From IMG/VR virus record IMGVR_UViG_3300012349_000007, positions 1-55,820 of that record: a DNA stretch of 55,820 nt; one strand, 5' to 3'. Numbering within the stretch: position 1 is the first letter of the stretch; each line of letters opens with the position of its first letter. Shown piece by piece: positions 1 through 55,820 of the stretch. The DNA is from a virus. Lineage: Duplodnaviria > Caudoviricetes. The translations under genes were made by a program, and so were the position numbers. The notes beneath the pieces were generated by a model that was not told the origin of the DNA, ran no database searches, and saw only the letters and a program-made list of their open reading frames with translations.

Positions 1-52
1 CGAATAGAATAGCGGCAATCTCAAGGGCGAGATTGGTGTTTTGTTGTTGCAT
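1..52 (-). CDS. 5' part of holin-like membrane protein that continues across the circular junction into 55820-55225
   Basis: GAAAGGA RBS at 67-61 and ATG at 52-50. MQQQNTNLALEIAAILF continues in frame into ACLLVIIGAALLYIGKIDFNGALAIWGI at the window end. Confidence 0.8.
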   Translation of the reverse strand, partial: MQQQNTNLALEIAAILF

Positions 53-102
53 ACGTTTGTTCCTTTCGTGTTATACTGTTGTTCAAAACGAGAGAGAAAC
101 CG

Positions 103-417
103 ATGACTACGAACGGGCGTGATACCCATTTTCAAGGTTTTGCTGACCTTCTTTTTCCAGAGATTTCTAAACTTTTCTTTACCATGTATGCCCGTATCTT
201 GGAACATAGGCAGATAGAAGAAATCGATGCAATTGAGGATGAGATTAGAACCCTCATCGCTCAGGGGGCTTATGATCTGGCTATTCATGTCTTGAGTCAT
301 GCGAATGAACGCATGAACTTGAAATTAACGAACATCAAGGCGTGGGTGGACTTAGGAATACCAGACCTCACAGAATGGCCTACTCGTGGAAGCCCAGACT
401 TACCAGAGCAGCAATAA
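103..417 (+). CDS. hypothetical protein, paralog of 54281-54601
   Basis: Shares RDxHFQxFAxLL, LIAQxAYDL and PDLTxW motifs with 54281-54601. Confidence 0.75.
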   Translation: MTTNGRDTHFQGFADLLFPEISKLFFTMYARILEHRQIEEIDAIEDEIRTLIAQGAYDLAIHVLSHANERMNLKLTNIKAWVDLGIPDLTEWPTRGSPDLPEQQ

Positions 418-571
418 TCAAGAGAAAAGCCAGGATGCCGTAAGCGATAGCCCAGCCCCAGGAGCCGCCTCTGTAATGAGCCAGGGCTAGCTCAGTAGAG
501 CGAACGACAAACCAAAGTAGGATGAGAAAGCCGACGTGCGTATCAAGTAAAATCATGGTGTATACCTCCAT
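380..571 (-). CDS. small two-helix membrane protein in the lysis region
   Basis: Two hydrophobic segments, directly after the endolysin. Confidence 0.55.
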   Translation of the reverse strand: MEVYTMILLDTHVGFLILLWFVVRSTELALAHYRGGSWGWAIAYGILAFLLIIAALVSLGFHE

Positions 572-598
572 ACATTTGTTCTAGTTTGCTACACAAGA

Positions 599-1549
599 TT
601 AGACTTTGGCCACAATCGCCTTAATGCTTGCAATGGCATCGACAAGCGCTTGCGGTGTCTGTGGCTGGTTGGCAAGCTGGCGTTTGAGTTTTGCTAACTC
701 TGGGTCTGTACCAGGGCCTCCATCGTAAAGTGCGACGGGCGAGACCTTCTGATCTTTCCACTGCCTGACACCATTCTCGAAAAATTGGATTACCCAATTT
801 TGATTGATGTAAATCTCGTTACTCATTGGCCTTCCGAGCACATCAAAACCACACAAGCCCTTGTTACCCTCGTGCTTATAATTATCCAATAAGGCATATT
901 GAATCACCTTCCCTTGCCAGGGCCCGCCAGTGTCCGTACATTCCCATTGGTGGGGATTTAGTTCCTTAAAGTGTTTCTTGATCTCAGGATTATTGATATC
1001 TATCGTAACCACTTCTTCCTCCTGTTGAATTCGTTCAGCTATCCAGATTTGTTTGAACAGCAATAAGCGTGCCCAGTCAGCATCAGACCTCAAGACAGGC
1101 TTATTAATCCACGGGTCATGTGCCGTCAGATGCCCGGGCACCTCATCAGAGTAAAACGTCAAGACGTGACTATAGCCGTAACTTGACGGCATGTAGGGAT
1201 CGGGTTCCGTACAGATTACCGGATGCTGCATCGCCAGATGAGCATGAGCCTGTTGGATGAGATACCCAGGCTCACCGTCCAATGGCCAGAGCTTTACTCC
1301 GAGAGAAGCACAATACTGGATGTACTTGACTGCTGCTGTGCCGCCCGTATATTCGCCTGGATACGCCATGTCTTTGAATTTATCAGGATTGTATTTATCG
1401 TGGTCGAGGGCTGTAACCCCGTTGAGCCACATGCACGCTCCGCATACTTCCGCGGCCACGCAATCATCTTGATAGTTCTCCGAGGGCTTGCCATCCGAGG
1501 TCACTTGTGTTTGTTGGGAGACCATAACATAATTTTGTAATATACTCAT
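599..1549 (-). CDS. endolysin, C39-like cysteine peptidase domain plus LGFP-like cell wall binding region
   Basis: DDCVAA...SHVL...HDPW Cys/His/Asp pattern, C-terminal LGRPMSNE...IQFFENG motif, AAGGAGG RBS, end of late operon. Confidence 0.7.
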   Translation of the reverse strand: MSILQNYVMVSQQTQVTSDGKPSENYQDDCVAAEVCGACMWLNGVTALDHDKYNPDKFKDMAYPGEYTGGTAAVKYIQYCASLGVKLWPLDGEPGYLIQQAHAHLAMQHPVICTEPDPYMPSSYGYSHVLTFYSDEVPGHLTAHDPWINKPVLRSDADWARLLLFKQIWIAERIQQEEEVVTIDINNPEIKKHFKELNPHQWECTDTGGPWQGKVIQYALLDNYKHEGNKGLCGFDVLGRPMSNEIYINQNWVIQFFENGVRQWKDQKVSPVALYDGGPGTDPELAKLKRQLANQPQTPQALVDAIASIKAIVAKV

Positions 1550-1680
1550 AAGCTGCCTCCTTTTATATTAAAGACTAGCTTCTGATGCGGGTTTATGGTA
1601 TACTGTGGGGGTAATAATGTGGTGTGTCCCAGAGGTGTTAGAGCACCCCTGAGACTAGATACAACGTTGGAGGTTGTACC

Positions 1681-2598
1681 ATGGATGATATTATATCCCC
1701 AAACGCGCCCCAGAAGCAATGTAAAGGCCCTTGTGGTCGCACTCTTCCCGCTACTTCTGAATACTTTCACTCTCAAAAAGCTGGTAAGTATGGTTTTCGT
1801 AGCACCTGTAAAGTTTGCCGTAAAACTGAAATGCCACTTGACGAGAAAAGAGCCTACAGTAAGCTGTACCACGAAACGCACAAGGAAAGAGAAAATCAAC
1901 GTAGCAAAGAATACGCTAGGACGCATAAAGAAGAGGCTCGCCAACGCAGTCATTTGCCTCACAATATGGAGAAACACAGGCAGGAAAGCCGAAGATATGC
2001 GAGAGAGCATAGAGAGCAACGAAAACAGTACGGCCAACGCTACTACAGAGAAAAGTTTGAGCAGATTAGCGCCCAAAAGCGAGCCTATAATATTGCCCAT
2101 GCAGATGAAGTCAAAAGGCATCATCAAGCCTACTATCAAGCAAATCGAGAAGAGATTATACGTCGCCAGCGCATTCGCGCTCAAAGTGAGGTAGCAAAGA
2201 GGCGAAGGAAGATTTATGAGGCAGAGAATGCTGAATATATCCGCTCGCATGCCTATAGCTATAGAAGAAACCATCTTGAAGAGGACAGTGCTCGTGCTCG
2301 TTTGCGTCGTGCTCGAAAGAAGTCGGTACTTGGTACCCATACGGCAGCACAAATTCAAGAGCAGTTGAAACGCCAACGTTATCGGTGCTATTATGCTGCT
2401 TGTGGTTTCTCTAAGTTTCCAAGAGTCAAAGGTAAGTATCTTTACCAAGTTGAACATACCTTTCCTCTGAGCCGTGTAGCAGGAACCGATATCCCTGCTA
2501 ATGATATCTCTTACCTCGTGTTGAGTTGTGACCATTGCAACGGAAGTAAGAGTAGCAAGTACCCCTGGGAGTGGCCCCAGGGAGGCCGATTGCTCTAA
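1681..2598 (+). CDS. HNH homing endonuclease, antisense to the late operon
   Basis: N-terminal CKGPC/CKVC Zn motifs, R/K/E-rich helical middle, C-terminal CYYAAC...VEHTFPLSR...CDHCNGSK. Confidence 0.9.
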   Translation: MDDIISPNAPQKQCKGPCGRTLPATSEYFHSQKAGKYGFRSTCKVCRKTEMPLDEKRAYSKLYHETHKERENQRSKEYARTHKEEARQRSHLPHNMEKHRQESRRYAREHREQRKQYGQRYYREKFEQISAQKRAYNIAHADEVKRHHQAYYQANREEIIRRQRIRAQSEVAKRRRKIYEAENAEYIRSHAYSYRRNHLEEDSARARLRRARKKSVLGTHTAAQIQEQLKRQRYRCYYAACGFSKFPRVKGKYLYQVEHTFPLSRVAGTDIPANDISYLVLSCDHCNGSKSSKYPWEWPQGGRLL

Positions 2599-2620
2599 AA
2601 CAGCCATAAAGCCCTCCTTT

Positions 2621-2959
2621 CTAGTGAATGGGATTGACGGTAATCGTATCAATATTCATCGTCTTTGGGCCATTGGAAAAGATGATCGACAAATACACCG
2701 TCCATTGCCCAACGGTATCGATATCCGCTGCCACCGGCTGGTACACCACAATGCTATTCGTCCCGTCAGTATCAGTCTGCACGCTAAACACGCCACCACT
2801 GCACACCTTCAGTACTGGCGGACTGGCCTGAGCATTGTACAGGTGCAAGGTGAAATTTGCATTCGTGTACCCGCTCAAGTTGGGTCTCACCCCATTAATC
2901 AGGGATATTGGGAAGCGGAAGGGCGTCCCAGTGTCGCCCTGGAATGTCGTCATGCTCAT
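2621..2959 (-). CDS. BppU-like baseplate upper or adaptor protein
   Basis: QGDTG...NLSG...VYQP...DIDTVGQW pattern typical of BppU N-terminal domains; position in tail tip cluster. Confidence 0.55.
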   Translation of the reverse strand: MSMTTFQGDTGTPFRFPISLINGVRPNLSGYTNANFTLHLYNAQASPPVLKVCSGGVFSVQTDTDGTNSIVVYQPVAADIDTVGQWTVYLSIIFSNGPKTMNIDTITVNPIH

Positions 2960-4581
2960 GGGTTGGCCTCCTTCATGGGTAGATTGCCGTCTGAAGCCGT
3001 CATGGGTAGATTGCCGTCGCTGGCGGAAAGTGGCATCGTTTTGTAGTACAGGTTCGCATTCACATTTGACGGCGTAATGAAAAAGGTAGATCGTGTATTG
3101 GTGCGCGCCTGCGCTCGTATATTAAAGATGCTCCGGGCATTGGTCTGAAGCGTATTAAGCGTGGCGCTTGTCCATGATGGATGCGCCGTCATGTAATCGG
3201 TAATGGCTTTCCACGAACTCCCCGTTCCCGTTCCCAGGCTGGGACTGACGGATGCTGCCTGTAACGGCTTTTGATAATCAATCGTCCATATCCCCAGTTT
3301 CCCGACGGGGTTCGGATTTTGTGTGCGCAGCGCATCAAACATATCGGTGAGATATGGAGCTCGTGATTGGTGCTTCGCGTCGGTTGTGCCATCCGTAATC
3401 ATCACGGCCCATTGCACCGTCTCGCCGTTCGCATGCGTGAGGTTGGCAGAGGTGGACACATCTTTTTCGATGTTCCGCTGATCGATGGTAAATGCGGTTC
3501 CGCTTCTTGTGCTACAGTGCATCCATTCGTTTTTGACGATCAGATAAAAGTCGTTGCCCGAAGTTGGGAAACCCACGCCAGAAGCCACATTGAGGGTAAA
3601 CGGTGTGGCCTGCGTAGCGCTAATCGTACCGGAAAGCGTCGTTTGGACAAGCGACGTCGGATTACATACAACATCCCCCACATTCCAGCCGGTTTCCAAG
3701 ACGTAGATCGGGGTATTTTTCTGCCCCGTTGGCGCGTAGGATTGCAGGGCATTGCCGATCAACGTCAATTCTGGCGCAATGGCAACGCCTGTCGTGTCCA
3801 CCGTCGAGGTTGGATCAGGCGAAAGACGACCATCATAATAGCAGTGCGCGTCCACAAAGTCCGGGAAGTTGGCCGCCGTGATGACGCTAAAAACGTTCTG
3901 GCACCAATTTGAAATATGCGTACTTGAATTGGTTGGTGTCTTGCGCACCGAGCAAATGCCCATGAGTAGTGCCGGATTAATCGCCCTGACCGCGGGAATA
4001 GCCGCATTGGCGGTCGGCCCCAGCGCTCGTCCTGTGCGACCCGACACCGTGTCAAATTCCTCATTGCCTATCTGGATGCTTTCCACATGACCATGCCCAT
4101 GATTGCCGTCGTAGCGCGTAGCCAGGTGCTGGGCGAAACGTGAGTAGGCCTGTGGTCCTCCCAGTGTACCGCTTCCCAGCCCGACATTGGTTCCTGAGTC
4201 GTCAAAGATCAGGTAATTATCCGGTGCGTCCTGGATCGTCAACATGACGTTGATATTCGCAGCATTGAAAGCGGCTACCGCATTGTCCATCGTCTGAACA
4301 GCCGATTTGGTCGGATCGGTGTTTCCTGACGGCCCATCCCAGTAGATCGGCGTATTGGTCGGCGGCTCGCTCACCGCGCCGCCAGTAGGATTGGTTTCGT
4401 AGTTGCGCCAGCGGAATTGATAGCGCACCCACAGCCCGCCTCCAATGATATTGGAGAGCGTCGTGAGGTCGGTAATCAGGTTGGTGTCCAGCGCCCGATA
4501 CGTGGGATTGCTCACGGGCTTGCCGCCATCCTGATAATACGTGAATGCGTACGGACTGTCTTTTGTTGGGATATATGGCAT
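2956..4581 (-). CDS. virion-associated glycoside hydrolase (clan GH-A like), putative depolymerase
   Basis: IQIGNEE acid/base, FVDAHCY and IYVLETGW nucleophile motifs; tail tip location. Confidence 0.7.
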   Translation of the reverse strand: MPYIPTKDSPYAFTYYQDGGKPVSNPTYRALDTNLITDLTTLSNIIGGGLWVRYQFRWRNYETNPTGGAVSEPPTNTPIYWDGPSGNTDPTKSAVQTMDNAVAAFNAANINVMLTIQDAPDNYLIFDDSGTNVGLGSGTLGGPQAYSRFAQHLATRYDGNHGHGHVESIQIGNEEFDTVSGRTGRALGPTANAAIPAVRAINPALLMGICSVRKTPTNSSTHISNWCQNVFSVITAANFPDFVDAHCYYDGRLSPDPTSTVDTTGVAIAPELTLIGNALQSYAPTGQKNTPIYVLETGWNVGDVVCNPTSLVQTTLSGTISATQATPFTLNVASGVGFPTSGNDFYLIVKNEWMHCSTRSGTAFTIDQRNIEKDVSTSANLTHANGETVQWAVMITDGTTDAKHQSRAPYLTDMFDALRTQNPNPVGKLGIWTIDYQKPLQAASVSPSLGTGTGSSWKAITDYMTAHPSWTSATLNTLQTNARSIFNIRAQARTNTRSTFFITPSNVNANLYYKTMPLSASDGNLPMTASDGNLPMKEANP

Positions 4582-4596
4582 GGCTCCTTTTCCTCC

Positions 4597-5247
4597 CTAC
4601 ACCGATTGATAGGCGAGATTGACCACGCACAACTGAGGATTCCCCACAATCGTCTGCCCCAGTGTCACCTCGGCCACCGCCCAAAACTGGACTTGCGCCC
4701 CGGATGCAATGTTACCCATGTTGAGCGAGGCGAAAAAGCTGGCTGTTGCTGATGTTTGGGAGAGCAGGCTATCTGTGTAGCCACTCGACGTGCTAGGATT
4801 GGCATTGGATGTGGCAATGTTGGTATTTTGCGCCTTCTGATCGCCCGCGTTGTAGATGTAGAAATTCTGAACATTCACGCCGATGCCGTTGGGCGTGGCA
4901 TTGGTGCCATCGTTCAAAATGCCGTTCGTCTGGTCGCCGACTGGCAGGCTGTAATACCATTCATTGACGACGGTGTTGTTGGGATGAAGATGCGCCAAAG
5001 GTGTCAACAAATTGAGCGTGGTACTGGCAACGCCGGGCGTAGGCGTAGCATAGGCTATGGTCTCATTGCCATTGGTTGCATCGATAATATCGATGGTGCC
5101 ATAGCCAGGAAGCGCATTTGCCACCACAATCGAGGTCGCCCCAGCAGCATACCCGCCCGTGTGGTTGATCGTGGTGGCTATGTCGGTATTGTGCGCAAGC
5201 TCCACGGTATGGAGGTTGTCTGAATAGATTTTCAGAAAAGCGCTCAT
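4597..5247 (-). CDS. minor tail or virion protein
   Basis: T/N/G-rich beta composition, co-oriented in tail tip cluster. Confidence 0.6.
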   Translation of the reverse strand: MSAFLKIYSDNLHTVELAHNTDIATTINHTGGYAAGATSIVVANALPGYGTIDIIDATNGNETIAYATPTPGVASTTLNLLTPLAHLHPNNTVVNEWYYSLPVGDQTNGILNDGTNATPNGIGVNVQNFYIYNAGDQKAQNTNIATSNANPSTSSGYTDSLLSQTSATASFFASLNMGNIASGAQVQFWAVAEVTLGQTIVGNPQLCVVNLAYQSV

Positions 5248-5802
5248 CTACAGCCCTCCCTGGATAATCGCGGAGAGCGACGGCATCAGGTTGGAAGCGG
5301 CTGTTCCGCCCGTTGTCCCTGGCAATACAGGCGTGGTCGTGCCTGTACTGTTGTTTGTGGCCGTCATGGCGCGGGTAATGGTGATTGTCCCAGCAACCAG
5401 CCCGCCGGCGCGTCCGTAGGTGTCTGTTGAGTTCCCAGGCGTTAAGGCCATGTAGTATTTGCCAGGTGATAGGTTGAGAGCCGTAGCAAAGTTGACGCTT
5501 TGGTCAAGGTTGGCCGTATTGACCGTTGCGCCGATATTGGCCAGCAAGTTGCCGGAGCTATCATAAATCCCAGCATCCGTTTTCCCTGTAGCAGTGGCGG
5601 CCATGCGCCAGCGCATCCCCAGGATCGTCGTGGGGCTGTTTAACTCGAAGGCCCACAAGTAGACTGTGTTAGCCACGAGCACCGCATTGCCGTTCCCGGC
5701 GATTGCTGATATACCTTCAACAATCCAGGGTGTGACCTGGCCAGTGTCAACGGTGCTTGGATATCCCATCAGTGCGCCTCCTGTCGTGCTTGGTTGTGGC
5801 AT
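5248..5802 (-). CDS. minor tail or virion beta-sandwich protein
   Basis: AGIYDSSGNLL...LSPGKYYMAL jelly-roll-like pattern; synteny. Confidence 0.6.
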   Translation of the reverse strand: MPQPSTTGGALMGYPSTVDTGQVTPWIVEGISAIAGNGNAVLVANTVYLWAFELNSPTTILGMRWRMAATATGKTDAGIYDSSGNLLANIGATVNTANLDQSVNFATALNLSPGKYYMALTPGNSTDTYGRAGGLVAGTITITRAMTATNNSTGTTTPVLPGTTGGTAASNLMPSLSAIIQGGL

Positions 5803-5811
5803 ATTTCACCT

Positions 5812-6501
5812 CTATTTGCCATAAATGTTCAATGAATGAGTAAATGTTGGTGTTGCTGACCCTCCAACGACCCACCGCAATCGGCCTGTTAGCCCCAGGC
5901 TTTGGTTATAGGCCATGCCCGCGCCAATGCTCGTACTCAAAGTATTCGCAGCGACTGTAAGCACTGCACTTTGCCAAAGCACATAATAGATACTGTCCGC
6001 TCCCTTACGCTCATAGAAGTACTGGATAGTCGGATTAGTCCCTGCCTGAGCGGTGGTATTGATATCTATGCTAATTTCCGTATAAGGCCCAACGGTGATA
6101 TCTCCACTGTTTTGCGTGCTGCCTGATGTAGTAACCGATGTCTGGGTATACGCTGCCACGCTGCTACGCTTAGTCGGCACAATCTGATCAGAGGCGATAT
6201 TCACAGCCAAACTATTGGCTGTCGTTTGCGCTCCAACCAATAGCTTTCCGAGCAAGCGCTTCACAAAAGCCATGAAAGAGAAGGTGCCAGCGTCAGTCGT
6301 AGCCGATGCATCAGCTTTCGCGCCAAAAGTGACGTTATCTCCGTCATACTGATACAAGGCAACGGACGTATTGCTATTGCCGCCTGTTGAGACCGCAGGT
6401 CCTCCCCGAATGGCAAGAGGGGTATTTGTCCCGTCAGGAACGGCGCTACTCATCGGGAGAGGCGTTCCTGAGCCATCAACGGGCGTTGGGGTATAGGTCA
6501 T
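5812..6501 (-). CDS. minor virion or fibre protein
   Basis: S/T/G-rich with C-terminal RLRWVVGGSATPTFT beta domain; synteny. Confidence 0.6.
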   Translation of the reverse strand: MTYTPTPVDGSGTPLPMSSAVPDGTNTPLAIRGGPAVSTGGNSNTSVALYQYDGDNVTFGAKADASATTDAGTFSFMAFVKRLLGKLLVGAQTTANSLAVNIASDQIVPTKRSSVAAYTQTSVTTSGSTQNSGDITVGPYTEISIDINTTAQAGTNPTIQYFYERKGADSIYYVLWQSAVLTVAANTLSTSIGAGMAYNQSLGLTGRLRWVVGGSATPTFTHSLNIYGK

Positions 6502-6518
6502 GTTCTACGTTCCTCTCT

Positions 6519-6986
6519 CTACAGGTATTCAATGTCAATGCTCAGGTCAGAAGCCGCAGTGCTTGTATTGTCCGTGTCGCTAATGCCAGTCACCGCAGCC
6601 AACCCTATCCCCGCGCTAAAGGCCAGCCCGTTGGGCATCGTGGCATTGACGCGCCCACCCGCAGGGATGCCAATGACGCGGCGCAGCAGCGCATTATCTG
6701 TTGCCGGCGCAGGTGCGGTCGCTTTGTTGTACAGCTTCACGTAGCGTATGGCTGCTGACGCATTAAAGATTTCGTAGCCATAGACCGTGCCCGCTGTAGC
6801 TTTGATGCTGGTCGCATTGTTGGTGGCCGCCGCTATCACGTGGAAACTGCTGCTGCCCCCTGTACTTATCGCGGGCTCGATGATTTTGCCCGTTGATGGG
6901 CTCAGTAGATAGACCGTGCGCATATCATTGCGTCCCTGTCCATTAAAGTGGCTGTCCGCGTCTGGCCAAATTTTTGAGTTTGCCAT
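6519..6986 (-). CDS. minor virion protein
   Basis: IKATAGTVYG...YVKLYNKATAP...GLAFSAGI, a pattern common in phage structural proteins. Confidence 0.6.
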   Translation of the reverse strand: MANSKIWPDADSHFNGQGRNDMRTVYLLSPSTGKIIEPAISTGGSSSFHVIAAATNNATSIKATAGTVYGYEIFNASAAIRYVKLYNKATAPAPATDNALLRRVIGIPAGGRVNATMPNGLAFSAGIGLAAVTGISDTDNTSTAASDLSIDIEYL

Positions 6987-6989
6987 GAG

Positions 6990-7364
6990 TTATTTCCCTT
7001 CCTCTTGTTGAGCAATTTTCTCAAGTTGTCCTGTTGTATGTATCTGCACGACATGCTCTACGCCCGTACGCTGGTCGATGAGCGTAATCACATCATCGTT
7101 GACTTCGATCAAGAGTCCACGTCGCTTCTTCAAGGTCACCTGCAGGGTGAAAAACACGCCTTCGAGTCGCGTAATCTTCTTCTCAAGCACCTGTATTTGC
7201 TTCTCTTGTGCGGTATTCTGCGCTTGTAATGCGGTAATCGTATTTGTTTGCACTTCCGACATTCCCCTGTTTTTATTGCCGACGAAGGCAATCACTACGC
7301 CAATGGCCGCCGAGAGCGCGATAGCGATACTCAAGAGTGGCAGGAATGCCCCAAAATCAGGCAT
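6990..7364 (-). CDS. membrane-anchored coiled-coil protein (holin or lysis accessory)
   Basis: AAGGAG RBS, N-terminal TM helix then Q/E/K heptads. Confidence 0.55.
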   Translation of the reverse strand: MPDFGAFLPLLSIAIALSAAIGVVIAFVGNKNRGMSEVQTNTITALQAQNTAQEKQIQVLEKKITRLEGVFFTLQVTLKKRRGLLIEVNDDVITLIDQRTGVEHVVQIHTTGQLEKIAQQEEGK

Positions 7365-7569
7365 GGTACTCCTTTTCGAGCATTTCTGCCAGTTTTGCTG
7401 CTGCATCTGCCGATTTGAGTGCCGCCTCTGCTGAAATGGCGCGACTCACAAGCATCGTCTGTTCCATACGGTGGATGTAGCGCGTCGTGCTCCACCAGAT
7501 GAGCCACAGAAACACAAGCACGGTACACAGCCAGACAAGATAAAAAATGGTTAAGATCGTTTGCCACAT
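7357..7569 (-). CDS. small membrane protein
   Basis: GAGGG RBS, N-terminal TM helix, Ala-rich helix. Confidence 0.55.
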   Translation of the reverse strand: MWQTILTIFYLVWLCTVLVFLWLIWWSTTRYIHRMEQTMLVSRAISAEAALKSADAAAKLAEMLEKEYHA

Positions 7570-7579
7570 AATCCCTCCT

Positions 7580-10500
7580 CTACGCTGCTTTCTTCTGTAT
7601 CATCGTTGCGAGTGACTTCCACGCGGAGCCCAAATTCGGCCCCTCGGTCGCGGTCACGTTGTACCAGTACAAGAGTGCCCCACCGGCCACAATCGACGCC
7701 GTGGTATCAATGCCGGTAATCAGGAATTGCCCGGCGGTCACATTCTGCTCAGGCACGAATACTTCAAGCAGTTGCCCCGGCGCTAAGCCCTGACGCACCG
7801 TCTTGAAGGTGAGTGTTCGCCCGATTTTCCCGTACCGCACGAGAAGCTGATTGGCCAGCGTGGTAGCCGCTGCCTTACTCATGCCCTGCCCGCTCACATC
7901 CTCCACCGCTTCATAAATGCCACTCGAATTATCAATGGCAGCCATTTGCGCGATAGACGTGGTGCCTGGAAATTGGCCGGTGTTGCTGATCGTGACATTC
8001 ACCTCAAAATCGCCCGTATAGGTGACAGTGAGCGTATCCGTCTTGACAAGAAGAGTGCCACCGCTATCTTGCGTGATAGCGGTACTTCCCGCCTGATAGT
8101 AGAAGTCTTTCCCAGTATCGACACCCTGCACACCCACGGTCTTGAGTTGCCCATTGAGGCGAATAGTTGGCGCCTTCGTGAGTGGATTAGCGACATTCCA
8201 GGTCGTGGCCTGCTCGTCTCCGATGAATTTCTGTGTGAAGGTTGCAGTGTCAATGGCTCCCTTGACTGTTTGCCGGTTGCGATAGAGGTCAGCACTATTC
8301 TCCAGCGTGAGATTCTCCACAAACACATCACCGATAGATTGCCCTGCTACGACGGTACCCGCGTTGGAGCTATCCAGTATCCATGGCGCATTGGTTGCGG
8401 CATTGGCCTGAAACCACACTTTCAGATTTTGGTCAATCGTCCACCAGTAGTTTGATTGGCGCGCAAGGTCGCTCAGGTTGGCATCGACAAAGGTCAGCAA
8501 ATAGCTGGGATTTGGCATAAGCACACCAGGCCCGATGGAGGGACCGTATACGGCCATGGTGACATCTTGCACTTGGGGCGTGGCCGTTGGGTCAGTGCTC
8601 GTGAGCGTGAGCCGATTGTAGACATTTGCCCCTGTGGCATCGTTACCCAGCGGCTGCACATTGAATTGATAGAACTGTGACGTATTCCCAACGTTGCGCA
8701 ACCCGACGCTGCCCGCTCCAAATGGGCTTGTAGAGTCGGTATAGGTAATGATCGAAACCCCATCCATGTAGACCGTGATGACGGGATTAGTGGTTCCACC
8801 AAGCATCGTCACGCGGAAGCGATGATACGTGTTGCGGGGGAAGCTGATATTCGCTGTGCCGATTTGCGTAGGGGTGCCTGCCACAACTTTGTTGATTTTC
8901 ACCGTGTTGGGGACGGACGAAGCGCTAGCATCACTGACCACAATCGTGTAATAATTGCTCGTGCCCTGCCAGCGCCACGTGGCCCCGCCTTGATCGGAAT
9001 AGTTCATATCAAAGAAGAAATCGACATCCAAAGCCGTAAAGCCATTGTACAGCAGCACAGCTTTGTTGCCCCCTACCGCAATCAACCGTTTATTGGCGGT
9101 ATCCCACGTCCAGGTAGCAGCGGATCCGCTACTTCCAAAGGTGCTGGTATATTGTGATGCTGATGTACTGGGGATCGTGAGCGTGCCGCCGAAGACGCGG
9201 GGCACGTACGTTGTACCCACGAGGCCAAAGGTATCAATCCACGGTGCCACCTGCGAGGGATACCCTGGAATAGCGCCGCCGTTGCTGCTTGTCACATCTG
9301 TCCAGGTGCTGCTATCCGGCGAGGTTTCCACCTTGAGCGTCGTGTTTGTGGCTAAAATGGCATTCCAGTTGATGAGACTTGAGCCAATCCTCCCGACAGG
9401 TGTGAGCGAGAGGACAGGAGTTACCCGCGTGCCTGTCGAGGTATAGGCAGAGGATACCCAGGCCGTGAGCCCATGAAGGTTGATCTGCTGCGAGGCTACA
9501 GGGGATTGCATCTGCACCTTGAGTTGCAGCGTCCCGCTCGTGAGCACCGTACCGGCTGTGAGCCCTGGTATCACGCCTCCATTGGTGCAAGCCGTGTACG
9601 CTCCACCATTGACGCTTGCCAGCACATTGAGAATGCCCCCGCTGGGTACATCAGCATCCCAAAAGACGACGCTATTCCCAACGGTGATAGAGCCAAGAGA
9701 AACCGATTGTGATACCCAGTTGGGAAGCGTATAACTTGTGGGTGGGATAGGAATGACGCCCTGGTAGGGCATGACGCCGAAATTATCGAAGTACCCGGAG
9801 TAGGTTGCGCCCGAGTCGTTGTACATCACCGGCGCAAAGTAGCCCGCCGCCGTCCAGGTGTTGTCCACGACCGAGATATATTGCACTCCATCCAGGAAAA
9901 TGGTATGCGTCGTATTGCCGCCAGAGGTTGAGACCAGCACGGTCAGCGTGTGCCAGTCGCCTGAGGTGAGTGTGAGCGTTATTGGGGAGCCACCAAGCGG
10001 GGTACGCGAACCGGTGCCGGTGCTGCTGTTGGTGCCTCGCGAGAGGGAAATCTGATATGGGCGTACATCCACCTTATAGGCGTAGGTATCGTTATTGTCC
10101 TGCCAGCCGGTAGTCAGGTAGGATAGCCCGATAGCATCACTTGTGGTCACTTGAAAGTCGATACTGGCGATGAAGTTTGGCCCCCAGGTACCCACATCAT
10201 CCAACCTCGCACGGACGTCGGCAATATTACTCACGGTAAGTTGCAACTGGCCCTTGTAGATCGCCATGGCCTTGCCTGTGCCGCCGTAGAGCGTCTGGTT
10301 AGCCAGACTCGCATCGTTCCAATTGCGCAAGTTGGCCGTGATCTGCAGGTCTCCGCCCGATGTCGCCGTAATGTTCGTCTTTGTGCCTGCGTTCCAGTCA
10401 GATTGGCTATTCCAGGTCTGTTTCGTATCGCTCTTGGTCGCGACGTACGAGGGATACACTGCCCAGGTGTAGTTTGTTATCACCGGTGTCACCGTGGGGT

Positions 10501-11863
10501 CTTTGCCTGTCAGGCTCAGCACTTGCCTGGCTTGCATCGTGCGACTCGTGAGGCTTGCCCCAGGCATGAGATTAGCAATTGCACCATAGAGGGTAGCAGG
10601 TTGCCAGGTTGCATTTCCATCAATGGAGGTGCTCATAGCGATAGCGGTATCAGTTGGCTGTGTCTGTACCCAGCTAATGAAGCTGGATTTGGCGATAGCA
10701 GCAGCGTCGAGCGCCGTAGTATTCGCTATCCGCGTGCCTGATTGCTCGTAGGCAATGACCGGTGTGAGCACGATATTGCTGTAGCCATTTGACTTGACGG
10801 TGCTATTCTGCGCCGGAGCCACGATGGAGGCATGTGGCCCGGTGCCCTGGTAGATCGTGAGGCTCGTGCTGCCCCCATTGGTGATGAGAATGTCCCTGAA
10901 GTAAGAGGTATATGCCCCCCCATTGTCCCCTTCAAACTCAGCGTTCACGAAGGACAGCGTTTTCCCGTGCAGCGTGGAGATATCGATGGTGCGACTGTAC
11001 CATTGATCGTTGGCAAAGCTGGATAAGTCGGTGTTTGGATGAGCTCGCAGGCCGTTCTGATCGACAATCGAGGTCGTATCCCTGATGGTTGTGCCGTCGC
11101 TGCATGTACCATCGATGCCGCTCATAATTTGCGGGCTATCTGAATCAATCCACACGGCATAGGTGAGTTGATCGCCAGTGACGATGGTATAGGAGCCACT
11201 CCATATCTTCTGATGCACAACGGCATTGCCAAAGTTATTGCCGCAATTGCCCGTCATCCGCAAGACAGAGACGGAGGCAAGCTGCAACTGATTGCCGGTG
11301 GTATCGAGATTGGAGAGTGAGAGGTTGGTATTCCAGTTGGTTGTCGTGCTCACGACCTGCGTTACAGGTGTCCCAGCCAGGGCTAATTCTAAATCTCCAT
11401 CATCGACATTCGAAGTCGGTACCACATTGGTGAGCGTACCGTCTCCCCATTCTGCCGTTGTGCTATCAAAGTCGATAGCATAGGCGCCGGTGATACCTTC
11501 TTGAGAGAGAATGCTGTTGATTTGGTCGGCCACAATCGTACCGGCGTACTGGTTGATATACGCCTTGTTGGAGGTGCGTTTCATCGCCAAATACACATTG
11601 TCGATGCAGTCGATTGACCACATTCTGTGTGCGTTGGGAGGCATTTTGACCGCTTTGGGCTTATTGACGTAGCCTTTGTACAGCACGCCCTGGACGCTAT
11701 CAGTGAGCACAACCGGTTGGCCTTTGGAGAAAGACGCATTCCCCGTAGGGTCGAGCACCGTGAAGCTGCAGCGGGATTGTTCGTCTACTTTGTCGGAAAG
11801 CTGCCAGGTCTGTTCCAGGATGTCCACGGAAGCGCCGCCGATAGTGGCTGTCATTATACTCAT
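7580..11863 (-). CDS. large tail tip or host specificity protein with lectin-like beta domains
   Basis: 1427 aa right after tape measure; hub-like termini around ConA/LamG-like segments (WHTLTVLV...IFLDG, YHRFRVTM...VYMDG). Confidence 0.8.
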   Translation of the reverse strand: MSIMTATIGGASVDILEQTWQLSDKVDEQSRCSFTVLDPTGNASFSKGQPVVLTDSVQGVLYKGYVNKPKAVKMPPNAHRMWSIDCIDNVYLAMKRTSNKAYINQYAGTIVADQINSILSQEGITGAYAIDFDSTTAEWGDGTLTNVVPTSNVDDGDLELALAGTPVTQVVSTTTNWNTNLSLSNLDTTGNQLQLASVSVLRMTGNCGNNFGNAVVHQKIWSGSYTIVTGDQLTYAVWIDSDSPQIMSGIDGTCSDGTTIRDTTSIVDQNGLRAHPNTDLSSFANDQWYSRTIDISTLHGKTLSFVNAEFEGDNGGAYTSYFRDILITNGGSTSLTIYQGTGPHASIVAPAQNSTVKSNGYSNIVLTPVIAYEQSGTRIANTTALDAAAIAKSSFISWVQTQPTDTAIAMSTSIDGNATWQPATLYGAIANLMPGASLTSRTMQARQVLSLTGKDPTVTPVITNYTWAVYPSYVATKSDTKQTWNSQSDWNAGTKTNITATSGGDLQITANLRNWNDASLANQTLYGGTGKAMAIYKGQLQLTVSNIADVRARLDDVGTWGPNFIASIDFQVTTSDAIGLSYLTTGWQDNNDTYAYKVDVRPYQISLSRGTNSSTGTGSRTPLGGSPITLTLTSGDWHTLTVLVSTSGGNTTHTIFLDGVQYISVVDNTWTAAGYFAPVMYNDSGATYSGYFDNFGVMPYQGVIPIPPTSYTLPNWVSQSVSLGSITVGNSVVFWDADVPSGGILNVLASVNGGAYTACTNGGVIPGLTAGTVLTSGTLQLKVQMQSPVASQQINLHGLTAWVSSAYTSTGTRVTPVLSLTPVGRIGSSLINWNAILATNTTLKVETSPDSSTWTDVTSSNGGAIPGYPSQVAPWIDTFGLVGTTYVPRVFGGTLTIPSTSASQYTSTFGSSGSAATWTWDTANKRLIAVGGNKAVLLYNGFTALDVDFFFDMNYSDQGGATWRWQGTSNYYTIVVSDASASSVPNTVKINKVVAGTPTQIGTANISFPRNTYHRFRVTMLGGTTNPVITVYMDGVSIITYTDSTSPFGAGSVGLRNVGNTSQFYQFNVQPLGNDATGANVYNRLTLTSTDPTATPQVQDVTMAVYGPSIGPGVLMPNPSYLLTFVDANLSDLARQSNYWWTIDQNLKVWFQANAATNAPWILDSSNAGTVVAGQSIGDVFVENLTLENSADLYRNRQTVKGAIDTATFTQKFIGDEQATTWNVANPLTKAPTIRLNGQLKTVGVQGVDTGKDFYYQAGSTAITQDSGGTLLVKTDTLTVTYTGDFEVNVTISNTGQFPGTTSIAQMAAIDNSSGIYEAVEDVSGQGMSKAAATTLANQLLVRYGKIGRTLTFKTVRQGLAPGQLLEVFVPEQNVTAGQFLITGIDTTASIVAGGALLYWYNVTATEGPNLGSAWKSLATMIQKKAA

Positions 11864-14800
11864 GCCACCTTCACCCCATGACTTCGCAGCCGATCAACCA
11901 CAACCTCTCCAACGTCATCGGCAATATAGTGCCCAATTTCGTGGCCTGCGATATGCACATGCACATGGACTTCGCGTTTGCCTCCACCAGTGCTACTTCC
12001 AACCGGCGTACTCACTGGCGCAGCACTCTGTACATGCATGGCCTGCCCTACTGGCCGCATCAAAAGATCAAGTGAGGCTTGCAAGAGCGGCTGGGATGCG
12101 ACAATCCCTTGTGAGATACCCTTGACCAGCGACGGCCCATACTCGTTCAGATGCGAGAGTTCGCCTTGCTTGGCCGGAGAATGCGGGAGCCACGAGCCAA
12201 TCAGGCCCGCGAGATTGCTCATAGCGTTGCTGACGTTGCCAAACATGGACGTAATGCCATTTATCACGCCCTGGATGAGGCTTTGTCCCCAACCGACTGC
12301 TTGACTGGCCAATCCTGAGAAGAAGCCACCTAGTTGACCGGCAAGCCCCTGCACAGCACTCATGGCCCGACCTGGGAGACTCGCAAAACTCGCAACAATG
12401 GACGTAATCATATCGGGAATGATGCTATGGCCGACGAGGGCATTATAGAGACCGGTAAACGAGTCCTCCAGCGATTTGATGAACCCGGCAGCTCCCTTCT
12501 TCACGGTATCAAACATCCCGCCAAAGAGATTTGTTACGATATCCTTCAGCGATCCGAGCGTTTTCCCGACATCCGTTTTCAGATTATCCCAGTCTTTCCC
12601 AAGCTCATCAAATTTGCCAGAGGTCAAATCCAGGACAAACTTCAGCATGTCGCTAAACACTTTTTTCACGTTCGTCGCGAAGTCTTGGCAGGACTTGGTA
12701 ACATTTGAGATCGTGTCAAGAAATCCGCTAAATCCTTTTGCCAGTCCAGTGATCCACGCCGCTGCAAGCATCATGGCCAGAAGCAGCGTCCCCCCAATAG
12801 CGAGAGCAAGCTGACCCAGAAGCGGTAAGAGTGGCTGTAAAACAGGCATGAAGCGTTGTATGGCCGGTATTAAATCATGTTGCAGCACTTTGGCGAAATC
12901 TTGCGCAGCAGGCCAAAGTGTCTTTTGGATGACGGTAGCAATTTGCCCAATCTTGTTGCCAATCCCGCCCCAATCGACCTTAGAGAGAGCATCGGCAATC
13001 TGGCCAATTTTGGCACCAACCGCGCCCCAGTCCACTTTAGAAAGAGCGCCCCACACGTTTTGCACGGCCGTCTGTAAGCCGTGCCATATCGCGCCCCAGT
13101 CAATGGATGTCAGAAAGTCAACGACTCGCTTGACACCCGTGAAAAAGTCAATCCATGGGCCTTGAGCCTTCTCCGCAACATGGGTGATATTGGCCAAACC
13201 AGTTTTTGTGCGGTCAAAAGCATCACTAATCGGTGGAATGACGGGCGCGAGTGCTGCGAGAGCGGTCTTGGTGCGGTCAAAGGCGTCAGCAATCGGCTGT
13301 ATCAGGGGCGACATGCCCGCCAAAGCCGATTTCGTCCTATCAAACGCATCATTGACCGGTGACAAAACCGGAGCCAGTTTCTGAACGGGATTGAAGACCT
13401 GATTGAAGGCGTCTCCAATTGCCCCCAGGATGCCCGCCAGTCCCTTACTGCTCGTCACCCAGTTCCCAAATGCCGTGATAAGCGGGTTGATCTTATCCAT
13501 GAGGCCAGACAGGACAGGCAAGAGTAGCGTGCCGATCTTAATCCCCACAACTTCCAACGCAGCCCCAGCCTGTGCCATTTTCGTGTTGAAGTCGCCCTGG
13601 ACATTGGCCCATCCGGTAATCGCGTTCCCGCCCTTCTTTACCGAGTCGGCGATCCCATTCACATTGTCCTGGAACGTCTTGAGGTGCGTCCCTGTAAGCT
13701 CAAGAGCTCCTTGCAGTTGCTTTGTGCCGCCAAATATGTTCTTCAAGGCGTCGATATAAGCCGCTGAACCTTCGGGAAATTTCTTGCCCACTGCATCCGT
13801 GATGAGTTGCATCGCCCCAGGCAGGGACACCTTCATTTCTGAGGCGACTTGTTGTGTGGTGAGACCCACCGATTTGAGCGTGGTAGATGCGGCTTTGGAC
13901 GGCGCTTCCAAAGCAAGGATGGTTTGCCGCAAGTACGTAGCAGCAGAGGCCGCATCGGTACCCTCGCCTGTCATGGTGGCCAGTGCCCCAGCGGTATCTC
14001 TGAATGAGACGCCAGCAGCAGCGGCTGTCGGCAAGATGGTAGAGAACGCGGTTGAAAGATCGGCTACATGGGTTTTGCCCTCGCTAACAGCGGCTATAAG
14101 CGTATTGGTGGCTTGAGCAGCCGTGAGCCCAGTAGCCGCATAATCGGTCATGGCCGTGGTGACACCGTTGGCTACATCGGCCAGATCAGCCGAGCCGACC
14201 TTCGCCCCCTCAGCAGCGGCGGTCAGCACTTCAAGCCCTTTTGCGCCGTGGAAGCCCGCTGACTCTATTTGATACATACCGGCAATGAGCGAGCCCGTGG
14301 TTTGTCCCACTTTGGGAGCCAGGGCTAAGATGCCATCGCCGACCATCTGGATATTTTTTTGCGCTTCACCGGCTCCTGTGACGAGCGAGGTCAGCCCGGC
14401 CTGGAAATCACCTGCTAATTTCGCAGAGACACCTGCTACGGCAATGCCAACGACGCCGACCACAGCGGCAACAATGGCTAAAGCGGTGGCAATGCCAGCG
14501 GCAATATCAATCAAGGTTGTGGCACTGGCGGATGCTGCATCTTCAGCAGCAGCGAGGATATCAAAACCTATGGATGCCCTATCAGCAGCGGCCCCTGCCC
14601 GGTTAATGGCCGTTGCAAGAGCGTCATGGGCGGCATTCGCGCCATCAGCCGCCTGTGCTGTAGCCAGGAAGGCCATTTCGACATCCGCTTGACTGGCGGC
14701 AAGCGCGCTCATAGCGCCTGTGGTATCGGTCGCTGTAGCAGCAAAGCCTGCCAGCGTGCTCCCCGTTTCGGCTACAGCCACGTTCAGGGCGACAATGTTG

Positions 14801-14994
14801 TCTTCAGCATCAACCAGGGCAGGGACAAGCGCCGAGACCGCTTCATCAATGGTCGCAAAAGACGCATCGACACTGGCAGCCATCTCTGCTGCCACCGGTG
14901 TCATGCTCTCTACTGCTGCGTTCGCTTGCGCTATGCCCTCCTCAAGAGAGGCCATCTCCGCGGCATACCGCACGACCATTTCCTGTACGAGCAC
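11860..14994 (-). CDS. tape measure protein (TP901-like core)
   Basis: 1044 aa, Ala/Gly-rich helical, 21 aa DAFDRTK repeats and W-spaced repeats, follows tail chaperone. Confidence 0.95.
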   Translation of the reverse strand: MLVQEMVVRYAAEMASLEEGIAQANAAVESMTPVAAEMAASVDASFATIDEAVSALVPALVDAEDNIVALNVAVAETGSTLAGFAATATDTTGAMSALAASQADVEMAFLATAQAADGANAAHDALATAINRAGAAADRASIGFDILAAAEDAASASATTLIDIAAGIATALAIVAAVVGVVGIAVAGVSAKLAGDFQAGLTSLVTGAGEAQKNIQMVGDGILALAPKVGQTTGSLIAGMYQIESAGFHGAKGLEVLTAAAEGAKVGSADLADVANGVTTAMTDYAATGLTAAQATNTLIAAVSEGKTHVADLSTAFSTILPTAAAAGVSFRDTAGALATMTGEGTDAASAATYLRQTILALEAPSKAASTTLKSVGLTTQQVASEMKVSLPGAMQLITDAVGKKFPEGSAAYIDALKNIFGGTKQLQGALELTGTHLKTFQDNVNGIADSVKKGGNAITGWANVQGDFNTKMAQAGAALEVVGIKIGTLLLPVLSGLMDKINPLITAFGNWVTSSKGLAGILGAIGDAFNQVFNPVQKLAPVLSPVNDAFDRTKSALAGMSPLIQPIADAFDRTKTALAALAPVIPPISDAFDRTKTGLANITHVAEKAQGPWIDFFTGVKRVVDFLTSIDWGAIWHGLQTAVQNVWGALSKVDWGAVGAKIGQIADALSKVDWGGIGNKIGQIATVIQKTLWPAAQDFAKVLQHDLIPAIQRFMPVLQPLLPLLGQLALAIGGTLLLAMMLAAAWITGLAKGFSGFLDTISNVTKSCQDFATNVKKVFSDMLKFVLDLTSGKFDELGKDWDNLKTDVGKTLGSLKDIVTNLFGGMFDTVKKGAAGFIKSLEDSFTGLYNALVGHSIIPDMITSIVASFASLPGRAMSAVQGLAGQLGGFFSGLASQAVGWGQSLIQGVINGITSMFGNVSNAMSNLAGLIGSWLPHSPAKQGELSHLNEYGPSLVKGISQGIVASQPLLQASLDLLMRPVGQAMHVQSAAPVSTPVGSSTGGGKREVHVHVHIAGHEIGHYIADDVGEVVVDRLRSHGVKVA

Positions 14995-15016
14995 TCTATT
15001 ACGCTTTCCCTACTAC

Positions 15017-15217
15017 TTACTTATCCTTAGCGGCTGCTTCATCTTCTAATTGGAAGATTGCCGCCCAATCTGATATCTCATCACTCGCCATACGCGCCAG
15101 CATTTCGCGTACCGTCATGCCACCGATGGTTCTGGTGATGCGGTGGTAGAGGCCGCGCTCGGAGCCGCCTCCACTATCGTCCCCGTCGTCATCGTCTCCC
15201 CGGAAGTACTTTTTTTT
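15017..15217 (-). CDS. -1 frameshift extension of the tail chaperone (gpGT-like)
   Basis: A8 slippery run (T run 15210-15217). The -1 frame reads KYFRGDDDD...MTVREMLARMASDEISDWAAIFQLEDEAAAKDK to TAA 15019-15017. Confidence 0.85.
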   Translation of the reverse strand, partial: KKKYFRGDDDDGDDSGGGSERGLYHRITRTIGGMTVREMLARMASDEISDWAAIFQLEDEAAAKDK

Positions 15218-15693
15218 GACTCAATTTGCTCAGGGAGCAAGCCTGAAAGCCGCGAGGCCACCTGTGCCACGAGTTCGAGTACCGCGCCGGATGTCTTGTT
15301 CAAGTTGTCTCTATCCGGCAATTGGAAGATCAATTGCCCGGCCTGCGGGTCGCTGGCAACGTTCTGCATCAGTGCCATAAACTCTGGCAGGTGCGGATGC
15401 GGTATCGTGCGCGTCACTTCATCCCCGTTTTCATCAAGTTCTTTGACTTCCACCGGATCAACCACACAATCAGCATCGACATATCGCGTCGAGACAATGA
15501 CAAGATGAGGATAGAGCGTCTTCTGATTGATCTTTTTTGTCTTGAGATTGAAATTCGCCTCGATGAGCGCGCTTCGCTCTTCCCCGGTGAGCTCCTGGAC
15601 CATGACCCAGGCTTCCCATGCATCCACCCACAAGCCCTTTTTCCTGAACTTAATATCCCCGCTCAGCACTTTTTGCCGTAGATCGATAGACAT
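15115..15693 (-). CDS. tail assembly chaperone (gpG-like)
   Basis: Between tail tube and tape measure, VMVQELTGEER motif. Confidence 0.85.
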   Translation of the reverse strand: MSIDLRQKVLSGDIKFRKKGLWVDAWEAWVMVQELTGEERSALIEANFNLKTKKINQKTLYPHLVIVSTRYVDADCVVDPVEVKELDENGDEVTRTIPHPHLPEFMALMQNVASDPQAGQLIFQLPDRDNLNKTSGAVLELVAQVASRLSGLLPEQIESKKSTSGETMTTGTIVEAAPSAASTTASPEPSVA

Positions 15694-15723
15694 CGGTTAT
15701 TATTTCCCTTCAAATCATAACTT

Positions 15724-16371
15724 TTAAACCAAATAGAAGGCACCTGAAACCTGAAACTCCAAATCTTCCTCTACGAGTCCATCCATGGCCGCCTTGATGC
15801 CATCGGACTTGGTAGTTGCGTAGGCTTCCATCCGATTCGTACCGGCCACATCCGGAAGCAGCGAAAGCACATAGCGTGTAGCAGCCGTGATAGCCGCCAG
15901 AAACGTATTGTCTGTGTTCCACTTCGTGATTTTGAGCGTGGTCATATTCGTGGTAGGCAGAAAAGTACTCCACTTGACCGCTGTGCCGCTTGTGGTGAAA
16001 GAGGTTGTTTCCATCATTTTGGCTGCAGCACTCACATCGGCCTTGGTCGCATCGGCCATAGCTGAGTAGGGCAGATAGGAACCGGCATTGATGCGCACCT
16101 GCGTGCCACTGGTCAGGGCAGGGGTAAATTTGATCTTTGCGCCAACATACTGGATGCTATAGAGCGTGGGGCTAATCGTTGTCCAGGTTGTCCCATCGGG
16201 CGACGTTTGCACCGTGGTCGCTACGCTGTCATCCAAGTAGCGTTTCGTGGACGTCGGCGTATAGTTGATATGGTCGCCAGAGTCGGTATAAGCCGCTGGT
16301 GAACCTGTGCTGATAGTGACACCCACGCCTGTAATCAATATTTGGGCATTTAAGCCAGCTTTTGCTGTCAT
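15724..16371 (-). CDS. tail tube protein paralog with inserted domain
   Basis: N-terminus AKAGLNAQI and C-terminus EEDLEFQVSG match 16382-16786. Confidence 0.65.
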   Translation of the reverse strand: MTAKAGLNAQILITGVGVTISTGSPAAYTDSGDHINYTPTSTKRYLDDSVATTVQTSPDGTTWTTISPTLYSIQYVGAKIKFTPALTSGTQVRINAGSYLPYSAMADATKADVSAAAKMMETTSFTTSGTAVKWSTFLPTTNMTTLKITKWNTDNTFLAAITAATRYVLSLLPDVAGTNRMEAYATTKSDGIKAAMDGLVEEDLEFQVSGAFYLV

Positions 16372-16381
16372 ATCTCACCCC

Positions 16382-16786
16382 TTACGCGGTGTAGGTGACT
16401 GCGCCGGTGGCCTGGAATTCCAGCGCTACGGTTTCTGCTGCGCCCACATCGAGCTTCGGGTTGAAGCTCTTGAGGTAGGCAGAGATACCAAATGCACTGG
16501 TAGCGGTAACGCCAGTCAGTACGCTCAAGGTCAAGAGAGCGCCAGTAGCCACGCTGTTGAAGAAGGCCAACTGCCCGTTGGTGTCGGTCATATCTAAGTT
16601 GGCCTCTGCCTTGAGTGAAGCATTCGCCAGTCCTGGAATGAATGTCTCGGCATTGGAGCCTGCGTTTCCGGTCATCTTGGTGGTCGCGTATTGCGCCACG
16701 TTGATGGGCAAGTCCATTTTCATGATCTCTGCGACCACATTGGCACCACTTTTCAATTGCGCTTTATAGCCGGGTGAAGCTGCCAT
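16382..16786 (-). CDS. major tail tube protein
   Basis: ETFIPGL...ETVALEFQATG tube-like pattern; synteny. Confidence 0.75.
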   Translation of the reverse strand: MAASPGYKAQLKSGANVVAEIMKMDLPINVAQYATTKMTGNAGSNAETFIPGLANASLKAEANLDMTDTNGQLAFFNSVATGALLTLSVLTGVTATSAFGISAYLKSFNPKLDVGAAETVALEFQATGAVTYTA

Positions 16787-16800
16787 AATTTAAACCCTTT

Positions 16801-17235
16801 CTACTCTTGAGTAAAAGCCCTGTACCTGATAGGAACATGTTGTAAGCGCCCACGCGCATCTTCATCATTCATCGTCTGCAAGCCATCGTACATGGTGGCA
16901 ATGGATTGTTGTGTAGGCAATGTGAGCGTCTGCTGATCGAATAATTGGTTGAGCCGATTAGCGATGAGAAACGCCTGTTGGAAGCCGCCTTGCCGTGTCC
17001 AGATGTGCAACGTCATCGTTGCCTCATAGCCTCGATGCTGCAAAGCGTTCCAAGGAACCTCCGTTATATCGCCCAGTGTCACGTAGTCGTAGGGCTGGTC
17101 TTCTGGCACGCCTGACTGGTCAAATATGCCGGTAAGCCCCAGCGCTGCAAGTCCACTCTCGAGCGTTCCCCCTGGTACCATGACCGCATAGAATGCGGTC
17201 GGTAGTTCGGCTCCGGCTGTCTGACTTACTGGCAT
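16801..17235 (-). CDS. tail completion or terminator protein (DUF3168-like)
   Basis: IFDQ..VPEDQPYDYVTLG...TLHIWTR motif; synteny. Confidence 0.8.
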   Translation of the reverse strand: MPVSQTAGAELPTAFYAVMVPGGTLESGLAALGLTGIFDQSGVPEDQPYDYVTLGDITEVPWNALQHRGYEATMTLHIWTRQGGFQQAFLIANRLNQLFDQQTLTLPTQQSIATMYDGLQTMNDEDARGRLQHVPIRYRAFTQE

Positions 17236-17238
17236 GGC

Positions 17239-17607
17239 TTACACTTTCATCGCTTCTAATTGGTCAACCATCCATACGCGGTTTCGCTCGAAGGCCGGAA
17301 ACAGGGCAGGCCGGGCAGCGACAAAGCTTCCTGAGCGGGTGTGATGCCCAAACTCGATAGGTGGCGCATAGGGCACGTCACTGCCAACGGTAGAGGACAA
17401 ATCCTCTTGTGTGGCCTGATAGGAGGCTCGTAGCCGTCCAGTCTTCACCGCGCCTTGATCGGTCAGGTTCTTTTGCGTATCAGTCACAGTGTTATCGCCT
17501 GTCTGATGGATAATATCATTGGCCTGACTGCGCATTTTCGCTGTGGCTTGCCTGAACGCTGCTATGGCTTCATTGCCACCCGTAATCGTGACTGAAAAGC
17601 TACTCAT
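17239..17607 (-). CDS. HK97 gp10-like tail component
   Basis: VKTGRLRAS...YAPPIEFGH...ARPALFPAF. Confidence 0.85.
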   Translation of the reverse strand: MSSFSVTITGGNEAIAAFRQATAKMRSQANDIIHQTGDNTVTDTQKNLTDQGAVKTGRLRASYQATQEDLSSTVGSDVPYAPPIEFGHHTRSGSFVAARPALFPAFERNRVWMVDQLEAMKV

Positions 17608-18008
17608 GATGCTCCTTGCCCCAGCCGATTGACTTCTACCCGTCGCACGATCTCAAATGATGTTGGGTCAAAGGACGCTGTAACCTCGTAGATCGTGGTT
17701 GTGCCTGTGCTTGCCGACACAACCTGTAATCTATCGGTATCGAGAACAACCGTTCCTCGTGGGAACAGCATCATTTTGATGGTTGCACTCTCCAATGACC
17801 CGCCTTTGACTTGCTCCATACCCATCTTGCGTAGATCGATGACTGCGCATGGCACTGTAGACGTTTGCGGTACATAGGTATCGACATATCCACCGCTAGC
17901 ATTGCGCACCCGAGACAAGTTCAGGATCGTACAGGTATCTCGCAGTGCCAAACCTTGCGCTAATGCGGCAAGACTGGTAAGGTCAGCATCGGATAGCATT
18001 GCTGGCAT
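17604..18008 (-). CDS. head-tail adaptor or head closure protein
   Basis: CTI...NASGGY...VPC...DRL pattern; synteny. Confidence 0.7.
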   Translation of the reverse strand: MPAMLSDADLTSLAALAQGLALRDTCTILNLSRVRNASGGYVDTYVPQTSTVPCAVIDLRKMGMEQVKGGSLESATIKMMLFPRGTVVLDTDRLQVVSASTGTTTIYEVTASFDPTSFEIVRRVEVNRLGQGAS

Positions 18009-18439
18009 TAGCTAAAGTCTCCTAACGTCGGCTCCAAGAAGTCCAGTTCCATGCGCCCAAGCTGGAATTGCGGTGTATCCACTGCAAAGCCAAGTGACGT
18101 GCATTCCACTTTCGCGTCATCCAGCAGTGCCTTGATCTGATTAGCTGCCTGAGATCGGAACGCCTGTAAGCTGCCCGCAATGTTGGTATCAAACCTGATA
18201 GCGAACGCCCTCGCAAACCGCTTCAGTGCGTAGTAGTTGAGCAATGCCAGGTAGCCGACAATCTGCGTTTGAGGGACATCCTGCGTCAGCAGTACGTCCT
18301 CTGTGTAGCCCAGTTGCCGAAGAGACATGTCAATGGCAGTCGAATAACAATCTCCGAGTTGTTGTGGCGTGAAATTGATCTCAGTCGCCAACTCGTTGAA
18401 TTCCTCAGTTAGCCAGGTTGTTGCAGCAGATCGCAGCAT
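18008..18439 (-). CDS. head-tail connector protein
   Basis: Helical 143 aa protein between capsid and adaptor genes. Confidence 0.6.
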   Translation of the reverse strand: MLRSAATTWLTEEFNELATEINFTPQQLGDCYSTAIDMSLRQLGYTEDVLLTQDVPQTQIVGYLALLNYYALKRFARAFAIRFDTNIAGSLQAFRSQAANQIKALLDDAKVECTSLGFAVDTPQFQLGRMELDFLEPTLGDFS

Positions 18440-18442
18440 CGT

Positions 18443-18709
18443 TTATTGATTTTCCTCTTGCCATGCTTTGGGAATTGCCCAGCCGTTGCGCTTGGCTTTC
18501 CTGATCGTACAGGCTTTGATATCAGCTTGTGCCGATGGTGAAGCCTTGCCGATGAGAGAGGCTACTCCGCGCACATCGGAAGAGTCCAGGACGGGATACG
18601 TCCTGTTCGGGCCACAAAACGCGCTAGCGGGCAATCGGTCTCTCTGCGCCTGAGTGAGATTACTCAATGCCTTAGTCCTTCTGGTTCTTGTGGGGTACTC
18701 CCTCGGCAT
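18443..18709 (-). CDS. small basic protein, DUF6582-like
   Basis: LTQAQRDRLPASAFCGPNRTYPVLD motif, recognised by eye. Confidence 0.55.
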   Translation of the reverse strand: MPREYPTRTRRTKALSNLTQAQRDRLPASAFCGPNRTYPVLDSSDVRGVASLIGKASPSAQADIKACTIRKAKRNGWAIPKAWQEENQ

Positions 18710-18926
18710 TGACGTAAATTCCGTTTACCTTGTAGCGCCCGCCAGCCCGAAGCGTGCCATCGCTGTTCATCACCGCCGGATACTGGGTCTCTTCGTCTTT
18801 TTGCTGCTCTTCAGCAATCCGGGCCGCTTCCGCTATGGCCCTTTGCGTCTGAGACACAGAGTCAAGCACGACCACTTGCTGGGGCTGCTGCTCTTGCGGT
18901 GGATTCTTCGTGGTGTCATCTGCCAT
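18672..18926 (-). CDS. hypothetical head-region protein
   Basis: AAGGAG RBS; GGRYKVNGIYVNAEG motif. Confidence 0.6.
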   Translation of the reverse strand: MADDTTKNPPQEQQPQQVVVLDSVSQTQRAIAEAARIAEEQQKDEETQYPAVMNSDGTLRAGGRYKVNGIYVNAEGVPHKNQKD

Positions 18927-18941
18927 ATTCTTATCTCCTTT

Positions 18942-18983
18942 GACGTAATTTTGCTGGTCATAAAATTGCAGCAAAATTACGTC
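18942..18983. terminator. 15 bp perfect hairpin after the major capsid gene (terminator or mRNA stabiliser)
   Basis: GACGTAATTTTGCTG-N12-CAGCAAAATTACGTC. Confidence 0.6.
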
Positions 18984-18998
18984 GGTTCATCAATCGGC

Positions 18999-20069
18999 TT
19001 ACAGCGTGGATAGAGCAGGGGCTACGTATGAGCCACCGCCAGTATAAAGCACAGCAGCAGCCACGCGATTCCACACCCCAAAACCGAATTCACGGCCATA
19101 CGAGCGGGCTCTGAGTGGGAAAATCTCATTGTCGAACAGAAGGTTCAAGTCACCACTACCCGCGTTCCTCGTGCGCATCACGACCGCCCGCTGGGGGGTA
19201 TTGACTTGCATCGCTACCATGTAGTTCGCAGGTATCCAGGGTTTTACCCATATCTCCGAAGGGCCAAAGATGCCAATAGCCCTGTTCGTCAGATTCTCAA
19301 TATCCAGCGATGCATTGGTAGCATTCGTGGTCTGAATGGTTGGCGTAAGTCTCGCATCGAAGTAGGGGTAAAAGCCGGTCAGGGCTCGTACAGAGGCTTC
19401 TGATGCCTGGTTGATGAGCACCAGCGTCTTACCGGTCAGGAAGTGCTCAATGACGGTATTATTCAGCGCTGTGAGATCGGACGCTGCGAACGAAGCCGTT
19501 GCGAGATAGTGCGTATGCGTCGAACCGTTGAAGGTCGAGCCGTCGGGCGCTATCGGAATGGCCGCACCGTCAGCATTCACGAGGGCCTTCACCGGAAGTT
19601 GCACGTGGTCTACGCGCCTGTCCTCAAAGGTGACATTGGTGGGCAGCAGCAATGCTGCTTTCAATTGCTTATGAACGTTCTTTACATCGGCGTCCATCAT
19701 GGCGTCGACCTGAGCGGCAATCTCTGCGCCGGTGGCGTTCTGGAAGTACACACGAGACCACTGTAAGCTTCCACCGTAGAACTTCATCGGGAAGCCGATA
19801 GTCGCGCCAGGGGTGATCTTCTGTGCGCCGGGTGTTCCGTACTCGTCCAACTCTTCCATAGCCATGGAGTCCGGGCCACCATACCGACGCAATCGGTCAG
19901 TGGTCATCTCCACAAAATCAGTCATTGCCTCTTGGAGCAATGCGCTATGCGTTTTGAGAGCGGCGTCAATGCTCTCAAACGCCACATCCTCGCCAATTTC
20001 TGCAACCACGTTACTCGCAGCACGCAGAGAGGCAAGGGTATCTAAACTATTTAATGTGCCATAAGGCAT
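18999..20069 (-). CDS. major capsid protein
   Basis: 356 aa after scaffold and cement genes; C-terminal REFGFGVWNRVAAAVL. Confidence 0.85.
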   Translation of the reverse strand: MPYGTLNSLDTLASLRAASNVVAEIGEDVAFESIDAALKTHSALLQEAMTDFVEMTTDRLRRYGGPDSMAMEELDEYGTPGAQKITPGATIGFPMKFYGGSLQWSRVYFQNATGAEIAAQVDAMMDADVKNVHKQLKAALLLPTNVTFEDRRVDHVQLPVKALVNADGAAIPIAPDGSTFNGSTHTHYLATASFAASDLTALNNTVIEHFLTGKTLVLINQASEASVRALTGFYPYFDARLTPTIQTTNATNASLDIENLTNRAIGIFGPSEIWVKPWIPANYMVAMQVNTPQRAVVMRTRNAGSGDLNLLFDNEIFPLRARSYGREFGFGVWNRVAAAVLYTGGGSYVAPALSTL

Positions 20070-20089
20070 AGCTTTCTATCCTTCCTTGC

Positions 20090-20491
20090 CTAATATCGGC
20101 TGTTCATCACAAAAATGCGTGTCGCATCGACGGCATAGCCAATAGGCGTGGTGCCGCCGGTGGAGGCAGCATCAGCAATGCCACCGACAACGGTGCCACT
20201 GAGGTAGTAGTCCGCGCCTGGGGTGAGACCGGAGCCGTACTGAAGCACGACGTGATACACAAGGGTGAGTGGTTCACCTGCATTCGCTTTGGTGGGGGCA
20301 AAACCGCGCACTTTGGCGGCGGCGGCAACGGCAGCGCCTGTGGAGCGCCAGATTAAGCCGTCATTTTTTATATAACATGCATCTCCGGCCGCCACTGCTT
20401 CTCCGGTTAAAAGCGTGGGCGCTTTCTGGCTGCCTGGGTCGATGCCGACTGAGGACACGCTGGGCGTGCCACTCTTGGATATCTCGGCCAA
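20090..20491 (-). CDS. capsid cement or decoration protein
   Basis: TGEAVAAGDACYI...GLTPGADYYLS...IGYAV pattern, adjacent to capsid gene. Confidence 0.7.
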   Translation of the reverse strand: MAEISKSGTPSVSSVGIDPGSQKAPTLLTGEAVAAGDACYIKNDGLIWRSTGAAVAAAAKVRGFAPTKANAGEPLTLVYHVVLQYGSGLTPGADYYLSGTVVGGIADAASTGGTTPIGYAVDATRIFVMNSRY

Positions 20492-20556
20492 TGGAATACA
20501 TCCTTTCCCGCTTGTAAAGAGCGGTCAAAAGGGACAATGTTTAGTTGTTGCGCTAG

Positions 20557-21156
20557 CTACAGACCGTACGAGCGTTGGCGTACAAACGATTGTCTGTTTC
20601 TCTGGTCAGCATCGGCTTGCGTGCCTGCGCGATTAGCAGCAGGCGGATTAGGCCGATTGCCAGGAAGCGTTGCGCGTGCCTGCGTCTGAAGCTTTTCGAG
20701 CAATGTTTGTGAGCGGTCGTACCAATCTTGCAATTGGTCAACGTCGGCGTCATCACCAGGATAGAAGGCTTTGATCTCAGCGGGCCAATCTTTGGTTGCC
20801 GTTTGGATCTGCTTCCTGATCTTGGCTGCCAGGGCTTCAAATCGCGCTGCAGTCGGCTCTAGCTCTTTGGCGCGTGCCTCGTGCTGCTCAGCAAGCTTCT
20901 TGTATTCGCCTTGCTCTTTCAAGCGTTGCTGTTCAGTGGCCTGTGCTGCTGCTTCTTGCTCTTTGCGCTCCTTGCGATACTTTTGATTGTCGGCAAGGTA
21001 CTCAGCATTTTTGCTTTGCAATTCAGCAAGTTGACGCTGCAACTCAGCGATGGAGGGAGGACTCGTATCCCCTTGGGATGTCGAGGTGGCCCCATGGGCC
21101 GGAGGTGTACCTGTGCCTGCCCCTTGGGCCGGGTCGGTACCTGGGTTCGTTGTCAT
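20557..21156 (-). CDS. capsid scaffolding protein
   Basis: Coiled coil with EQGEYKKLAE and low complexity ends, upstream of capsid. Confidence 0.8.
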   Translation of the reverse strand: MTTNPGTDPAQGAGTGTPPAHGATSTSQGDTSPPSIAELQRQLAELQSKNAEYLADNQKYRKERKEQEAAAQATEQQRLKEQGEYKKLAEQHEARAKELEPTAARFEALAAKIRKQIQTATKDWPAEIKAFYPGDDADVDQLQDWYDRSQTLLEKLQTQARATLPGNRPNPPAANRAGTQADADQRNRQSFVRQRSYGL

Positions 21157-21205
21157 AAGCTTACGTGTCCTTCGTTAGAAAGTCAATGATATTTCCCCAA
21201 CAGGT

Positions 21206-21493
21206 TTACGCTGTACCGATGGAGCTATCAACATAGAACCATCCAGGTTCTTTTTCTGCGACAATGAGATTAATCCTCCTGCCGTCCTTGAAGGTAAAGC
21301 GACATCCCGTTGCATCGCGCTTCGTGCCACCAATCCAGTTAATACGCATCGGGGTGAAGTCAACAGTAGCGACATCCTCAAATGACCATTGCTCCACAAG
21401 CACGATATGCCAGGTCAGGAACTGGATCAGCGGTATGTCCTTTGATACCCGGAAGTAGTCCAATACCGTGATGTTATAGGGTCTTGCTACCAT
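21206..21493 (-). CDS. hypothetical protein
   Basis: GAGG RBS, overlap with upstream gene. Confidence 0.55.
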   Translation of the reverse strand: MVARPYNITVLDYFRVSKDIPLIQFLTWHIVLVEQWSFEDVATVDFTPMRINWIGGTKRDATGCRFTFKDGRRINLIVAEKEPGWFYVDSSIGTA

Positions 21494-21806
21494 CGGTTGT
21501 TACCTCGGTCGTTGGTACCGTCTCGAACGCCGTGATGTTCAGGGACACATCCTCACCCTCTACAGTAGCGGTATGTGTCACCGGCTCACGGTTCTCATCG
21601 GCAACGACATTGCCACGCTCATTGATCTCGTAGTAGGTGATCTCAGCCTTGTTGACCTGACTGGCATCCATGGAGATGACCATGCTCTTGATGCCGGTGA
21701 TTGCTTCGCCTGTGTCAGCATCACGTATCGTCACAAGATGGCCTGTCGGGTTGTCAGGCTGGCCTTCGATGTGGATACGTCGTTTGAAGTCTGATGTCAT
21801 GTTCAT
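21474..21806 (-). CDS. hypothetical protein, tandem paralog of 21803-22105
   Basis: KRRIHIEG...DADTGE...NKAEI...LNITAFE. Confidence 0.75.
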   Translation of the reverse strand: MNMTSDFKRRIHIEGQPDNPTGHLVTIRDADTGEAITGIKSMVISMDASQVNKAEITYYEINERGNVVADENREPVTHTATVEGEDVSLNITAFETVPTTEVTTDGSKTL

Positions 21807-22105
21807 GATTTATTTCCTTCCTGTCGTAAACTATCTTCCCACTCTTTCACGGCTTCAATGACTTGTGCAAGTTGTGACTTTGGCTCAATCTCTTGCTCTA
21901 CATAAGCCGTTACATCAAGTTCAAAGTCGTCTATCTGAGTAGTGCCGTTAATCACAGCAGTATTTTCCTGATTTGCTCGTAAGACGACAATGACCGTGTG
22001 AACCTCTTGTATCATTTCGCCTGTATCGATATCGTGTACCGTCATCATGTAGCCTTTGGTCTCGCCTGGCTTGCCTTGGATGCGTACACGTCGTTTATTG
22101 TCCAT
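21803..22105 (-). CDS. hypothetical protein, tandem paralog of 21474-21806
   Basis: KRRVRIQG...DIDTGE...NTAVI...LDVTAYVE. Confidence 0.75.
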   Translation of the reverse strand: MDNKRRVRIQGKPGETKGYMMTVHDIDTGEMIQEVHTVIVVLRANQENTAVINGTTQIDDFELDVTAYVEQEIEPKSQLAQVIEAVKEWEDSLRQEGNKS

Positions 22106-22291
22106 CTTTGCCTTTCTCGCTACCTTGTTCTCTCAAAAGTACGCTCCGATTGCCATGCAGATACATCACGCGCTTCTCAGGTGGCAACTCGTGATGCAAG
22201 ATCGTGCGGAGCGACCAATTCCACAGCCGGTTGTGCTGCAATCCAGTGTGAAGGTCGAGCAGCCAACACACGAATTGCGCGAGACGGTATT

Positions 22292-22507
22292 TTAGCATGG
22301 TTGCTTATTTCCCTGATTTTCGATTGCATCACATCTAACCGTGTAGGATTGCCCACAATGCTCACACGTAATCGTGCATGGATTGCTTATGAACTCACAA
22401 CGCATTTTTTCATGGCACACAAGGCAATCGGTGCTAAATACCACTTTTGGCCGGAGAAGCCGCTGAATTTCACCCTCCGCAAGTAGCTCATACTTGTCTT
22501 TCAGCAT
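22292..22507 (-). CDS. Zn-ribbon microprotein
   Basis: CLVC...CEHC. Confidence 0.65.
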   Translation of the reverse strand: MLKDKYELLAEGEIQRLLRPKVVFSTDCLVCHEKMRCEFISNPCTITCEHCGQSYTVRCDAIENQGNKQPC

Positions 22508-22671
22508 CCACTCACCTTGCTATTGTGCGCTCCCAGCTTCTTTGCGTGCTGCATTCCCTTCATCGTGCTCTTTTGCGCAACTTTGGAGGTCACGCTCTTG
22601 GGAGGCGTAGCGCCGGTGTTGTAGTTGATTTGCCCTTTGAAGGCTTTCATGTCCTGGGGTTGATTGGCCAT
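22501..22671 (-). CDS. small Lys-rich protein (56 aa, not in ORF track)
   Basis: AAGGAG RBS, MANQPQDMKAFKG...HAKKLGAHNSKVSGC, overlaps neighbours at both ends. Confidence 0.5.
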   Translation of the reverse strand: MANQPQDMKAFKGQINYNTGATPPKSVTSKVAQKSTMKGMQHAKKLGAHNSKVSGC

Positions 22672-22816
22672 TAGGGTTGCTCCTTCTGTCGTAGTATTTT
22701 CATCGTTGGTTGCTCATCGGCTTGCCGTTTCCATTTCACAGTCAGCGCGCTGGTGATCTGCGAGTTCACCACCAGCACGGTAAAGCAAATGAGCACGGTG
22801 ATTACAATGTGTTCGA

Positions 22817-23041
22817 TCATAGTTTCTCCTCAATTCGCCAGCAATCCGGGTGATCTTCCGCGCTAACCTGGAACGTCACGAGCTTCTGTTCAGGAAATAT
22901 CTGGTACACGCTCACCTCGTAGTGCTGCGCGTCGATCATCTGTGTTGAAGCCAACCGAAACGGGATGTTTTGCCGCTGGAGGTACAGACAGATTGCGCTC
23001 ACAGCCTCGCCCATGTTCATTGGTGCTTCAACGACTTGCAT
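22817..23041 (-). CDS. hypothetical protein
   Basis: AAGGA RBS, coupled to neighbours. Confidence 0.55.
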   Translation of the reverse strand: MQVVEAPMNMGEAVSAICLYLQRQNIPFRLASTQMIDAQHYEVSVYQIFPEQKLVTFQVSAEDHPDCWRIEEKL

Positions 23042-23240
23042 CTATTTTCCTTTTTTCTTCCTTACTCCACGTGCCATAGCGACGGTCATACTCTGCTGCA
23101 AAGATTGAGCGAAGCTGATTATCAGAAAGCCCCTCATCGTGCTTTTTGATGAGCAGATCAACTATCCAATCTTGCCATACTGGAAGGCTCATCCCTCGAT
23201 CTGAGTCTTTATGAAACGGCGTATCTGCAACTGATGACAT
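23028..23240 (-). CDS. hypothetical protein
   Basis: Starts immediately after the portal stop. Confidence 0.55.
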   Translation of the reverse strand: MSSVADTPFHKDSDRGMSLPVWQDWIVDLLIKKHDEGLSDNQLRSIFAAEYDRRYGTWSKEEKRKIDASR

Positions 23241-24914
23241 CTATTTTCCTTCCTTGCTTACTACCACAGGCTCCTGATTACCTGCCTGATCTGGCGGTGC
23301 TTGCTGCTGTTTGGCCTGTGCAATTTGCAACGCCTTATCCTGTTGCACCTGCTGCTGCTGATTGGCTTTCTCTTGCAACGTTTGCAATTCGCCTATCTCC
23401 TCATCTGTCCAGCCCTCGTCCTTGAGCACCAATTCCAGCGGCACGCCCGCCGTAGCAGCAGCTTGCACACCGAGCCACAGTGCTTGCTTCTCTTGGGCAA
23501 TCTCCATCTTCGTGGGCCTGAGCAATGGCCTGGGCATAATCGCCATGTCCAGATCGCCTCTTGTGTACGAGTCCAAGTTGAACGGCGTGAACTTCTGCTG
23601 CTGTCTGTTCAACGTCCCCCACGCACCGGAATTGGCACGGAAGCCCGCAATCGCTACAGCCATCTGGAACAGCTTAATATTGGCCTGATCGTATGAGGCA
23701 GCAGCTTCGGCAAACCTGGAATTGACATCTCCTACCAGACGTTCAGCAGCCGGACCAGTGACCTGGGACATACTTCGAAGCTCTTTGTAAAACACGAGCT
23801 CAGGGTGGTCTTGCTCCAACTCTTGAAGCAACATCGTCATGTACTGAATGGAATCGGACAAAGACAGGCTCCCAGCGAGGCTTTCCACGTGCGTATCTGC
23901 TGGGCCTCCGAGCATCAGCACGCTTTCCTCATCGCCTGTTGGGTAGGTGAGGTCTGTGGTTGCCCCGCGCTTGGGCTGAGAGAACAGATTACCCACCTTG
24001 CCAGAACTCGCAATCACCAGTGGCGCGCCGATAACCTTGTGGATTTGGTCATGGACATGGGAAGCCAAGTTATTGAGCTCGTCAATTTTGCCGATAGAGC
24101 CAGCGATGCATGGGCTACCATGGGTACCGCCAATGTCAGTGTGCTTTATCCACACAGCAGGTACGAAGCCGTACGGGTTCTCAACGACCGAATTCCCATC
24201 GTAGCCAAATGGAGCGCCGTCTTTGAAGTAGCGGAACTGACGATCGTCCACCTCTTTGCGGTAGATGTAGGAGGTCAGTTCATCACGCGCTTGATATTCC
24301 AGCGCATAGGCTTTGACATTGCCCGCTGGGTCAAGCTTGATCTCATTTACAAACCCTGGCCACTGGACTTCAGCACTCACTGTGCCATTGTCCACGTCGT
24401 CAACCACTTCGATGAGGACAGAACCAAGAGCGGCACCGTAGCGCACTTGCACCGATTTGCGGGCTTGCCAGTTCGACCACTGCCAGAACTGGGCTACAGC
24501 GTCTTTCAGGGCAAGCGGCGTGTCCTGCGAGAATGGCACAGCCAATTGCACACCATCGGGCAACATGGCACCGTCTTCAGAGAGCACACCTGGATAGATT
24601 TGGCCTGCGTAGAAGTCCACGAGGCGGCGCGTGGGATTGTAGATCAAGCGGATATTGCGGTAGAGGTTGTAATTCTGCTTGTAGAGCTGCCAACCGTTCG
24701 CGGAGACTTGCCACGTGGTGTTGAGGTTGCCATTGAAGATGGAAGCCACTTTCTCGAACATGGCCCCGTTGTAGTACGCCCACAACAGGTTATACATGCT
24801 GTACTGGTTGAGGTACAAGCCCTCTTGATGCGCTTGACTTGGATCCTCGAATACTCTTCGTGCAGCGGTATAAGCTGCAATACTGGCGTTAATCATCGTC
24901 CCTAAAAATCCCAT
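23241..24914 (-). CDS. portal protein (SPP1 gp6-like)
   Basis: 557 aa after terminase; ENPYGFVPAVWIKH motif; Q-rich tail. Confidence 0.85.
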   Translation of the reverse strand: MGFLGTMINASIAAYTAARRVFEDPSQAHQEGLYLNQYSMYNLLWAYYNGAMFEKVASIFNGNLNTTWQVSANGWQLYKQNYNLYRNIRLIYNPTRRLVDFYAGQIYPGVLSEDGAMLPDGVQLAVPFSQDTPLALKDAVAQFWQWSNWQARKSVQVRYGAALGSVLIEVVDDVDNGTVSAEVQWPGFVNEIKLDPAGNVKAYALEYQARDELTSYIYRKEVDDRQFRYFKDGAPFGYDGNSVVENPYGFVPAVWIKHTDIGGTHGSPCIAGSIGKIDELNNLASHVHDQIHKVIGAPLVIASSGKVGNLFSQPKRGATTDLTYPTGDEESVLMLGGPADTHVESLAGSLSLSDSIQYMTMLLQELEQDHPELVFYKELRSMSQVTGPAAERLVGDVNSRFAEAAASYDQANIKLFQMAVAIAGFRANSGAWGTLNRQQQKFTPFNLDSYTRGDLDMAIMPRPLLRPTKMEIAQEKQALWLGVQAAATAGVPLELVLKDEGWTDEEIGELQTLQEKANQQQQVQQDKALQIAQAKQQQAPPDQAGNQEPVVVSKEGK

Positions 24915-24918
24915 TCCA

Positions 24919-25272
24919 CTATCCTACCGACTTTACTACATCTTGATTTTCGTAGATATTACCGATGATTTCCACGTCATCGGCATAATCCCCATAGATG
25001 CCGTTGTCGCCACAAAAAGCATGGATATCCTCAATGTAGGTGAAATCCACACCGTTGCTATGCTGGACAATATCGCCCTCGTAGATATCCTTACCATTTT
25101 TGTCTTTCAGTCCAGTGAACTGCATGATCTCACCGCATAAAGCATCGAAATGCACCCATTCTTCACGCTCCTCATCCCAAATGATGCTACATGGGTCGCC
25201 AGGGCCAGCGAGCACCCGATCATACATTTTCTTGTGAGTCTTGCTCCACGCTCTGAATTTAATCTCTCTCAT
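24919..25272 (-). CDS. YopX family protein
   Basis: MREIKFRAW...MQFTGLKDKNGKDIYEGDIV...EIIGNIYEN. Confidence 0.95.
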   Translation of the reverse strand: MREIKFRAWSKTHKKMYDRVLAGPGDPCSIIWDEEREEWVHFDALCGEIMQFTGLKDKNGKDIYEGDIVQHSNGVDFTYIEDIHAFCGDNGIYGDYADDVEIIGNIYENQDVVKSVG

Positions 25273-25274
25273 CG

Positions 25275-26822
25275 CTAATATCCCACATAACTACGCAGCG
25301 CGTCGGCTGTTTCGCTGTCCATTGGCTCTACATCTTTGGCTTCCTTCACAATCGTGGCAATCATGCTCTGGTTATCCACCTGGTCATCGTGCGCATCCTT
25401 CGGAAACGTGTACAGTTCCTTGCGCCACGCTTCTAACCACGAGGCATTCTTGAGAAAATAGACATTGCCGAGCTTCATCCAGATAGCGGCGCTGCCAGCT
25501 CGAACCGTCTTATCCCCTTTGGGGTGAAACTCCTCGCAGGCCACGCCTTTCTCCAGCATGAATTGCCCAAAGGCCCCCTGATACGCTACATCCTCAAACC
25601 AGAACGATTGAAACCGGTCATCAAGGTACGCCAGATACACTTTGTACCCTTCCTCAATCTGCTTTGGAATGCGAAGATGAGCCCGAAAGACGTAGAGCAA
25701 CAGTATCTCTTTGGCAGGTGTCACCGCCCACACGCAAAATACCGTAAAATCGTTGTGTTCTTTGGCCTTGGCCGCTACATCGGAGGTCATAATGATCTTG
25801 CAGCCAGTCATGACCACCGGCTTAATGCCGTCTGGTGTTTCGAGGAGGTACAGATTTGCTTGATGATCGACGGTGAAGAGGCGTTCATATTGCGCTTCAA
25901 AGACAAAGCCGCCAGGTGGTACAGGGTTTTGCCCGTACAATGCTGAATACCCAAGTGGCCCATGACGGCGTTTCGCCTTCTCAATGACTTTTTCAGGAAA
26001 CCGTGCCTCCCACAGCAAATCACCCTCTTCTGTCCGTGGATCCGCCCACAATTCTTTGCCAGATGGTAAATATGTGCGACACGCTGTACCAGGATCATAT
26101 TCCGCGGGCAAGTTGAGATGCACCCATTCACCATCGTTGGTTTCGAGGATATGCCCGCTCACATCCTGTTGATGGATACGGTGCCCAACAACAACCATTG
26201 CACCAGATTGCTGATCGTTGAGACGCGTCGACCAGGTGTTATCAAACCAATCAATAGCTGCTTCGCGCTTCGCGTCACTCTCTTTTTCATCGATGTTGTG
26301 AAAATCATCTCCTATGAGGATGTCCCCACCTTCACCTGTAGTACTACTTCCCACAGAGGTAGCCATTCGATATCCAAACATAGTTGTCTCAAAACGCATT
26401 TTGGCGTCTTGATCTTTGGTCAATTGAAACAGCCCTCCATAGCGAGCCTGAAACCAGGGGGATTTAATCAAGCGACGGCTTTTGAGGTTATCCCGCGTGG
26501 CTAAATTCATCGCATAGGAGCCACACAGTAAGCGGATAGACGGGTCTCTGAGCAACAGCCAGGTTGTCCACAACACACTAATCAGTGAGCTCTTGCCATG
26601 ACGCGGTGGCATATTGACCAATAGCCGTTTGATATCACCACGGCTGACAGCTTCCAAATGCTCTGCAATCGCGTCCAGGTGCCAGCCAGGGACGAAGGGC
26701 TTCCCTGGTTCAATCACGTGCCAGGCCATACGCAAAAATAGCTTGAAATCAAAGCGTGCTGCATAGGCGTCGTATTCATCGAGAGGTGAGAGTGTTTCAG
26801 GCTTTCTGAGAAGAGTCAGCAT
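25275..26822 (-). CDS. terL: terminase large subunit
   Basis: Walker A NMPPRHGKS, ILIGDD Walker B, nuclease SDVA...HDDQVD. Confidence 0.95.
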   Translation of the reverse strand: MLTLLRKPETLSPLDEYDAYAARFDFKLFLRMAWHVIEPGKPFVPGWHLDAIAEHLEAVSRGDIKRLLVNMPPRHGKSSLISVLWTTWLLLRDPSIRLLCGSYAMNLATRDNLKSRRLIKSPWFQARYGGLFQLTKDQDAKMRFETTMFGYRMATSVGSSTTGEGGDILIGDDFHNIDEKESDAKREAAIDWFDNTWSTRLNDQQSGAMVVVGHRIHQQDVSGHILETNDGEWVHLNLPAEYDPGTACRTYLPSGKELWADPRTEEGDLLWEARFPEKVIEKAKRRHGPLGYSALYGQNPVPPGGFVFEAQYERLFTVDHQANLYLLETPDGIKPVVMTGCKIIMTSDVAAKAKEHNDFTVFCVWAVTPAKEILLLYVFRAHLRIPKQIEEGYKVYLAYLDDRFQSFWFEDVAYQGAFGQFMLEKGVACEEFHPKGDKTVRAGSAAIWMKLGNVYFLKNASWLEAWRKELYTFPKDAHDDQVDNQSMIATIVKEAKDVEPMDSETADALRSYVGY

Positions 26823-27277
26823 TAGCCCGTCCTCTCTTGTGCATCTTCAGCAAGTAACCGGCGTATCTCCATACGGGTGTGAGGCGAGAGCTTTTCGAGG
26901 GGGATCGTCAAACCTTCCTTGACTTCTGGTTCTTGTGGGGCAGTGGTCAGGACTTTGAGGTACTGAGCCAGGGCATCACTCAGCATTTTGTGATCTTTCA
27001 CTTCTAAGATTGTATCTCCCTGCAGATGTTGCGCTAACTGACTGAGACCGATACGCGCGATAGAAATAGCGTCTCCTGGCATAGGTAGAGGAAATGGTTT
27101 AGGGGCATGGGGTATTCTGTCCGCTGTCCGCTGTCCGTCCGCTGTCCGCTCTTGTGTCCACTGCTCGTTATATTTCCGTTCACCAATGACTGTTTTCGAG
27201 ATGCCATGCTTCACGGCAAGCGCACGCAAAGAGAGACCCTGTTCATAATCAATCCGAATTGCGCTCCAATCAGGCAT
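26822..27277 (-). CDS. terS: terminase small subunit
   Basis: N-terminal HTH DWSAIRIDYEQGLSLRALAVKHGIS directly upstream of terL. Confidence 0.8.
   Translation of the reverse strand: MPDWSAIRIDYEQGLSLRALAVKHGISKTVIGERKYNEQWTQERTADGQRTADRIPHAPKPFPLPMPGDAISIARIGLSQLAQHLQGDTILEVKDHKMLSDALAQYLKVLTTAPQEPEVKEGLTIPLEKLSPHTRMEIRRLLAEDAQERTG
27119..27162. repeat. GTCCGCT heptamer repeats inside terS, candidate pac site
   Basis: Four exact copies plus partial GTCC and variant GTCCACT. Confidence 0.5.
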
Positions 27278-27282
27278 CTTTT

Positions 27283-27666
27283 TTACGTTGCCTCCATAAT
27301 TCTCGGAGAAGGACTCGAACCTCCACCCACATGGTCAACAGCCATGCGCTCTACCTCTCTTGAGCTATCCGAGAGCGGTTCCTCTATCACGACGCACAGC
27401 GTATACTTCCGACCTGTCATGATGTATGCACAAAATTTGTGATGTCCATCGAGTAGCGCAAACATACCCGTATGAGTGTCTGATGGTACGACAAAGAGCA
27501 GTCCTGGATACTTATTTGGGTAATCGAGCAAAAGCTGAATATACTCCAACAGCTTCTCAACATATCTCTGTTGGAACTCTTTAATCTGAATACACTCTAA
27601 AGATATCCATCTGATACTCAACTTCGCATTTGCGCTAATCACTACATGCCACCTCGACACGTACAT
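27283..27666 (-). CDS. ParB/Srx-like nuclease domain protein; 3' end overlaps the tRNA
   Basis: ALLDGHHKF resembles the ParB-N DGHHR motif. Confidence 0.55.
   Translation of the reverse strand: MYVSRWHVVISANAKLSIRWISLECIQIKEFQQRYVEKLLEYIQLLLDYPNKYPGLLFVVPSDTHTGMFALLDGHHKFCAYIMTGRKYTLCVVIEEPLSDSSREVERMAVDHVGGGSSPSPRIMEAT
27300..27374 (-). tRNA. tRNA-Asn(GUU), CCA not encoded
   Basis: TCTCGGA/TCCGAGA acceptor stem, GCTC/GAGC D stem, CATGG-CTGTTGA-CCATG anticodon arm, GGAGG-TTCGAGT-CCTTC T arm. Confidence 0.9.
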
Positions 27667-27845
27667 TGCTCAACCGGCTTGAATGCAATCTTGAGCATTT
27701 CTGGATTGACAGGCTTGCGCACTGCTGCTGGGTCGCCATAGAAGGGATAGGACAGCGTGACCAGGAAGTCGCCCACGACCTTTTTGCAATGCGGGCACAC
27801 TGCGAGAGCAGGCCCAGATGTTACGCCAGCATGAATAATTTTCAC
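27642..27845 (-). CDS. small Cys-containing protein
   Basis: GGAG RBS; CPHC and CTC. Confidence 0.5.
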   Translation of the reverse strand: MKIIHAGVTSGPALAVCPHCKKVVGDFLVTLSYPFYGDPAAVRKPVNPEMLKIAFKPVEQCTCRGGM

Positions 27846-28126
27846 GGCTATCTATCTCCCTAGCATCACATGCACGATCATGAAGACGAGCAGCACGCGC
27901 CACGCCTCCACAGCGATGATAAAGGCCACAAAGTACACAGGGAACAGGCACAGGAATGACCAGCGATAGTGCAGCAGTTCTTTGTGCGTCATGACGGTGT
28001 ACCCACAGCTACAGACGAGAGGGAGTGTGAGGTAATTGGGTCTCACCACCTGATAGCCCCTCTCATTCGCCGGCGAATGAGCCATGATAAAACTTCCCAC
28101 ACAAAACTATCAGATGGCTCGATACA

Positions 28127-28156
28127 AGCATACAAGCCTGTTCGTCTTTAGGTCAA
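28127..28156 (-). promoter_or_regulatory. candidate promoter for the packaging and late operon
   Basis: TTGACC-N18-TATGCT. Confidence 0.4.
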
Positions 28157-28195
28157 TTGTTTGGTGGATGTGGTTAAATATTTGTTGGGGAAAAA

Positions 28196-28417
28196 TCACG
28201 CGATATCAGGCAAAATAGCCCTGATCTTCGCGCTTTCCATCTCGTTCAATCTCCACAATGGAGCTATGTACTGCCCATGCCATTGCCCCTGCTCGTCCCG
28301 TTTCGCAGCCCCTGCGTACCATCCACTGCGTTTACGGCTCAGATGCGGCGTCCATCCACAACGCCGGAGAATGCGTCGGAGGCGTGTTCTTGCCTCATCA
28401 AACTGTGCTTTGCTCAT
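28196..28417 (-). CDS. basic hypothetical protein
   Basis: GGAG RBS; Arg-rich, 73 aa. Confidence 0.55.
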   Translation of the reverse strand: MSKAQFDEARTRLRRILRRCGWTPHLSRKRSGWYAGAAKRDEQGQWHGQYIAPLWRLNEMESAKIRAILPDIA

Positions 28418-28718
28418 TTCCACGGCTCCCCACACGAAAAAATAGGTTCTATGGATGGTAACGAACGAGGGGACATGATTACAACCTATCGTGCTGTTGA
28501 CAGGATAGGCAAGAATGGCGATGCAAAGGGGATAGCAGTATGTTGTTGGGGTGTCTGGACGAGGATGGTCATCCTAGCGCGATTATGGGGCATATCGCTC
28601 ACGTGGGCGAATTGATGGAAGGGGGTAGGAGCCACGGTAGTAGTTTTGTAGTCAAGGAGTGCCAAACGGTTTGTTCGTAGGATGTGTCATGGCTCCTATG
28701 GGTAGAACGAACGAGAAA

Positions 28719-28789
28719 GGGTGACTGGCGGGATTTGCACCCGCGTTTCCAGGCGTCCCTGGCGATCTACTGGCTAAGCTACAGTCACC
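28719..28789 (-). ncRNA. tRNA-His-like RNA lacking an anticodon loop
   Basis: 8 bp acceptor GGTGACTG/CAGTCACC, CCAGG-GACG-CCTGG arm, GCGGG-TGCAAAT-CCCGC T arm; extended -10 TGCTATACT at 28850-28842. Confidence 0.7.
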
Positions 28790-28853
28790 AAAAAAGAAAG
28801 CGGTTGCATAACCTTGAGAACGCCGAGCTTTGGTCAATGGTAGTATAGCATAC

Positions 28854-29456
28854 TTATTTCAATTCCTGGACTTGAATAGTCCAAGGTACCCCTGCGTAGA
28901 CCTTGAGGTAGAAGCTCCCAGCGCCAGTATGCTCTTCTGTGCTGTCCGTACCCTTTTTACCAGCGGGAATAGTGGCATCTGTGCCGCTATCGACTAACGT
29001 TCCATCGCTTCCATAGACGGAGACGCCAAAGAAGGCTTCACTGTAGCTTGAAGCCTGGGCCGTCCAAATAAGTCTCCAATCGCCACTTGTCTGGAAGGTT
29101 GCTGTGGTCTTTTCCCCGCTGCCAGTAAAGGTATGCGTGGTAGTCCATTTTGCTGGCGGTGAAGTTGGCACAGGCGTATCAGTGGGTGTATTTGGGGTAG
29201 CAGTCGGCACCGGTGTGTCAGTTGGCGCAACGGCTGTAGCTCCTGCTGTTGTTGATGTTGTGACGCTTTTGTTCGCATTGCTGACTACCGAACAAATAAC
29301 GAGCACCAGCACAATCCCACCGATAATGAGCCATAAGCGTTTGCGTGATTTCTTTGGCGATGGAGGTTGCTGGTACGGTGGAGGCGGTGCATACATCGGG
29401 TACTGGGGCGGATAATACGTGTTTGGTTGTTGGGGTTGATCGGGTGGTTGTTGCAT
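28854..29456 (-). CDS. membrane-anchored Pro/Thr-rich surface protein (possible superinfection exclusion moron)
   Basis: P/Q/Y-rich N-terminus, TM helix, PT linker, beta-sandwich C-terminus; divergent from recombinase. Confidence 0.75.
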   Translation of the reverse strand: MQQPPDQPQQPNTYYPPQYPMYAPPPPYQQPPSPKKSRKRLWLIIGGIVLVLVICSVVSNANKSVTTSTTAGATAVAPTDTPVPTATPNTPTDTPVPTSPPAKWTTTHTFTGSGEKTTATFQTSGDWRLIWTAQASSYSEAFFGVSVYGSDGTLVDSGTDATIPAGKKGTDSTEEHTGAGSFYLKVYAGVPWTIQVQELK

Positions 29457-29738
29457 GAATTTCCTCTTTCTATCGATATGGACGAACATATGGGGGTAAT
29501 CATGGCAGGTATCCTATCACAGTCGGGGGAAATGTGGGTGGAAATATGGTGAATATTTGCGCACAAGTGGAGCGATTTCTCAACATCAGGGGAGGCAAGC
29601 GAGGATTGCATAGGAATGTCAAAGGGTGTCTCGCTTGCCGTGAGATGCATCTGCTGAGAGTGTAGCACAAGTATTCTTGAAAAATCAAGAAATATCTTGT
29701 ATAACTTAACTAGGAATGTCAAACCTCCACACAGCAGT

Positions 29739-30779
29739 ATGACCAGAAACGACGAATGGCCGCCGTTTGCCTTTGCACCTTCAGACCCATGGGGAAGGTG
29801 CTATTTGTCATTCCTTCGCAGAAAGTTTGACCGATCTGGCAGTCAAAGTACGCTCGTCCACTACCGACAGTACCTCATCCAATTCTTCACGGAGCCCGTC
29901 GCAAAAATGCCAGATCGCTATACACGCGAGGATGTTGAGGCGTTTATTCATAGTCCTGGCCGGGGACCAGGGAGAGAAGGTGATCCGCCTTCTGTCGGCC
30001 TGATGAATAATAGGCTGAGCCTGTTAAACTCGTTCTACAACTATGCTGCAAGCTATAGCATCACTGGGGAAGACGGCAGTATAGAGCCATTAATGAAACG
30101 CATGTCACCGACTGCTGGGCTAAAGCACATGCAGCGGGAGCGTCCACCGTACCGTGCGATGACGGCTAATGAATTACAGCGCTTCTTTGATGCTATCCCC
30201 AAAGACACGGTTATCGGGCTCCGCGATAGAGCGTTATTTTTGACCTATTTCTACACGGCACGCAGGCGGAGCGAGATTGTTGATTTGCGCTGGGGCGACC
30301 TCGAATATGGAACCATCATTGATGGAAACATGCGGTACAATTCGTGGATTTACCATTTTCGTGGTAAAGGGCATAAGCGTCAAGATGACTCCGCGGAGTT
30401 GCCCCTCCCAGCGAAAGTAGCGATAGATCGCTATTTGGAAGTTTCGGGTCGGAAGGACAGCATCAAATCTGAAGACCCCATTTTCACTGCTGCTGATAGG
30501 CGATACAAAAGCAATCCACCGCGACCACTTCACCCTAACACGGTGTGGCACGCGGTGAAGGTCTACGCGGCTAAGGCAGGACTTGATCCGAGGAAAGTAA
30601 CAACGCACAGTTTCAGACACACAAGTGCCAGGCGTCGTTTTGAAGCCGGTTCAACTATTCGAGAAATTCAAATCCTGCTGCGTCACTCCACCATGGCCGT
30701 GACCCATCTGTATCTTGAAGAGTCGTCAGCAGCGGACCCTGGTGCGAAACTCCTGGAAAAGCTATTCGAAGATTTGTGA
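29739..30779 (+). CDS. tyrosine recombinase, XerC/D-like (1)
   Basis: RDRAL...TARRRSE, GKG, HSFRH, LRHS, HLY catalytic set. Confidence 0.95.
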   Translation: MTRNDEWPPFAFAPSDPWGRCYLSFLRRKFDRSGSQSTLVHYRQYLIQFFTEPVAKMPDRYTREDVEAFIHSPGRGPGREGDPPSVGLMNNRLSLLNSFYNYAASYSITGEDGSIEPLMKRMSPTAGLKHMQRERPPYRAMTANELQRFFDAIPKDTVIGLRDRALFLTYFYTARRRSEIVDLRWGDLEYGTIIDGNMRYNSWIYHFRGKGHKRQDDSAELPLPAKVAIDRYLEVSGRKDSIKSEDPIFTAADRRYKSNPPRPLHPNTVWHAVKVYAAKAGLDPRKVTTHSFRHTSARRRFEAGSTIREIQILLRHSTMAVTHLYLEESSAADPGAKLLEKLFEDL

Positions 30780-30782
30780 CGT

Positions 30783-30822
30783 GCAACGAGCCAGGCTACT
30801 TACGGTTCACCTGGCTCGTTGC
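30783..30822. terminator. hairpin after recombinase 1
   Basis: GCAACGAGCCAGG-N14-CCTGGCTCGTTGC, 13 bp stem. Confidence 0.6.
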
Positions 30823-31226
30823 GGTCGTTTGAGTCGCTTTATCTGATTGTGGTATGGCACTATGATAGCATGCTACAGATCAATCTACAAGCTCGCGCTC
30901 CAATTGTCCTACCTACAAGCCCTTACACCCAATGAGACGCAGGGCAACAGAAAAGATAAAATCCCATTGTTGAGTTGAAGTGTGATTCTCTCAACCTTTT
31001 TCCCAAAATCACACCGAATCTTAACATTTTTCCACACTCCCCATTTTGGGCAATCCTGGGCTACAATAAAATCGTGAGAAACGTGGTAAGGGATTTCCAT
31101 TCATGCCGTGCGACTCCAATCAACACAAAATTGGGGCATAGTACCCCTTGCAATTCCTGAAATGGTATGGTATTCTTACATTGTCCACATGCAACCTTGC
31201 CAATCGTGGATGAAATAGGAGGGACT

Positions 31227-31421
31227 ATGCTAAACATGCCAACTGATCGAGAATTGACCTTAGCCGAAGTCGCGGCAAGCCTACGTGTAAGTGTGGACAA
31301 AGCTCGTGACTATCTGAGCAATGGGGATATACCGGCCTGGAAGGTTGGTCGCCAGTGGCGCGTACGTGAAAGCGACGTGGAAGCATTCAAACGTATGCAG
31401 CGAGAGAAGCGCCAGAAATAG
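31227..31421 (+). CDS. excisionase-like HTH_17 DNA-binding protein (1)
   Basis: LTLAEVAASLRVS...GDIPAWKVGRQWRV; AGGAGG RBS. Confidence 0.9.
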   Translation: MLNMPTDRELTLAEVAASLRVSVDKARDYLSNGDIPAWKVGRQWRVRESDVEAFKRMQREKRQK

Positions 31422-31714
31422 AAATGTGAAAGCGCCCGCCTCCCTGTCTGGTGCATTCCGACGTTGGGAAACGAGCGCTCAGTGCTGTCCAGGCAAAGCA
31501 TACCATATTTGCCTGGGGATTGAAAGGGGTATATTGTGCTGCCTACAGACACAAAAATTGGCGGGAATACTCCCGCCACGAGTCCATCGCTCTCCTCACG
31601 GTGTGACACCGTGTTACACAAGTGCGATGTTGCACATACAACAACTAACGACGACCTAGGGTCAATTTCTACTCTCAATTGTAGCACACGGTGTATCAGG
31701 TTGCGAGGTGGAGT

Positions 31715-31984
31715 ATGAACGTGATCTACAAATATCCAGTCAAACCAGATGCCTCTATCGAGTTGCCGCAAGGCGCTCGGATTTTGAGCATTCACGTTCA
31801 ACATAGTGTCCCATGCCTATGGGCGCTCGTCAATCTAGAGGCGCCAAAGGAAGTACGACGATTTCATACCATCCCTACCGGCCAACCATTTGACGATAGC
31901 AGGCTTACCTACATCGGCACGTTTCATGGCATTGAAGGATGGATGGTGTTTCATCTCTTTGAAGAAACCAGAGGTGGAGCATGA
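31715..31984 (+). CDS. conserved phage hypothetical protein
   Basis: IYKYPV...LPQGARILS...CLWALV...TG...YIGT...VFHLFE. Confidence 0.7.
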   Translation: MNVIYKYPVKPDASIELPQGARILSIHVQHSVPCLWALVNLEAPKEVRRFHTIPTGQPFDDSRLTYIGTFHGIEGWMVFHLFEETRGGA

Positions 31985-33860
31985 ACCGACTCACACCCAA
32001 ACATGTCCCTCCACCCGATAAGCGCACCGTGGAGGATTTCAAACAGTTCCTGGAATGGGCGGGGAGCCCGTCCTATCCTGGGGTCTACATCCACCTGGCA
32101 CGAGGGTGGTACCAGGGCCTGATTACCATCGAGGAAGGGCAACGCATCGAGGCAGAGCGGCAGGTGTGGCAGGAGGCGAGGGTATGAACTTCACTGAGCA
32201 ATTCTTTGATATCCTCTGCCTGAACATCAACACAGGTCAGTCCGTGAAAGTCCCGAAGTATGGCTATATGGCAGAGGGAACGGGCCTCGCCTACTATCCC
32301 GATCTCGACCCTGAAGGCGAGGAGATATTCCCGATCACCCATCTCGCCAGCGGGCTTCAAGCCGGTCCGAAATTCTACTCGGAGGATGACAGTAGGGCCT
32401 TTATCGAGAAGATCGCACCGCTCATCGATTGGCATCAGGACGCGAAAGCCATCTTTGGGATAGCTGATCTACAGGCACAAATCAAGCGAGCGGTGCTTGA
32501 AGTCGCGGGAGACAACGAATATAGTTTCTCTCGCACAAGCAAAAGATGTAGAAAAGCCCTTTTGCAAAAGTCCAAAGAGATCGCAGGGGTGCAACATGAA
32601 TGAGCCCATCACCGGCGTTGCACCAGATGCAACATACGATCCTGACATAGAACTGCTCTACGAAGATGACGACACACCAACGGTGAAGCGGGCCGCCATC
32701 GAGGGTACGGTGAAGTTGCCGGTTGTGGAGGTGTGACATGGCAAATTTGGGAAACACTGGACATCGCTACAGAATGGTCAGGCAGACCAGCGTAGAGATT
32801 AACAAGTATGGCTTCCCTGTAGTCTTTATGGAGTGCGGTCATCATATCATCTGTAGCACGAAATGGGCAACAGCAGAGGAGATCGTAGCCAACGTCACGG
32901 CTCACATCGGCATGAAACAGCGCTGTGAAGAGTGCGGAAAGAGAAAGCCATGATTACCGATCTCATCGCCCACTCTGAACAGCAGCTCCACCTCGAAGCC
33001 GTCTACCACGAGGCCAAAGAGAGCGAGCGTGCAGCATGGCAGGCCGATATTGACAACCCGTACGGCAACCACGAGCGCTTCTATTCCCAGTGCTACTTGC
33101 GTGCATTTTGGGGGATGCGTGAAGCATGGTGGAACTGGCGGGCTGCGCGGGAGAGTGAGGGCACGAAATGACCAGATACGATGTCCTGATACACAGACTC
33201 AATGCATTGCCATTTAGCAAGACAGTACCGCGAGAAATGGCAATGAACCTGCTAGAAGAGATACGCCTGAGAGACAAACTCATAAGCGATTTTCGTACAT
33301 TCCTGCTCAGTTGGAATGCATCTCTACCCGGGCAAGCTTCCCAGGAACATAAACAGCGCTGGGAACGGGAACGAGCAAGCCTCTTGAAATCGGTGGCAGA
33401 GACATTAGAGGGGCAATCCGGGGGAAGTGAGGCACAATCGTGAACGATAACCCCGATGTCTACAACGTCACCATTCAGCATGTAGCCATTGCCGCGTCTA
33501 CGATTGGCTTTGAAGTCCATCGCAAGCCAGGGTACTACATCCTCTTGACCGATGCCTTATCGGGCTATGGAGACGCGGTAAAGTTCCCTGATAGCCCGCA
33601 TGGCTACACAGAGGCCCTGGCATGGATACGGGAAATAGCGGGTGATGAGGAGGCCAATCGTGACTGAGATTCCACGTACTGGTGATGTAGTGCAAGTCAC
33701 CATTGAAGGGACTGTACTAAGTACTACTCAGGGAAGTTTTATCTCTGTTTCGTTTCGTGATGCTTTCGCAAACGTACATACCCTTTGGTTTAGCGGGGTA
33801 AACAAAGTGGAGCGAGTCACACCAAAGGCCAATCAAGAGCAACAGGAGGCACAATCGTGA
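31981..33860 (+). CDS. run of about eight translationally coupled small hypothetical genes (31981-32187, 32184-32603, 32596-32736, 32738-32953, 32950-33171, 33168-33443, 33440-33667, 33660-33860)
   Basis: GGAG/GAGG RBSs with ATGA/GTGA stop-start overlaps; 32738-32953 has ECGH...CEEC. Confidence 0.6.
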
Positions 33861-33916
33861 CTGAGCCACGTGGGAGTGTGTTGGTATGGAATATAAAGAC
33901 GACGTATAGTTTCCAC

Positions 33917-33945
33917 TTGACCGAATTGTATCAATGTGGTATGCT
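33917..33945 (+). promoter_or_regulatory. sigma70-type promoter of the replication operon
   Basis: TTGACC-N17-TATGCT with TGn extension. Confidence 0.6.
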
Positions 33946-33983
33946 TACAGTGGCATATCGTACGTATGCCAAAGGAGGTTCTA

Positions 33984-34181
33984 GTGATCACTATGGACTA
34001 TTTAACCGCAGAGGAGGTAGCTACAGAGCTTCGATATTCGGTCACAACTGTAAAACGGATGCTTCGTACCAACGAAATGCCAGGCTACAAGTTTGGCGGC
34101 GAATGGCGCATCGACCGGGCCGAGTACGAAGAGTGGAAGCGACAACGCAAAAATCAATATCAGAAACCAGCAGAGGATTAA
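33984..34181 (+). CDS. excisionase-like HTH_17 DNA-binding protein (2)
   Basis: YLTAEEVATELRYS...GYKFGGEWRI; AAGGAGG RBS. Confidence 0.9.
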   Translation: MITMDYLTAEEVATELRYSVTTVKRMLRTNEMPGYKFGGEWRIDRAEYEEWKRQRKNQYQKPAED

Positions 34182-34356
34182 CTGACCTTCTGGTTTTTCC
34201 AGTAGCGCACGTGCTGCAAAGAAGTCTCCACACACCTATGCAGCACGCTGTGTAGCACTACCTTGCTATCATTTTGCCATAGAACATGGCAAAAGGCAAG
34301 GGTAAGTTGCAGGGAATTCTACTGCTATTTCTAATGAACGTGAAGGGCAAAGGGCA

Positions 34357-35871
34357 ATGAATCAGCATAGTGTGAAGACCGAAGAGCAAAAGGATAACGA
34401 CAATTACGCAAAGAACTTTACACGAGTTCCTAACATTCTTTTTGAGTCGTATAAGTATCTCACCAAAGAAGAGGTGCTTCTCTACATACGGCTGCGCTAT
34501 ATCTACTGGGATACGAAGCCGCGCTATCTCTCTCTGAGAGAACTGGCAGATATAACCGGATACTCGACAGGGGCATTAAGCAAAATGCTACCGCGCCTGA
34601 CGATCGTCGGTTTAATCCATGCTGAAATCAGAAGGAAAAAGGGCAAAGACGGTAAGGAAAAAGGCAATCCCATATATCACATCACCATCAATGATATATG
34701 GGAAGAAAACCGCAAGTTCTTCACAGAAGGGCATTTTGACCCAAGTGAAGCGCTACTTGTTCACGAAATGAATGAAACCAGTTCACCAAATGAACAGGAT
34801 ACACCGAAACCAGTTCACCAAATGAACAAGCCTGTTCATAAAATGAACGACCCTGTTCACGAAACCAGACAAGATAGTTCACCAAATGAACAGGATCAAG
34901 CACAAAATAACCCACATAAGACTAATAGTAAGACTATTGATAATACTTCAACACAAGAAGAGAGTGTTACGCCCACCATTGCAGACGTGCCGGCATGTGG
35001 CGCTAACGCGCCAGCACTCTCTGCTTTGCCACTTCAAGAAAAAATGCTTGAAGAGGAAACGATCTGCTCTAAGTGTGGCAATCTTACTATCACCCCAAAT
35101 GATTGCCCTTGGTGTAAAGCGTCAAAACAAGTTTCCCTCCAAGAGAAAGGACAGACCGATGGAAGCAGCAACAATAATCATCGTCATCTCAGCAGTCTCA
35201 ATAGCCACCAACCTCTTCGTCAGCAATTGGATACTGCTGACGATACGCATGGAGCTACGCCTACTCAACAGAAAGAAGGATTAACCGATGGACATGACAG
35301 CATTCACAACCCTACTCATCTTCTGGATCATGGTAGCAATCTTAGCATTGGCACTCACAGCGATCGTCATCCTGGAAAATCGCCCGTAGCCCAACAGACA
35401 TCCACCTCCAAGCCTGTTCAGGAAGTCCCCCCACTTGCCACTTTGAGCAAGGTGCCTGAACAGGCCGCGTTGATGGCACCTGCGGAACCGAAACCGCGTG
35501 CCAGATCGGCACCGAAAAAGGCCGTAGAGAAGCCAGCGGGCCCGCCTCCAAGCGAGATGGAGTGGAGCACACGCAAATGTATGATGTTGTTCGATTTCTG
35601 GCGTGGAGCGCCACTGATCGGTACGTACAAAAACTCGCAGGCGTCCACGTGTGCGAAGGGATTAGCCGCCAACTACACCGAGCAGCAGGTAGTTGATGCG
35701 AGAACGGATATGGAAGCTGACATTTATTGGATGTCTCACGGAGGAGTAGATATCTGCGAGGTAGCGAACAACATCCACAAATATGTCAGGAAGCGCCAAC
35801 TAACTATTGTGGAGAAAGCTCCAGTGCCGGTGAAAATTGACCGCGAATACTTGAAGAGAGTGAAGCCATGA
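34357..35871 (+). CDS. replication initiator (lambda O-like, N-terminal wHTH)
   Basis: FTRVPN...LSLRELADITGYS wHTH, internal iterons, followed by DnaB. Confidence 0.85.
   Translation: MNQHSVKTEEQKDNDNYAKNFTRVPNILFESYKYLTKEEVLLYIRLRYIYWDTKPRYLSLRELADITGYSTGALSKMLPRLTIVGLIHAEIRRKKGKDGKEKGNPIYHITINDIWEENRKFFTEGHFDPSEALLVHEMNETSSPNEQDTPKPVHQMNKPVHKMNDPVHETRQDSSPNEQDQAQNNPHKTNSKTIDNTSTQEESVTPTIADVPACGANAPALSALPLQEKMLEEETICSKCGNLTITPNDCPWCKASKQVSLQEKGQTDGSSNNNHRHLSSLNSHQPLRQQLDTADDTHGATPTQQKEGLTDGHDSIHNPTHLLDHGSNLSIGTHSDRHPGKSPVAQQTSTSKPVQEVPPLATLSKVPEQAALMAPAEPKPRARSAPKKAVEKPAGPPPSEMEWSTRKCMMLFDFWRGAPLIGTYKNSQASTCAKGLAANYTEQQVVDARTDMEADIYWMSHGGVDICEVANNIHKYVRKRQLTIVEKAPVPVKIDREYLKRVKP
34759..34891. 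repeat. replication origin iterons GTTCA-N5-TGAAC
   Basis: Copies at 34759 (one mismatch), 34781, 34813, 34834, 34855 (half site) and 34877; spacing 21-22 or 32 bp; AT-rich tract follows. Confidence 0.85.
35159..35284 (+). CDS. overprinted 41 aa membrane peptide inside the initiator (+1 frame)
   Basis: AAAGGA RBS; MEAATIIIVISAVSIATNLFVSNWILLTIRMELRLLNRKKD. Confidence 0.55.
   Translation: MEAATIIIVISAVSIATNLFVSNWILLTIRMELRLLNRKKD
35288..35389 (+). CDS. overprinted 33 aa membrane peptide inside the initiator (+1 frame)
   Basis: GAAGGA RBS; MDMTAFTTLLIFWIMVAILALALTAIVILENRP. Confidence 0.55.
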   Translation: MDMTAFTTLLIFWIMVAILALALTAIVILENRP

Positions 35872-37205
35872 CCGAGAAATGGGTACCAACCAACGTGGAG
35901 GCAGAGGAAAGCGTGCTTTCTCACTTGCTCAGTGCTCCACGCAAAATCACGGAAGTGGTAGATCGTTTATCCCCTGAGCACTTCTGTTCAGATCGCGCCA
36001 GCCGTGTCTACCAACTCATGGTGACGTTAGCGCATCAGGGGAAGGCATGTACCGTCTCTAACGTCTATGATGCCTGGGCAAGAGCATATGGGGTGGACGA
36101 TGAAGTCTATGATTTTCTTGAAGACCGCTATGGCCTCTTTTCTGCATTCATGACGCCTTTTGAAGACCAGGTGGAGAAAGTCATTCGCGTGCATACCATG
36201 CGCCGTCTCATCTCAGCCGCTCAGCATATCGCAGAAGTCGCCTATGCTCAGGATGACAATGCTATGGACGTAGCCGAGCAACTTATTTACGATATTGCCA
36301 GGGGCGTAGACGGTGATACAGTGGCAACGCTGGCGCAAGTGAAGCAGCGCTACATGCAAGAGTTTGAGCAACGGCGTGAAAACCTCCTCAACGGCATAGC
36401 CAATGGCATTCCGACCGGCTTTCATGAGCTAGATGTCATCTTAGGCGGTTTGCAGCCCTCCAATCTCTATACCCTCGCAGCTCGTCCTAGCCTGGGTAAG
36501 ACAGCCCTGGCACTCAACTTTGCTCTCTACATCGCTAGACATGCCCGCCGGTGCCTGTTTTTTAGCCTGGAGATGAGTGAGTTAGAGTTATTCCAGCGCT
36601 TGCTAGCCATAGAAACGCCTGTCGATCAATCGTTCTTACGCGACGGCGATGTGAACGAGCAGGAACTTGAAGATATCCGCTACACGGCTAACGACCTGGC
36701 TGAACTCGATATGTTGATAGATGACCGAACCTATACCCTGGCTGGTATATGCAGCAAGGCCCGGCGTGAACATGCCCGCAAACCACTTAATCTCATCGTG
36801 GTTGATTACCTCCAATTGATCGATACTTCCCCGGAAGGGCGAAACAAGAACAAGATGCGCTACGAGGAAGTAGGCGAATTCTCGAAACGGTTGAAACGTC
36901 TGGCCAAAGAGTTGAAAGTGCCGGTCATTGCCATAGCGCAACTCAACCGCGACGTGGAAAGCCGACAAAGCCCAAAGCCGCGTATGTCTGATTTAGGCGA
37001 AAGTGGCAAACTTGAGCAGGATATGGACGTTGTGGCCTTCGTCTACTGCGAGGAAACTGAGCTTGCAAAAAAGGAGAACTGCGAACCGTACAAAGTCCAT
37101 GTTCACGTGGCCAAGCACCGTAATGGACGCTTAGGCGATGTCGAGTTGTGGTTCAGGCCCCGGATCACCAAATTCCAGGATGAGGAGCCGGACTATGAGC
37201 AATGA
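35868..37205 (+). CDS. dnaB: replicative DNA helicase, DnaB family
   Basis: AARPSLGKT, FSLEMS, IVVDYLQL, AQLNR, SGKLEQDMD, KHRNG. Confidence 0.97.
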   Translation: MTEKWVPTNVEAEESVLSHLLSAPRKITEVVDRLSPEHFCSDRASRVYQLMVTLAHQGKACTVSNVYDAWARAYGVDDEVYDFLEDRYGLFSAFMTPFEDQVEKVIRVHTMRRLISAAQHIAEVAYAQDDNAMDVAEQLIYDIARGVDGDTVATLAQVKQRYMQEFEQRRENLLNGIANGIPTGFHELDVILGGLQPSNLYTLAARPSLGKTALALNFALYIARHARRCLFFSLEMSELELFQRLLAIETPVDQSFLRDGDVNEQELEDIRYTANDLAELDMLIDDRTYTLAGICSKARREHARKPLNLIVVDYLQLIDTSPEGRNKNKMRYEEVGEFSKRLKRLAKELKVPVIAIAQLNRDVESRQSPKPRMSDLGESGKLEQDMDVVAFVYCEETELAKKENCEPYKVHVHVAKHRNGRLGDVELWFRPRITKFQDEEPDYEQ

Positions 37206-37509
37206 GGATTATCCGGCCATGTGCTTGAATACAGCCCATGCATTCGCCAGTCCGTTTGAAGTTGTTTTTGCTACGCGCACCGATGCCTGCTGGCTGTACT
37301 GGTGCGAGGATTGTAGGCACCGTGGACAGTTGCTGGACTGGGGGGCAAGGCATAACTGGCCTGAGATAGCGATACATCCCTACGCCGTGGCTTCGGGCAT
37401 GGACTTCTGGCAAACGGCTGTACTTCTCGGCAGTGACGATATGATCTGGATGTTTTTGGGGCTTATCGAGATGCTTGATATGGAGATACGAGAGGAAGCA
37501 AAAGTATGA
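37195..37509 (+). CDS. hypothetical Cys-containing protein
   Basis: GAGGAG RBS overlapping the dnaB end; WCEDC. Confidence 0.6.
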   Translation: MSNEDYPAMCLNTAHAFASPFEVVFATRTDACWLYWCEDCRHRGQLLDWGARHNWPEIAIHPYAVASGMDFWQTAVLLGSDDMIWMFLGLIEMLDMEIREEAKV

Positions 37510-37724
37510 CCTGGACGATCATTTTTACCATAAGCGCGTCTACCCTGCTCATCGCGGTCTTCGTAGCCGATCTGCGAACCATGCAGACCGAACACGAGAC
37601 GAAGCAGCCACCAATGGAGCTTGCCGAATTCTCCCGCGCAATGAAACAACTGGATGATTTCAGCGAGACCGAGATATGGAAACTGTACGGCGTGTATCGC
37701 CAGAGAGGAAAGGTACAGGTATGA
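37506..37724 (+). CDS. small membrane-anchored protein
   Basis: N-terminal TM helix, ATGA coupling. Confidence 0.6.
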   Translation: MTWTIIFTISASTLLIAVFVADLRTMQTEHETKQPPMELAEFSRAMKQLDDFSETEIWKLYGVYRQRGKVQV

Positions 37725-38032
37725 CCACCTACGAAGATGTGCAGCGTTTCAAAGCGCTGGCCGACCCAACGCGCTTAACCTTGTTGCAAATCATTAGCCG
37801 CGGGGACGGTCTGCTGAATGTCATTGACTTGCGAGAGAAGCTGAACGTGCAGCTAGGCCGCCGACTTTCGCAACCGACAATTTCGCATCATCTGGGCATC
37901 CTCCGAGATGCGCGACTCGTGGACTCGACGAAAGACGGCCTGGAAGCTTTTTATCGGCTTCGTAGCGATGCATTGACATGCGCGATGGAGGTCTTACGCA
38001 CGATTGCGAGAAGGCAAGAGGTAGCGGTGTAA
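37721..38032 (+). CDS. ArsR/SmtB family transcriptional regulator
   Basis: FKALADPTRL...LSQPTISHHLGILRDARLV. Confidence 0.92.
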   Translation: MTTYEDVQRFKALADPTRLTLLQIISRGDGLLNVIDLREKLNVQLGRRLSQPTISHHLGILRDARLVDSTKDGLEAFYRLRSDALTCAMEVLRTIARRQEVAV

Positions 38033-38243
38033 TGTCAACCGGCAATGAGGACATCCGACTCAGGAATGCCATTTTTAGCGGCGTAGTAATCCGTAGGGCG
38101 CCTCTAAGAGAGAGGCAGGTATATTGAGAGGTTGGAAAGAGAAGTGCCCTCTCTTGGCTGTACCAATCGCAAGAAATACGATTGAGCAAAAGAAAGGAAA
38201 ATGGGGATGACCACAAACCCACACCTGCTACGTCGCTGGCTGC

Positions 38244-38576
38244 ATGGAGCCTACGTACACCATCGGCGGCACATGCGAGAAGCACAATGCTGAATTTCGT
38301 GCCCAGTGGAAAGACGAGCATACCCGCAAGCCAGGCGACCGCCGTTCGCGTTGGCTTATCGGTGACAAGTGCCAGGTCAAGCTCGGCCAAACGACCTATG
38401 ACGCGGAAATTATCGATATGAGCGATGTAAGCCGTGCTGAGTCCAATTACGACCTGGTGCAATTGCGACTTTCCAAGACGGTGAAAGGGCTCGATGGGAA
38501 GCCTTATGCACAGACCTGGGTACATCCTGAGCCGGTACAGAGCTATCGGCTCAAAAAGGCGTTGTTGAAAGATTAG
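38244..38576 (+). CDS. hypothetical protein with SH3-like C-terminus; 5' end appears frameshifted
   Basis: Frame is open from 38211 and contains CYVAGC...CEKH, but the RBS-linked ATGs (38201, 38207) are out of frame. Confidence 0.55.
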   Translation: MEPTYTIGGTCEKHNAEFRAQWKDEHTRKPGDRRSRWLIGDKCQVKLGQTTYDAEIIDMSDVSRAESNYDLVQLRLSKTVKGLDGKPYAQTWVHPEPVQSYRLKKALLKD

Positions 38577-38654
38577 TGGCTGGCCCGAAGACCAGCCGGA
38601 GCCCGATTAAGTGGTTCAGGCTCGTATGTAGAACGAGCGGAAAGGCAAAGAACA

Positions 38655-39581
38655 ATGGCAAATCTCAATTTTTGGAAAGCATCAGATGAGCCTGGGGAAA
38701 ATGCGAAGGCAGCAGCAGGCATTATCAAGGTGATTGTGTTTCTGATTCTCATCGGAGTCGTGGTGTATAGCGAGTACATGTTCATCGGCATTATCAGTGT
38801 GATTTTGCCCGATGGTGTCAACAAAATAGGTGCCCTCATTGGCGCGGTCGCTACCGGTGCCTCTGTGTTGACGCTAGTAGCCGCTAAACTCCTCTGGATT
38901 ACTCCTGGTGGGCAAATGGTGTGGTCGTGGATATTCACCGGCTGCGAGGTGTTTATCTTGATCCTGAACGATATGCTGGCCTATGCGCTTCACTACGGCG
39001 CAGCTACTGGCATTCTCGCAGGGTGGCAGCAAATCACCCCAGCTTCGCCTGTCTTTGCCCTCATTGGCTGGATTCTTATCTTGCTCCTCGACCGAGCCCA
39101 ACGGGAGCGGCATAGAGACATGGAATTAGAAGCCAAGAAAGCGGCTGCTGAGAGAAAATACAAGGAAGCGGCCCACAGGGCTGAAATGGAACTGAGAGGC
39201 AATCACTTAAATCAAGTGACAGGCCGATTGCAAGAAGTTCTTTCCTCTGATGCTATCCAGATGCAAATCATGCGGCATGCAGAGCAGATGGTAGCGCGTG
39301 TACTCACCGATGTTTCTGGTATCACGGCCATAAACTACACGCCTACCCAACAAGCACAGATACCAGAAAAGTCTCTTGCACAACAGAGTTATGTCAAGTT
39401 ACAGGATGATCCTGTAACCAGTGCTTTGAACACAAGTTCAGTTGACCCTGAGAAGTTTGCTGACCTTATTGAAATGGCACAGCAATACGGATCACTGACA
39501 AGGGAAGAAGCTGACCCTTTACTACGGGCTCTGAGCGAGAACCAGGCCAAGACTCAGAGCAACGGACACCAACAGAAGTAG
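38655..39581 (+). CDS. four-TM membrane protein with coiled coil (short form of a frameshift gene)
   Basis: Four hydrophobic helices then a charged coiled coil; CCCTTTA slippery site near the end. Confidence 0.85.
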   Translation: MANLNFWKASDEPGENAKAAAGIIKVIVFLILIGVVVYSEYMFIGIISVILPDGVNKIGALIGAVATGASVLTLVAAKLLWITPGGQMVWSWIFTGCEVFILILNDMLAYALHYGAATGILAGWQQITPASPVFALIGWILILLLDRAQRERHRDMELEAKKAAAERKYKEAAHRAEMELRGNHLNQVTGRLQEVLSSDAIQMQIMRHAEQMVARVLTDVSGITAINYTPTQQAQIPEKSLAQQSYVKLQDDPVTSALNTSSVDPEKFADLIEMAQQYGSLTREEADPLLRALSENQAKTQSNGHQQK

Positions 39582-40066
39582 GGCCTGAAATGGAAGGTGG
39601 AGCGGGAGCAATTGATGCTCCACCTGAGACAGAAGCGGAAGTTGAGCAGGAAGAAAAGGGAGATCAAGGAGTTCCAAACACTTCGGAAGAATACCCACCT
39701 TCCGAAGTGTTTGGAGGTGATAAACCTACTCCACAACTGGACATAGAACATTATAAGAAAAAAGGCATTCATGCACGTAAGAGAAAGTATGAAAAGCCTG
39801 GAAAAGATGGTGATGCTCCTGTTCGTGATGTAGTAATCTTTCGGTATAAGATGAAACATCATCTTCCAGGCATGTCAGACGACATGGAACATTGGTACGA
39901 ATTCTGGTACTTTACCAGACCTAACCGAAAGAAGGATGGAGACAAGTATGAGCAACACCTCAGAGCCTACAACAGGGGGCAAAAGTGGATTGCCCAAGAA
40001 GAGGGAATTGAAATTGTGGGAAGTAGCCGTAAAATCATTCCATACCGTAGACAGGCGCATAGTTGA
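39515..40066 (+). CDS. -1 frame extension: acidic linker plus basic aromatic domain
   Basis: The -1 frame opens after TGA 39512-39514 exactly at CCCTTTA and includes track ORF 39590-40066, which lacks a clear RBS. Confidence 0.7.
   Translation, partial: PFTTGSEREPGQDSEQRTPTEVGPEMEGGAGAIDAPPETEAEVEQEEKGDQGVPNTSEEYPPSEVFGGDKPTPQLDIEHYKKKGIHARKRKYEKPGKDGDAPVRDVVIFRYKMKHHLPGMSDDMEHWYEFWYFTRPNRKKDGDKYEQHLRAYNRGQKWIAQEEGIEIVGSSRKIIPYRRQAHS
39673..39715. repeat. 17 bp perfect inverted repeat, copy 1
   Basis: TCCAAACACTTCGGAAG-N9-CTTCCGAAGTGTTTGGA. Confidence 0.9.
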
Positions 40067-40304
40067 TGTAGAACATGCAACTGATGAAGAGTTTCAGACA
40101 TGGATAGCATCACAAGGTATTCCAGTTGATGAAGAAGGTATTTCTGAGTGGGTTTTTGAAGATAGAGTAGGGGTGATTAATCACGCCTTACGCTTTGGGG
40201 TTAATCTCAACTTTGCCGAAGATAATCCAGTCTCAAACACTTCGACAAACGAGGATTCTTCCGAAGTGTTTGAATGCCCTACTTCCGCTTCTGAAGCCAT
40301 TTGA
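40014..40304 (+). CDS. small acidic hypothetical protein (start uncertain)
   Basis: GAGGG RBS before TTG; part of track ORF 39936-40304. Confidence 0.55.
   Translation: MWEVAVKSFHTVDRRIVDVEHATDEEFQTWIASQGIPVDEEGISEWVFEDRVGVINHALRFGVNLNFAEDNPVSNTSTNEDSSEVFECPTSASEAI
40233..40273. repeat. inverted repeat, copy 2
   Basis: TCAAACACTTCG-N17-CGAAGTGTTTGA, same core and spacing as copy 1. Confidence 0.85.
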
Positions 40305-40365
40305 AAGAATATAGTAGTAGGGGTAACAATGGTATTCCTACTACTAACCAATAAAGGAGTCCTGT

Positions 40366-41118
40366 ATGTATACCTACACATTGTCTTATCCTGAAGATTA
40401 CCTTGAGCTAGAGAAAGCAGGTACCATCTTCTATGTGGGTAAGGGAACGGGTAATAGGATACATCAGCATGAGAGGGAGGCTAGAAGGGGCGGGAAAGGC
40501 TATAAGTGTAACGTTATCCGCAAGATAGAAGCTTTGGGAGGAAAGGTTGTCAAAAAGATACTTGCCCACTTCAGCACACATAAAGAGGCTACTTGGTATG
40601 AAATAGCGTTAATCTTTTTTCTGCCTAATTTAACGAACTTAACATTAGGCGGTGATGGTTTAGTAGGCTATGTCATGACCACAGAGCACAAAACAAACAT
40701 AGGCAAGTCGATTAAGGTCTATACCCGTACTGAAGAGGAAAAGAAGCATTTAGCAGTACTTCGTACTGGCAAAACCACTTCTGCTGAGACACGAATAAGG
40801 CAGGGCATAGCTCATCAAGAGTTAACCCATACTGAGGAGGCAAAGCGGAAAATTCAAGTTGCTAATACGGGACGCAAAATGCCGAAAGAAGCCATTGAAA
40901 GGCGCATATTGATTATGGAAGGGAAGCCAAGGATCATCAATCACTCAGGGAGAACCTATTCGGGGCTCATTGCGCCTAATGGTCAACAGTACGATAACAT
41001 CACCAATCTTACAGCATTTTGTAGAGAACATGGGTTACAACAACCTCAATTAAATCTGGTTGCAAATGGTAAGCGAAAATCATATAAGGGTTGGCATTTG
41101 CGACAAGAGGGAGCATAG
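40366..41118 (+). CDS. GIY-YIG homing endonuclease with NUMOD3-like repeats
   Basis: YTYTL...FYVGKG...RI..H, HTEEAKRKI repeats, C-terminal FCREHGL...KGW. Confidence 0.9.
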   Translation: MYTYTLSYPEDYLELEKAGTIFYVGKGTGNRIHQHEREARRGGKGYKCNVIRKIEALGGKVVKKILAHFSTHKEATWYEIALIFFLPNLTNLTLGGDGLVGYVMTTEHKTNIGKSIKVYTRTEEEKKHLAVLRTGKTTSAETRIRQGIAHQELTHTEEAKRKIQVANTGRKMPKEAIERRILIMEGKPRIINHSGRTYSGLIAPNGQQYDNITNLTAFCREHGLQQPQLNLVANGKRKSYKGWHLRQEGA

Positions 41119-41206
41119 CAGGTATTCCTATGGAATACCACAACGTTTATGGTGAATTGATAGAAGATCAGGTAGGGCATCCATTCCATGATAAGGAGCA
41201 AGCTAC

Positions 41207-43595
41207 ATGAGCCAGGAAGATGAGCTTATTGAACTCAACAGCGTCTACCACAACTGTCGTTCCCGCATGGCCCAACTCGAAGCCATCTTGCGCGAATACG
41301 TGAGCTTGTTGGAAGATTATAGGCTGGAAGGTGATGAAAAGCAGTATTTCTTTCGCGCCACAGAGGAGGAGCGGGATGCCTTGCAGAAACGCGCGAAGAA
41401 ACTGTTAGCAAAGGTTGACAATGAAAAAGCCCATTCAGAAGCCTAAATCACAGAAACGTTGTCGTTGTGGATCGCCGAAGTGCTCCACGTGTGGGAAATG
41501 TCACAATCGCTGGTGCTACATTGGCGACAAGACCGGCCCATATTGTGGAGGTTGATAGATGACACGTTCGCACAACGAAACCAGGAAAAGCCGGAAGGAG
41601 GCACCCAATCCGGTGAAAAGGACTGGCATGAGAAGAGAACTCGTGTTCGCTCTCATCGGGCTAGCGCTCGGCCTCATCGCCTGGTATCTGCTTGTGAGGG
41701 CAGGAATGATTGTCAATTGAAAGGAGCAACTGATGCCTGAATTTCCATCCCGTTTCACCTGGTGCAACTACTGCAACATGCAAAAATGGTGCTACTGGGT
41801 CAGGCGGGGGATAGGCAATATATGGCTGTGCTCTGAGTGCGCGAGAAAGACACGATAAGGAGGCATGATGTACTGTCAATGGAATCCGAAAGAGGACAGG
41901 AAAGCCCGAAACGATGATCCGACTCATCATGATGCGGAGTGCTACGCTATTCCATCGGGAGGCACGGATATCTGGTATTTGTGCCAGAAATGCCTTAGCC
42001 TTCCCCGTTTTACCAATTTTCGGGATGTTGGGAAAATCATCAGTCACTATGAATTTTGGTTCAGGAGTTGGGGGAGGAGAAATGCCTGAATTATCGCAAC
42101 AGCAGCGTGCATGGCTCGAAGGCGAAGCGCACGATGTCGCGCAAATCTGCCAGCATATGCAGTGGGATAGGAAGTCGGCCAAAGATCAAATCCTGGCTAC
42201 CTTTCGTATCGGAGAAGAGGAATGGCACGGCACGGTAGACGAGCATCGAGAAGAAATCGAGGGAATTGTGTGTAGTGCGTTAGATAGCATTTATGGGATA
42301 GAGACAAAGTAGAAAGCGAGAGTGCGGTGATAGTGGAGTGGAAACAGAGAATGAAAGATATGTTGTTTAGGGTGCTGTGCGTGCTCCGTCCCACGGAGCG
42401 GCCCAGCGAGACTGAATTGATAGCGTACGGCAAGGAAATGGAGCGACGGCACATGAAAGCTAGCGTGTGGATCGACCCAGCAGTCAAGCCCTGCGCCTAT
42501 CCACAGGTGGCAGCATACGAGCCGCCACAGCGTACGACTGATCCAGTGAAAGTGCCCTATCCACACGGCGCGTACTTTCTCCAGGAGCGGAAACGCTACA
42601 CCTGGATTGTGGATACCGAGACGCAGGGGCTGCACGCAATCACGCAAGAACGGATGCAGGAATTGCTGAGGAAGGTGGAACCATGAGCGGCCAATTTCTT
42701 GTGCTCCACGACCAGGACTACGCCTCTCGTGTGCGTCAGGCCATAGCGCGTGATGTGTGCGCAATGAGCAGTGTCTTTGTGCCAGCAGTCGAGAAGAAAC
42801 AACGGCGTTCTCGGCGCAAAACGAAACCGTTGCCGCGTTTTCACGACCGGCAAACGGAAGTGGGAACCTACACGACGGTGCCGAGTATGGAGGATAGATG
42901 AGCGGATCTGAACTTTTCTGGGCGACCTATTTCATGCTGAGTGGCATGATCGTCAATGTTGCACTTGTCATGGCCCTGGCGCTGTTCCTGGTCCTCTGGC
43001 TAGCGGGCCTAGTGGAGGATGCCCAGCGTCGGCAGACAATTCCTCCCCGGCCTAAAGACGCGGGGCTTCCTTGCCTGAACGTTTGTGAATATACCGATGA
43101 GTTGACGGGCATTCGTATGACGATAGACCAGGATAATCCTAGGTATCCTGGACATCCTAAGATTACTGTCATTTGTCCAGAAGGGCGCATACTTTCTCTT
43201 GAGCAGATAAACGAAGCACTCAGCCGACTACGACATAGAGCAGGAGTAGCATCTGAGTTGTTTCCTGATGTTCTGCACAGTGAAATGCGGTGAAACATCC
43301 ATGATACAGTTGAAGCAATCGTTACTCGATGAGACGGGAGAGGTGAACCATGCAGCCGAACGATTTGCGCGGCCACAGCCCGCCGCAATATGAGCTCTAC
43401 ATCCGACGCAGTGACCGAGCCTTGAAATTGGTCGAGCAGCACTCACGTCGTCCCGTTGCGATTGAGAGGGTGCTAGGGAGCCTTAGAGAATCGAGAGGTC
43501 TGTTTATCGTACTGCAAGACAAACGAAGGGTTACGCCTTATCTGATGGGCGATGAGATTCATTGGGTGAGCGAGTTTCCGAGCAGGGGAGGGTAG
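41207..43595 (+). CDS. run of small coupled genes including Cys-rich microproteins (41421-41555, 41733-41858, 41865-42089) and TM proteins (41559-41720, 42898-43293)
   Basis: RBSs and stop-start overlaps; CRC/CSTC, CNYC...CSEC and CQKC motifs. Confidence 0.6.
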
Positions 43596-43627
43596 GTTAG
43601 GAGGCAGTTTTCACCGCCTCCTGCTAG

Positions 43628-43810
43628 CTAGTGTTTCCGTTCTATTTGCTTTGCACAGGCTTCACATTTGCCCGTCTCGTGGTCAATGAGTTCCATGCGA
43701 GTATCCACCGGTCGGTGGCACTCACTGCACTCTTGCAATGGAACTTCTGTCCACTGGCTAAGCGCCTTACCATCATGGGCCCAGGCTCTGAATACTTGGT
43801 TCTTTCTCAT
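43628..43810 (-). CDS. Zn-ribbon microprotein with its own promoter
   Basis: AAGGAG RBS; CSEC...CEAC. Confidence 0.75.
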   Translation of the reverse strand: MRKNQVFRAWAHDGKALSQWTEVPLQECSECHRPVDTRMELIDHETGKCEACAKQIERKH

Positions 43811-43855
43811 TTTCGCTTCTCCTTGACTCAATTTTGTGTTTCCTTCACTATCTAT

Positions 43856-43884
43856 ATTATAGCACATAGTCACCAATTAGTCAA
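43856..43884 (-). promoter_or_regulatory. strong sigma70-type promoter
   Basis: TTGACT-N17-TATAAT with TGn. Confidence 0.8.
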
Positions 43885-43893
43885 CACTTTAGT

Positions 43894-43921
43894 AACCAAT
43901 TTTCAACGAATTTTGAAAACT
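43894..43921. repeat. 28 bp direct repeat with internal dyad, copy 1
   Basis: AACCAATTTTCAACGAATTTTGAAAACT, identical at 44812-44839. Confidence 0.9.
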
Positions 43922-43940
43922 CATAAAACTCGTTGAGGGA

Positions 43941-44112
43941 GGTGCTATTTTTTGAAAAAATAGCACCAGTTTCTCTCAATCAGTTTCTTTATAATGCGTT
44001 TCTCTCACAAGGTTTCTTTCTTAGTACGATGTCTAGGGAGTAGACCCCAGCGGTCTAAAGGCTAGACGAAGCGGTCTACTCAGTAGACCTCCTGGACGTC
44101 TACCGTCTAGAC
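43941..44112. repeat. second origin-like region: palindrome, AT-rich repeats and four iterons
   Basis: GGTGCTATTTTTT-G-AAAAAATAGCACC; four GTTTCT repeats at 14-15 bp; GTCTA-N5-TAGAC at 44031, 44053, 44074, 44098. Confidence 0.8.
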
Positions 44113-44454
44113 CCCTCGTACTTTCAGCTTGTAATACTTCTTAATTCTGGCTTTATCTCGTTCATCCTTTTTGCAGAGCAGATAGCCATGTTCTACCGCT
44201 CTTGCAATGCCATCGAGTACGGATTGTCTGCTGAGCCCTGTTCCATAATCGAGATTATTTCTTCCCTCCATAAATTCCTTAATGGTGATCTTTTTCCATT
44301 GATCGATCTCACCAAATCCCCAGGTATGACGCGCAACGTAGAAAAGGATCTTGAGCTCTGCGAGATTATCAACCTCCCTGAAAACGTCAATCCAATCATG
44401 GGGTATGCGAGTAAACCCGTATTCATTCGGGTTATCGAAACCTTCAAAAGTCAT
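44107..44454 (-). CDS. truncated O-like replication initiator (DNA-binding domain only)
   Basis: FTRIPHDWID...AELKILFYVARHTWGF...GTGLSRQSV...GYL; stops inside the first iteron. Confidence 0.8.
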   Translation of the reverse strand: MTFEGFDNPNEYGFTRIPHDWIDVFREVDNLAELKILFYVARHTWGFGEIDQWKKITIKEFMEGRNNLDYGTGLSRQSVLDGIARAVEHGYLLCKKDERDKARIKKYYKLKVRGV

Positions 44455-44557
44455 ATTTGCCTACATGCTATAATAGCAAGTGTCTAGCTAGAGGGCACGC
44501 GCCAGCTATCTACAGGTTTGGAATTCCAGTGGTATATATTGTGCGCGTGTCCTGGGC

Positions 44558-44746
44558 CTATGCTACTTCTTTTGCCTGCTTGTTATCCGCTAATCTTTCA
44601 TTTAATGCCTTGCATCTCCTATAAGCACCCTGCTTTTGTGGATAGACTTTTGTGTTATACGGCACCCTGTCGTTATAGTGAATCGGAGCCGAAGGACACC
44701 AAAAAATCTGATATCCACCCTCAACGGGAAACACCTTGTACTCCAT
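44558..44746 (-). CDS. small hypothetical protein with its own promoter (TTGACT-N17-TACCTT, 44813-44785)
   Basis: AAGGAG RBS and promoter consensus. Confidence 0.7.
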   Translation of the reverse strand: MEYKVFPVEGGYQIFWCPSAPIHYNDRVPYNTKVYPQKQGAYRRCKALNERLADNKQAKEVA

Positions 44747-44811
44747 ATTTGTCTCCTTTTTGTTATTATTGCCTTCCCTTTTATAAGGTAACATATAAAC
44801 AACGAGAAGTC

Positions 44812-44839
44812 AACCAATTTTCAACGAATTTTGAAAACT
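44812..44839. repeat. 28 bp direct repeat with internal dyad, copy 2
   Basis: Identical to 43894-43921. Confidence 0.9.
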
Positions 44840-44862
44840 GGTGCTTTTTCGTTGTTAAAGTG

Positions 44863-44891
44863 TTGACTTTTCGTTACCTGTGTGGTATTAT
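44863..44891 (+). promoter_or_regulatory. sigma70-type early promoter
   Basis: TTGACT-N17-TATTAT with TGn. Confidence 0.75.
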
Positions 44892-44932
44892 TAGATCAGT
44901 GAAGAACACAAAAACAAACTGAGGGGGACGAA

Positions 44933-45217
44933 ATGACAAGGATCAACACCAGCCGCCAAGCGGTATCAGCCATGCAGAGGAATTGCACCTACAAGGCATC
45001 TGGTGCCATCGCCCAGCACGTTATCAATGCAACGGTCGAGCTCGACAGCACAGATCCGGTGCTCTACATCGATAGCAAGTTCTTGGTAGCCAGCAAGTTC
45101 AGCAATCGCTACTACACTTGCAAGCTGGTTCGTGGCCAGTGGACGTGTAGCTCGCAAGATGCGAGCGTAGCAGCTCGGTGCATCGCTCAGGCTCGGGCCT
45201 TCAGGCAGAGCTGGTAA
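44933..45217 (+). CDS. hypothetical protein, degenerate SWIM-like
   Basis: FLVASK...RYYT...WTCS...RCI; GAGGGGG RBS. Confidence 0.65.
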   Translation: MTRINTSRQAVSAMQRNCTYKASGAIAQHVINATVELDSTDPVLYIDSKFLVASKFSNRYYTCKLVRGQWTCSSQDASVAARCIAQARAFRQSW

Positions 45218-45228
45218 GAGGGAAACCG

Positions 45229-45441
45229 ATGACCAAGATTGCAACGATCACTTTGAAAGCAACAGGCCTCACCTACGAGGTGTATCCGGTGAAGTCATTT
45301 AGTGGCGCGGCTGAGTACAGCGTGTGGGTGATTAATAATCGTCCAGTTTACTGTAGGTGTCAATCTCGCAAATTTAACCCCCACAAGCTTTGTAAGCATA
45401 TGCGGGAATGGATGCGAGAGAACGTAGCGAGTGTGGCCTAG
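45229..45441 (+). CDS. SWIM Zn-finger protein
   Basis: YCRC...CKHM. Confidence 0.75.
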   Translation: MTKIATITLKATGLTYEVYPVKSFSGAAEYSVWVINNRPVYCRCQSRKFNPHKLCKHMREWMRENVASVA

Positions 45442-45997
45442 TGGACATTGTTGAATGGATGTGTCAGGAGCAAATGGAGCTTCTGGCACACGTTGAAGAC
45501 TCGATAAGAAATGGAAACTTTAAAATGATGAAGCAAACAGAGAAGCGCCAAATCGCTCTAAGAGCAGCTAGGGCACAACTGAGAACACTGGGGATCGATC
45601 CTCAGAAGACGGCAAGTTTTCAAGATATTCTGGCTGTGCTTGACGATCTTGCCAGGAGTGAGCCCGATCTAGTTGCTTCTCAATGGTACACGGCATCTAC
45701 AAATCATCAGATTGCAGCCTTACGGCGTGATTGGCATGCATGGCTGCGAGAGCAAAGAAACAGATAGGAGACGAAATGCACGTAGGCGATACAGTACGCA
45801 TCATTGCCGCCGATCATAGCGGCGAGATCGGTGAGTTGCGGGTGATAGAGCCCCTGGCCTTTATCGGTGATTTTTATGGCGTGTGGCTCGACAGCACAGA
45901 GACGATTGTATTCTTTTGGCCTGATGAGCTGGAGCCAGCTTCTCAGCCACACAAGACAACCCCGGCCTGGTGGTTGAACAATTCCAATGTATGGTAG
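45441..45997 (+). CDS. two small hypothetical genes (about 45441-45767 and 45776-45997)
   Basis: ORF track and RBS; the second begins SH3/KOW-like VGDTVRI. Confidence 0.5.
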
Positions 45998-46072
45998 TTT
46001 TCTATAGAAATTGAGAGGTAGCAAAATGACACAAACAGCTTTACAGCCATATACTGGCGAAGAGGAAAAATA

Positions 46073-46764
46073 ATGGGCAATATACACTTTGTTGATAGAA
46101 CAGGTGAGCGATATGGGATGCTAAATGCTTCTATGTTGAACTTGCGGAATATCGAGCCCGGAAAAGAACTAACAGCCGGTACCAGGCGGAAGTAGACAAG
46201 CCCTATTCCGCAAATCTTCTCTGGAAGCATATAGTCATTCTCTCTTTTGCCGGAATACACATTGACTCTTGCGGACATAAGCGCCGTATGTGGCTATGCC
46301 AATGTGACTGTGGCAATACTAAAGTTCTAAAGTTCAGTGATATGTCAGGCAACCATACAAGAAGTTGTGGATGTTTGGTCAGAGAAGTCAATAAAAATAA
46401 CACCTACCGCCAAAAGCCTGATGGTTCATCGGCATTCAATCAACTTTACTTGGCTTACAAGAAAAGTGCTCGTTACCGAGGGTTATCCTTCGAGATTACA
46501 GAAGGTGAGTTTAGAATGCTCACAAAAAGCGATTGCTTTTATTGTGACCTACCACCTTCTTTACAAGCAAGTACTGTGAAGAAAACGCATGGAGAATATA
46601 TCTACACGGGTATTGATCGTATAGATAACTCTAAAGGATACACCCTAGATAATGTAAAACCATGTTGTAAGCAATGTAATTATGCCAAGCGGGATTTATC
46701 AGAACAAGAGTTTTTGGAGTGGATAACGCGCTTAGCTGCGCACCTAGTGATGCAAGAGAGGTGA
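46073..46764 (+). pseudogene. HNH-type endonuclease gene disrupted by a 110 bp insertion
   Basis: DRTGERYGML | VILSFAG...WLCQCDCG...SCGC...CFYC...GIDRIDNSKGY...CCKQCN; halves in different frames. Confidence 0.85.
46124..46231. mobile_element. MITE, IS630/Tc1-mariner type, with TA duplication
   Basis: C-TA[AATGCTTC...GAAGCATA]TA-G; internal IR TTGCGGAATA/TATTCCGCAA; removal restores CTAG and the reading frame. Confidence 0.75.
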
Positions 46765-46767
46765 TTT

Positions 46768-47463
46768 ATGACATTCAACCCAGGCGACCATGTTATTATC
46801 ATGGAGCGCAAATCAAAGCAGAAGGATGCACAGGGACACGAAACTTGGAAGGTTACGAAAACCGAGTACCTGCCTGTACAATGGCGTCTTTACTGGTTTC
46901 GATTGGAGAACCAGAAAGGCAAGATTGACTCTAAGGCGCTCACCATTGACCTGGAAAAAGGGGCAGCCATTTTTGAAACCTTTGTGGAGCGTGAAGATGG
47001 TGGTAGCGCTCGTATGCATGGTAGTGAGACACAAGGTGATTGGAAAGACTATATCGAAAAGGCGCAAACAAAGTCTCTAGGCCGCGCTCTTGCTGCTGTA
47101 GGATACGGGTCGCAATTTACCGATGATGAATTTACAGAGGGAGAGCGCATTGTAGATAGTCCTGTAGATCGTGGTAAATCCCTTGAAGAGCATCACAATG
47201 GGAACAGGCCGGTACAGACACCGCCTCCACCGAAACAGCCCAATCCCATCGATCAACTGAAACGGAAGGCAGTGGAGGCTAAGTTCATTGTAGGTAGCAA
47301 TCCCCAGGAGCTTGCAACAATGTGGAAGAACCGCCTCCGCGCCGTGTTCCAACGCGAAGTGAGCGACCAGGACCTGTACGAGTCAGAGGCCCTACAAGGT
47401 ACCCTGCGTGATGCCATTGAGCGTTACGTGGCAAGGCAGGCAGCGGCCACGAGCGGGAAGTAG
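46768..47463 (+). CDS. Rad52/Sak-like single-strand annealing protein
   Basis: YLPVQWRLYWFR...YIEKAQTKSLGRALAAVGYG, Pro linker, C-terminal domain. Confidence 0.7.
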   Translation: MTFNPGDHVIIMERKSKQKDAQGHETWKVTKTEYLPVQWRLYWFRLENQKGKIDSKALTIDLEKGAAIFETFVEREDGGSARMHGSETQGDWKDYIEKAQTKSLGRALAAVGYGSQFTDDEFTEGERIVDSPVDRGKSLEEHHNGNRPVQTPPPPKQPNPIDQLKRKAVEAKFIVGSNPQELATMWKNRLRAVFQREVSDQDLYESEALQGTLRDAIERYVARQAAATSGK

Positions 47464-47480
47464 CGAGAATATCAGGCAGC

Positions 47481-47511
47481 AGCGCACGGCTCCGGTCGTG
47501 CGCTTTGTATT
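47481..47511 (+). terminator. intrinsic terminator
   Basis: AGCGCACGGC-TCCG-GTCGTGCGCT followed by a T-rich tail. Confidence 0.6.
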
Positions 47512-47562
47512 GGCGAGTTTTCCCAATCTGCCAGAAATTGCTTATTTTGGTGCCAAAAAGAC

Positions 47563-47591
47563 TTGACAACTTCGTTTCGTTATGCTACAAT
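47563..47591 (+). promoter_or_regulatory. strong sigma70-type early promoter
   Basis: TTGACA-N17-TACAAT with TGn. Confidence 0.85.
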
Positions 47592-47624
47592 ACTACTAGA
47601 TCAAGAAACAAGGGAGAAACAAAA

Positions 47625-49985
47625 ATGGACATCGATCAGCTTCTTTCAAAGCACAGCGATAACTACCGCTTTCACGGTGTACGCTCCGCGACATTGAGTC
47701 GCCTGATTGCTCAGTCTGAGAACGGTGAAATCCTTCTCTGGGGTCGCAATCCTGAGAGCGAGACCAGCGACTACCAGCAGGGCACTGGCGAACTGAGCGT
47801 CACTGATATCAGTGATATCGAGATGTCCTACAATGAATTTTGCGATGATGGCGGATTAGTCCTGGTGCTGGAAAAGATTGTTGCTGAGCCGGTTGAAATC
47901 GATCATGAGAGCGATGCTCGGGAGCATCTGGTTCGTGTCCAGGATTGGAAAGTGGTCGGTGGGCTTCGCCCAGTGGTTGATGAGGACGGCGAAGTGATCG
48001 ATCAGGAAGTCTTCTCCCTTGACGAAATCTTGAGTGAAGAGTTTTAGAAAGGAAAATCATGGCAAAGAAGATCAGTGAGGTAGCGCGGGAGGCTCTCGTT
48101 CAGGCTCGTGAAGAGGGACTGAACGATGACGACGCAAAGTGGCTGGCGGTGGGGGCCGTTAATGCCGAAGCCAGAAAGGTAGGCGTCATCGGCAAGGAAC
48201 TGACGCCTGAGATGAACGCTGCGTCTCAGGCAGTCGTCAAGCAAGAGTTGAAGCATGGCAAAAGGTAAGCAGGCTGAGAGCCTAAAGGGTAATCAGAATG
48301 CGCGGAAGGGCAAGCACCCTTCCCAGGTTCTGAGGCTTCCCGTAGAGCTGGTGGACGGGCTCTATGAATGCCTCGCTCTTGATGGTGAGGTCATCATGGA
48401 GAATGATCCTGAGCGAATAAGTGAATATGTGCTGGATATTCTCAGCAGTTATATTCGCCATAGGATTGAAGATAGCAAGGCGATCATTCTATGAATGAGT
48501 ACATCTGTGTGATCTGCCTCTCGCCTATTCCAGCTTCCACCATCGAGAGGCGGCATTATAGCCCTGGTGGCCGCCAGATGCCACCAACGAATGAGATAGT
48601 CTGTAGCCGCCGATGCAGTGATGAGTTGCGAAAGCTGAAGGGGCAATTCAAGCAGATGAGTGAAGCAGGGAGACCTGCCAGAAGTCAAGCCGTGGCCCAG
48701 TCCAATCGGGACAAGCCGCGGAGAAGAAAGTAGTTTAGCGCCTCTCGTGAGCGGGAGGCAGGAAAGGAAACAAACAATGTCACATTGGCCACAAGGGTGG
48801 GCGGAGCGAGGAGATGCTCATTCAAAGGTAAGCAATCGGTTGGAGAAAATTCAGAAAGAGTTGTTCTATCGTTTTCGACTACCTCAAGATATTCATCTTG
48901 AGGTAGTCGAGAAACAGCCACAGTCAGGGCGATATATCGCCCGACACGTTCACACGGAGAGTTACCCATCGGGTGGGTCAGCGGAGTATGCTAAGTTTGC
49001 CTATTGGAACGGGCGTGAATGGCATGAGGATGCGGAGTGGCGCCATTCCGGCCCCCGTTCAATGGATAATCCTCGTATTGAGTGGTTTCGTATTGTAGAG
49101 CAGTAATTCAATCGCCTTCCATCTCAGCGATGGAAGGCGGGAAGGACAAGCTGATGGCAAAAGAACAGACATCAACAAAAAAGCCGCAGATCATGATTCG
49201 GTTGAGTGCAGGCGGGGACGAAGAGTATCAACGGGAGTGGACTGACCCCTCAAAGGGGTCAGTGACGAACTTGGGCACGTACAACAGTTCCTACACGGCC
49301 ATTCGAGGCGGTGACCCATCGGGGCCACATCCTGATTGGTTTGATCTCTCCCCGGCTCAACTCGCTGCGTGTGAAGCAATTGCAGAGGAGTTAGGAACAT
49401 CCAAAGTAGTGGTAATCCGTAAGGTAGGTAGCTATCGCACTGCCTACATCGCACAAACCTACAAGTTTGGGGCAAACAGACGCTACTATGTATGTGAATG
49501 TGAGATTGGCGAGTAAGTAGCAGAGTCGCCTCGCCCTCCATGGTGAGGCAAGCAGCGGCTCCACGAGCCGGGAAGGAGAGGAAGAAATGGCAAAGCGAGT
49601 AATCGTATATGAGTTGAGCGGCGGCAAGGAAGAAATTTTTGAGATGAGCAATGTCGAGGAAGAGCAGCACGAGCGGGCTGCTGCTAATCGGGAGTTGCAT
49701 TCCCGCGATACTCAGGTTGTAGGCTATCATTTTGAGTGGAGAGAGGATAAACGATATGTTCCTATTCCCTCCGATCTCTCCGTTGGTCTTAGAGGTATCG
49801 GTCTTGCATCATCAGGTCTGCGTGTCAGTATCGCAGATTATGCCCCACATGACGCGGAGCGCGTCTGTAGGGAACTCAATGAACTCGATGCTCAATATTT
49901 GAGCATCGAGCAAGCAGAAGTTGAACTTCAACGGATTGGCGTCCAATTGTTAGCAGGGCGCCGAATACCTGGTATTCATCGATAG
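47625..49985 (+). CDS. early operon of seven hypothetical genes (47625-48047, 48059-48268, 48255-48494, 48491-48733, 48777-49106, 49154-49516, 49587-49985)
   Basis: RBSs; 48491-48733 has CVIC...CSRRC; 48255-48494 has GNQNARK and an RHH-like segment. Confidence 0.7.
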
Positions 49986-50015
49986 TAGCCAGCCCATCAA
50001 GCGGCAGCACAGTTC

Positions 50016-50047
50016 AAGCCCGTTCAGTGATGATACTGAACGGGCTT
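50016..50047. terminator. bidirectional terminator between convergent genes
   Basis: AAGCCCGTTCAGT-N6-ACTGAACGGGCTT. Confidence 0.75.
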
Positions 50048-50055
50048 CTTGTGTC

Positions 50056-50241
50056 TCACGCCGTCTTGCCCGCTCGCTTCTTTGGTAACTGAGCAGTTGG
50101 ACTTTCAGCAGTCAGCCGCACTGCCAGCCGTACCGCATCGGAGGCTGTACTGAGCCCGTACTTGTCCATGATCGTGGCGATAGCCTGCGTGTCCACTGCG
50201 CCAAGATAATGCGTTTTGCGGGCATAGCTGGTTTTGAGCAT
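50056..50241 (-). CDS. ribbon-helix-helix-like regulator
   Basis: RKTHYL...AIATIMDKYGLSTASDAVRLAVR. Confidence 0.7.
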   Translation of the reverse strand: MLKTSYARKTHYLGAVDTQAIATIMDKYGLSTASDAVRLAVRLTAESPTAQLPKKRAGKTA

Positions 50242-50385
50242 ACATTATTCCCTTCCACGTTGCACAAGATTTGAGAACAAGTATACATGATGTCTCACCG
50301 AAATGGGACGTTGCGGGACACAGTGAGCGGGATTTGTTGGGGAAATGTGGTTGCAAAAATGTGGTACATGGTGGGTACTAAAAGC

Positions 50386-50441
50386 TTGCAAAATGGGTGA
50401 TATCATGGTACAATAGGGTCTGTAAATTCCTATTTACGGAC
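50386..50441 (+). promoter_or_regulatory. promoter of recombinase 2 followed by a lox/dif-like dyad
   Basis: TTGCAA-N17-TACAAT, then GTCTGTAA-ATTCCTAT-TTACGGAC at 50418-50441. Confidence 0.6.
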
Positions 50442-50468
50442 GGTAAAAGTAAAGAGAGAGACAGCTAA

Positions 50469-51398
50469 ATGGATGGCCTTGTTCCCTATCAGCAACAGCG
50501 TATAGAGCAATCAATTGTAGACGTTTTAAAGATCCTTGATAGCAAGGAGTCAAAGCGAGTCTACAATCTTGATATTGCCTACTTTGCTGAGTGGATGAAA
50601 GAAAAGCACCTGACTTACCAATCTGTGACTACCTCAGATATTATCGCTTATCGTGAGCTGCTAGGGCAGACATTTAAGAAAGCTACATCGCAACGCATGT
50701 TTTCAGTTATTCGACGTCTTTTTAAGATGCTTGTTAGTCGAGGTGTGCGAACTGATGACCCTATCACGGATGTAAAGGGTTTCAAGCTTGCTAATGAGAG
50801 TACCCATATAGCTCTGAGCAAAAAGCAAGCAGAAAATCTATTAGACTCAATTGATACAAGCAGCCCAAAGGGCAAGCGTGATTATGCATTACTATCTCTC
50901 CTTTTACGGACTGGCATCCGACGCTCTGAATGTGCTGCATTGAATATAGGCGACTTAAGTACAGAGGAGGGATATCATATTGCCACTATCCAACATGGAA
51001 AAGGAGATAAACGGCGTATCGTGAAAATACCTGTAGACGTCTTTCGCTCCTTAGAGAGATATATACAAGCCTCTGGTAGAACTATAACATCACTGGATAA
51101 CCCGCTCTTTATCGGTTTTGATAGACGTCCTGAGTATGAAAGCCAACGCATTAGCGAGAAGGTGATAGAGCGTGTGGTTAGAGAATATGGTAAAAATATT
51201 GGCTTCTTACCTCCAAAGAGGCTTACCCCTCACGATTTGCGGACGTCGTTTATCACACTCTCAAGGGAAGGTGGAGCTACCTTAGAGCAGAGGCAATTTG
51301 CAGCAGGTCATTCAGACCCGCGCACAACACAACGCTATGATGTCCGCAAACTAAACCTAGACCATAATGCAGTAGATTATATTCACTTGTGGGAGTAA
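50469..51398 (+). CDS. tyrosine recombinase, XerC/D-like resolvase (2)
   Basis: RDYAL...TGIRRSE, GKG, PHDLR, AGHSDPRTTQRY. Confidence 0.95.
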   Translation: MDGLVPYQQQRIEQSIVDVLKILDSKESKRVYNLDIAYFAEWMKEKHLTYQSVTTSDIIAYRELLGQTFKKATSQRMFSVIRRLFKMLVSRGVRTDDPITDVKGFKLANESTHIALSKKQAENLLDSIDTSSPKGKRDYALLSLLLRTGIRRSECAALNIGDLSTEEGYHIATIQHGKGDKRRIVKIPVDVFRSLERYIQASGRTITSLDNPLFIGFDRRPEYESQRISEKVIERVVREYGKNIGFLPPKRLTPHDLRTSFITLSREGGATLEQRQFAAGHSDPRTTQRYDVRKLNLDHNAVDYIHLWE

Positions 51399-52120
51399 AC
51401 GATCAGATGCTACAAAACCTAGGAACTGGAAAATGTGACACTTGTTTAGAAAGCCCTCGCCCTTTGTTTTCGTTTCATCAGGAATGCGTTTATGTTCGTA
51501 ACCCTGGTGAGGGGAGATATTGCCCTGCTTGCATTCTCACTTTTCAACAGGAATGTGATGTACCTCCGCGTGAATGGTTACGCCGTTGTGATGATTGCTT
51601 TACGTATATGGCATTCAAAGACCTTCTGCGGCATGAGCGGATAAAACATCGATGGTGGGGTTTTTGTCCTGACTGCATGGCAAAACAAATCAGGCGGAAT
51701 AGCCTTACCTGTGTAGTATGCGGTGAGTCCACACTTGAATATACATACCTTTCTCGTATCCATTCTACATGCGAGAAATGCTATGTGCATTCACCAAAGT
51801 TAGCGGTAGTCATGTATCATAATAGCAGAGCAAAAGCATTGAACTTGCCTGCTACACTGACAACAGAGCAATGGGAACAAGCTATAAAACATTTCAATCA
51901 TCGTTGTGCTTATTGTCCTGACGGGCCTTATGAAGTACTAGAACATTTTTTACCTTTATGTCTTGGAGGTGGTACAGTAGCAAATAACTGTGTGCCTGCT
52001 TGCCATTCCTGTAATGTTCGTAAGAAGGATAAGCACCCTAACGACTTCAGCAGATTGTTTCCGGCTTCGAACATCGCTCGTATCACGGCGTATCTGGCTC
52101 AGCACGTTGGCGTGCTATAA
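51389..52120 (+). CDS. HNH endonuclease with multiple N-terminal CxxC motifs
   Basis: CAYC...EHFLPLCLGG...NCVPACHSCNVRK. Confidence 0.85.
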   Translation: MGVNDQMLQNLGTGKCDTCLESPRPLFSFHQECVYVRNPGEGRYCPACILTFQQECDVPPREWLRRCDDCFTYMAFKDLLRHERIKHRWWGFCPDCMAKQIRRNSLTCVVCGESTLEYTYLSRIHSTCEKCYVHSPKLAVVMYHNSRAKALNLPATLTTEQWEQAIKHFNHRCAYCPDGPYEVLEHFLPLCLGGGTVANNCVPACHSCNVRKKDKHPNDFSRLFPASNIARITAYLAQHVGVL

Positions 52121-52135
52121 AGGAAGGATTGAACG

Positions 52136-52399
52136 ATGGATTGGAAAGATATCGTACTCAGGGACGCTTATCTTGCAGGCAGCCTAGCCGCTCGTTCCTG
52201 GGAGCCGTGGGACTCCACAACGCCCGAAAGTGAAGCCGATAGCGTCGGTCTCGCAGGTTCACGCCGTGCTGACTTCCTGCGAGGCTGGCACGATGAGATA
52301 ACGGAACAGGACAAAGCGCGCGACCCGAAAGCCGTGATGCTGAGGGAGTACGACGAGATGGCGCAAGGCTGGGACAAAGGCGACCCTGCTGCGAGATAA
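52136..52399 (+). CDS. hypothetical protein
   Basis: GGAAGG RBS. Confidence 0.6.
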   Translation: MDWKDIVLRDAYLAGSLAARSWEPWDSTTPESEADSVGLAGSRRADFLRGWHDEITEQDKARDPKAVMLREYDEMAQGWDKGDPAAR

Positions 52400-52460
52400 G
52401 TCAGTTTTGCAAATGATTGAAAGATTACGCCAAATCAGTAGTTAAAAAGGAGGAACTTGT

Positions 52461-52886
52461 ATGACCTTTGTTTATCATGACGGCGGAAGAAAAGAAGCCG
52501 GTTATAAGGGAACCACAAGTGATTGTGTTGTTCGGGCAATAGCAATAGCAACTGAACAACCATATCAGGAGGTCTATAATACTATCAATTCATTTGCTAA
52601 GTTTGAGAGAACCGGCAAACGAAAAAGAGGCAAGTCTAATGCCAGAACGGGAGTCTATAAGCAGACCTATCACAAGTATCTAGAAAGTATCGGATGGAAG
52701 TGGACTCCGACTATGTTGATAGGTCAGGGTTGCGTGGTTCACTTGAAGTCAGATGAACTACCAAGAGGAAGAATAGTAGTCATTTTATCAAAACATCTAT
52801 CGGCAGTCATTGATGGTGTTGTCTATGACACAGCCGACCCTTCAAGAGAAGGGACAAGATGTGTGTATGGGTACTTCAGTCAGTAG
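52461..52886 (+). CDS. conserved phage protein with papain-like Cys/His pattern
   Basis: DGGR..AGY...DCVVRAIAIA...HLSAVIDG. Confidence 0.65.
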   Translation: MTFVYHDGGRKEAGYKGTTSDCVVRAIAIATEQPYQEVYNTINSFAKFERTGKRKRGKSNARTGVYKQTYHKYLESIGWKWTPTMLIGQGCVVHLKSDELPRGRIVVILSKHLSAVIDGVVYDTADPSREGTRCVYGYFSQ

Positions 52887-52899
52887 TTAGGAGCAAGTC

Positions 52900-53103
52900 A
52901 TTCTACACACATGTAGTACATGTGGAAAACCGATAGAACCAACTCAGATCATACGCACACGATCTGATGGAAGTCTATCCATTGTTCGAGTGCCAGGCCC
53001 ACAACGTTGTGAAACATGTCAGGTACGGTGGCACAAGCAATATCAGACTATGTATAAACGAGAGTGGCGCAAAAAGAGAAAAGAAAGCCATAGCAGTAGT
53101 TAA
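52900..53103 (+). CDS. Zn-finger microprotein with apparent ATT start (not in ORF track)
   Basis: AGGAG 6 nt upstream of ATT; CSTC...CETC then a basic helix; fills the gap between genes. Confidence 0.6.
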   Translation: MLHTCSTCGKPIEPTQIIRTRSDGSLSIVRVPGPQRCETCQVRWHKQYQTMYKREWRKKRKESHSSS

Positions 53104-53121
53104 GGAGAAAGGTAAGGAAGA

Positions 53122-53460
53122 ATGACAAATCTCCTCAAGGAAACCATCGAGGAATTGGCTGATAACAAGAAAGTGCCACAAGATGTACAATGGGTCGGGT
53201 CTCAAGATGGAAAGTATAGTCTCTCCTGGGAGCAGTTTGCCGTCAAGGCTTCGCAAATTGACTATGATAGCGGGTATGGAGGGCAAGAACTTGCCAGCAA
53301 TCTTGTAGTGGTTGGTCCTGATTGGTGGTTAGAACGTCATGAGTATGACGGTTCAGAATGGTGGGAATTTAAGACTTTGCCAGTGTGTACAGAGGACACA
53401 CAAGCGTTTACTTTTACGAAAATCAGAGATTGGGGTGAATGGGAAATACAAGGAGTCTAG
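53122..53460 (+). CDS. conserved phage hypothetical protein
   Basis: YDSGYGGQEL...WLERHEYDGSEWW. Confidence 0.75.
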   Translation: MTNLLKETIEELADNKKVPQDVQWVGSQDGKYSLSWEQFAVKASQIDYDSGYGGQELASNLVVVGPDWWLERHEYDGSEWWEFKTLPVCTEDTQAFTFTKIRDWGEWEIQGV

Positions 53461-53464
53461 CATC

Positions 53465-54004
53465 ATGGTACTGGGGACACAACTGCATATCTCACTTGCT
53501 CAGGAACTCATAGAGCAGATAGCACCAGTTGAGAATGATGAAGATATGCCAATGAGGAAAAAACCAAAGTCAACTACTGGACTCTGGACATCTTCATGGC
53601 GCGAGGAAACACAAGACTCTGATTGGGTTGAGTGGTGTCGAGGTGAGAACTTTGGTGATCCCGATAAAGATCAATGGTTCTTACTTACTCCAAGAATAGA
53701 CGCCAGGATTTACATGATTGACTCCCTTACCGATTTAGAACGGTTGCTGATCCAGTACGAATGGTATTCACCTCTTGCTAAGAAAATAGCAAGAACTGTA
53801 GGCAGAGAACATGCCCGATACTATACCAGCATTGACTTTGAGCGGTTGAGTAAGGAGTATGACGCTCTTCATTTAACTGAGTATGGCAATGGGCAGTTAC
53901 ACTTGAGTTATCCCCTTGACCTGAATGCCTGGGATAGTGAAAGTACAATATGGTTTCATTGGTGTTTTACTGAGGTACGAAAGATACAACTCGCTCTCAA
54001 ATAA
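53465..54004 (+). CDS. hypothetical protein, possible ADP-ribosyltransferase-like fold
   Basis: H...KP..GLWTS...YDALHL...WDSES; AAGGAG RBS. Confidence 0.55.
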   Translation: MVLGTQLHISLAQELIEQIAPVENDEDMPMRKKPKSTTGLWTSSWREETQDSDWVEWCRGENFGDPDKDQWFLLTPRIDARIYMIDSLTDLERLLIQYEWYSPLAKKIARTVGREHARYYTSIDFERLSKEYDALHLTEYGNGQLHLSYPLDLNAWDSESTIWFHWCFTEVRKIQLALK

Positions 54005-54043
54005 CTACTCATATGGACAGTACTGCAAAGCGAAGGAAAGTTT

Positions 54044-54280
54044 ATGCACGACCGCACCAAACGTGATGAGGATGTTGCCGACTACCTGGACGATCTCCGC
54101 GCCAGGGAAGAGTTACGTCAGCACGCCAACGACCCGCTTGACGCGCCTTTGGGTGTGCGAGTCCAGGCATTCACCATTGAGCGGCTGCGACGGTACATGG
54201 CTGATGTCAGGTATACTGGCAGCATGGACAGCCTGATAAATGATATCCTCAAGGATTGGTTGTATGGGGAGGGGGAATAG
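54044..54280 (+). CDS. small protein, RHH-like C-terminus
   Basis: LGVRVQAFTIERLRRY...SMDSLINDILKDWL. Confidence 0.55.
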   Translation: MHDRTKRDEDVADYLDDLRAREELRQHANDPLDAPLGVRVQAFTIERLRRYMADVRYTGSMDSLINDILKDWLYGEGE

Positions 54281-54601
54281 ATGAGTACTGAGCGGGATAA
54301 CCATTTCCAGAACTTTGCTAAGCTTCTTTGGGAGGAGTTGATCGAAAAAGGCTACACGTGGGAAAACTATGATCCTGATAATAACCTCTATCGTGATAGC
54401 GTGGTTGAACTTATCGCTCAACGCGCTTATGATCTGTCCGTACACAACTTTATGCACGTTGGGCCAGCAGAGCAAGCAGAATACGGTGATCCATGCGATT
54501 GCGTGTCCCATGTCCCTGACCTCACGACCTGGGATGACGTTTCTGCCTATATTGCAGACTATGACCGATTGAAGATGAAGCATTCTACGCAAGGAGAATA
54601 A
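54281..54601 (+). CDS. hypothetical protein, paralog of 103-417
   Basis: RDNHFQNFAKLL, LIAQRAYDL, PDLTTW. Confidence 0.75.
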   Translation: MSTERDNHFQNFAKLLWEELIEKGYTWENYDPDNNLYRDSVVELIAQRAYDLSVHNFMHVGPAEQAEYGDPCDCVSHVPDLTTWDDVSAYIADYDRLKMKHSTQGE

Positions 54602-54604
54602 GCA

Positions 54605-54859
54605 GTGAAATATTTTATACAAGACGAGGCGATTGCAACCGACCTACGCAATGCAGGCTTTGCATGTGAACTGGACACCTCGCCAAAGGTGAGCTTCAAT
54701 CTCAACTCTCATCGGGAGTGGCCACCCAAAGAGATACTTCAGGGCGATTGGTATGAGGCCGATTGTCCACTAGAACATGGCAAACCGTTCTTGTTAGACG
54801 GGAAAAGCGTTGAACTTTTAGGCGTGCTCATCAGACGATCAGATCAGCCTGCTACGTAA
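54605..54859 (+). CDS. hypothetical protein
   Basis: AAGGAG RBS, GTG start. Confidence 0.55.
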   Translation: MKYFIQDEAIATDLRNAGFACELDTSPKVSFNLNSHREWPPKEILQGDWYEADCPLEHGKPFLLDGKSVELLGVLIRRSDQPAT

Positions 54860-55003
54860 AAGTACGTACCGGCTCCCTCATCTAAAAGCCGGTATGGTGA
54901 TACTTTCGCGTCCAGGCACTTTCCCGCCTCTGGCAAGATACAAAATCACCCCTCGGCACATGGCTCTACAAGCCATGGCACTACAAACAGTACCGTATCA
55001 AAT

Positions 55004-55228
55004 TCAAAAAGTGGCATGAGTCAAATTTGACTGCTTCCTGTCATTCATCCACACCTCATCACCCTGGCCAGCATCCAACAGCCACAACTCTTTCTCTGAT
55101 CGAAGTATGGCCAGTGCTTCCACCGTATTCCACGTGACGAGCTCCACCCCTGGCCTGATCTGCTGCAATTTCGCTGTTGTGGAGCGTGAGAAGCCCACTT
55201 TGCTCAAGTTGCGATTAATGGCAATCAT
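55004..55228 (-). CDS. hypothetical protein
   Basis: ATGA coupling to the holin-like gene. Confidence 0.5.
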   Translation of the reverse strand: MIAINRNLSKVGFSRSTTAKLQQIRPGVELVTWNTVEALAILRSEKELWLLDAGQGDEVWMNDRKQSNLTHATF

Positions 55229-55820
55229 TTTTGTGGCTGCACGACCGGTATCAACGCGCTATCGTTCCAATTGCGCTGGACATCGGTATTCATGGTCAAA
55301 TCGGGTGTAGCCGTCAATGTGTCCATATTTGCCCTCGTGGGAACATCATTCATTGCTCCCAAATTCACCGCGGGCAGCATTGACACCGGCGAAGGCACAA
55401 ACTGCGGTCGCTGGGGGATAACCGGTGGTGGCGCTGGCACGGGTGGAGGCGTAGTTGCCGTTTGCTGTGGCTGTACTGCCTCTGTGGGCGTTGTTTGCGC
55501 AGGTGCTTGTGATGGTGAACTGATTTCGACAGGTGGCTGTACGACCACTGTAGGCGTCTGTTGGGCTTGCTGCTGAAACACTTGTACAAGTCCCGGAATA
55601 ATCCCCACAAACTGGGAGATCACTTGCTGCAAGCTCTGTTGCTGTTGGCCTATCTGAGCCTGCTGTTGGCCTATTTGGGCTTGCTGGCCAGGAGACGGAG
55701 CCTTGTAGGCCAGATTGATGCCGAAGACGCCCGATGCTATGCCCCAAATGGCCAAAGCTCCATTGAAGTCAATCTTGCCGATATACAGCAGCGCTGCGCC
55801 GATAATGACAAGCAGGCACG
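55225..55820 (-). CDS. 3' part of holin-like protein: two TM helices then a long Q/P-rich tail
   Basis: Frame open to the window end and continuous with ATG at 52. Confidence 0.75.
   Translation of the reverse strand, partial: CLLVIIGAALLYIGKIDFNGALAIWGIASGVFGINLAYKAPSPGQQAQIGQQQAQIGQQQQSLQQVISQFVGIIPGLVQVFQQQAQQTPTVVVQPPVEISSPSQAPAQTTPTEAVQPQQTATTPPPVPAPPPVIPQRPQFVPSPVSMLPAVNLGAMNDVPTRANMDTLTATPDLTMNTDVQRNWNDSALIPVVQPQK

Follow-up and report, generated by a model that had tools for sequence, protein, structure and literature searches.

The tau/gamma frameshift of E. coli dnaX occurs at the heptamer A AAA AAG, which is preceded by a Shine–Dalgarno (SD)-like element and followed by a hairpin. 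The early membrane protein p16.7 of phage phi29 begins with a membrane anchor at the N-terminus, continues with a helical region for oligomerisation and ends in a C-terminal part on the cytoplasmic side, by which DNA or replication proteins are kept at the membrane; a structure of its C-domain is available in the PDB. The Spd proteins of Streptomyces plasmids are multi-pass membrane proteins of a mobile element and are thought to handle DNA at the membrane; to our knowledge, no frameshift has been reported for their genes. In its open text, PMC4974454 describes p16.7 as an integral membrane protein with an organising role in the membrane-associated replication of phage DNA. The programmed frameshifts of phages, as far as the open texts describe them, fall in virion genes (tail chaperones, capsid, tail decoration), and the best-known case, the -1 frameshift of the lambda tail-chaperone pair G/GT, is conserved across tailed phages despite low protein similarity according to the main text of Atkins et al. 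2016 (PMC5009743). In the open texts of PMC5009743, PMC10885494 and PMC4974454, exclusive of their supplements, we found no frameshift in a phage membrane gene.

Within the window, by which we mean the whole analysed stretch of 55,820 nucleotides, sequence comparison indicates that two reading frames, ORF1 and ORF2, very probably constitute one recoded gene joined by a real programmed -1 ribosomal frameshift. The coding features and slip signals of this locus lie on the plus strand. ORF1 (38655–39581) yields a zero-frame product of 308 aa, for which the ORF list, an AF2 model, the hydrophobic segments and the homologs (ten were found, 235–390 aa) predict a membrane protein: The model, of low confidence (pLDDT 62) but with clear helices, contains four long hydrophobic helices (residues ~15–144) and then a long helix (147–221), after which a disordered stretch leads into a short helical tail; its confidence is too low for a fold search. 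Near the end of the gene, the zero-frame codons GAC CCT TTA place the heptamer C CCT TTA (39515–39521, P288/L289) in phase, as the sequence-only reading had stated, and it is the sole in-phase X XXY YYZ among the 334 stop-to-stop codons of ORF1. A TGA (39512–39514) closes the -1 frame just 5' of the slip site, an arrangement shared by one further locus (L018), and from 39515 this frame is open up to the TGA at 40064–40066, the heptamer sitting exactly at the frame opening; the earlier description of a frame that opens after the TGA and runs to 40066 is correct. The accessory elements named in that reading are present as well: An SD-like AGGGAAG (39501–39507), a candidate upstream stimulator, lies 7 nt upstream of the heptamer, and after a 6-nt spacer (CTACGG) follows a hairpin (39528–39560) with an 8-bp stem, GCUCUGAG/CUCAGAGC, and a 17-nt loop, in which GCTCTGAG (39528–39535) pairs with CTCAGAGC (39553–39560) as part of the MFE fold. 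Taken as a whole, the 101-nt segment of the window folds no better than shuffles (z -0.28). The loop carries a conserved motif, GG(Y)CCAR, that might form a pseudoknot with downstream GGCC-like words. Elsewhere in the genome, the phage's own tail-chaperone genes (15017–15696, minus strand) carry the canonical -1 slip A AAA AAA, which indicates that the host ribosome supports such sites.

Tandem slippage would join ORF1 residues 1–289 to the post-slip -1 frame (39521–40066, 181 codons plus stop), and the computed lengths of 289 + 181 = 470 aa for the predicted long form and 308 aa for the short form agree with the 308 and about 470 aa anticipated earlier. ORF2 itself (39590–40066, -1 frame of ORF1) would comprise 158 aa if begun at its own ATG. 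The extension has the foreseen composition of an acidic linker and a basic, aromatic-rich domain: The linker (39521–39736) is predicted to be disordered (pLDDT <60) and contains 19 D+E in 72 aa at a pI of 4.05, and the 109 aa beyond it are basic and rich in aromatic residues (25 K+R, 14 W/Y/F, pI 9.75). This latter part comprises the basic motif YKKKGIHARKRKYEKPGKDG (39752–39811; family consensus KKKGxVGRQRKYEE) and a three-helix domain (39821–40003, ORF2 residues 78–138) modelled at pLDDT >90, whose invariant residues are S96, M99, Y103, Y107, F108, P111, H123, R129 and W133. Structure prediction of the extension, which the sequence-only reading had proposed, thus returned a confident domain with no fold match in the PDB or BFVD (Foldseek, nothing at E <= 0.001); against the ESM Atlas the top score of 0.78 is below a meaningful level, and the ORF2 profile gave 0 matches to PDB sequences at E <= 1. 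In Pfam, PHROG, NCBIfam and PADLOC, no family above threshold was obtained for ORF2, and the same collections yielded sub-threshold matches only for ORF1, ORF2 and the downstream ORF3 (DUF7680, E 0.0074; a PHROG 'tail protein', E 0.18; SepX/GlpR, E 0.028; GYF in 2 of 22 members). In a library of 1.84 billion proteins, the ORF2 family numbers 49 in all (48 others at E <= 1e-3, 67–310 aa), with 41 matches at E <= 1e-10, and a hydrophobic N-terminus was seen in none of the 20 relatives read. Natural in-frame fusions of ORF1 and ORF2, which had been suggested as something homologs might display, are absent from these 49 relatives. Two further candidates were rejected: P0028 as a protein in which ORF2 is naturally fused in frame to an ORF1 tail (hhalign probability 0.1%), and an equivalence between the ORF2 basic motif and the in-frame basic tails of ORF1 relatives without ORF2 (18 columns, E 0.017, probability 2.7%, not significant).

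The comparison that carries the argument covers nine loci, namely the window together with L007 and L012–L018, these eight being uncultivated soil phage or metagenome contigs. The set was chosen by the presence of an ORF2 homolog, and the DNA of the ORF1 homologs P0003–P0011 (49–76% identity) lies outside it, and x-Pro-Leu dipeptides close to the C-termini of P0003, P0005, P0008 and P0009 would predict CCCTTTA sites there; the contigs come from different samples, and ORF2 identity between loci is 26–50%. Searches for additional members added none: Profile scans of genome contigs with the ORF1 and ORF2 alignments gave 50 and 24 pattern matches, none of them a relative, both ORFs had no tblastn match in 50,697 phage records, and a viral scan with a five-sequence sub-alignment returned 4/27 matches, all on contigs already in the set. 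The conserved slip site and stem that the sequence-only reading had proposed to look for in homologs are found: In all nine loci a gene for a multi-pass membrane protein precedes ORF2, which is in its -1 frame ((1/3)^8 = 1.5e-4), and an in-phase heptamer falls within the short overlap in eight (chance of a heptamer in at least eight of nine, P = 1.5e-9), although from the heptamer onward the loci have a common ancestry and therefore do not represent nine independent events, the three families of upstream genes giving a minimum of three. The heptamers are CCCTTTA in the window, L012, L016 and L017, AAACCCT in L007 and L013, AAAAAAA in L015, and CCCAAAA followed by TAA in L014; L018 is the exception, with C CCT TCC and no canonical heptamer. 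In-phase heptamers number nine among the 186 codons of the overlap zones and 10 among the 2643 remaining codons of these genes (Fisher p = 1e-6).

Eight of the nine loci also have a hairpin that starts 3–6 nt past the site, L014 having no convincing one (z +0.39). The stems fall into three classes, GCUCUR..YAGAGC, UCCCC..GGGG and CGCUUCUCUG..CAGAGAAGCG, and in L007, L013, L015 and L018 the stem is kept with compensatory changes. Pairing holds in 95% of cells across the five loci of the GCUCUR class, with three of eight pairs altered on both sides, compared with 20–42% in slid controls; individual hairpins only modestly beat shuffles (z -0.8 to -2.5). The SD-like element is confined to three loci, the window with AGGGAAG and L007 and L013 with GGAGGA 6 nt upstream, and by-eye inspection of the other six revealed nothing obvious upstream of the heptamer. 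The DNA similarity of the window, L016 and L012 starts exactly at CCCTTTA, and the -1 frame peptide encoded upstream of the ATG is alike in these three (PF..S...V.PE/D..). Since related phages retain the same signal, we class the locus as a new instance of a known recoding mechanism, found in an unusual kind of gene.

The anchors encoded upstream of ORF2 are interchangeable. They fall into three families without detectable sequence similarity, and hhalign found none when the ORF1 family (A1) was compared with the proteins of L016 or L017 (probability ~1%); the L014 and L017 anchors are 58% identical. Every one of the nine upstream proteins contains 3–5 hydrophobic segments. Judged by sequence, the slip-site module thus sits behind three unrelated membrane anchors, which argues for selection on the fusion itself.

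Three other explanations were weighed against recoding. ORF1 and ORF2 might be two ordinary genes, ORF2 (158 aa) being made only from the ATG at 39590 by independent initiation or termination–reinitiation, with heptamer and hairpin incidental. This we regard as distinctly improbable, even though several features speak for it: The ATG (39590–39592), the first canonical start in the -1 frame, is only 8 nt past the ORF1 stop in the window and closely placed in L012; some ATG, GTG or TTG occurs within ~30 nt of the ORF1 stop in seven of nine loci; and the ORF2 relatives of 67–310 aa are called as stand-alone genes. The sequence-only reading had argued that this ATG has no clear ribosome-binding site, a point that turned out weaker than stated: GTAGGG 6 nt before the ATG is similar to the purine-rich sequences that precede several other genes of the phage, and as a strict SD core (GGAG, GAGG or AGGA) is found upstream of no more than 19 of 39 long phage genes, the argument carries little weight. 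The start is not conserved, however: Position 39590 is ATG in L012 but ATC in L016, the first start in L014 follows the stop by 123 nt, and L018 has no canonical start ahead of the conserved domain, its first in-frame ATG, GTG or TTG lying at 4136 within a domain that begins by 3923. Two genes would moreover leave unexplained the -1 frame in every locus, the heptamers, the position-specific hairpins and a conservation that starts at the heptamer. Alongside the fusion, a free ORF2 could also arise by reinitiation or independent initiation, given the ATG 8 nt after the ORF1 stop (window and L012) and the GTAGGG in the window, the ATG then serving as a possible secondary entry.

Transcriptional slippage, in which RNA polymerase would insert or omit a base so that the fusion is encoded by the altered mRNA, is much less probable again. 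Runs of about eight identical bases can support such slippage, and the L015 site is indeed a run of eight A, as is the tail-chaperone site of the phage, but the runs in CCCTTTA, AAACCCT and CCCAAAA comprise 3–4 identical bases, below the length at which polymerases are known to slip, and a hairpin 5–6 nt downstream is the hallmark of the ribosomal mechanism. We assign the smallest likelihood of all to one ancestral gene broken by a one-base indel, be it a pseudogene or an assembly error, with the short product as the only one. A frame break inside an apparently single architecture, and the in-frame acidic and basic tails of relatives without ORF2, would fit such an event; the same -1 break at a slippery site on nine contigs from different samples that diverge to 26–50% identity in ORF2 would not, nor would the lack of an in-frame version among the 49 relatives. 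Two Logan assemblies (soil DNA runs) contain 38600–40400 without an indel and match the window base for base, although this DNA may derive from them, so that they do not count as independent support; the sequencing runs listed as containing the stretch include none of RNA.

If programmed -1 frameshifting is what links the two frames, most ribosomes would read ORF1 to its TAG and produce the 308-aa membrane protein with its four TM helices and its long helix of coiled-coil-like character. Some ribosomes would instead pause over C CCU UUA owing to the hairpin 6 nt downstream, perhaps aided by the SD-like AGGGAAG upstream, whereupon the Pro and Leu tRNAs would re-pair one base back (CCC UUU) and the -1 frame would be read to 40066. 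The resulting long form of 470 aa would combine the same anchor with a flexible acidic linker of 72 aa, a KKKGxxxRKRKYE motif and the aromatic-rich three-helix domain. Considering the four membrane helices and the basic stretch after the fourth, the extension should be cytoplasmic; the long helix suggests oligomers, whose proportion of short to long chains would follow from the efficiency of the slip.

What the extension might act on is suggested by its surroundings. A perfect 17-bp inverted repeat (TCCAAACACTTCGGAAG, a 9-nt gap and the complement; 39673–39715) lies within the linker coding region, and a second inverted repeat of the same motif with 12-bp arms (40233–40273) follows 559 bp downstream at the end of ORF3; motif clusters occupy the same place in other loci, ~530–560 bp apart. 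A search of Rfam gave nothing near the gathering score, its only matches on the palindrome being hairpin-type chance ones. ORF3 (40014–40304, start uncertain: TTG 40008 or 40014, or ATG 39948) encodes, in the +1 frame and with an overlap onto the ORF2 end, a small conserved protein with a homolog at this place in all nine loci. Its profile yielded three matches to PDB sequences (E 0.5–0.7), and a predicted complex of the ORF2 domain with ORF3 scored 0.02. By analogy, we tentatively suggest that the long form keeps at the membrane either a nucleic acid or some partner protein from the replication module of the phage. Its likeliest target may be the palindrome pair on either side of the ORF2 domain and ORF3, and on these sequence features, with the basic part (pI 9.75) as a further indirect pointer to putative binding, a membrane tether of phage DNA is a plausible and reasonable guess. 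A more far-reaching version, which appears rather unlikely, would have plain and DNA-binding subunits in a fixed ratio, with the oligomer clamping the genome to the membrane via the two palindrome clusters; it would amount to a portable cassette and a recoding-controlled, undescribed tethering or partition device of temperate soil phages. Under that tethering scheme, the portable cassette would consist of slip site, linker, domain, ORF3 and sites, pluggable behind unrelated anchors. As to cell-to-cell spread, which the sequence-only reading had offered alongside tethering, nothing in this analysis points to it.

The locus thus presents a well-conserved case in a non-structural, membrane-anchored protein of the replication/early region. 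With simple hairpins beside them, C CCU UUA and A AAC CCU can be studied here as slip sites in a clean natural setting. The case is also a warning that gene callers split such genes, all 49 ORF2 relatives being filed as stand-alone, and it opens a way into an orphan protein family through which phage DNA may be connected to the membrane.

Among the systems introduced at the outset, Spd was the analogy drawn in the sequence-only reading: Pfam and NCBIfam gave no match above the cut-off for ORF1 or ORF2, the comparison being otherwise one by description, and the window belongs to a tailed temperate-type phage with integrase genes in which nothing suggests intramycelial spread. Like lambda G/GT, the locus has an X XXY YYZ heptamer close to the 3' end of a gene at which ribosomes would slip by -1, giving a short and a C-terminally extended product with a common N-terminal part. 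In contrast to lambda, however, ORF1 is a multi-pass membrane protein of the replication/early region rather than of virion assembly, the added part consists of an acidic linker and, beyond it, a basic domain of three helices, and most loci have a conserved hairpin stimulator. The arrangement in the window of SD-like AGGGAAG, heptamer and stem-loop after 6 nt resembles that of dnaX, as does a replication-related locus in which the slip is here predicted to set the ratio of two forms; yet the dnaX shift truncates its product while the present one would extend it by 181 aa, the SD-like element is found in only three of nine loci, and there is no sequence relationship. From p16.7 the long form differs in sequence and fold, with 0 PDB matches of the A2 profile at E <= 1 and nothing from Foldseek at E <= 0.001, and p16.7 has a single membrane helix and is made without recoding. 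Nevertheless, although it draws on a low-confidence ORF1 model and an inferred topology, a p16.7-like layout of anchor, long helix and C-terminal domain is the model we favour for the 470-aa form.

The membrane-protein gene ORF1 (38655-39581, plus strand) and ORF2 (39590-40066), which lies in its -1 frame, are very likely joined by programmed -1 ribosomal frameshifting of the classical bacterial kind. The zero-frame codons of ORF1 read ...GCT GAC CCT TTA CTA CGG GCT CTG AGC..., which places the slippery heptamer C CCT TTA (39515-39521) in phase; it is the only X XXY YYZ site in phase within the gene. The -1 frame has a TGA at 39512-39514 and then stays open from 39515, where the heptamer begins, through 40066; an AGGGAAG resembling a Shine-Dalgarno (SD) sequence lies 7 nt 5' of the heptamer, and a stem GCUCUGAG/CUCAGAGC (39528-39535/39553-39560) begins 6 nt past it. 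The heptamer, the TGA, the open frame, the SD-like element, and the stem had been named in a sequence-only reading of this DNA and were located as claimed. Frameshifting would yield the 308-aa membrane protein as the major product and a 470-aa form as the minor one: The computed tandem slip product comprises 289 ORF1 residues and 181 -1-frame residues, in agreement with the sizes predicted by that reading (308 and about 470 aa). Its extension is composed of an acidic stretch of 72 aa (pI 4.05) and a basic, aromatic-rich part of 109 aa (pI 9.75), which bears out the proposed acidic linker and basic aromatic domain.

Homologs of ORF2 are present in eight further loci on uncultivated soil phage and metagenome contigs (L007 and L012-L018). 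In all nine loci including the window, ORF2 is found in the -1 frame of a directly upstream multi-pass membrane-protein gene, here termed the anchor, with overlapping open frames, and each anchor has 3-5 hydrophobic segments. The anchor belongs to the ORF1 family in the window, L007, L012, L013, L015, and L018, is a different protein in L016, and is of a third kind in L014 and L017 (58% identical to each other); hhalign shows no resemblance of either of the latter two kinds to the ORF1 profile (probability about 1%). Since the three anchors are unrelated, at least three separate joins have preserved phase and frame. Eight of the nine loci have an in-phase heptamer within the short zone where both frames overlap: CCCTTTA in the window, L012, L016, and L017, AAACCCT in L007 and L013 (with the ORF1 stop directly after or one codon later), AAAAAAA in L015, and CCCAAAA followed by TAA in L014. 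The zone of L018 contains no in-phase heptamer, only C CCT TCC. Heptamers number 9 in 186 zone codons versus 10 in 2643 codons elsewhere in the same genes (Fisher p = 1e-6), and the chance of a heptamer in eight of nine zones is 1.5e-9, both values treating the loci as independent, which they are not fully. When the DNA of the window, L016, and L012 is aligned, there is no similarity 5' of the heptamer and clear similarity from the heptamer onward; the slip site is thus the 5' edge of a conserved module. The anchor of L016 appears to have been exchanged by recombination exactly at the heptamer. L016 belongs to a phage closely related to that of the window, with clearly homologous neighbouring small genes (L016 2012-3249 versus window 37506-38576), and its anchor is unrelated to ORF1 despite this homology.

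A hairpin begins 3-6 nt past the site in eight of the nine loci, the exception being L014, so that most of the homologs have both the conserved slip site and the stem that the sequence-only reading had proposed to look for. Five loci (window, L007, L013, L015, and L018) have a GCUCUR...YAGAGC stem in common. In their alignment, pairing is found in 95% of 40 cells, three of the eight pairs show changes in both partners (the sixth going from G-C to A-U), and in controls with one strand shifted by one to three columns pairing falls to 20-42%. L012 and L016 carry a UCCCC...GGGG stem in the same place, and L017 a 10-bp stem, CGCUUCUCUG...CAGAGAAGCG. Across these classes a stem is thus retained, in a conserved position, but with differing sequence. 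Taken singly, the hairpins score only modestly better than shuffled sequences (z -0.8 to -2.5). The loops of the GCUCUR class (39536-39552 in the window) share GG(Y)CCAR, with CCA invariant in the five-locus alignment. The window loop contains CAGGCC, complementary to GGCCUG (39583-39588) 22 nt 3' of the stem, a word conserved as GCCTGA in L016 and L012; the predicted pairing of the two makes a pseudoknot possible.

A conserved start of its own, which the sequence-only reading had set against frameshifting, was not found for ORF2: The first ATG/GTG/TTG in its frame in L018 is at 4136, well within the conserved domain beginning by 3923, L016 has ATC in place of the window ATG, and the first candidate start in L014 is located 123 nt past the ORF1 stop. 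Moreover, the -1-frame peptide from the heptamer to the window ATG is similar in the window, L016, and L012 and has no start codon in the window, which is consistent with translation of that stretch. In the window and L012 an ATG does lie 8 nt past the ORF1 stop; its reported lack of a clear ribosome-binding site carries little weight, as just 19 of 39 genes in this phage have a strict SD core. Some free ORF2 may therefore arise by reinitiation, which is compatible with a frameshift. That the shift is instead made by transcriptional slippage is unlikely in view of the sites CCCTTTA, AAACCCT, and CCCAAAA. A pseudogene or an assembly error is likewise unlikely, since nine contigs share the break, no in-frame version was found, and two assemblies, though possibly the source of the window, are identical to it.

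Contigs L001-L011 were obtained by pattern scans with the ORF1 alignment and L012-L018 by scans with the ORF2 alignment; an extra scan with another part of ORF2 gave no further contigs. Ten homologs of ORF1, 235-390 aa long, are 40-76% identical over the aligned part and diverge in their C-terminal tails. For ORF2, 48 other relatives of 67-310 aa were found at E <= 1e-3 among 1.84 billion cluster representatives, and their conserved part is invariably C-terminal, following variable proline-/glutamate-rich extensions. None of 20 inspected has a hydrophobic N-terminus; the search for natural in-frame fusions suggested by the sequence-only reading thus came back empty. In a collection of 50,697 records, no cultured phage has a gene related to ORF1 or ORF2, and pattern scans with both alignments found none in representative bacterial and archaeal genomes. 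The ORF1 relatives without ORF2 (L001-L006 and L008-L010, 345-419 aa) possess long C-terminal tails, read in frame, in which an acidic stretch precedes a basic end (...KRKGKGGRKxKxVTRREVLGxE...). These tails match the frameshift extension in charge layout but involve neither recoding nor a three-helix domain, and their similarity to the ORF2 basic motif is not significant. Because of them, a cytoplasmic acidic-then-basic tail seems to be a trait of the ORF1 family. The extension itself would reside in the cytoplasm, since the membrane helices are even in number and the fourth is followed by a basic stretch.

AlphaFold modeling with a 22-row alignment yielded three helices for ORF2 residues 78-138 (pLDDT above 90), the remainder being disordered. 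The ORF1 model, of low confidence, places four long helices within residues 15-144 and another long one at 147-221. The frameshift-added domain has no match in Pfam, PHROGs, NCBIfam, PADLOC, PDB sequences, PDB folds, or BFVD folds.

The linker coding region contains a perfect 17-bp inverted repeat (39673-39715), and the motif pair recurs 559 bp further downstream (40233-40273); the four half-sites are the only close matches of the motif in the window. This motif (AAYAHTTCS; core AAACAMTTCGG) clusters at two corresponding positions, separated by 530-560 bp and bracketing the ORF2 domain and ORF3, in the window, L016 (4048-4093 and 4626-4661), L012 (4061-4087 and 4599-4613), L007 (5233-5244 and 5783-5810), L018 (3977-4003 and 4470-4514), and L014 (2978-3037 and 3558-3581). 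It occurs once in L017 and as a variant palindrome, CTCCAAACAAGTC, in L013, with no clustering beside ORF1 relatives that lack ORF2. The clusters lie inside coding sequence and translate as NNSE/NTSE and ELFE/EVF, which accounts for the peculiar peptides NNSE and ELFE that most ORF2 relatives carry in their linkers. The clusters are probably protein-binding sites. ORF3 (39948/40014-40304; nearest starts TTG 40008 and 40014, behind GAGGGA) is a small conserved gene after ORF2 in all nine loci, always in the +1 frame and sharing 15-40 codons with the end of ORF2; in this shared stretch, both frames appear conserved. It features the motif DVEHAxDxEF...W.FEDRxGVINxAL and showed no family match.

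The window spans an entire IMG/VR virus record (55,820 bp, estimated completeness 99%) and carries structural genes on the minus strand in its left half. These include the expected canonical frameshift, that of the tail-assembly-chaperone pair (15017-15696, minus strand) just upstream of a 1044-aa tape-measure-like gene: The G end reads ...GAG TCA AAA AAA AGT, which puts A AAA AAA in phase, and the -1 frame encodes the T part (VKKKYFRGDDD...). Early and replication genes occupy the plus strand of the right half, in the order 504-aa ORF, DnaB-type helicase (35868-37205), ArsR-type HTH protein, ORF1/ORF2 locus, and, directly downstream of this locus, a GIY-YIG/NUMOD3 endonuclease gene (40366-41118, Pfam). 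Pfam also identified two tyrosine-recombinase genes and one HNH endonuclease gene (29697-30779, 50469-51398, and 51389-52120). The mechanism at ORF1/ORF2 is textbook; the gene class, a membrane protein, is not. Phage frameshifts treated in excerpts of a 2016 recoding review concern tail chaperones, capsid proteins, and tail proteins (PMC5009743), the word "membrane" has 0 occurrences in the PRFect paper (PMC10885494), and no published phage frameshift in a membrane or replication-module gene was found in searches of the open literature.

The palindromes and the ORF3 context point to nucleic-acid handling. We tentatively propose that the membrane-anchored protein might keep either phage DNA or a partner, for instance ORF3, bound at the membrane; a fuller version, with the palindromes as putative tether sites, is still less likely. 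The 470-aa form would be akin in its membrane-holding logic to phi29 p16.7, as portrayed in excerpts of PMC4974454, and is unlike it in sequence. The long helix in the ORF1 model suggests that oligomers might form, in which case the slip efficiency would set the ratio of ORF1 to ORF1-ORF2 subunits, as it does in lambda G/GT.

Follow-up and report, generated by a model that had tools for sequence, protein, structure and literature searches.

Initiators of the lambda type are two-domain proteins that combine an origin-binding half with a half for delivering the helicase. In lambda, a palindrome also adjoins the AT-rich region of the origin. Arrays of iterons can lie outside the working origin; incA of P1 is such an array and controls replication. 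The lactococcal Per is an example of origin-derived exclusion, where an origin fragment in trans blocks the phages of the same origin type. As outlined for lambda, four dyad-symmetric iterons bind dimers of the O protein, the DNA-binding domain of which is N-terminal, and the AT-rich opening region lies next to them (PMC5043065). The same source describes the iterons of plasmids as direct repeats bound by monomers of two-winged-helix Rep proteins, with an adjacent AT-rich region (PMC5043065). For the G38P initiator of phage SPP1, a second site (oriR) is proposed to act by protein binding and not as the primary start (PMC3485210). In the lambda "inhibition phenotype", as reported, an iteron-bearing origin fragment in trans blocks phages with the same origin and needs the oop RNA (PMC3349717).

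The locus considered here lies in the DNA of a soil phage, within a stretch of 55,820 bases called the window. The minus strand carries a 115-aa open reading frame (44107..44454), the mini-initiator, which consists only of the winged-helix N-terminal domain of an O-like initiator, as characterized by its homologs, predicted fold, homodimer model and dN/dS. The origin-type repeats that follow complete the cassette. Such a cassette might be a second, orthogonal origin of a self-contained lambda O/ori type, kept by selection and supplied with helicase in trans. This reading is the favoured one but tentative, and its chance is put at somewhat less than even.

Anatomy of the Cassette Origin

The gene runs into four perfect palindromic iterons, GTCTA-N5-TAGAC (44031..44112), with copies at 44098-112, 44074-88, 44053-67 and 44031-45 and a spacing of 24, 21 and 22 bp from start to start. 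The window contains exactly four such perfect sites, against a chance expectation of 0.03, and none of 100 shuffled sequences reaches four. With up to two mismatches allowed, 15 sites are found and 14.5 are expected, so only the four perfect, clustered iterons stand out. In the iteron at 44098-112, two arm bases together with the first base of the spacer form the TAG stop of the gene (44109-44107). The original prediction of a 115-aa O-like winged helix-turn-helix protein stopping in the first of four perfect iterons is thus borne out by the coordinates and by the shuffles (0/100). Reading past the end of the frame meets the stops TAG116, TGA125, TAG131, TGA150 and TAG170, the first three of which fall in iteron spacers or at an arm edge. 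Neither the ORF list of the window nor the in-frame read-through contains coding capacity for a C-terminal domain 3′ of the cassette origin. Recoding, or an alternative genetic code for this frame, was considered and rejected, since TAG and TGA both interrupt it and no C-terminal coding lies downstream.

The iterons are followed by an AT-rich region of the unwinding type (43969..44030, minus strand), which holds the junction CATCGTAC together with four copies of (A/G)AGAAAC, at 44017-12, 44003-43998, 43988-83 and 43974-69. On the plus strand, the hexamers read GTTTCT and start at 43969, 43983, 43998 and 44012, which places them 14–15 nt apart. AGAAAC itself is frequent in the window (34 copies, 25 expected), and the signal is therefore the phased cluster and not the hexamer. 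The region is homologous to a box of the initiator family, CG(A/T)(T/A)CAGAGAAAGAnACT..AGAAAGAnAC, and aligns with the short relatives of the mini-initiator. The read-through peptide RTKKET, earlier taken for a protein remnant, turned out to be this AGAAAC unwinding-type box: the translation "...PRHRTKKETL*EKR..." aligns with "RSEKET(L/K)ER" of the full-length relatives.

The array ends in a palindrome of 27 bp, GGTGCTATTTTTT-N-AAAAAATAGCACC (43941..43967), with 12 pairs. The four phased GTTTCT repeats and the 27 bp palindrome that had been described were located at 43969-44017 and 43941-43967. Folded as RNA, the palindrome reaches -22.5 kcal/mol (z = -6.2), a stability that none of 200 shuffled sequences equals. 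Its offset is the same in the relatives L002, L004 and L005, where the arm changes are compensatory, and UUUU comes directly after it. It may be a palindrome of the origin, the terminator hairpin of the operon, or both. A search of positions 43300-45100 against Rfam returned nothing near any gathering score. The GC skew tracks gene orientation and marks no origin.

The cassette forms a separate minus-strand unit amid plus-strand genes, with near-consensus promoters beside it. A small ORF upstream of the mini-initiator (44558..44746, minus strand; 62 aa from an internal ATG) is probably co-transcribed with it, shares 72% identity with the ORF in the corresponding position of L005/L006, and has no Pfam, PHROG or Atlas family. 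The possibility of a split gene, with this ORF as the C-terminal part of the long forms, was rejected (best E = 0.51). The intergenic leader (44455..44557, minus strand) contains the inverted repeat CACGCGC...GCGCGTG, which in the alignment, read by eye, recurs with changed arm sequences in L002, L004, L005, L015 and L026; the fold of the window copy alone is unexceptional (z = -1.35). Downstream of the origin, a near-consensus promoter of the sigma-70 type, TTGACT-17-TATAAT (43856..43884, minus strand; 11/12, by consensus match only), stands before a 60-aa ORF with a zinc-ribbon-like CxxC...CxxC pattern (43628..43810, minus strand), which matches phrog_2800 weakly (E = 0.0055) and no Pfam or Atlas family. 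A perfect direct repeat of 28 nt, with the dyad core TTTTCAA-N6-TTGAAAA, is placed just upstream of this minus-strand promoter (43894..43921) and a second time (44812..44839) in the gap that separates the minus-strand cassette from the promoter of the plus strand at 44863-44891. It has two copies only in the window, and 1 of 100 shuffles has at least two copies. A stretch that departs from 44788-44832 at 3–6 positions is present on further contigs of these soil runs. The repeat core was not found in any of the 137 other loci. The matches in sequencing runs are all contigs of soil DNA runs, with no RNA run listed among them, and no joint deleting the 918 bp between the repeats was found there.

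The Mini-Initiator Protein and the Main Replication Module

The predicted fold of the mini-initiator is a winged helix-turn-helix (pLDDT 76.2). Its sequence has no match in Pfam at E <= 1 or in PHROG at E <= 0.01, and its sequence profile has none in the PDB at E <= 1. Foldseek of the model against the PDB gave none at E <= 0.001 (best E 0.018), and a wide VIA-align search retrieved generic winged helices only, with Z of 7–9 to many and 9.3 at best; the folds resembling the model are winged helices of the MarR, PadR, Fur and TFE kinds. The homodimer model scores 0.71, against 0.00 for the best of three controls, and the mark applied to this score is reached by 20 of 30 proteins solved as one-chain pairs and by 1 of 23 solved as single chains. 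Contacts agree between runs by at least 98%, and the pLDDT of the partner is at least 86. Natural proteins with two tandem N-domains also exist (P0237, P0238).

The main replication module of the phage is complete and lies on the plus strand. It comprises an O-like main initiator of 504 aa (34357..35871; phrog_678, E = 2.2e-06) with its own iterons inside the gene, and a DnaB-like replicative helicase (35868..37205; phrog_19, E = 1.6e-86; PF03796, E = 3.8e-84), the start of which overlaps the stop of the initiator. This helicase gene is the nearest one to the cassette. Four perfect GTTCA-N5-TGAAC sites occur at 34781-34891, all within the 504-aa gene (0/100 shuffles reach four), and an extra copy with one mismatch at 34759 is also inside it. 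The C-terminal domain of the main initiator is found as well in P0235, which adjoins the DnaB gene of genome G001. The geometry had been thought to match between the two origins; this stands for the 5-N5-5 palindromic iteron array and fails for the AGAAAC repeats, none of which occurs in the main origin region between 34162 and 36611. The mini-initiator as a relative of the main initiator was rejected (BLASTP E = 0.059, hhalign probability 1.9%, no usable relationship), and the two proteins share no detectable similarity except a short motif.

The Initiator Family and Its Short Forms

Homologs of the mini-initiator amount to 3050 representative clusters at E <= 1e-3, and belong to a large family of O-like initiators of Chloroflexota phages, the usual members of which have 240–670 aa. 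The mini-initiator corresponds to the N-terminal domain of this family. The N-domains of proteins of 203–473 aa are 50–56% identical to it over 96–99% of the query length, the motifs AELK, RHTWG, GTGLS and D..R..Y.L span the whole 115 aa, and 23 of 23 invariant columns (alignment A3) are present. Among 23 family members, phrog_678 "replication initiation O-like" is matched by 7 (best E = 2.6e-07), phrog_270 by 3, and Pfam Phage_rep_O PF04492 by 1 (E = 4.1e-4); some sources name family members "PadR family regulator". The long members contain inside the gene the iteron-encoded peptide repeats and the AGAAAC box, and in 62 distinct long forms the latter is conserved as DNA, even at synonymous positions. 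Of the long-form loci, 69 have 2.5 kb or more of downstream sequence, and in 17 of these a DnaB- or DnaC-like gene lies at most 4 kb away on the same strand.

Short forms account for 13 of the 83 loci with a complete ORF. The closest relatives of the mini-initiator (59–79% identity) are likewise short and end at the first iteron, and the short state is common to relatives down to ~50% identity. In the family tree, a quick search only with SH-aLRT support, one group holds 8 of the 10 distinct short rows (SH-aLRT 92), with L010 and L011 beside it. The short/long label changes twice on the tree, against a shuffled mean of 9.6, and 0 of 500 shuffles match this. The dN/dS among short forms ranges from 0.03 to 0.11, with 0.079 between the window and L002 (dS saturated), 0.095 between L004 and L005 (dS 0.225) and 0.034 between L015 and L026. 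Judged from such sequence comparisons, the short form is old and kept by selection, not a decaying gene. This replaces the original prediction of a lost coding capacity with broken remnants, as the gene was not broken recently; the close homologs on which it could be checked are not full length with a dN/dS near 1, but short and within the range above. The window cassette has the features of the short forms: its ORF stops inside the first iteron, the rest of the array and the AGAAAC repeats come after it, and a helicase gene is not adjacent. Near the short forms, a helicase or loader gene is present in one of seven loci with at least 2.5 kb downstream, which is L062 only. L062 is a recent truncation, which shares its N-domain with the long form L057 and has kept its DnaC-like neighbour.

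The conservation extends to the origin. Identical GTCTA-type arms are found in L002/L003, L004-6 and L011, and the arms are perfect in both the window (four iterons) and L002 (three iterons), the spacers being different. In short forms with enough downstream sequence, motifs of the AGAAAC type, read by eye, are repeated ~14–16 nt apart except in L062 and L063, and the repeats keep a fixed distance from the last iteron, also in L010, L011 and L076. The non-coding origin is identical at 127 of 187 positions between the window and L002 and at 124 of 195 between the window and L004 (64–68%), and synonymous sites are saturated between relatives whose non-coding origin stays this similar. Selection on the iterons and the AT-rich repeats, as expected at the outset, and on the protein is supported at the level of sequence by the perfect arms, the conserved origin and the low dN/dS.

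Putative Recognition Code and Co-Resident Initiators

Across both long and short forms, the residues after "GLS", where the recognition helix starts, covary with the arms of the iterons. KP is paired with GTAAA..TTTAC, NR with GTGAA..TTCAC, (K/R)Q with GTCTA..TAGAC, and D(R/W) with arms of the AGGA type. Full-length initiators with the same helix motif as the mini-initiator and GTCTA-type iterons occur on other contigs (L007/L009, L077, L029, L055).

All four viral genomes with a short form (G000-G003) have a full initiator next to a DnaB-like gene elsewhere. Just upstream of the DnaB-like gene, G000 and G002 have an O-like initiator or a family member; in G001 and G003, the initiator at this place is a protein with repeated peptide motifs. 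The iteron specificities differ in the short-form genomes where both initiators are of this family (n=2). Helices and iterons likewise differ in 4/4 co-resident family pairs (L104, L109, L064, L009/L031). The window pair differs too, with GTCTA-N5-TAGAC in the cassette and GTTCA-N5-TGAAC in the main origin, a difference in specificity that had been correctly foreseen. In L064, a 391-aa family member is directly upstream of the short one, and phages with two full-length initiators are represented by L109 and by L009/L031 on one contig. As a full initiator and a DnaB-like gene are found elsewhere in 4/4 genomes, with different specificities in the two where both initiators are of this family, the cassette is an accessory module. 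It lies in the early region, ~8 kb from the main initiator-DnaB pair, in G000 and G002; its distance from DnaB is 26 kb in G001 and 106 kb, or ~16 kb if circular, in G003. A DNA search of 50,697 phage records gave no match, and single-protein scans of viral contigs, made with the mini-initiator and two flanking proteins, gave no relatives, so no close phage relative without the cassette was found.

The genes around other short forms vary. A Gp49/HTH_37 pair is found in L064, an integrase in L011, and in L108 GNAT, DUF6610, an integrase and a TnpB-like fragment. The short forms of L026, L108 and L005 have recombination genes (RecT or AAA_24) nearby. The 309-aa integrases near short forms were rejected as orthologs (22–27% identity). 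The plasmid state suggested by the original prediction found no support, with no partition gene among the ORFs scanned, which were part of the window's ORFs.

Possible Functions of the Cassette

If the cassette is a second origin, the 115-aa protein would form a dimer, and one dimer would bind each of the four GTCTA-N5-TAGAC palindromes. The loaded array would then strain and open the adjacent AGAAAC-repeat region, in the way of lambda O at ori-lambda. As the mini-initiator is without the C-terminal domain that recruits the helicase or its loader, the helicase must come in trans, with the DnaB-like protein of the phage itself and a host factor as possible suppliers. The cassette might finally act as a second origin with a specificity orthogonal to the main GTTCA-type one, firing being the most conjectural of these steps. 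In favour of this reading stand the family membership, the old and selected short state, the selected cis elements, the covariation of helix and arms, the dimer model, the constant extra status of the cassette and the differing specificities of co-resident initiators. The missing helicase-recruiting domain itself speaks against it, as does the fact that none of the old short forms has a helicase or loader gene next to it. The mini-initiator's own lack of Pfam and PHROG matches, the lack of a solved relative by sequence and the generic nature of its fold matches count against it as well. The persistence of a form which only binds DNA may mean that helicase loading is not wanted, and the existence of phages with two full-length initiators implies that a second firing origin does not require truncation. 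The palindrome with its UUUU may also be simply the operon terminator.

The same parts could serve to block replication. A mini-dimer expressed from its own promoter could occupy the GTCTA-type iterons of superinfecting phages, which use a full-length initiator of the same specificity, and poison their origin complex; the iterons of the cassette would be a decoy or a pairing partner, and the resident would be immune via its GTTCA-N5-TGAAC main origin. A DNA-binding domain without an effector domain is the classic dominant-negative design, and here this state is kept in a clade under purifying selection. The always extra and always orthogonal status of the cassette fits such a role, as do the same-code full-length initiators on other contigs, the separate minus-strand unit with its adjacent near-consensus promoters among plus-strand genes, and the accessory-looking neighbours in L064, L108 and L011. 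A precedent is reported in lambda, where a plasmid with oop and the iterons ITN3-4 excludes rep-lambda phages; however, the AT-rich part is, in the account of these constructs, not required there (PMC3349717). A block by the protein only leaves the fixed-distance conservation of AGAAAC unexplained, and four sites on a single-copy prophage are a weak titration sink. An anti-initiator role of the window cassette ranks next after the second origin and is possible, though on balance unlikely. Its extension to all short forms, as a class of natural anti-initiators of temperate Chloroflexota phages which combine a DNA-binding-only copy of the rival's initiator with a decoy origin, is similarly doubtful. 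If it were true, the iteron specificities and the matching helix residues would be the trace of an origin arms race, and the fusions of the N-domain with HNH would be a second weapon of the same kind.

Three further explanations were weighed. The loaded array could stall forks from the main origin ~9 kb away and trigger recombination-dependent, concatemer-forming replication, as proposed for G38P at oriR of SPP1 (PMC3485210), for which a tightly binding protein without further domains would suffice as a roadblock. The position ~8 kb from the main pair in both G000 and G002 and the RecT/AAA_24 genes near L026, L108 and L005 agree with such a switch. However, the distances in G001 and G003 do not, the AGAAAC repeats are left unexplained, and a dedicated second specificity has no obvious reason when SPP1 has one initiator at both sites; a replication barrier is improbable. 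Slightly more improbable is a domesticated transcription factor, regulating neighbours such as the Cys-rich ORF downstream with the iterons as operators. The MarR/PadR/Fur/TFE-like fold, the promoter ~150 bp beyond the iterons and the "PadR" naming of some relatives suggest it, but the iterons overlap no promoter, the gene downstream changes from relative to relative around an unchanging origin architecture, the AGAAAC box has its homologs in the origins inside full-length initiator genes, and no Pfam regulator family is matched even at E = 1. Least probable is a neutral relic, the decaying leftover of a replaced replication module. The truncated gene with five in-frame stops downstream, and L062 as a true recent truncation in the family, give it a starting point; it is already contradicted by the tree, in which the short state reaches relatives of ~50% identity, by the dN/dS, and by perfect arms and an origin conserved despite saturated dS.

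Comparison with Known Systems

In the cassette, nature has conserved a complete origin with no more of the initiator than its binding half, and a normal replication module is always present as well. Should the cassette fire, the opening of an origin and the delivery of the helicase would be separable in nature, and there would be a small orthogonal pair of origin and binder for a little-studied phylum. Should it block rivals, superinfection exclusion would have a new form, directed at replication origins. In both cases, the helix residues and the iteron arms offer a readable protein-DNA code across hundreds of uncultivated phages, which can be tested directly.

One of the closest known systems is lambda O with ori-lambda. 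Both have an N-terminal DNA-binding domain and an array of four iterons of dyad symmetry, next to which lies an AT-rich region. The long relatives of the mini-initiator resemble lambda also in that the initiator gene contains the origin, and a weak homology exists at the level of the family (phrog_678 in 7/23 and PF04492 in 1/23 members). Unlike in lambda, the ORF of the mini-initiator ends in the first iteron and the origin is not in the reading frame. The cassette has neither the P-binding C-terminal half nor a following P-like or helicase gene, it is a second module beside a complete one, and the mini-initiator itself matches no O families. SPP1, with oriL and oriR, is alike in having two initiator-binding sites of the origin type in one phage genome; there, one full-length initiator serves both, whereas the window has a separate protein and specificity for each site, the second protein being DNA-binding only. 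The lambda inhibition phenotype and Per come from constructs made in the laboratory and carried on multicopy plasmids, with no DNA-binding protein dedicated to them. The cassette, by contrast, occurs naturally and in single copy, is conserved, and has both a protein of its own and a retained unwinding region. The Rep proteins of iteron plasmids (RepA/pi/RepE) share the repeated initiator sites adjoining an AT-rich region and the possibility of iteron arrays outside the working origin, but the sites of the cassette are palindromic and its protein is a single winged helix, predicted to be a dimer.

Anatomy of the Putative Second Origin

The putative second origin follows directly on the gene of a short initiator. 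This mini-initiator (115 aa, 44107-44454, minus strand) ends with a TAG stop inside the first of four perfect GTCTA-N5-TAGAC palindromes (44098-112, 44074-88, 44053-67, and 44031-45), against 0.03 expected in the window by chance and none of 100 shuffles giving four. The iterons are followed by four AGAAAC repeats, spaced 14-15 nt, and then by a 27-bp palindrome (RNA fold z = -6.2). Reading through in frame, with X at stops, meets stops at 116, 125, 131, 150, and 170, of which the first three fall on iteron spacer bases, the arms staying perfect. The original prediction, which described this ORF with its iterons, repeats, palindrome, and stops, was correct at every point checked.

It had also taken the downstream 'RTKKET' reading for a protein remnant, and this part has to be replaced. 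In the long forms, the full-length O-like relatives, the N-domain is followed by iteron-encoded peptide repeats and then by a conserved 'RSEKET(L/K)ER'. The DNA motif common to 62 distinct long forms, CG(A/T)(T/A)CAGAGAAAGAnACT..AGAAAGAnAC, is conserved at synonymous positions as well (Glu is always GAG, Lys AAA, and Thr ACT), and the box is therefore, on this codon evidence, a cis-acting element that is translated only incidentally. Its tandem AGAAAGAnAC units are read here as a putative unwinding region. The in-frame 'RHRTKKETL*EKR' of the window arises because CATCGTAC-TA-AGAAAGAAAC and three more AGAAAC units are retained, and the frame and distance from the last iteron to the box are equal in the window (CCTAGACATCGTACTAAGAAAGAAAC) and in long forms (TCTAGACATCGATCAGAGAAAGAAAC in L007). 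The AGAAAGAnAC period is about 12-13 nt in long forms, against an AGAAAC spacing of 14-16 nt among the short ones, which suggests a shift of the period after the coding constraint disappeared.

Initiator Family and Iteron Recognition

The mini-initiator itself has no match in Pfam or PHROG, and its relatives comprise 112 proteins of 63-202 aa and 183 of 203-2000 aa. In a library of 1.84 billion proteins, the family extends to 3050 representative clusters at E <= 1e-3, including 559 at E <= 1e-30. Among 23 aligned members, phrog_678 'replication initiation O-like', which the main initiator also matches, is found in 7, phrog_270 in 3, and Pfam Phage_rep_O and a C-terminal DnaA_N domain in 1 each. 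The host phylum is likely Chloroflexota, since 17 of the 21 genome loci with the family are, by record labels, Chloroflexota or Thermomicrobia MAGs (Ktedonobacteria, Chloroflexia, Anaerolineae, and others). Some members carry the iteron-binding N-domain fused directly to an HNH endonuclease-like tail (CxxC...HH...CxxC) without intervening iteron-encoded repeats (P0125, 216 aa; L119:9265-9609 plus about 100 aa beyond), and such a fusion could be a nuclease directed at an origin sequence.

The AlphaFold model of the mini-initiator is a winged helix-turn-helix (pLDDT 76.2, pTM 0.69) with a beta wing, and its recognition helix is predicted to span approximately residues 76-88. The structure search returned generic winged helices, among them the DnaD N-domain, MarR/PadR regulators, TFE-alpha, and those of ORC and plasmid initiators, with no single one standing out. 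In both long and short forms, the iteron arms vary with the residue pair that comes after 'GLS', where the recognition helix starts. At more than 20 loci KP occurs with GTAAA-N5-TTTAC; NR occurs with GTGAA-N5-TTCAC, D(R/W) with AGGA-type arms, and ER with TGCA-type arms. (K/R)Q occurs with GTCTA-N5-TAGAC in the long forms L007/9, L077, L029, and L055 and in the short forms of the window, L002/3, and L004-6; the arms of the window, L002, and L004 were assigned apart from the automatic arm call, which picked a T/A palindrome.

The homodimer model scores 0.71 by the model's own confidence, the best of three controls scoring 0.00; among proteins of solved structure, 20 of 30 same-chain pairs and 1 of 23 single chains attain this mark. 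At least 98% of contacts are shared between runs, with a partner pLDDT of at least 86. The predicted interface comprises residues 3-26 and 110-115 and would leave the recognition helix free. Two proteins, P0237 and P0238, contain two tandem N-domain copies, as single-chain dimers, and the N-terminal start of P0237 looks like DnaA domain I. The tandem proteins and the dimer model fit one dimer per palindromic iteron, the arrangement given for lambda O in PMC5043065.

Age of the Truncation and Selection

As judged by comparison of homologs, the truncation is old and under selection. The nearest relatives are also short (P0003, 124 aa, 75% identity; P0005, 117 aa, 73%; P0004, 117 aa, 69%), and among 83 loci from metagenomes and genomes (not dereplicated) whose ORF is complete, 13 have at most 33 residues past the domain. 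In L002/L003, L004-6, and L011 the stop likewise lies, as GTC TAA, within a GTCTA-type first iteron. The iterons are of other types (AGGAGA..TCTCCT, AGGAAC..GTTCC) in L015, L026, L064, and L076, where the ORF ends at the first iteron or just before it. By eye, repeated AGAAAC-type motifs follow the iterons in every such short form with enough downstream sequence. In a maximum-likelihood tree built by quick search from 79 distinct N-domains, rooted at the midpoint only and leaving out L063 (stop within the domain), one group holds 8 of the 10 short rows (SH-aLRT 92), and the remaining two stand beside it. The short label requires 2 changes, compared with a shuffled mean of 9.6 and with 0 of 500 shuffles as low. 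The short form L062 is a separate and recent truncation: it shares its exact N-domain with the long form L057 and retains a DnaC-like neighbour.

The dN/dS is 0.079 for the window and L002 (dS saturated), 0.095 for L004 and L005 (dN 0.022, dS 0.225), and 0.034 for L015 and L026. Full-length close homologs, stops unique to the window, and a ratio near 1 are thus clearly not what is found. Selection on the DNA sites, as originally proposed, is borne out by the non-coding origin, which is identical at 127/187 positions between the window and L002 and at 124/195 between the window and L004, with invariant iteron arms and free spacers. The palindrome has an equal offset in the window, L002, L004, and L005, and its arms are different yet complementary, including a paired T>A / A>T change between L004 and L005.

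Genomic Context of the Cassette

The window, the entire IMG/VR virus record of 55,820 bases, is 99% complete (CheckV, class linear) and has the look of a temperate siphovirus. Among 45 ORFs, PHROG scans identified the tape measure protein, major head protein, and large terminase, the O-like main initiator P0001 (34357-35871), and directly after it an overlapping DnaB-like helicase gene (35868-37205). They also identified two tyrosine integrases (29697-30779 and 50469-51398) and three HNH/endonuclease VII-like genes of the early region (40366-41118, 46288-46764, and 51389-52120). The second integrase (309 aa) is not an ortholog of those that lie near other short forms.

The cassette of gene and origin forms a minus-strand block amid plus-strand early genes. 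Its neighbourhood is, by ORF similarity, partly syntenic across related phages, because the 62-aa ORF upstream of the mini-initiator (44558-44746, minus strand) is 72% identical to the same-position ORF of L005/L006, and a convergent 81-aa ORF (43350-43595) has a relative in L004 (49% identity). At the position of the 62-aa ORF, L002 and L004 instead carry an ORF whose sequence reads as a putative excisionase-like helix-turn-helix protein. An inverted repeat (44470-44550, minus strand) separates the 62-aa ORF from the mini-initiator start; it has counterparts at the matching place, by eye with different arms, in L002, L004, L005, L015, and L026, and may be an attenuator, terminator, or processing site. 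The cassette is flanked by a perfect 28-nt direct repeat (43894-43921 and 44812-44839) with the dyad core TTTTCAA-N6-TTGAAAA (7-N6-7). It has exactly two copies in the window, each adjoined by a near-consensus promoter; a search of the relatives' loci did not find it, and similar stretches occur in further contigs of the same soil runs. This repeat is probably the operator of a (shared) regulator, and we read it as unlikely to be a transposition scar.

By gene content, the cassette is always an extra to a replication module. In all four viral records with a short form (the window; G001, 109.8 kb; G002, 55.1 kb; G003, 122.5 kb) a DnaB-like gene lies elsewhere, directly preceded by an initiator-like gene. 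This gene is P0001 in the window, a family member with a 380-aa frame in G002, P0235 in G001 (42% identical to P0001 over the C-terminal 95 aa), and P0236 (739 aa, with repeated peptide motifs) in G003. P0235 and P0236, without a match in the PHROG scan, are called putative initiators from position and peptide repeats. A two-query tblastn of low sensitivity placed a DnaB-/DnaC-like gene at most 4 kb downstream in 17 of 69 long-form loci and downstream in 1 of 7 short-form loci, namely the recent truncation L062. The short form of L064 has a 391-aa family member immediately upstream, and two long forms share one genome in L109 and, as L009 and L031, on one 42-kb contig. The latter two differ from each other and lie at opposite ends of the 42,217 bases, being neighbours if the contig is circular. 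Helix motifs and iteron arms differ in 4/4 co-resident family pairs; the arms of the window's two origins also differ.

P0188 and P0235 join unrelated N-domains to a C-terminal segment of ~95 aa (motif ..LFDFWRG..) that the main initiator also carries, and such initiators adjoin a DnaB-like gene where the context is known (the window and G001). The segment is probably a helicase-contact domain, whose distribution shows, at the level of sequence, shuffling between N- and C-domains. In G001, a gene for a TROVE/Ro60-vWA protein lies just upstream of the short form (L011/L103:7996-9648).

Possible Functions of the Cassette

Given the observed anatomy, homology, conservation, and accessory status of the cassette, several functions can be considered. 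In the reading that is tentatively favoured, it would be a second, orthogonal origin. Dimers of the mini-initiator would occupy all four palindromes and put strain on the adjoining AGAAAC region, as PMC5043065 describes for lambda O at ori-lambda, and the helicase would be provided in trans. The short clade conserves the AGAAAC repeats, and their fixed spacing to the last iteron, without remaining coding constraint. An origin-type opening function is favoured because such conserved repeats would not be required by a pure roadblock or by a pure dominant-negative protein. What speaks against a second origin is the long persistence of a form unable to recruit helicase, although two full-length initiators can coexist in the group.

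This persistence is exactly what would be expected of an anti-initiator, and full-length initiators with the same GTCTA code, its potential targets, occur in other phages; interference of this kind, for which the repeats would be dispensable, is the next most likely reading, somewhat behind a second origin. An SPP1-like fork barrier, which faces the same objection from the repeats, is improbable, a role as a transcription regulator is less probable still, and a neutral relic is the least credible of these explanations.

Comparison with the Lambda Module

Keyword searches of open-access text found no description of a natural, conserved DNA-binding-only O-like initiator with a complete origin, which is not proof that such a system is unpublished. 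In two defining features the cassette departs from the lambda O/ori module: its origin lies outside the ORF, and the mini-initiator is without the helicase-recruiting domain. In its predicted mode of action it works alike, and its family is weakly homologous to that of lambda O.
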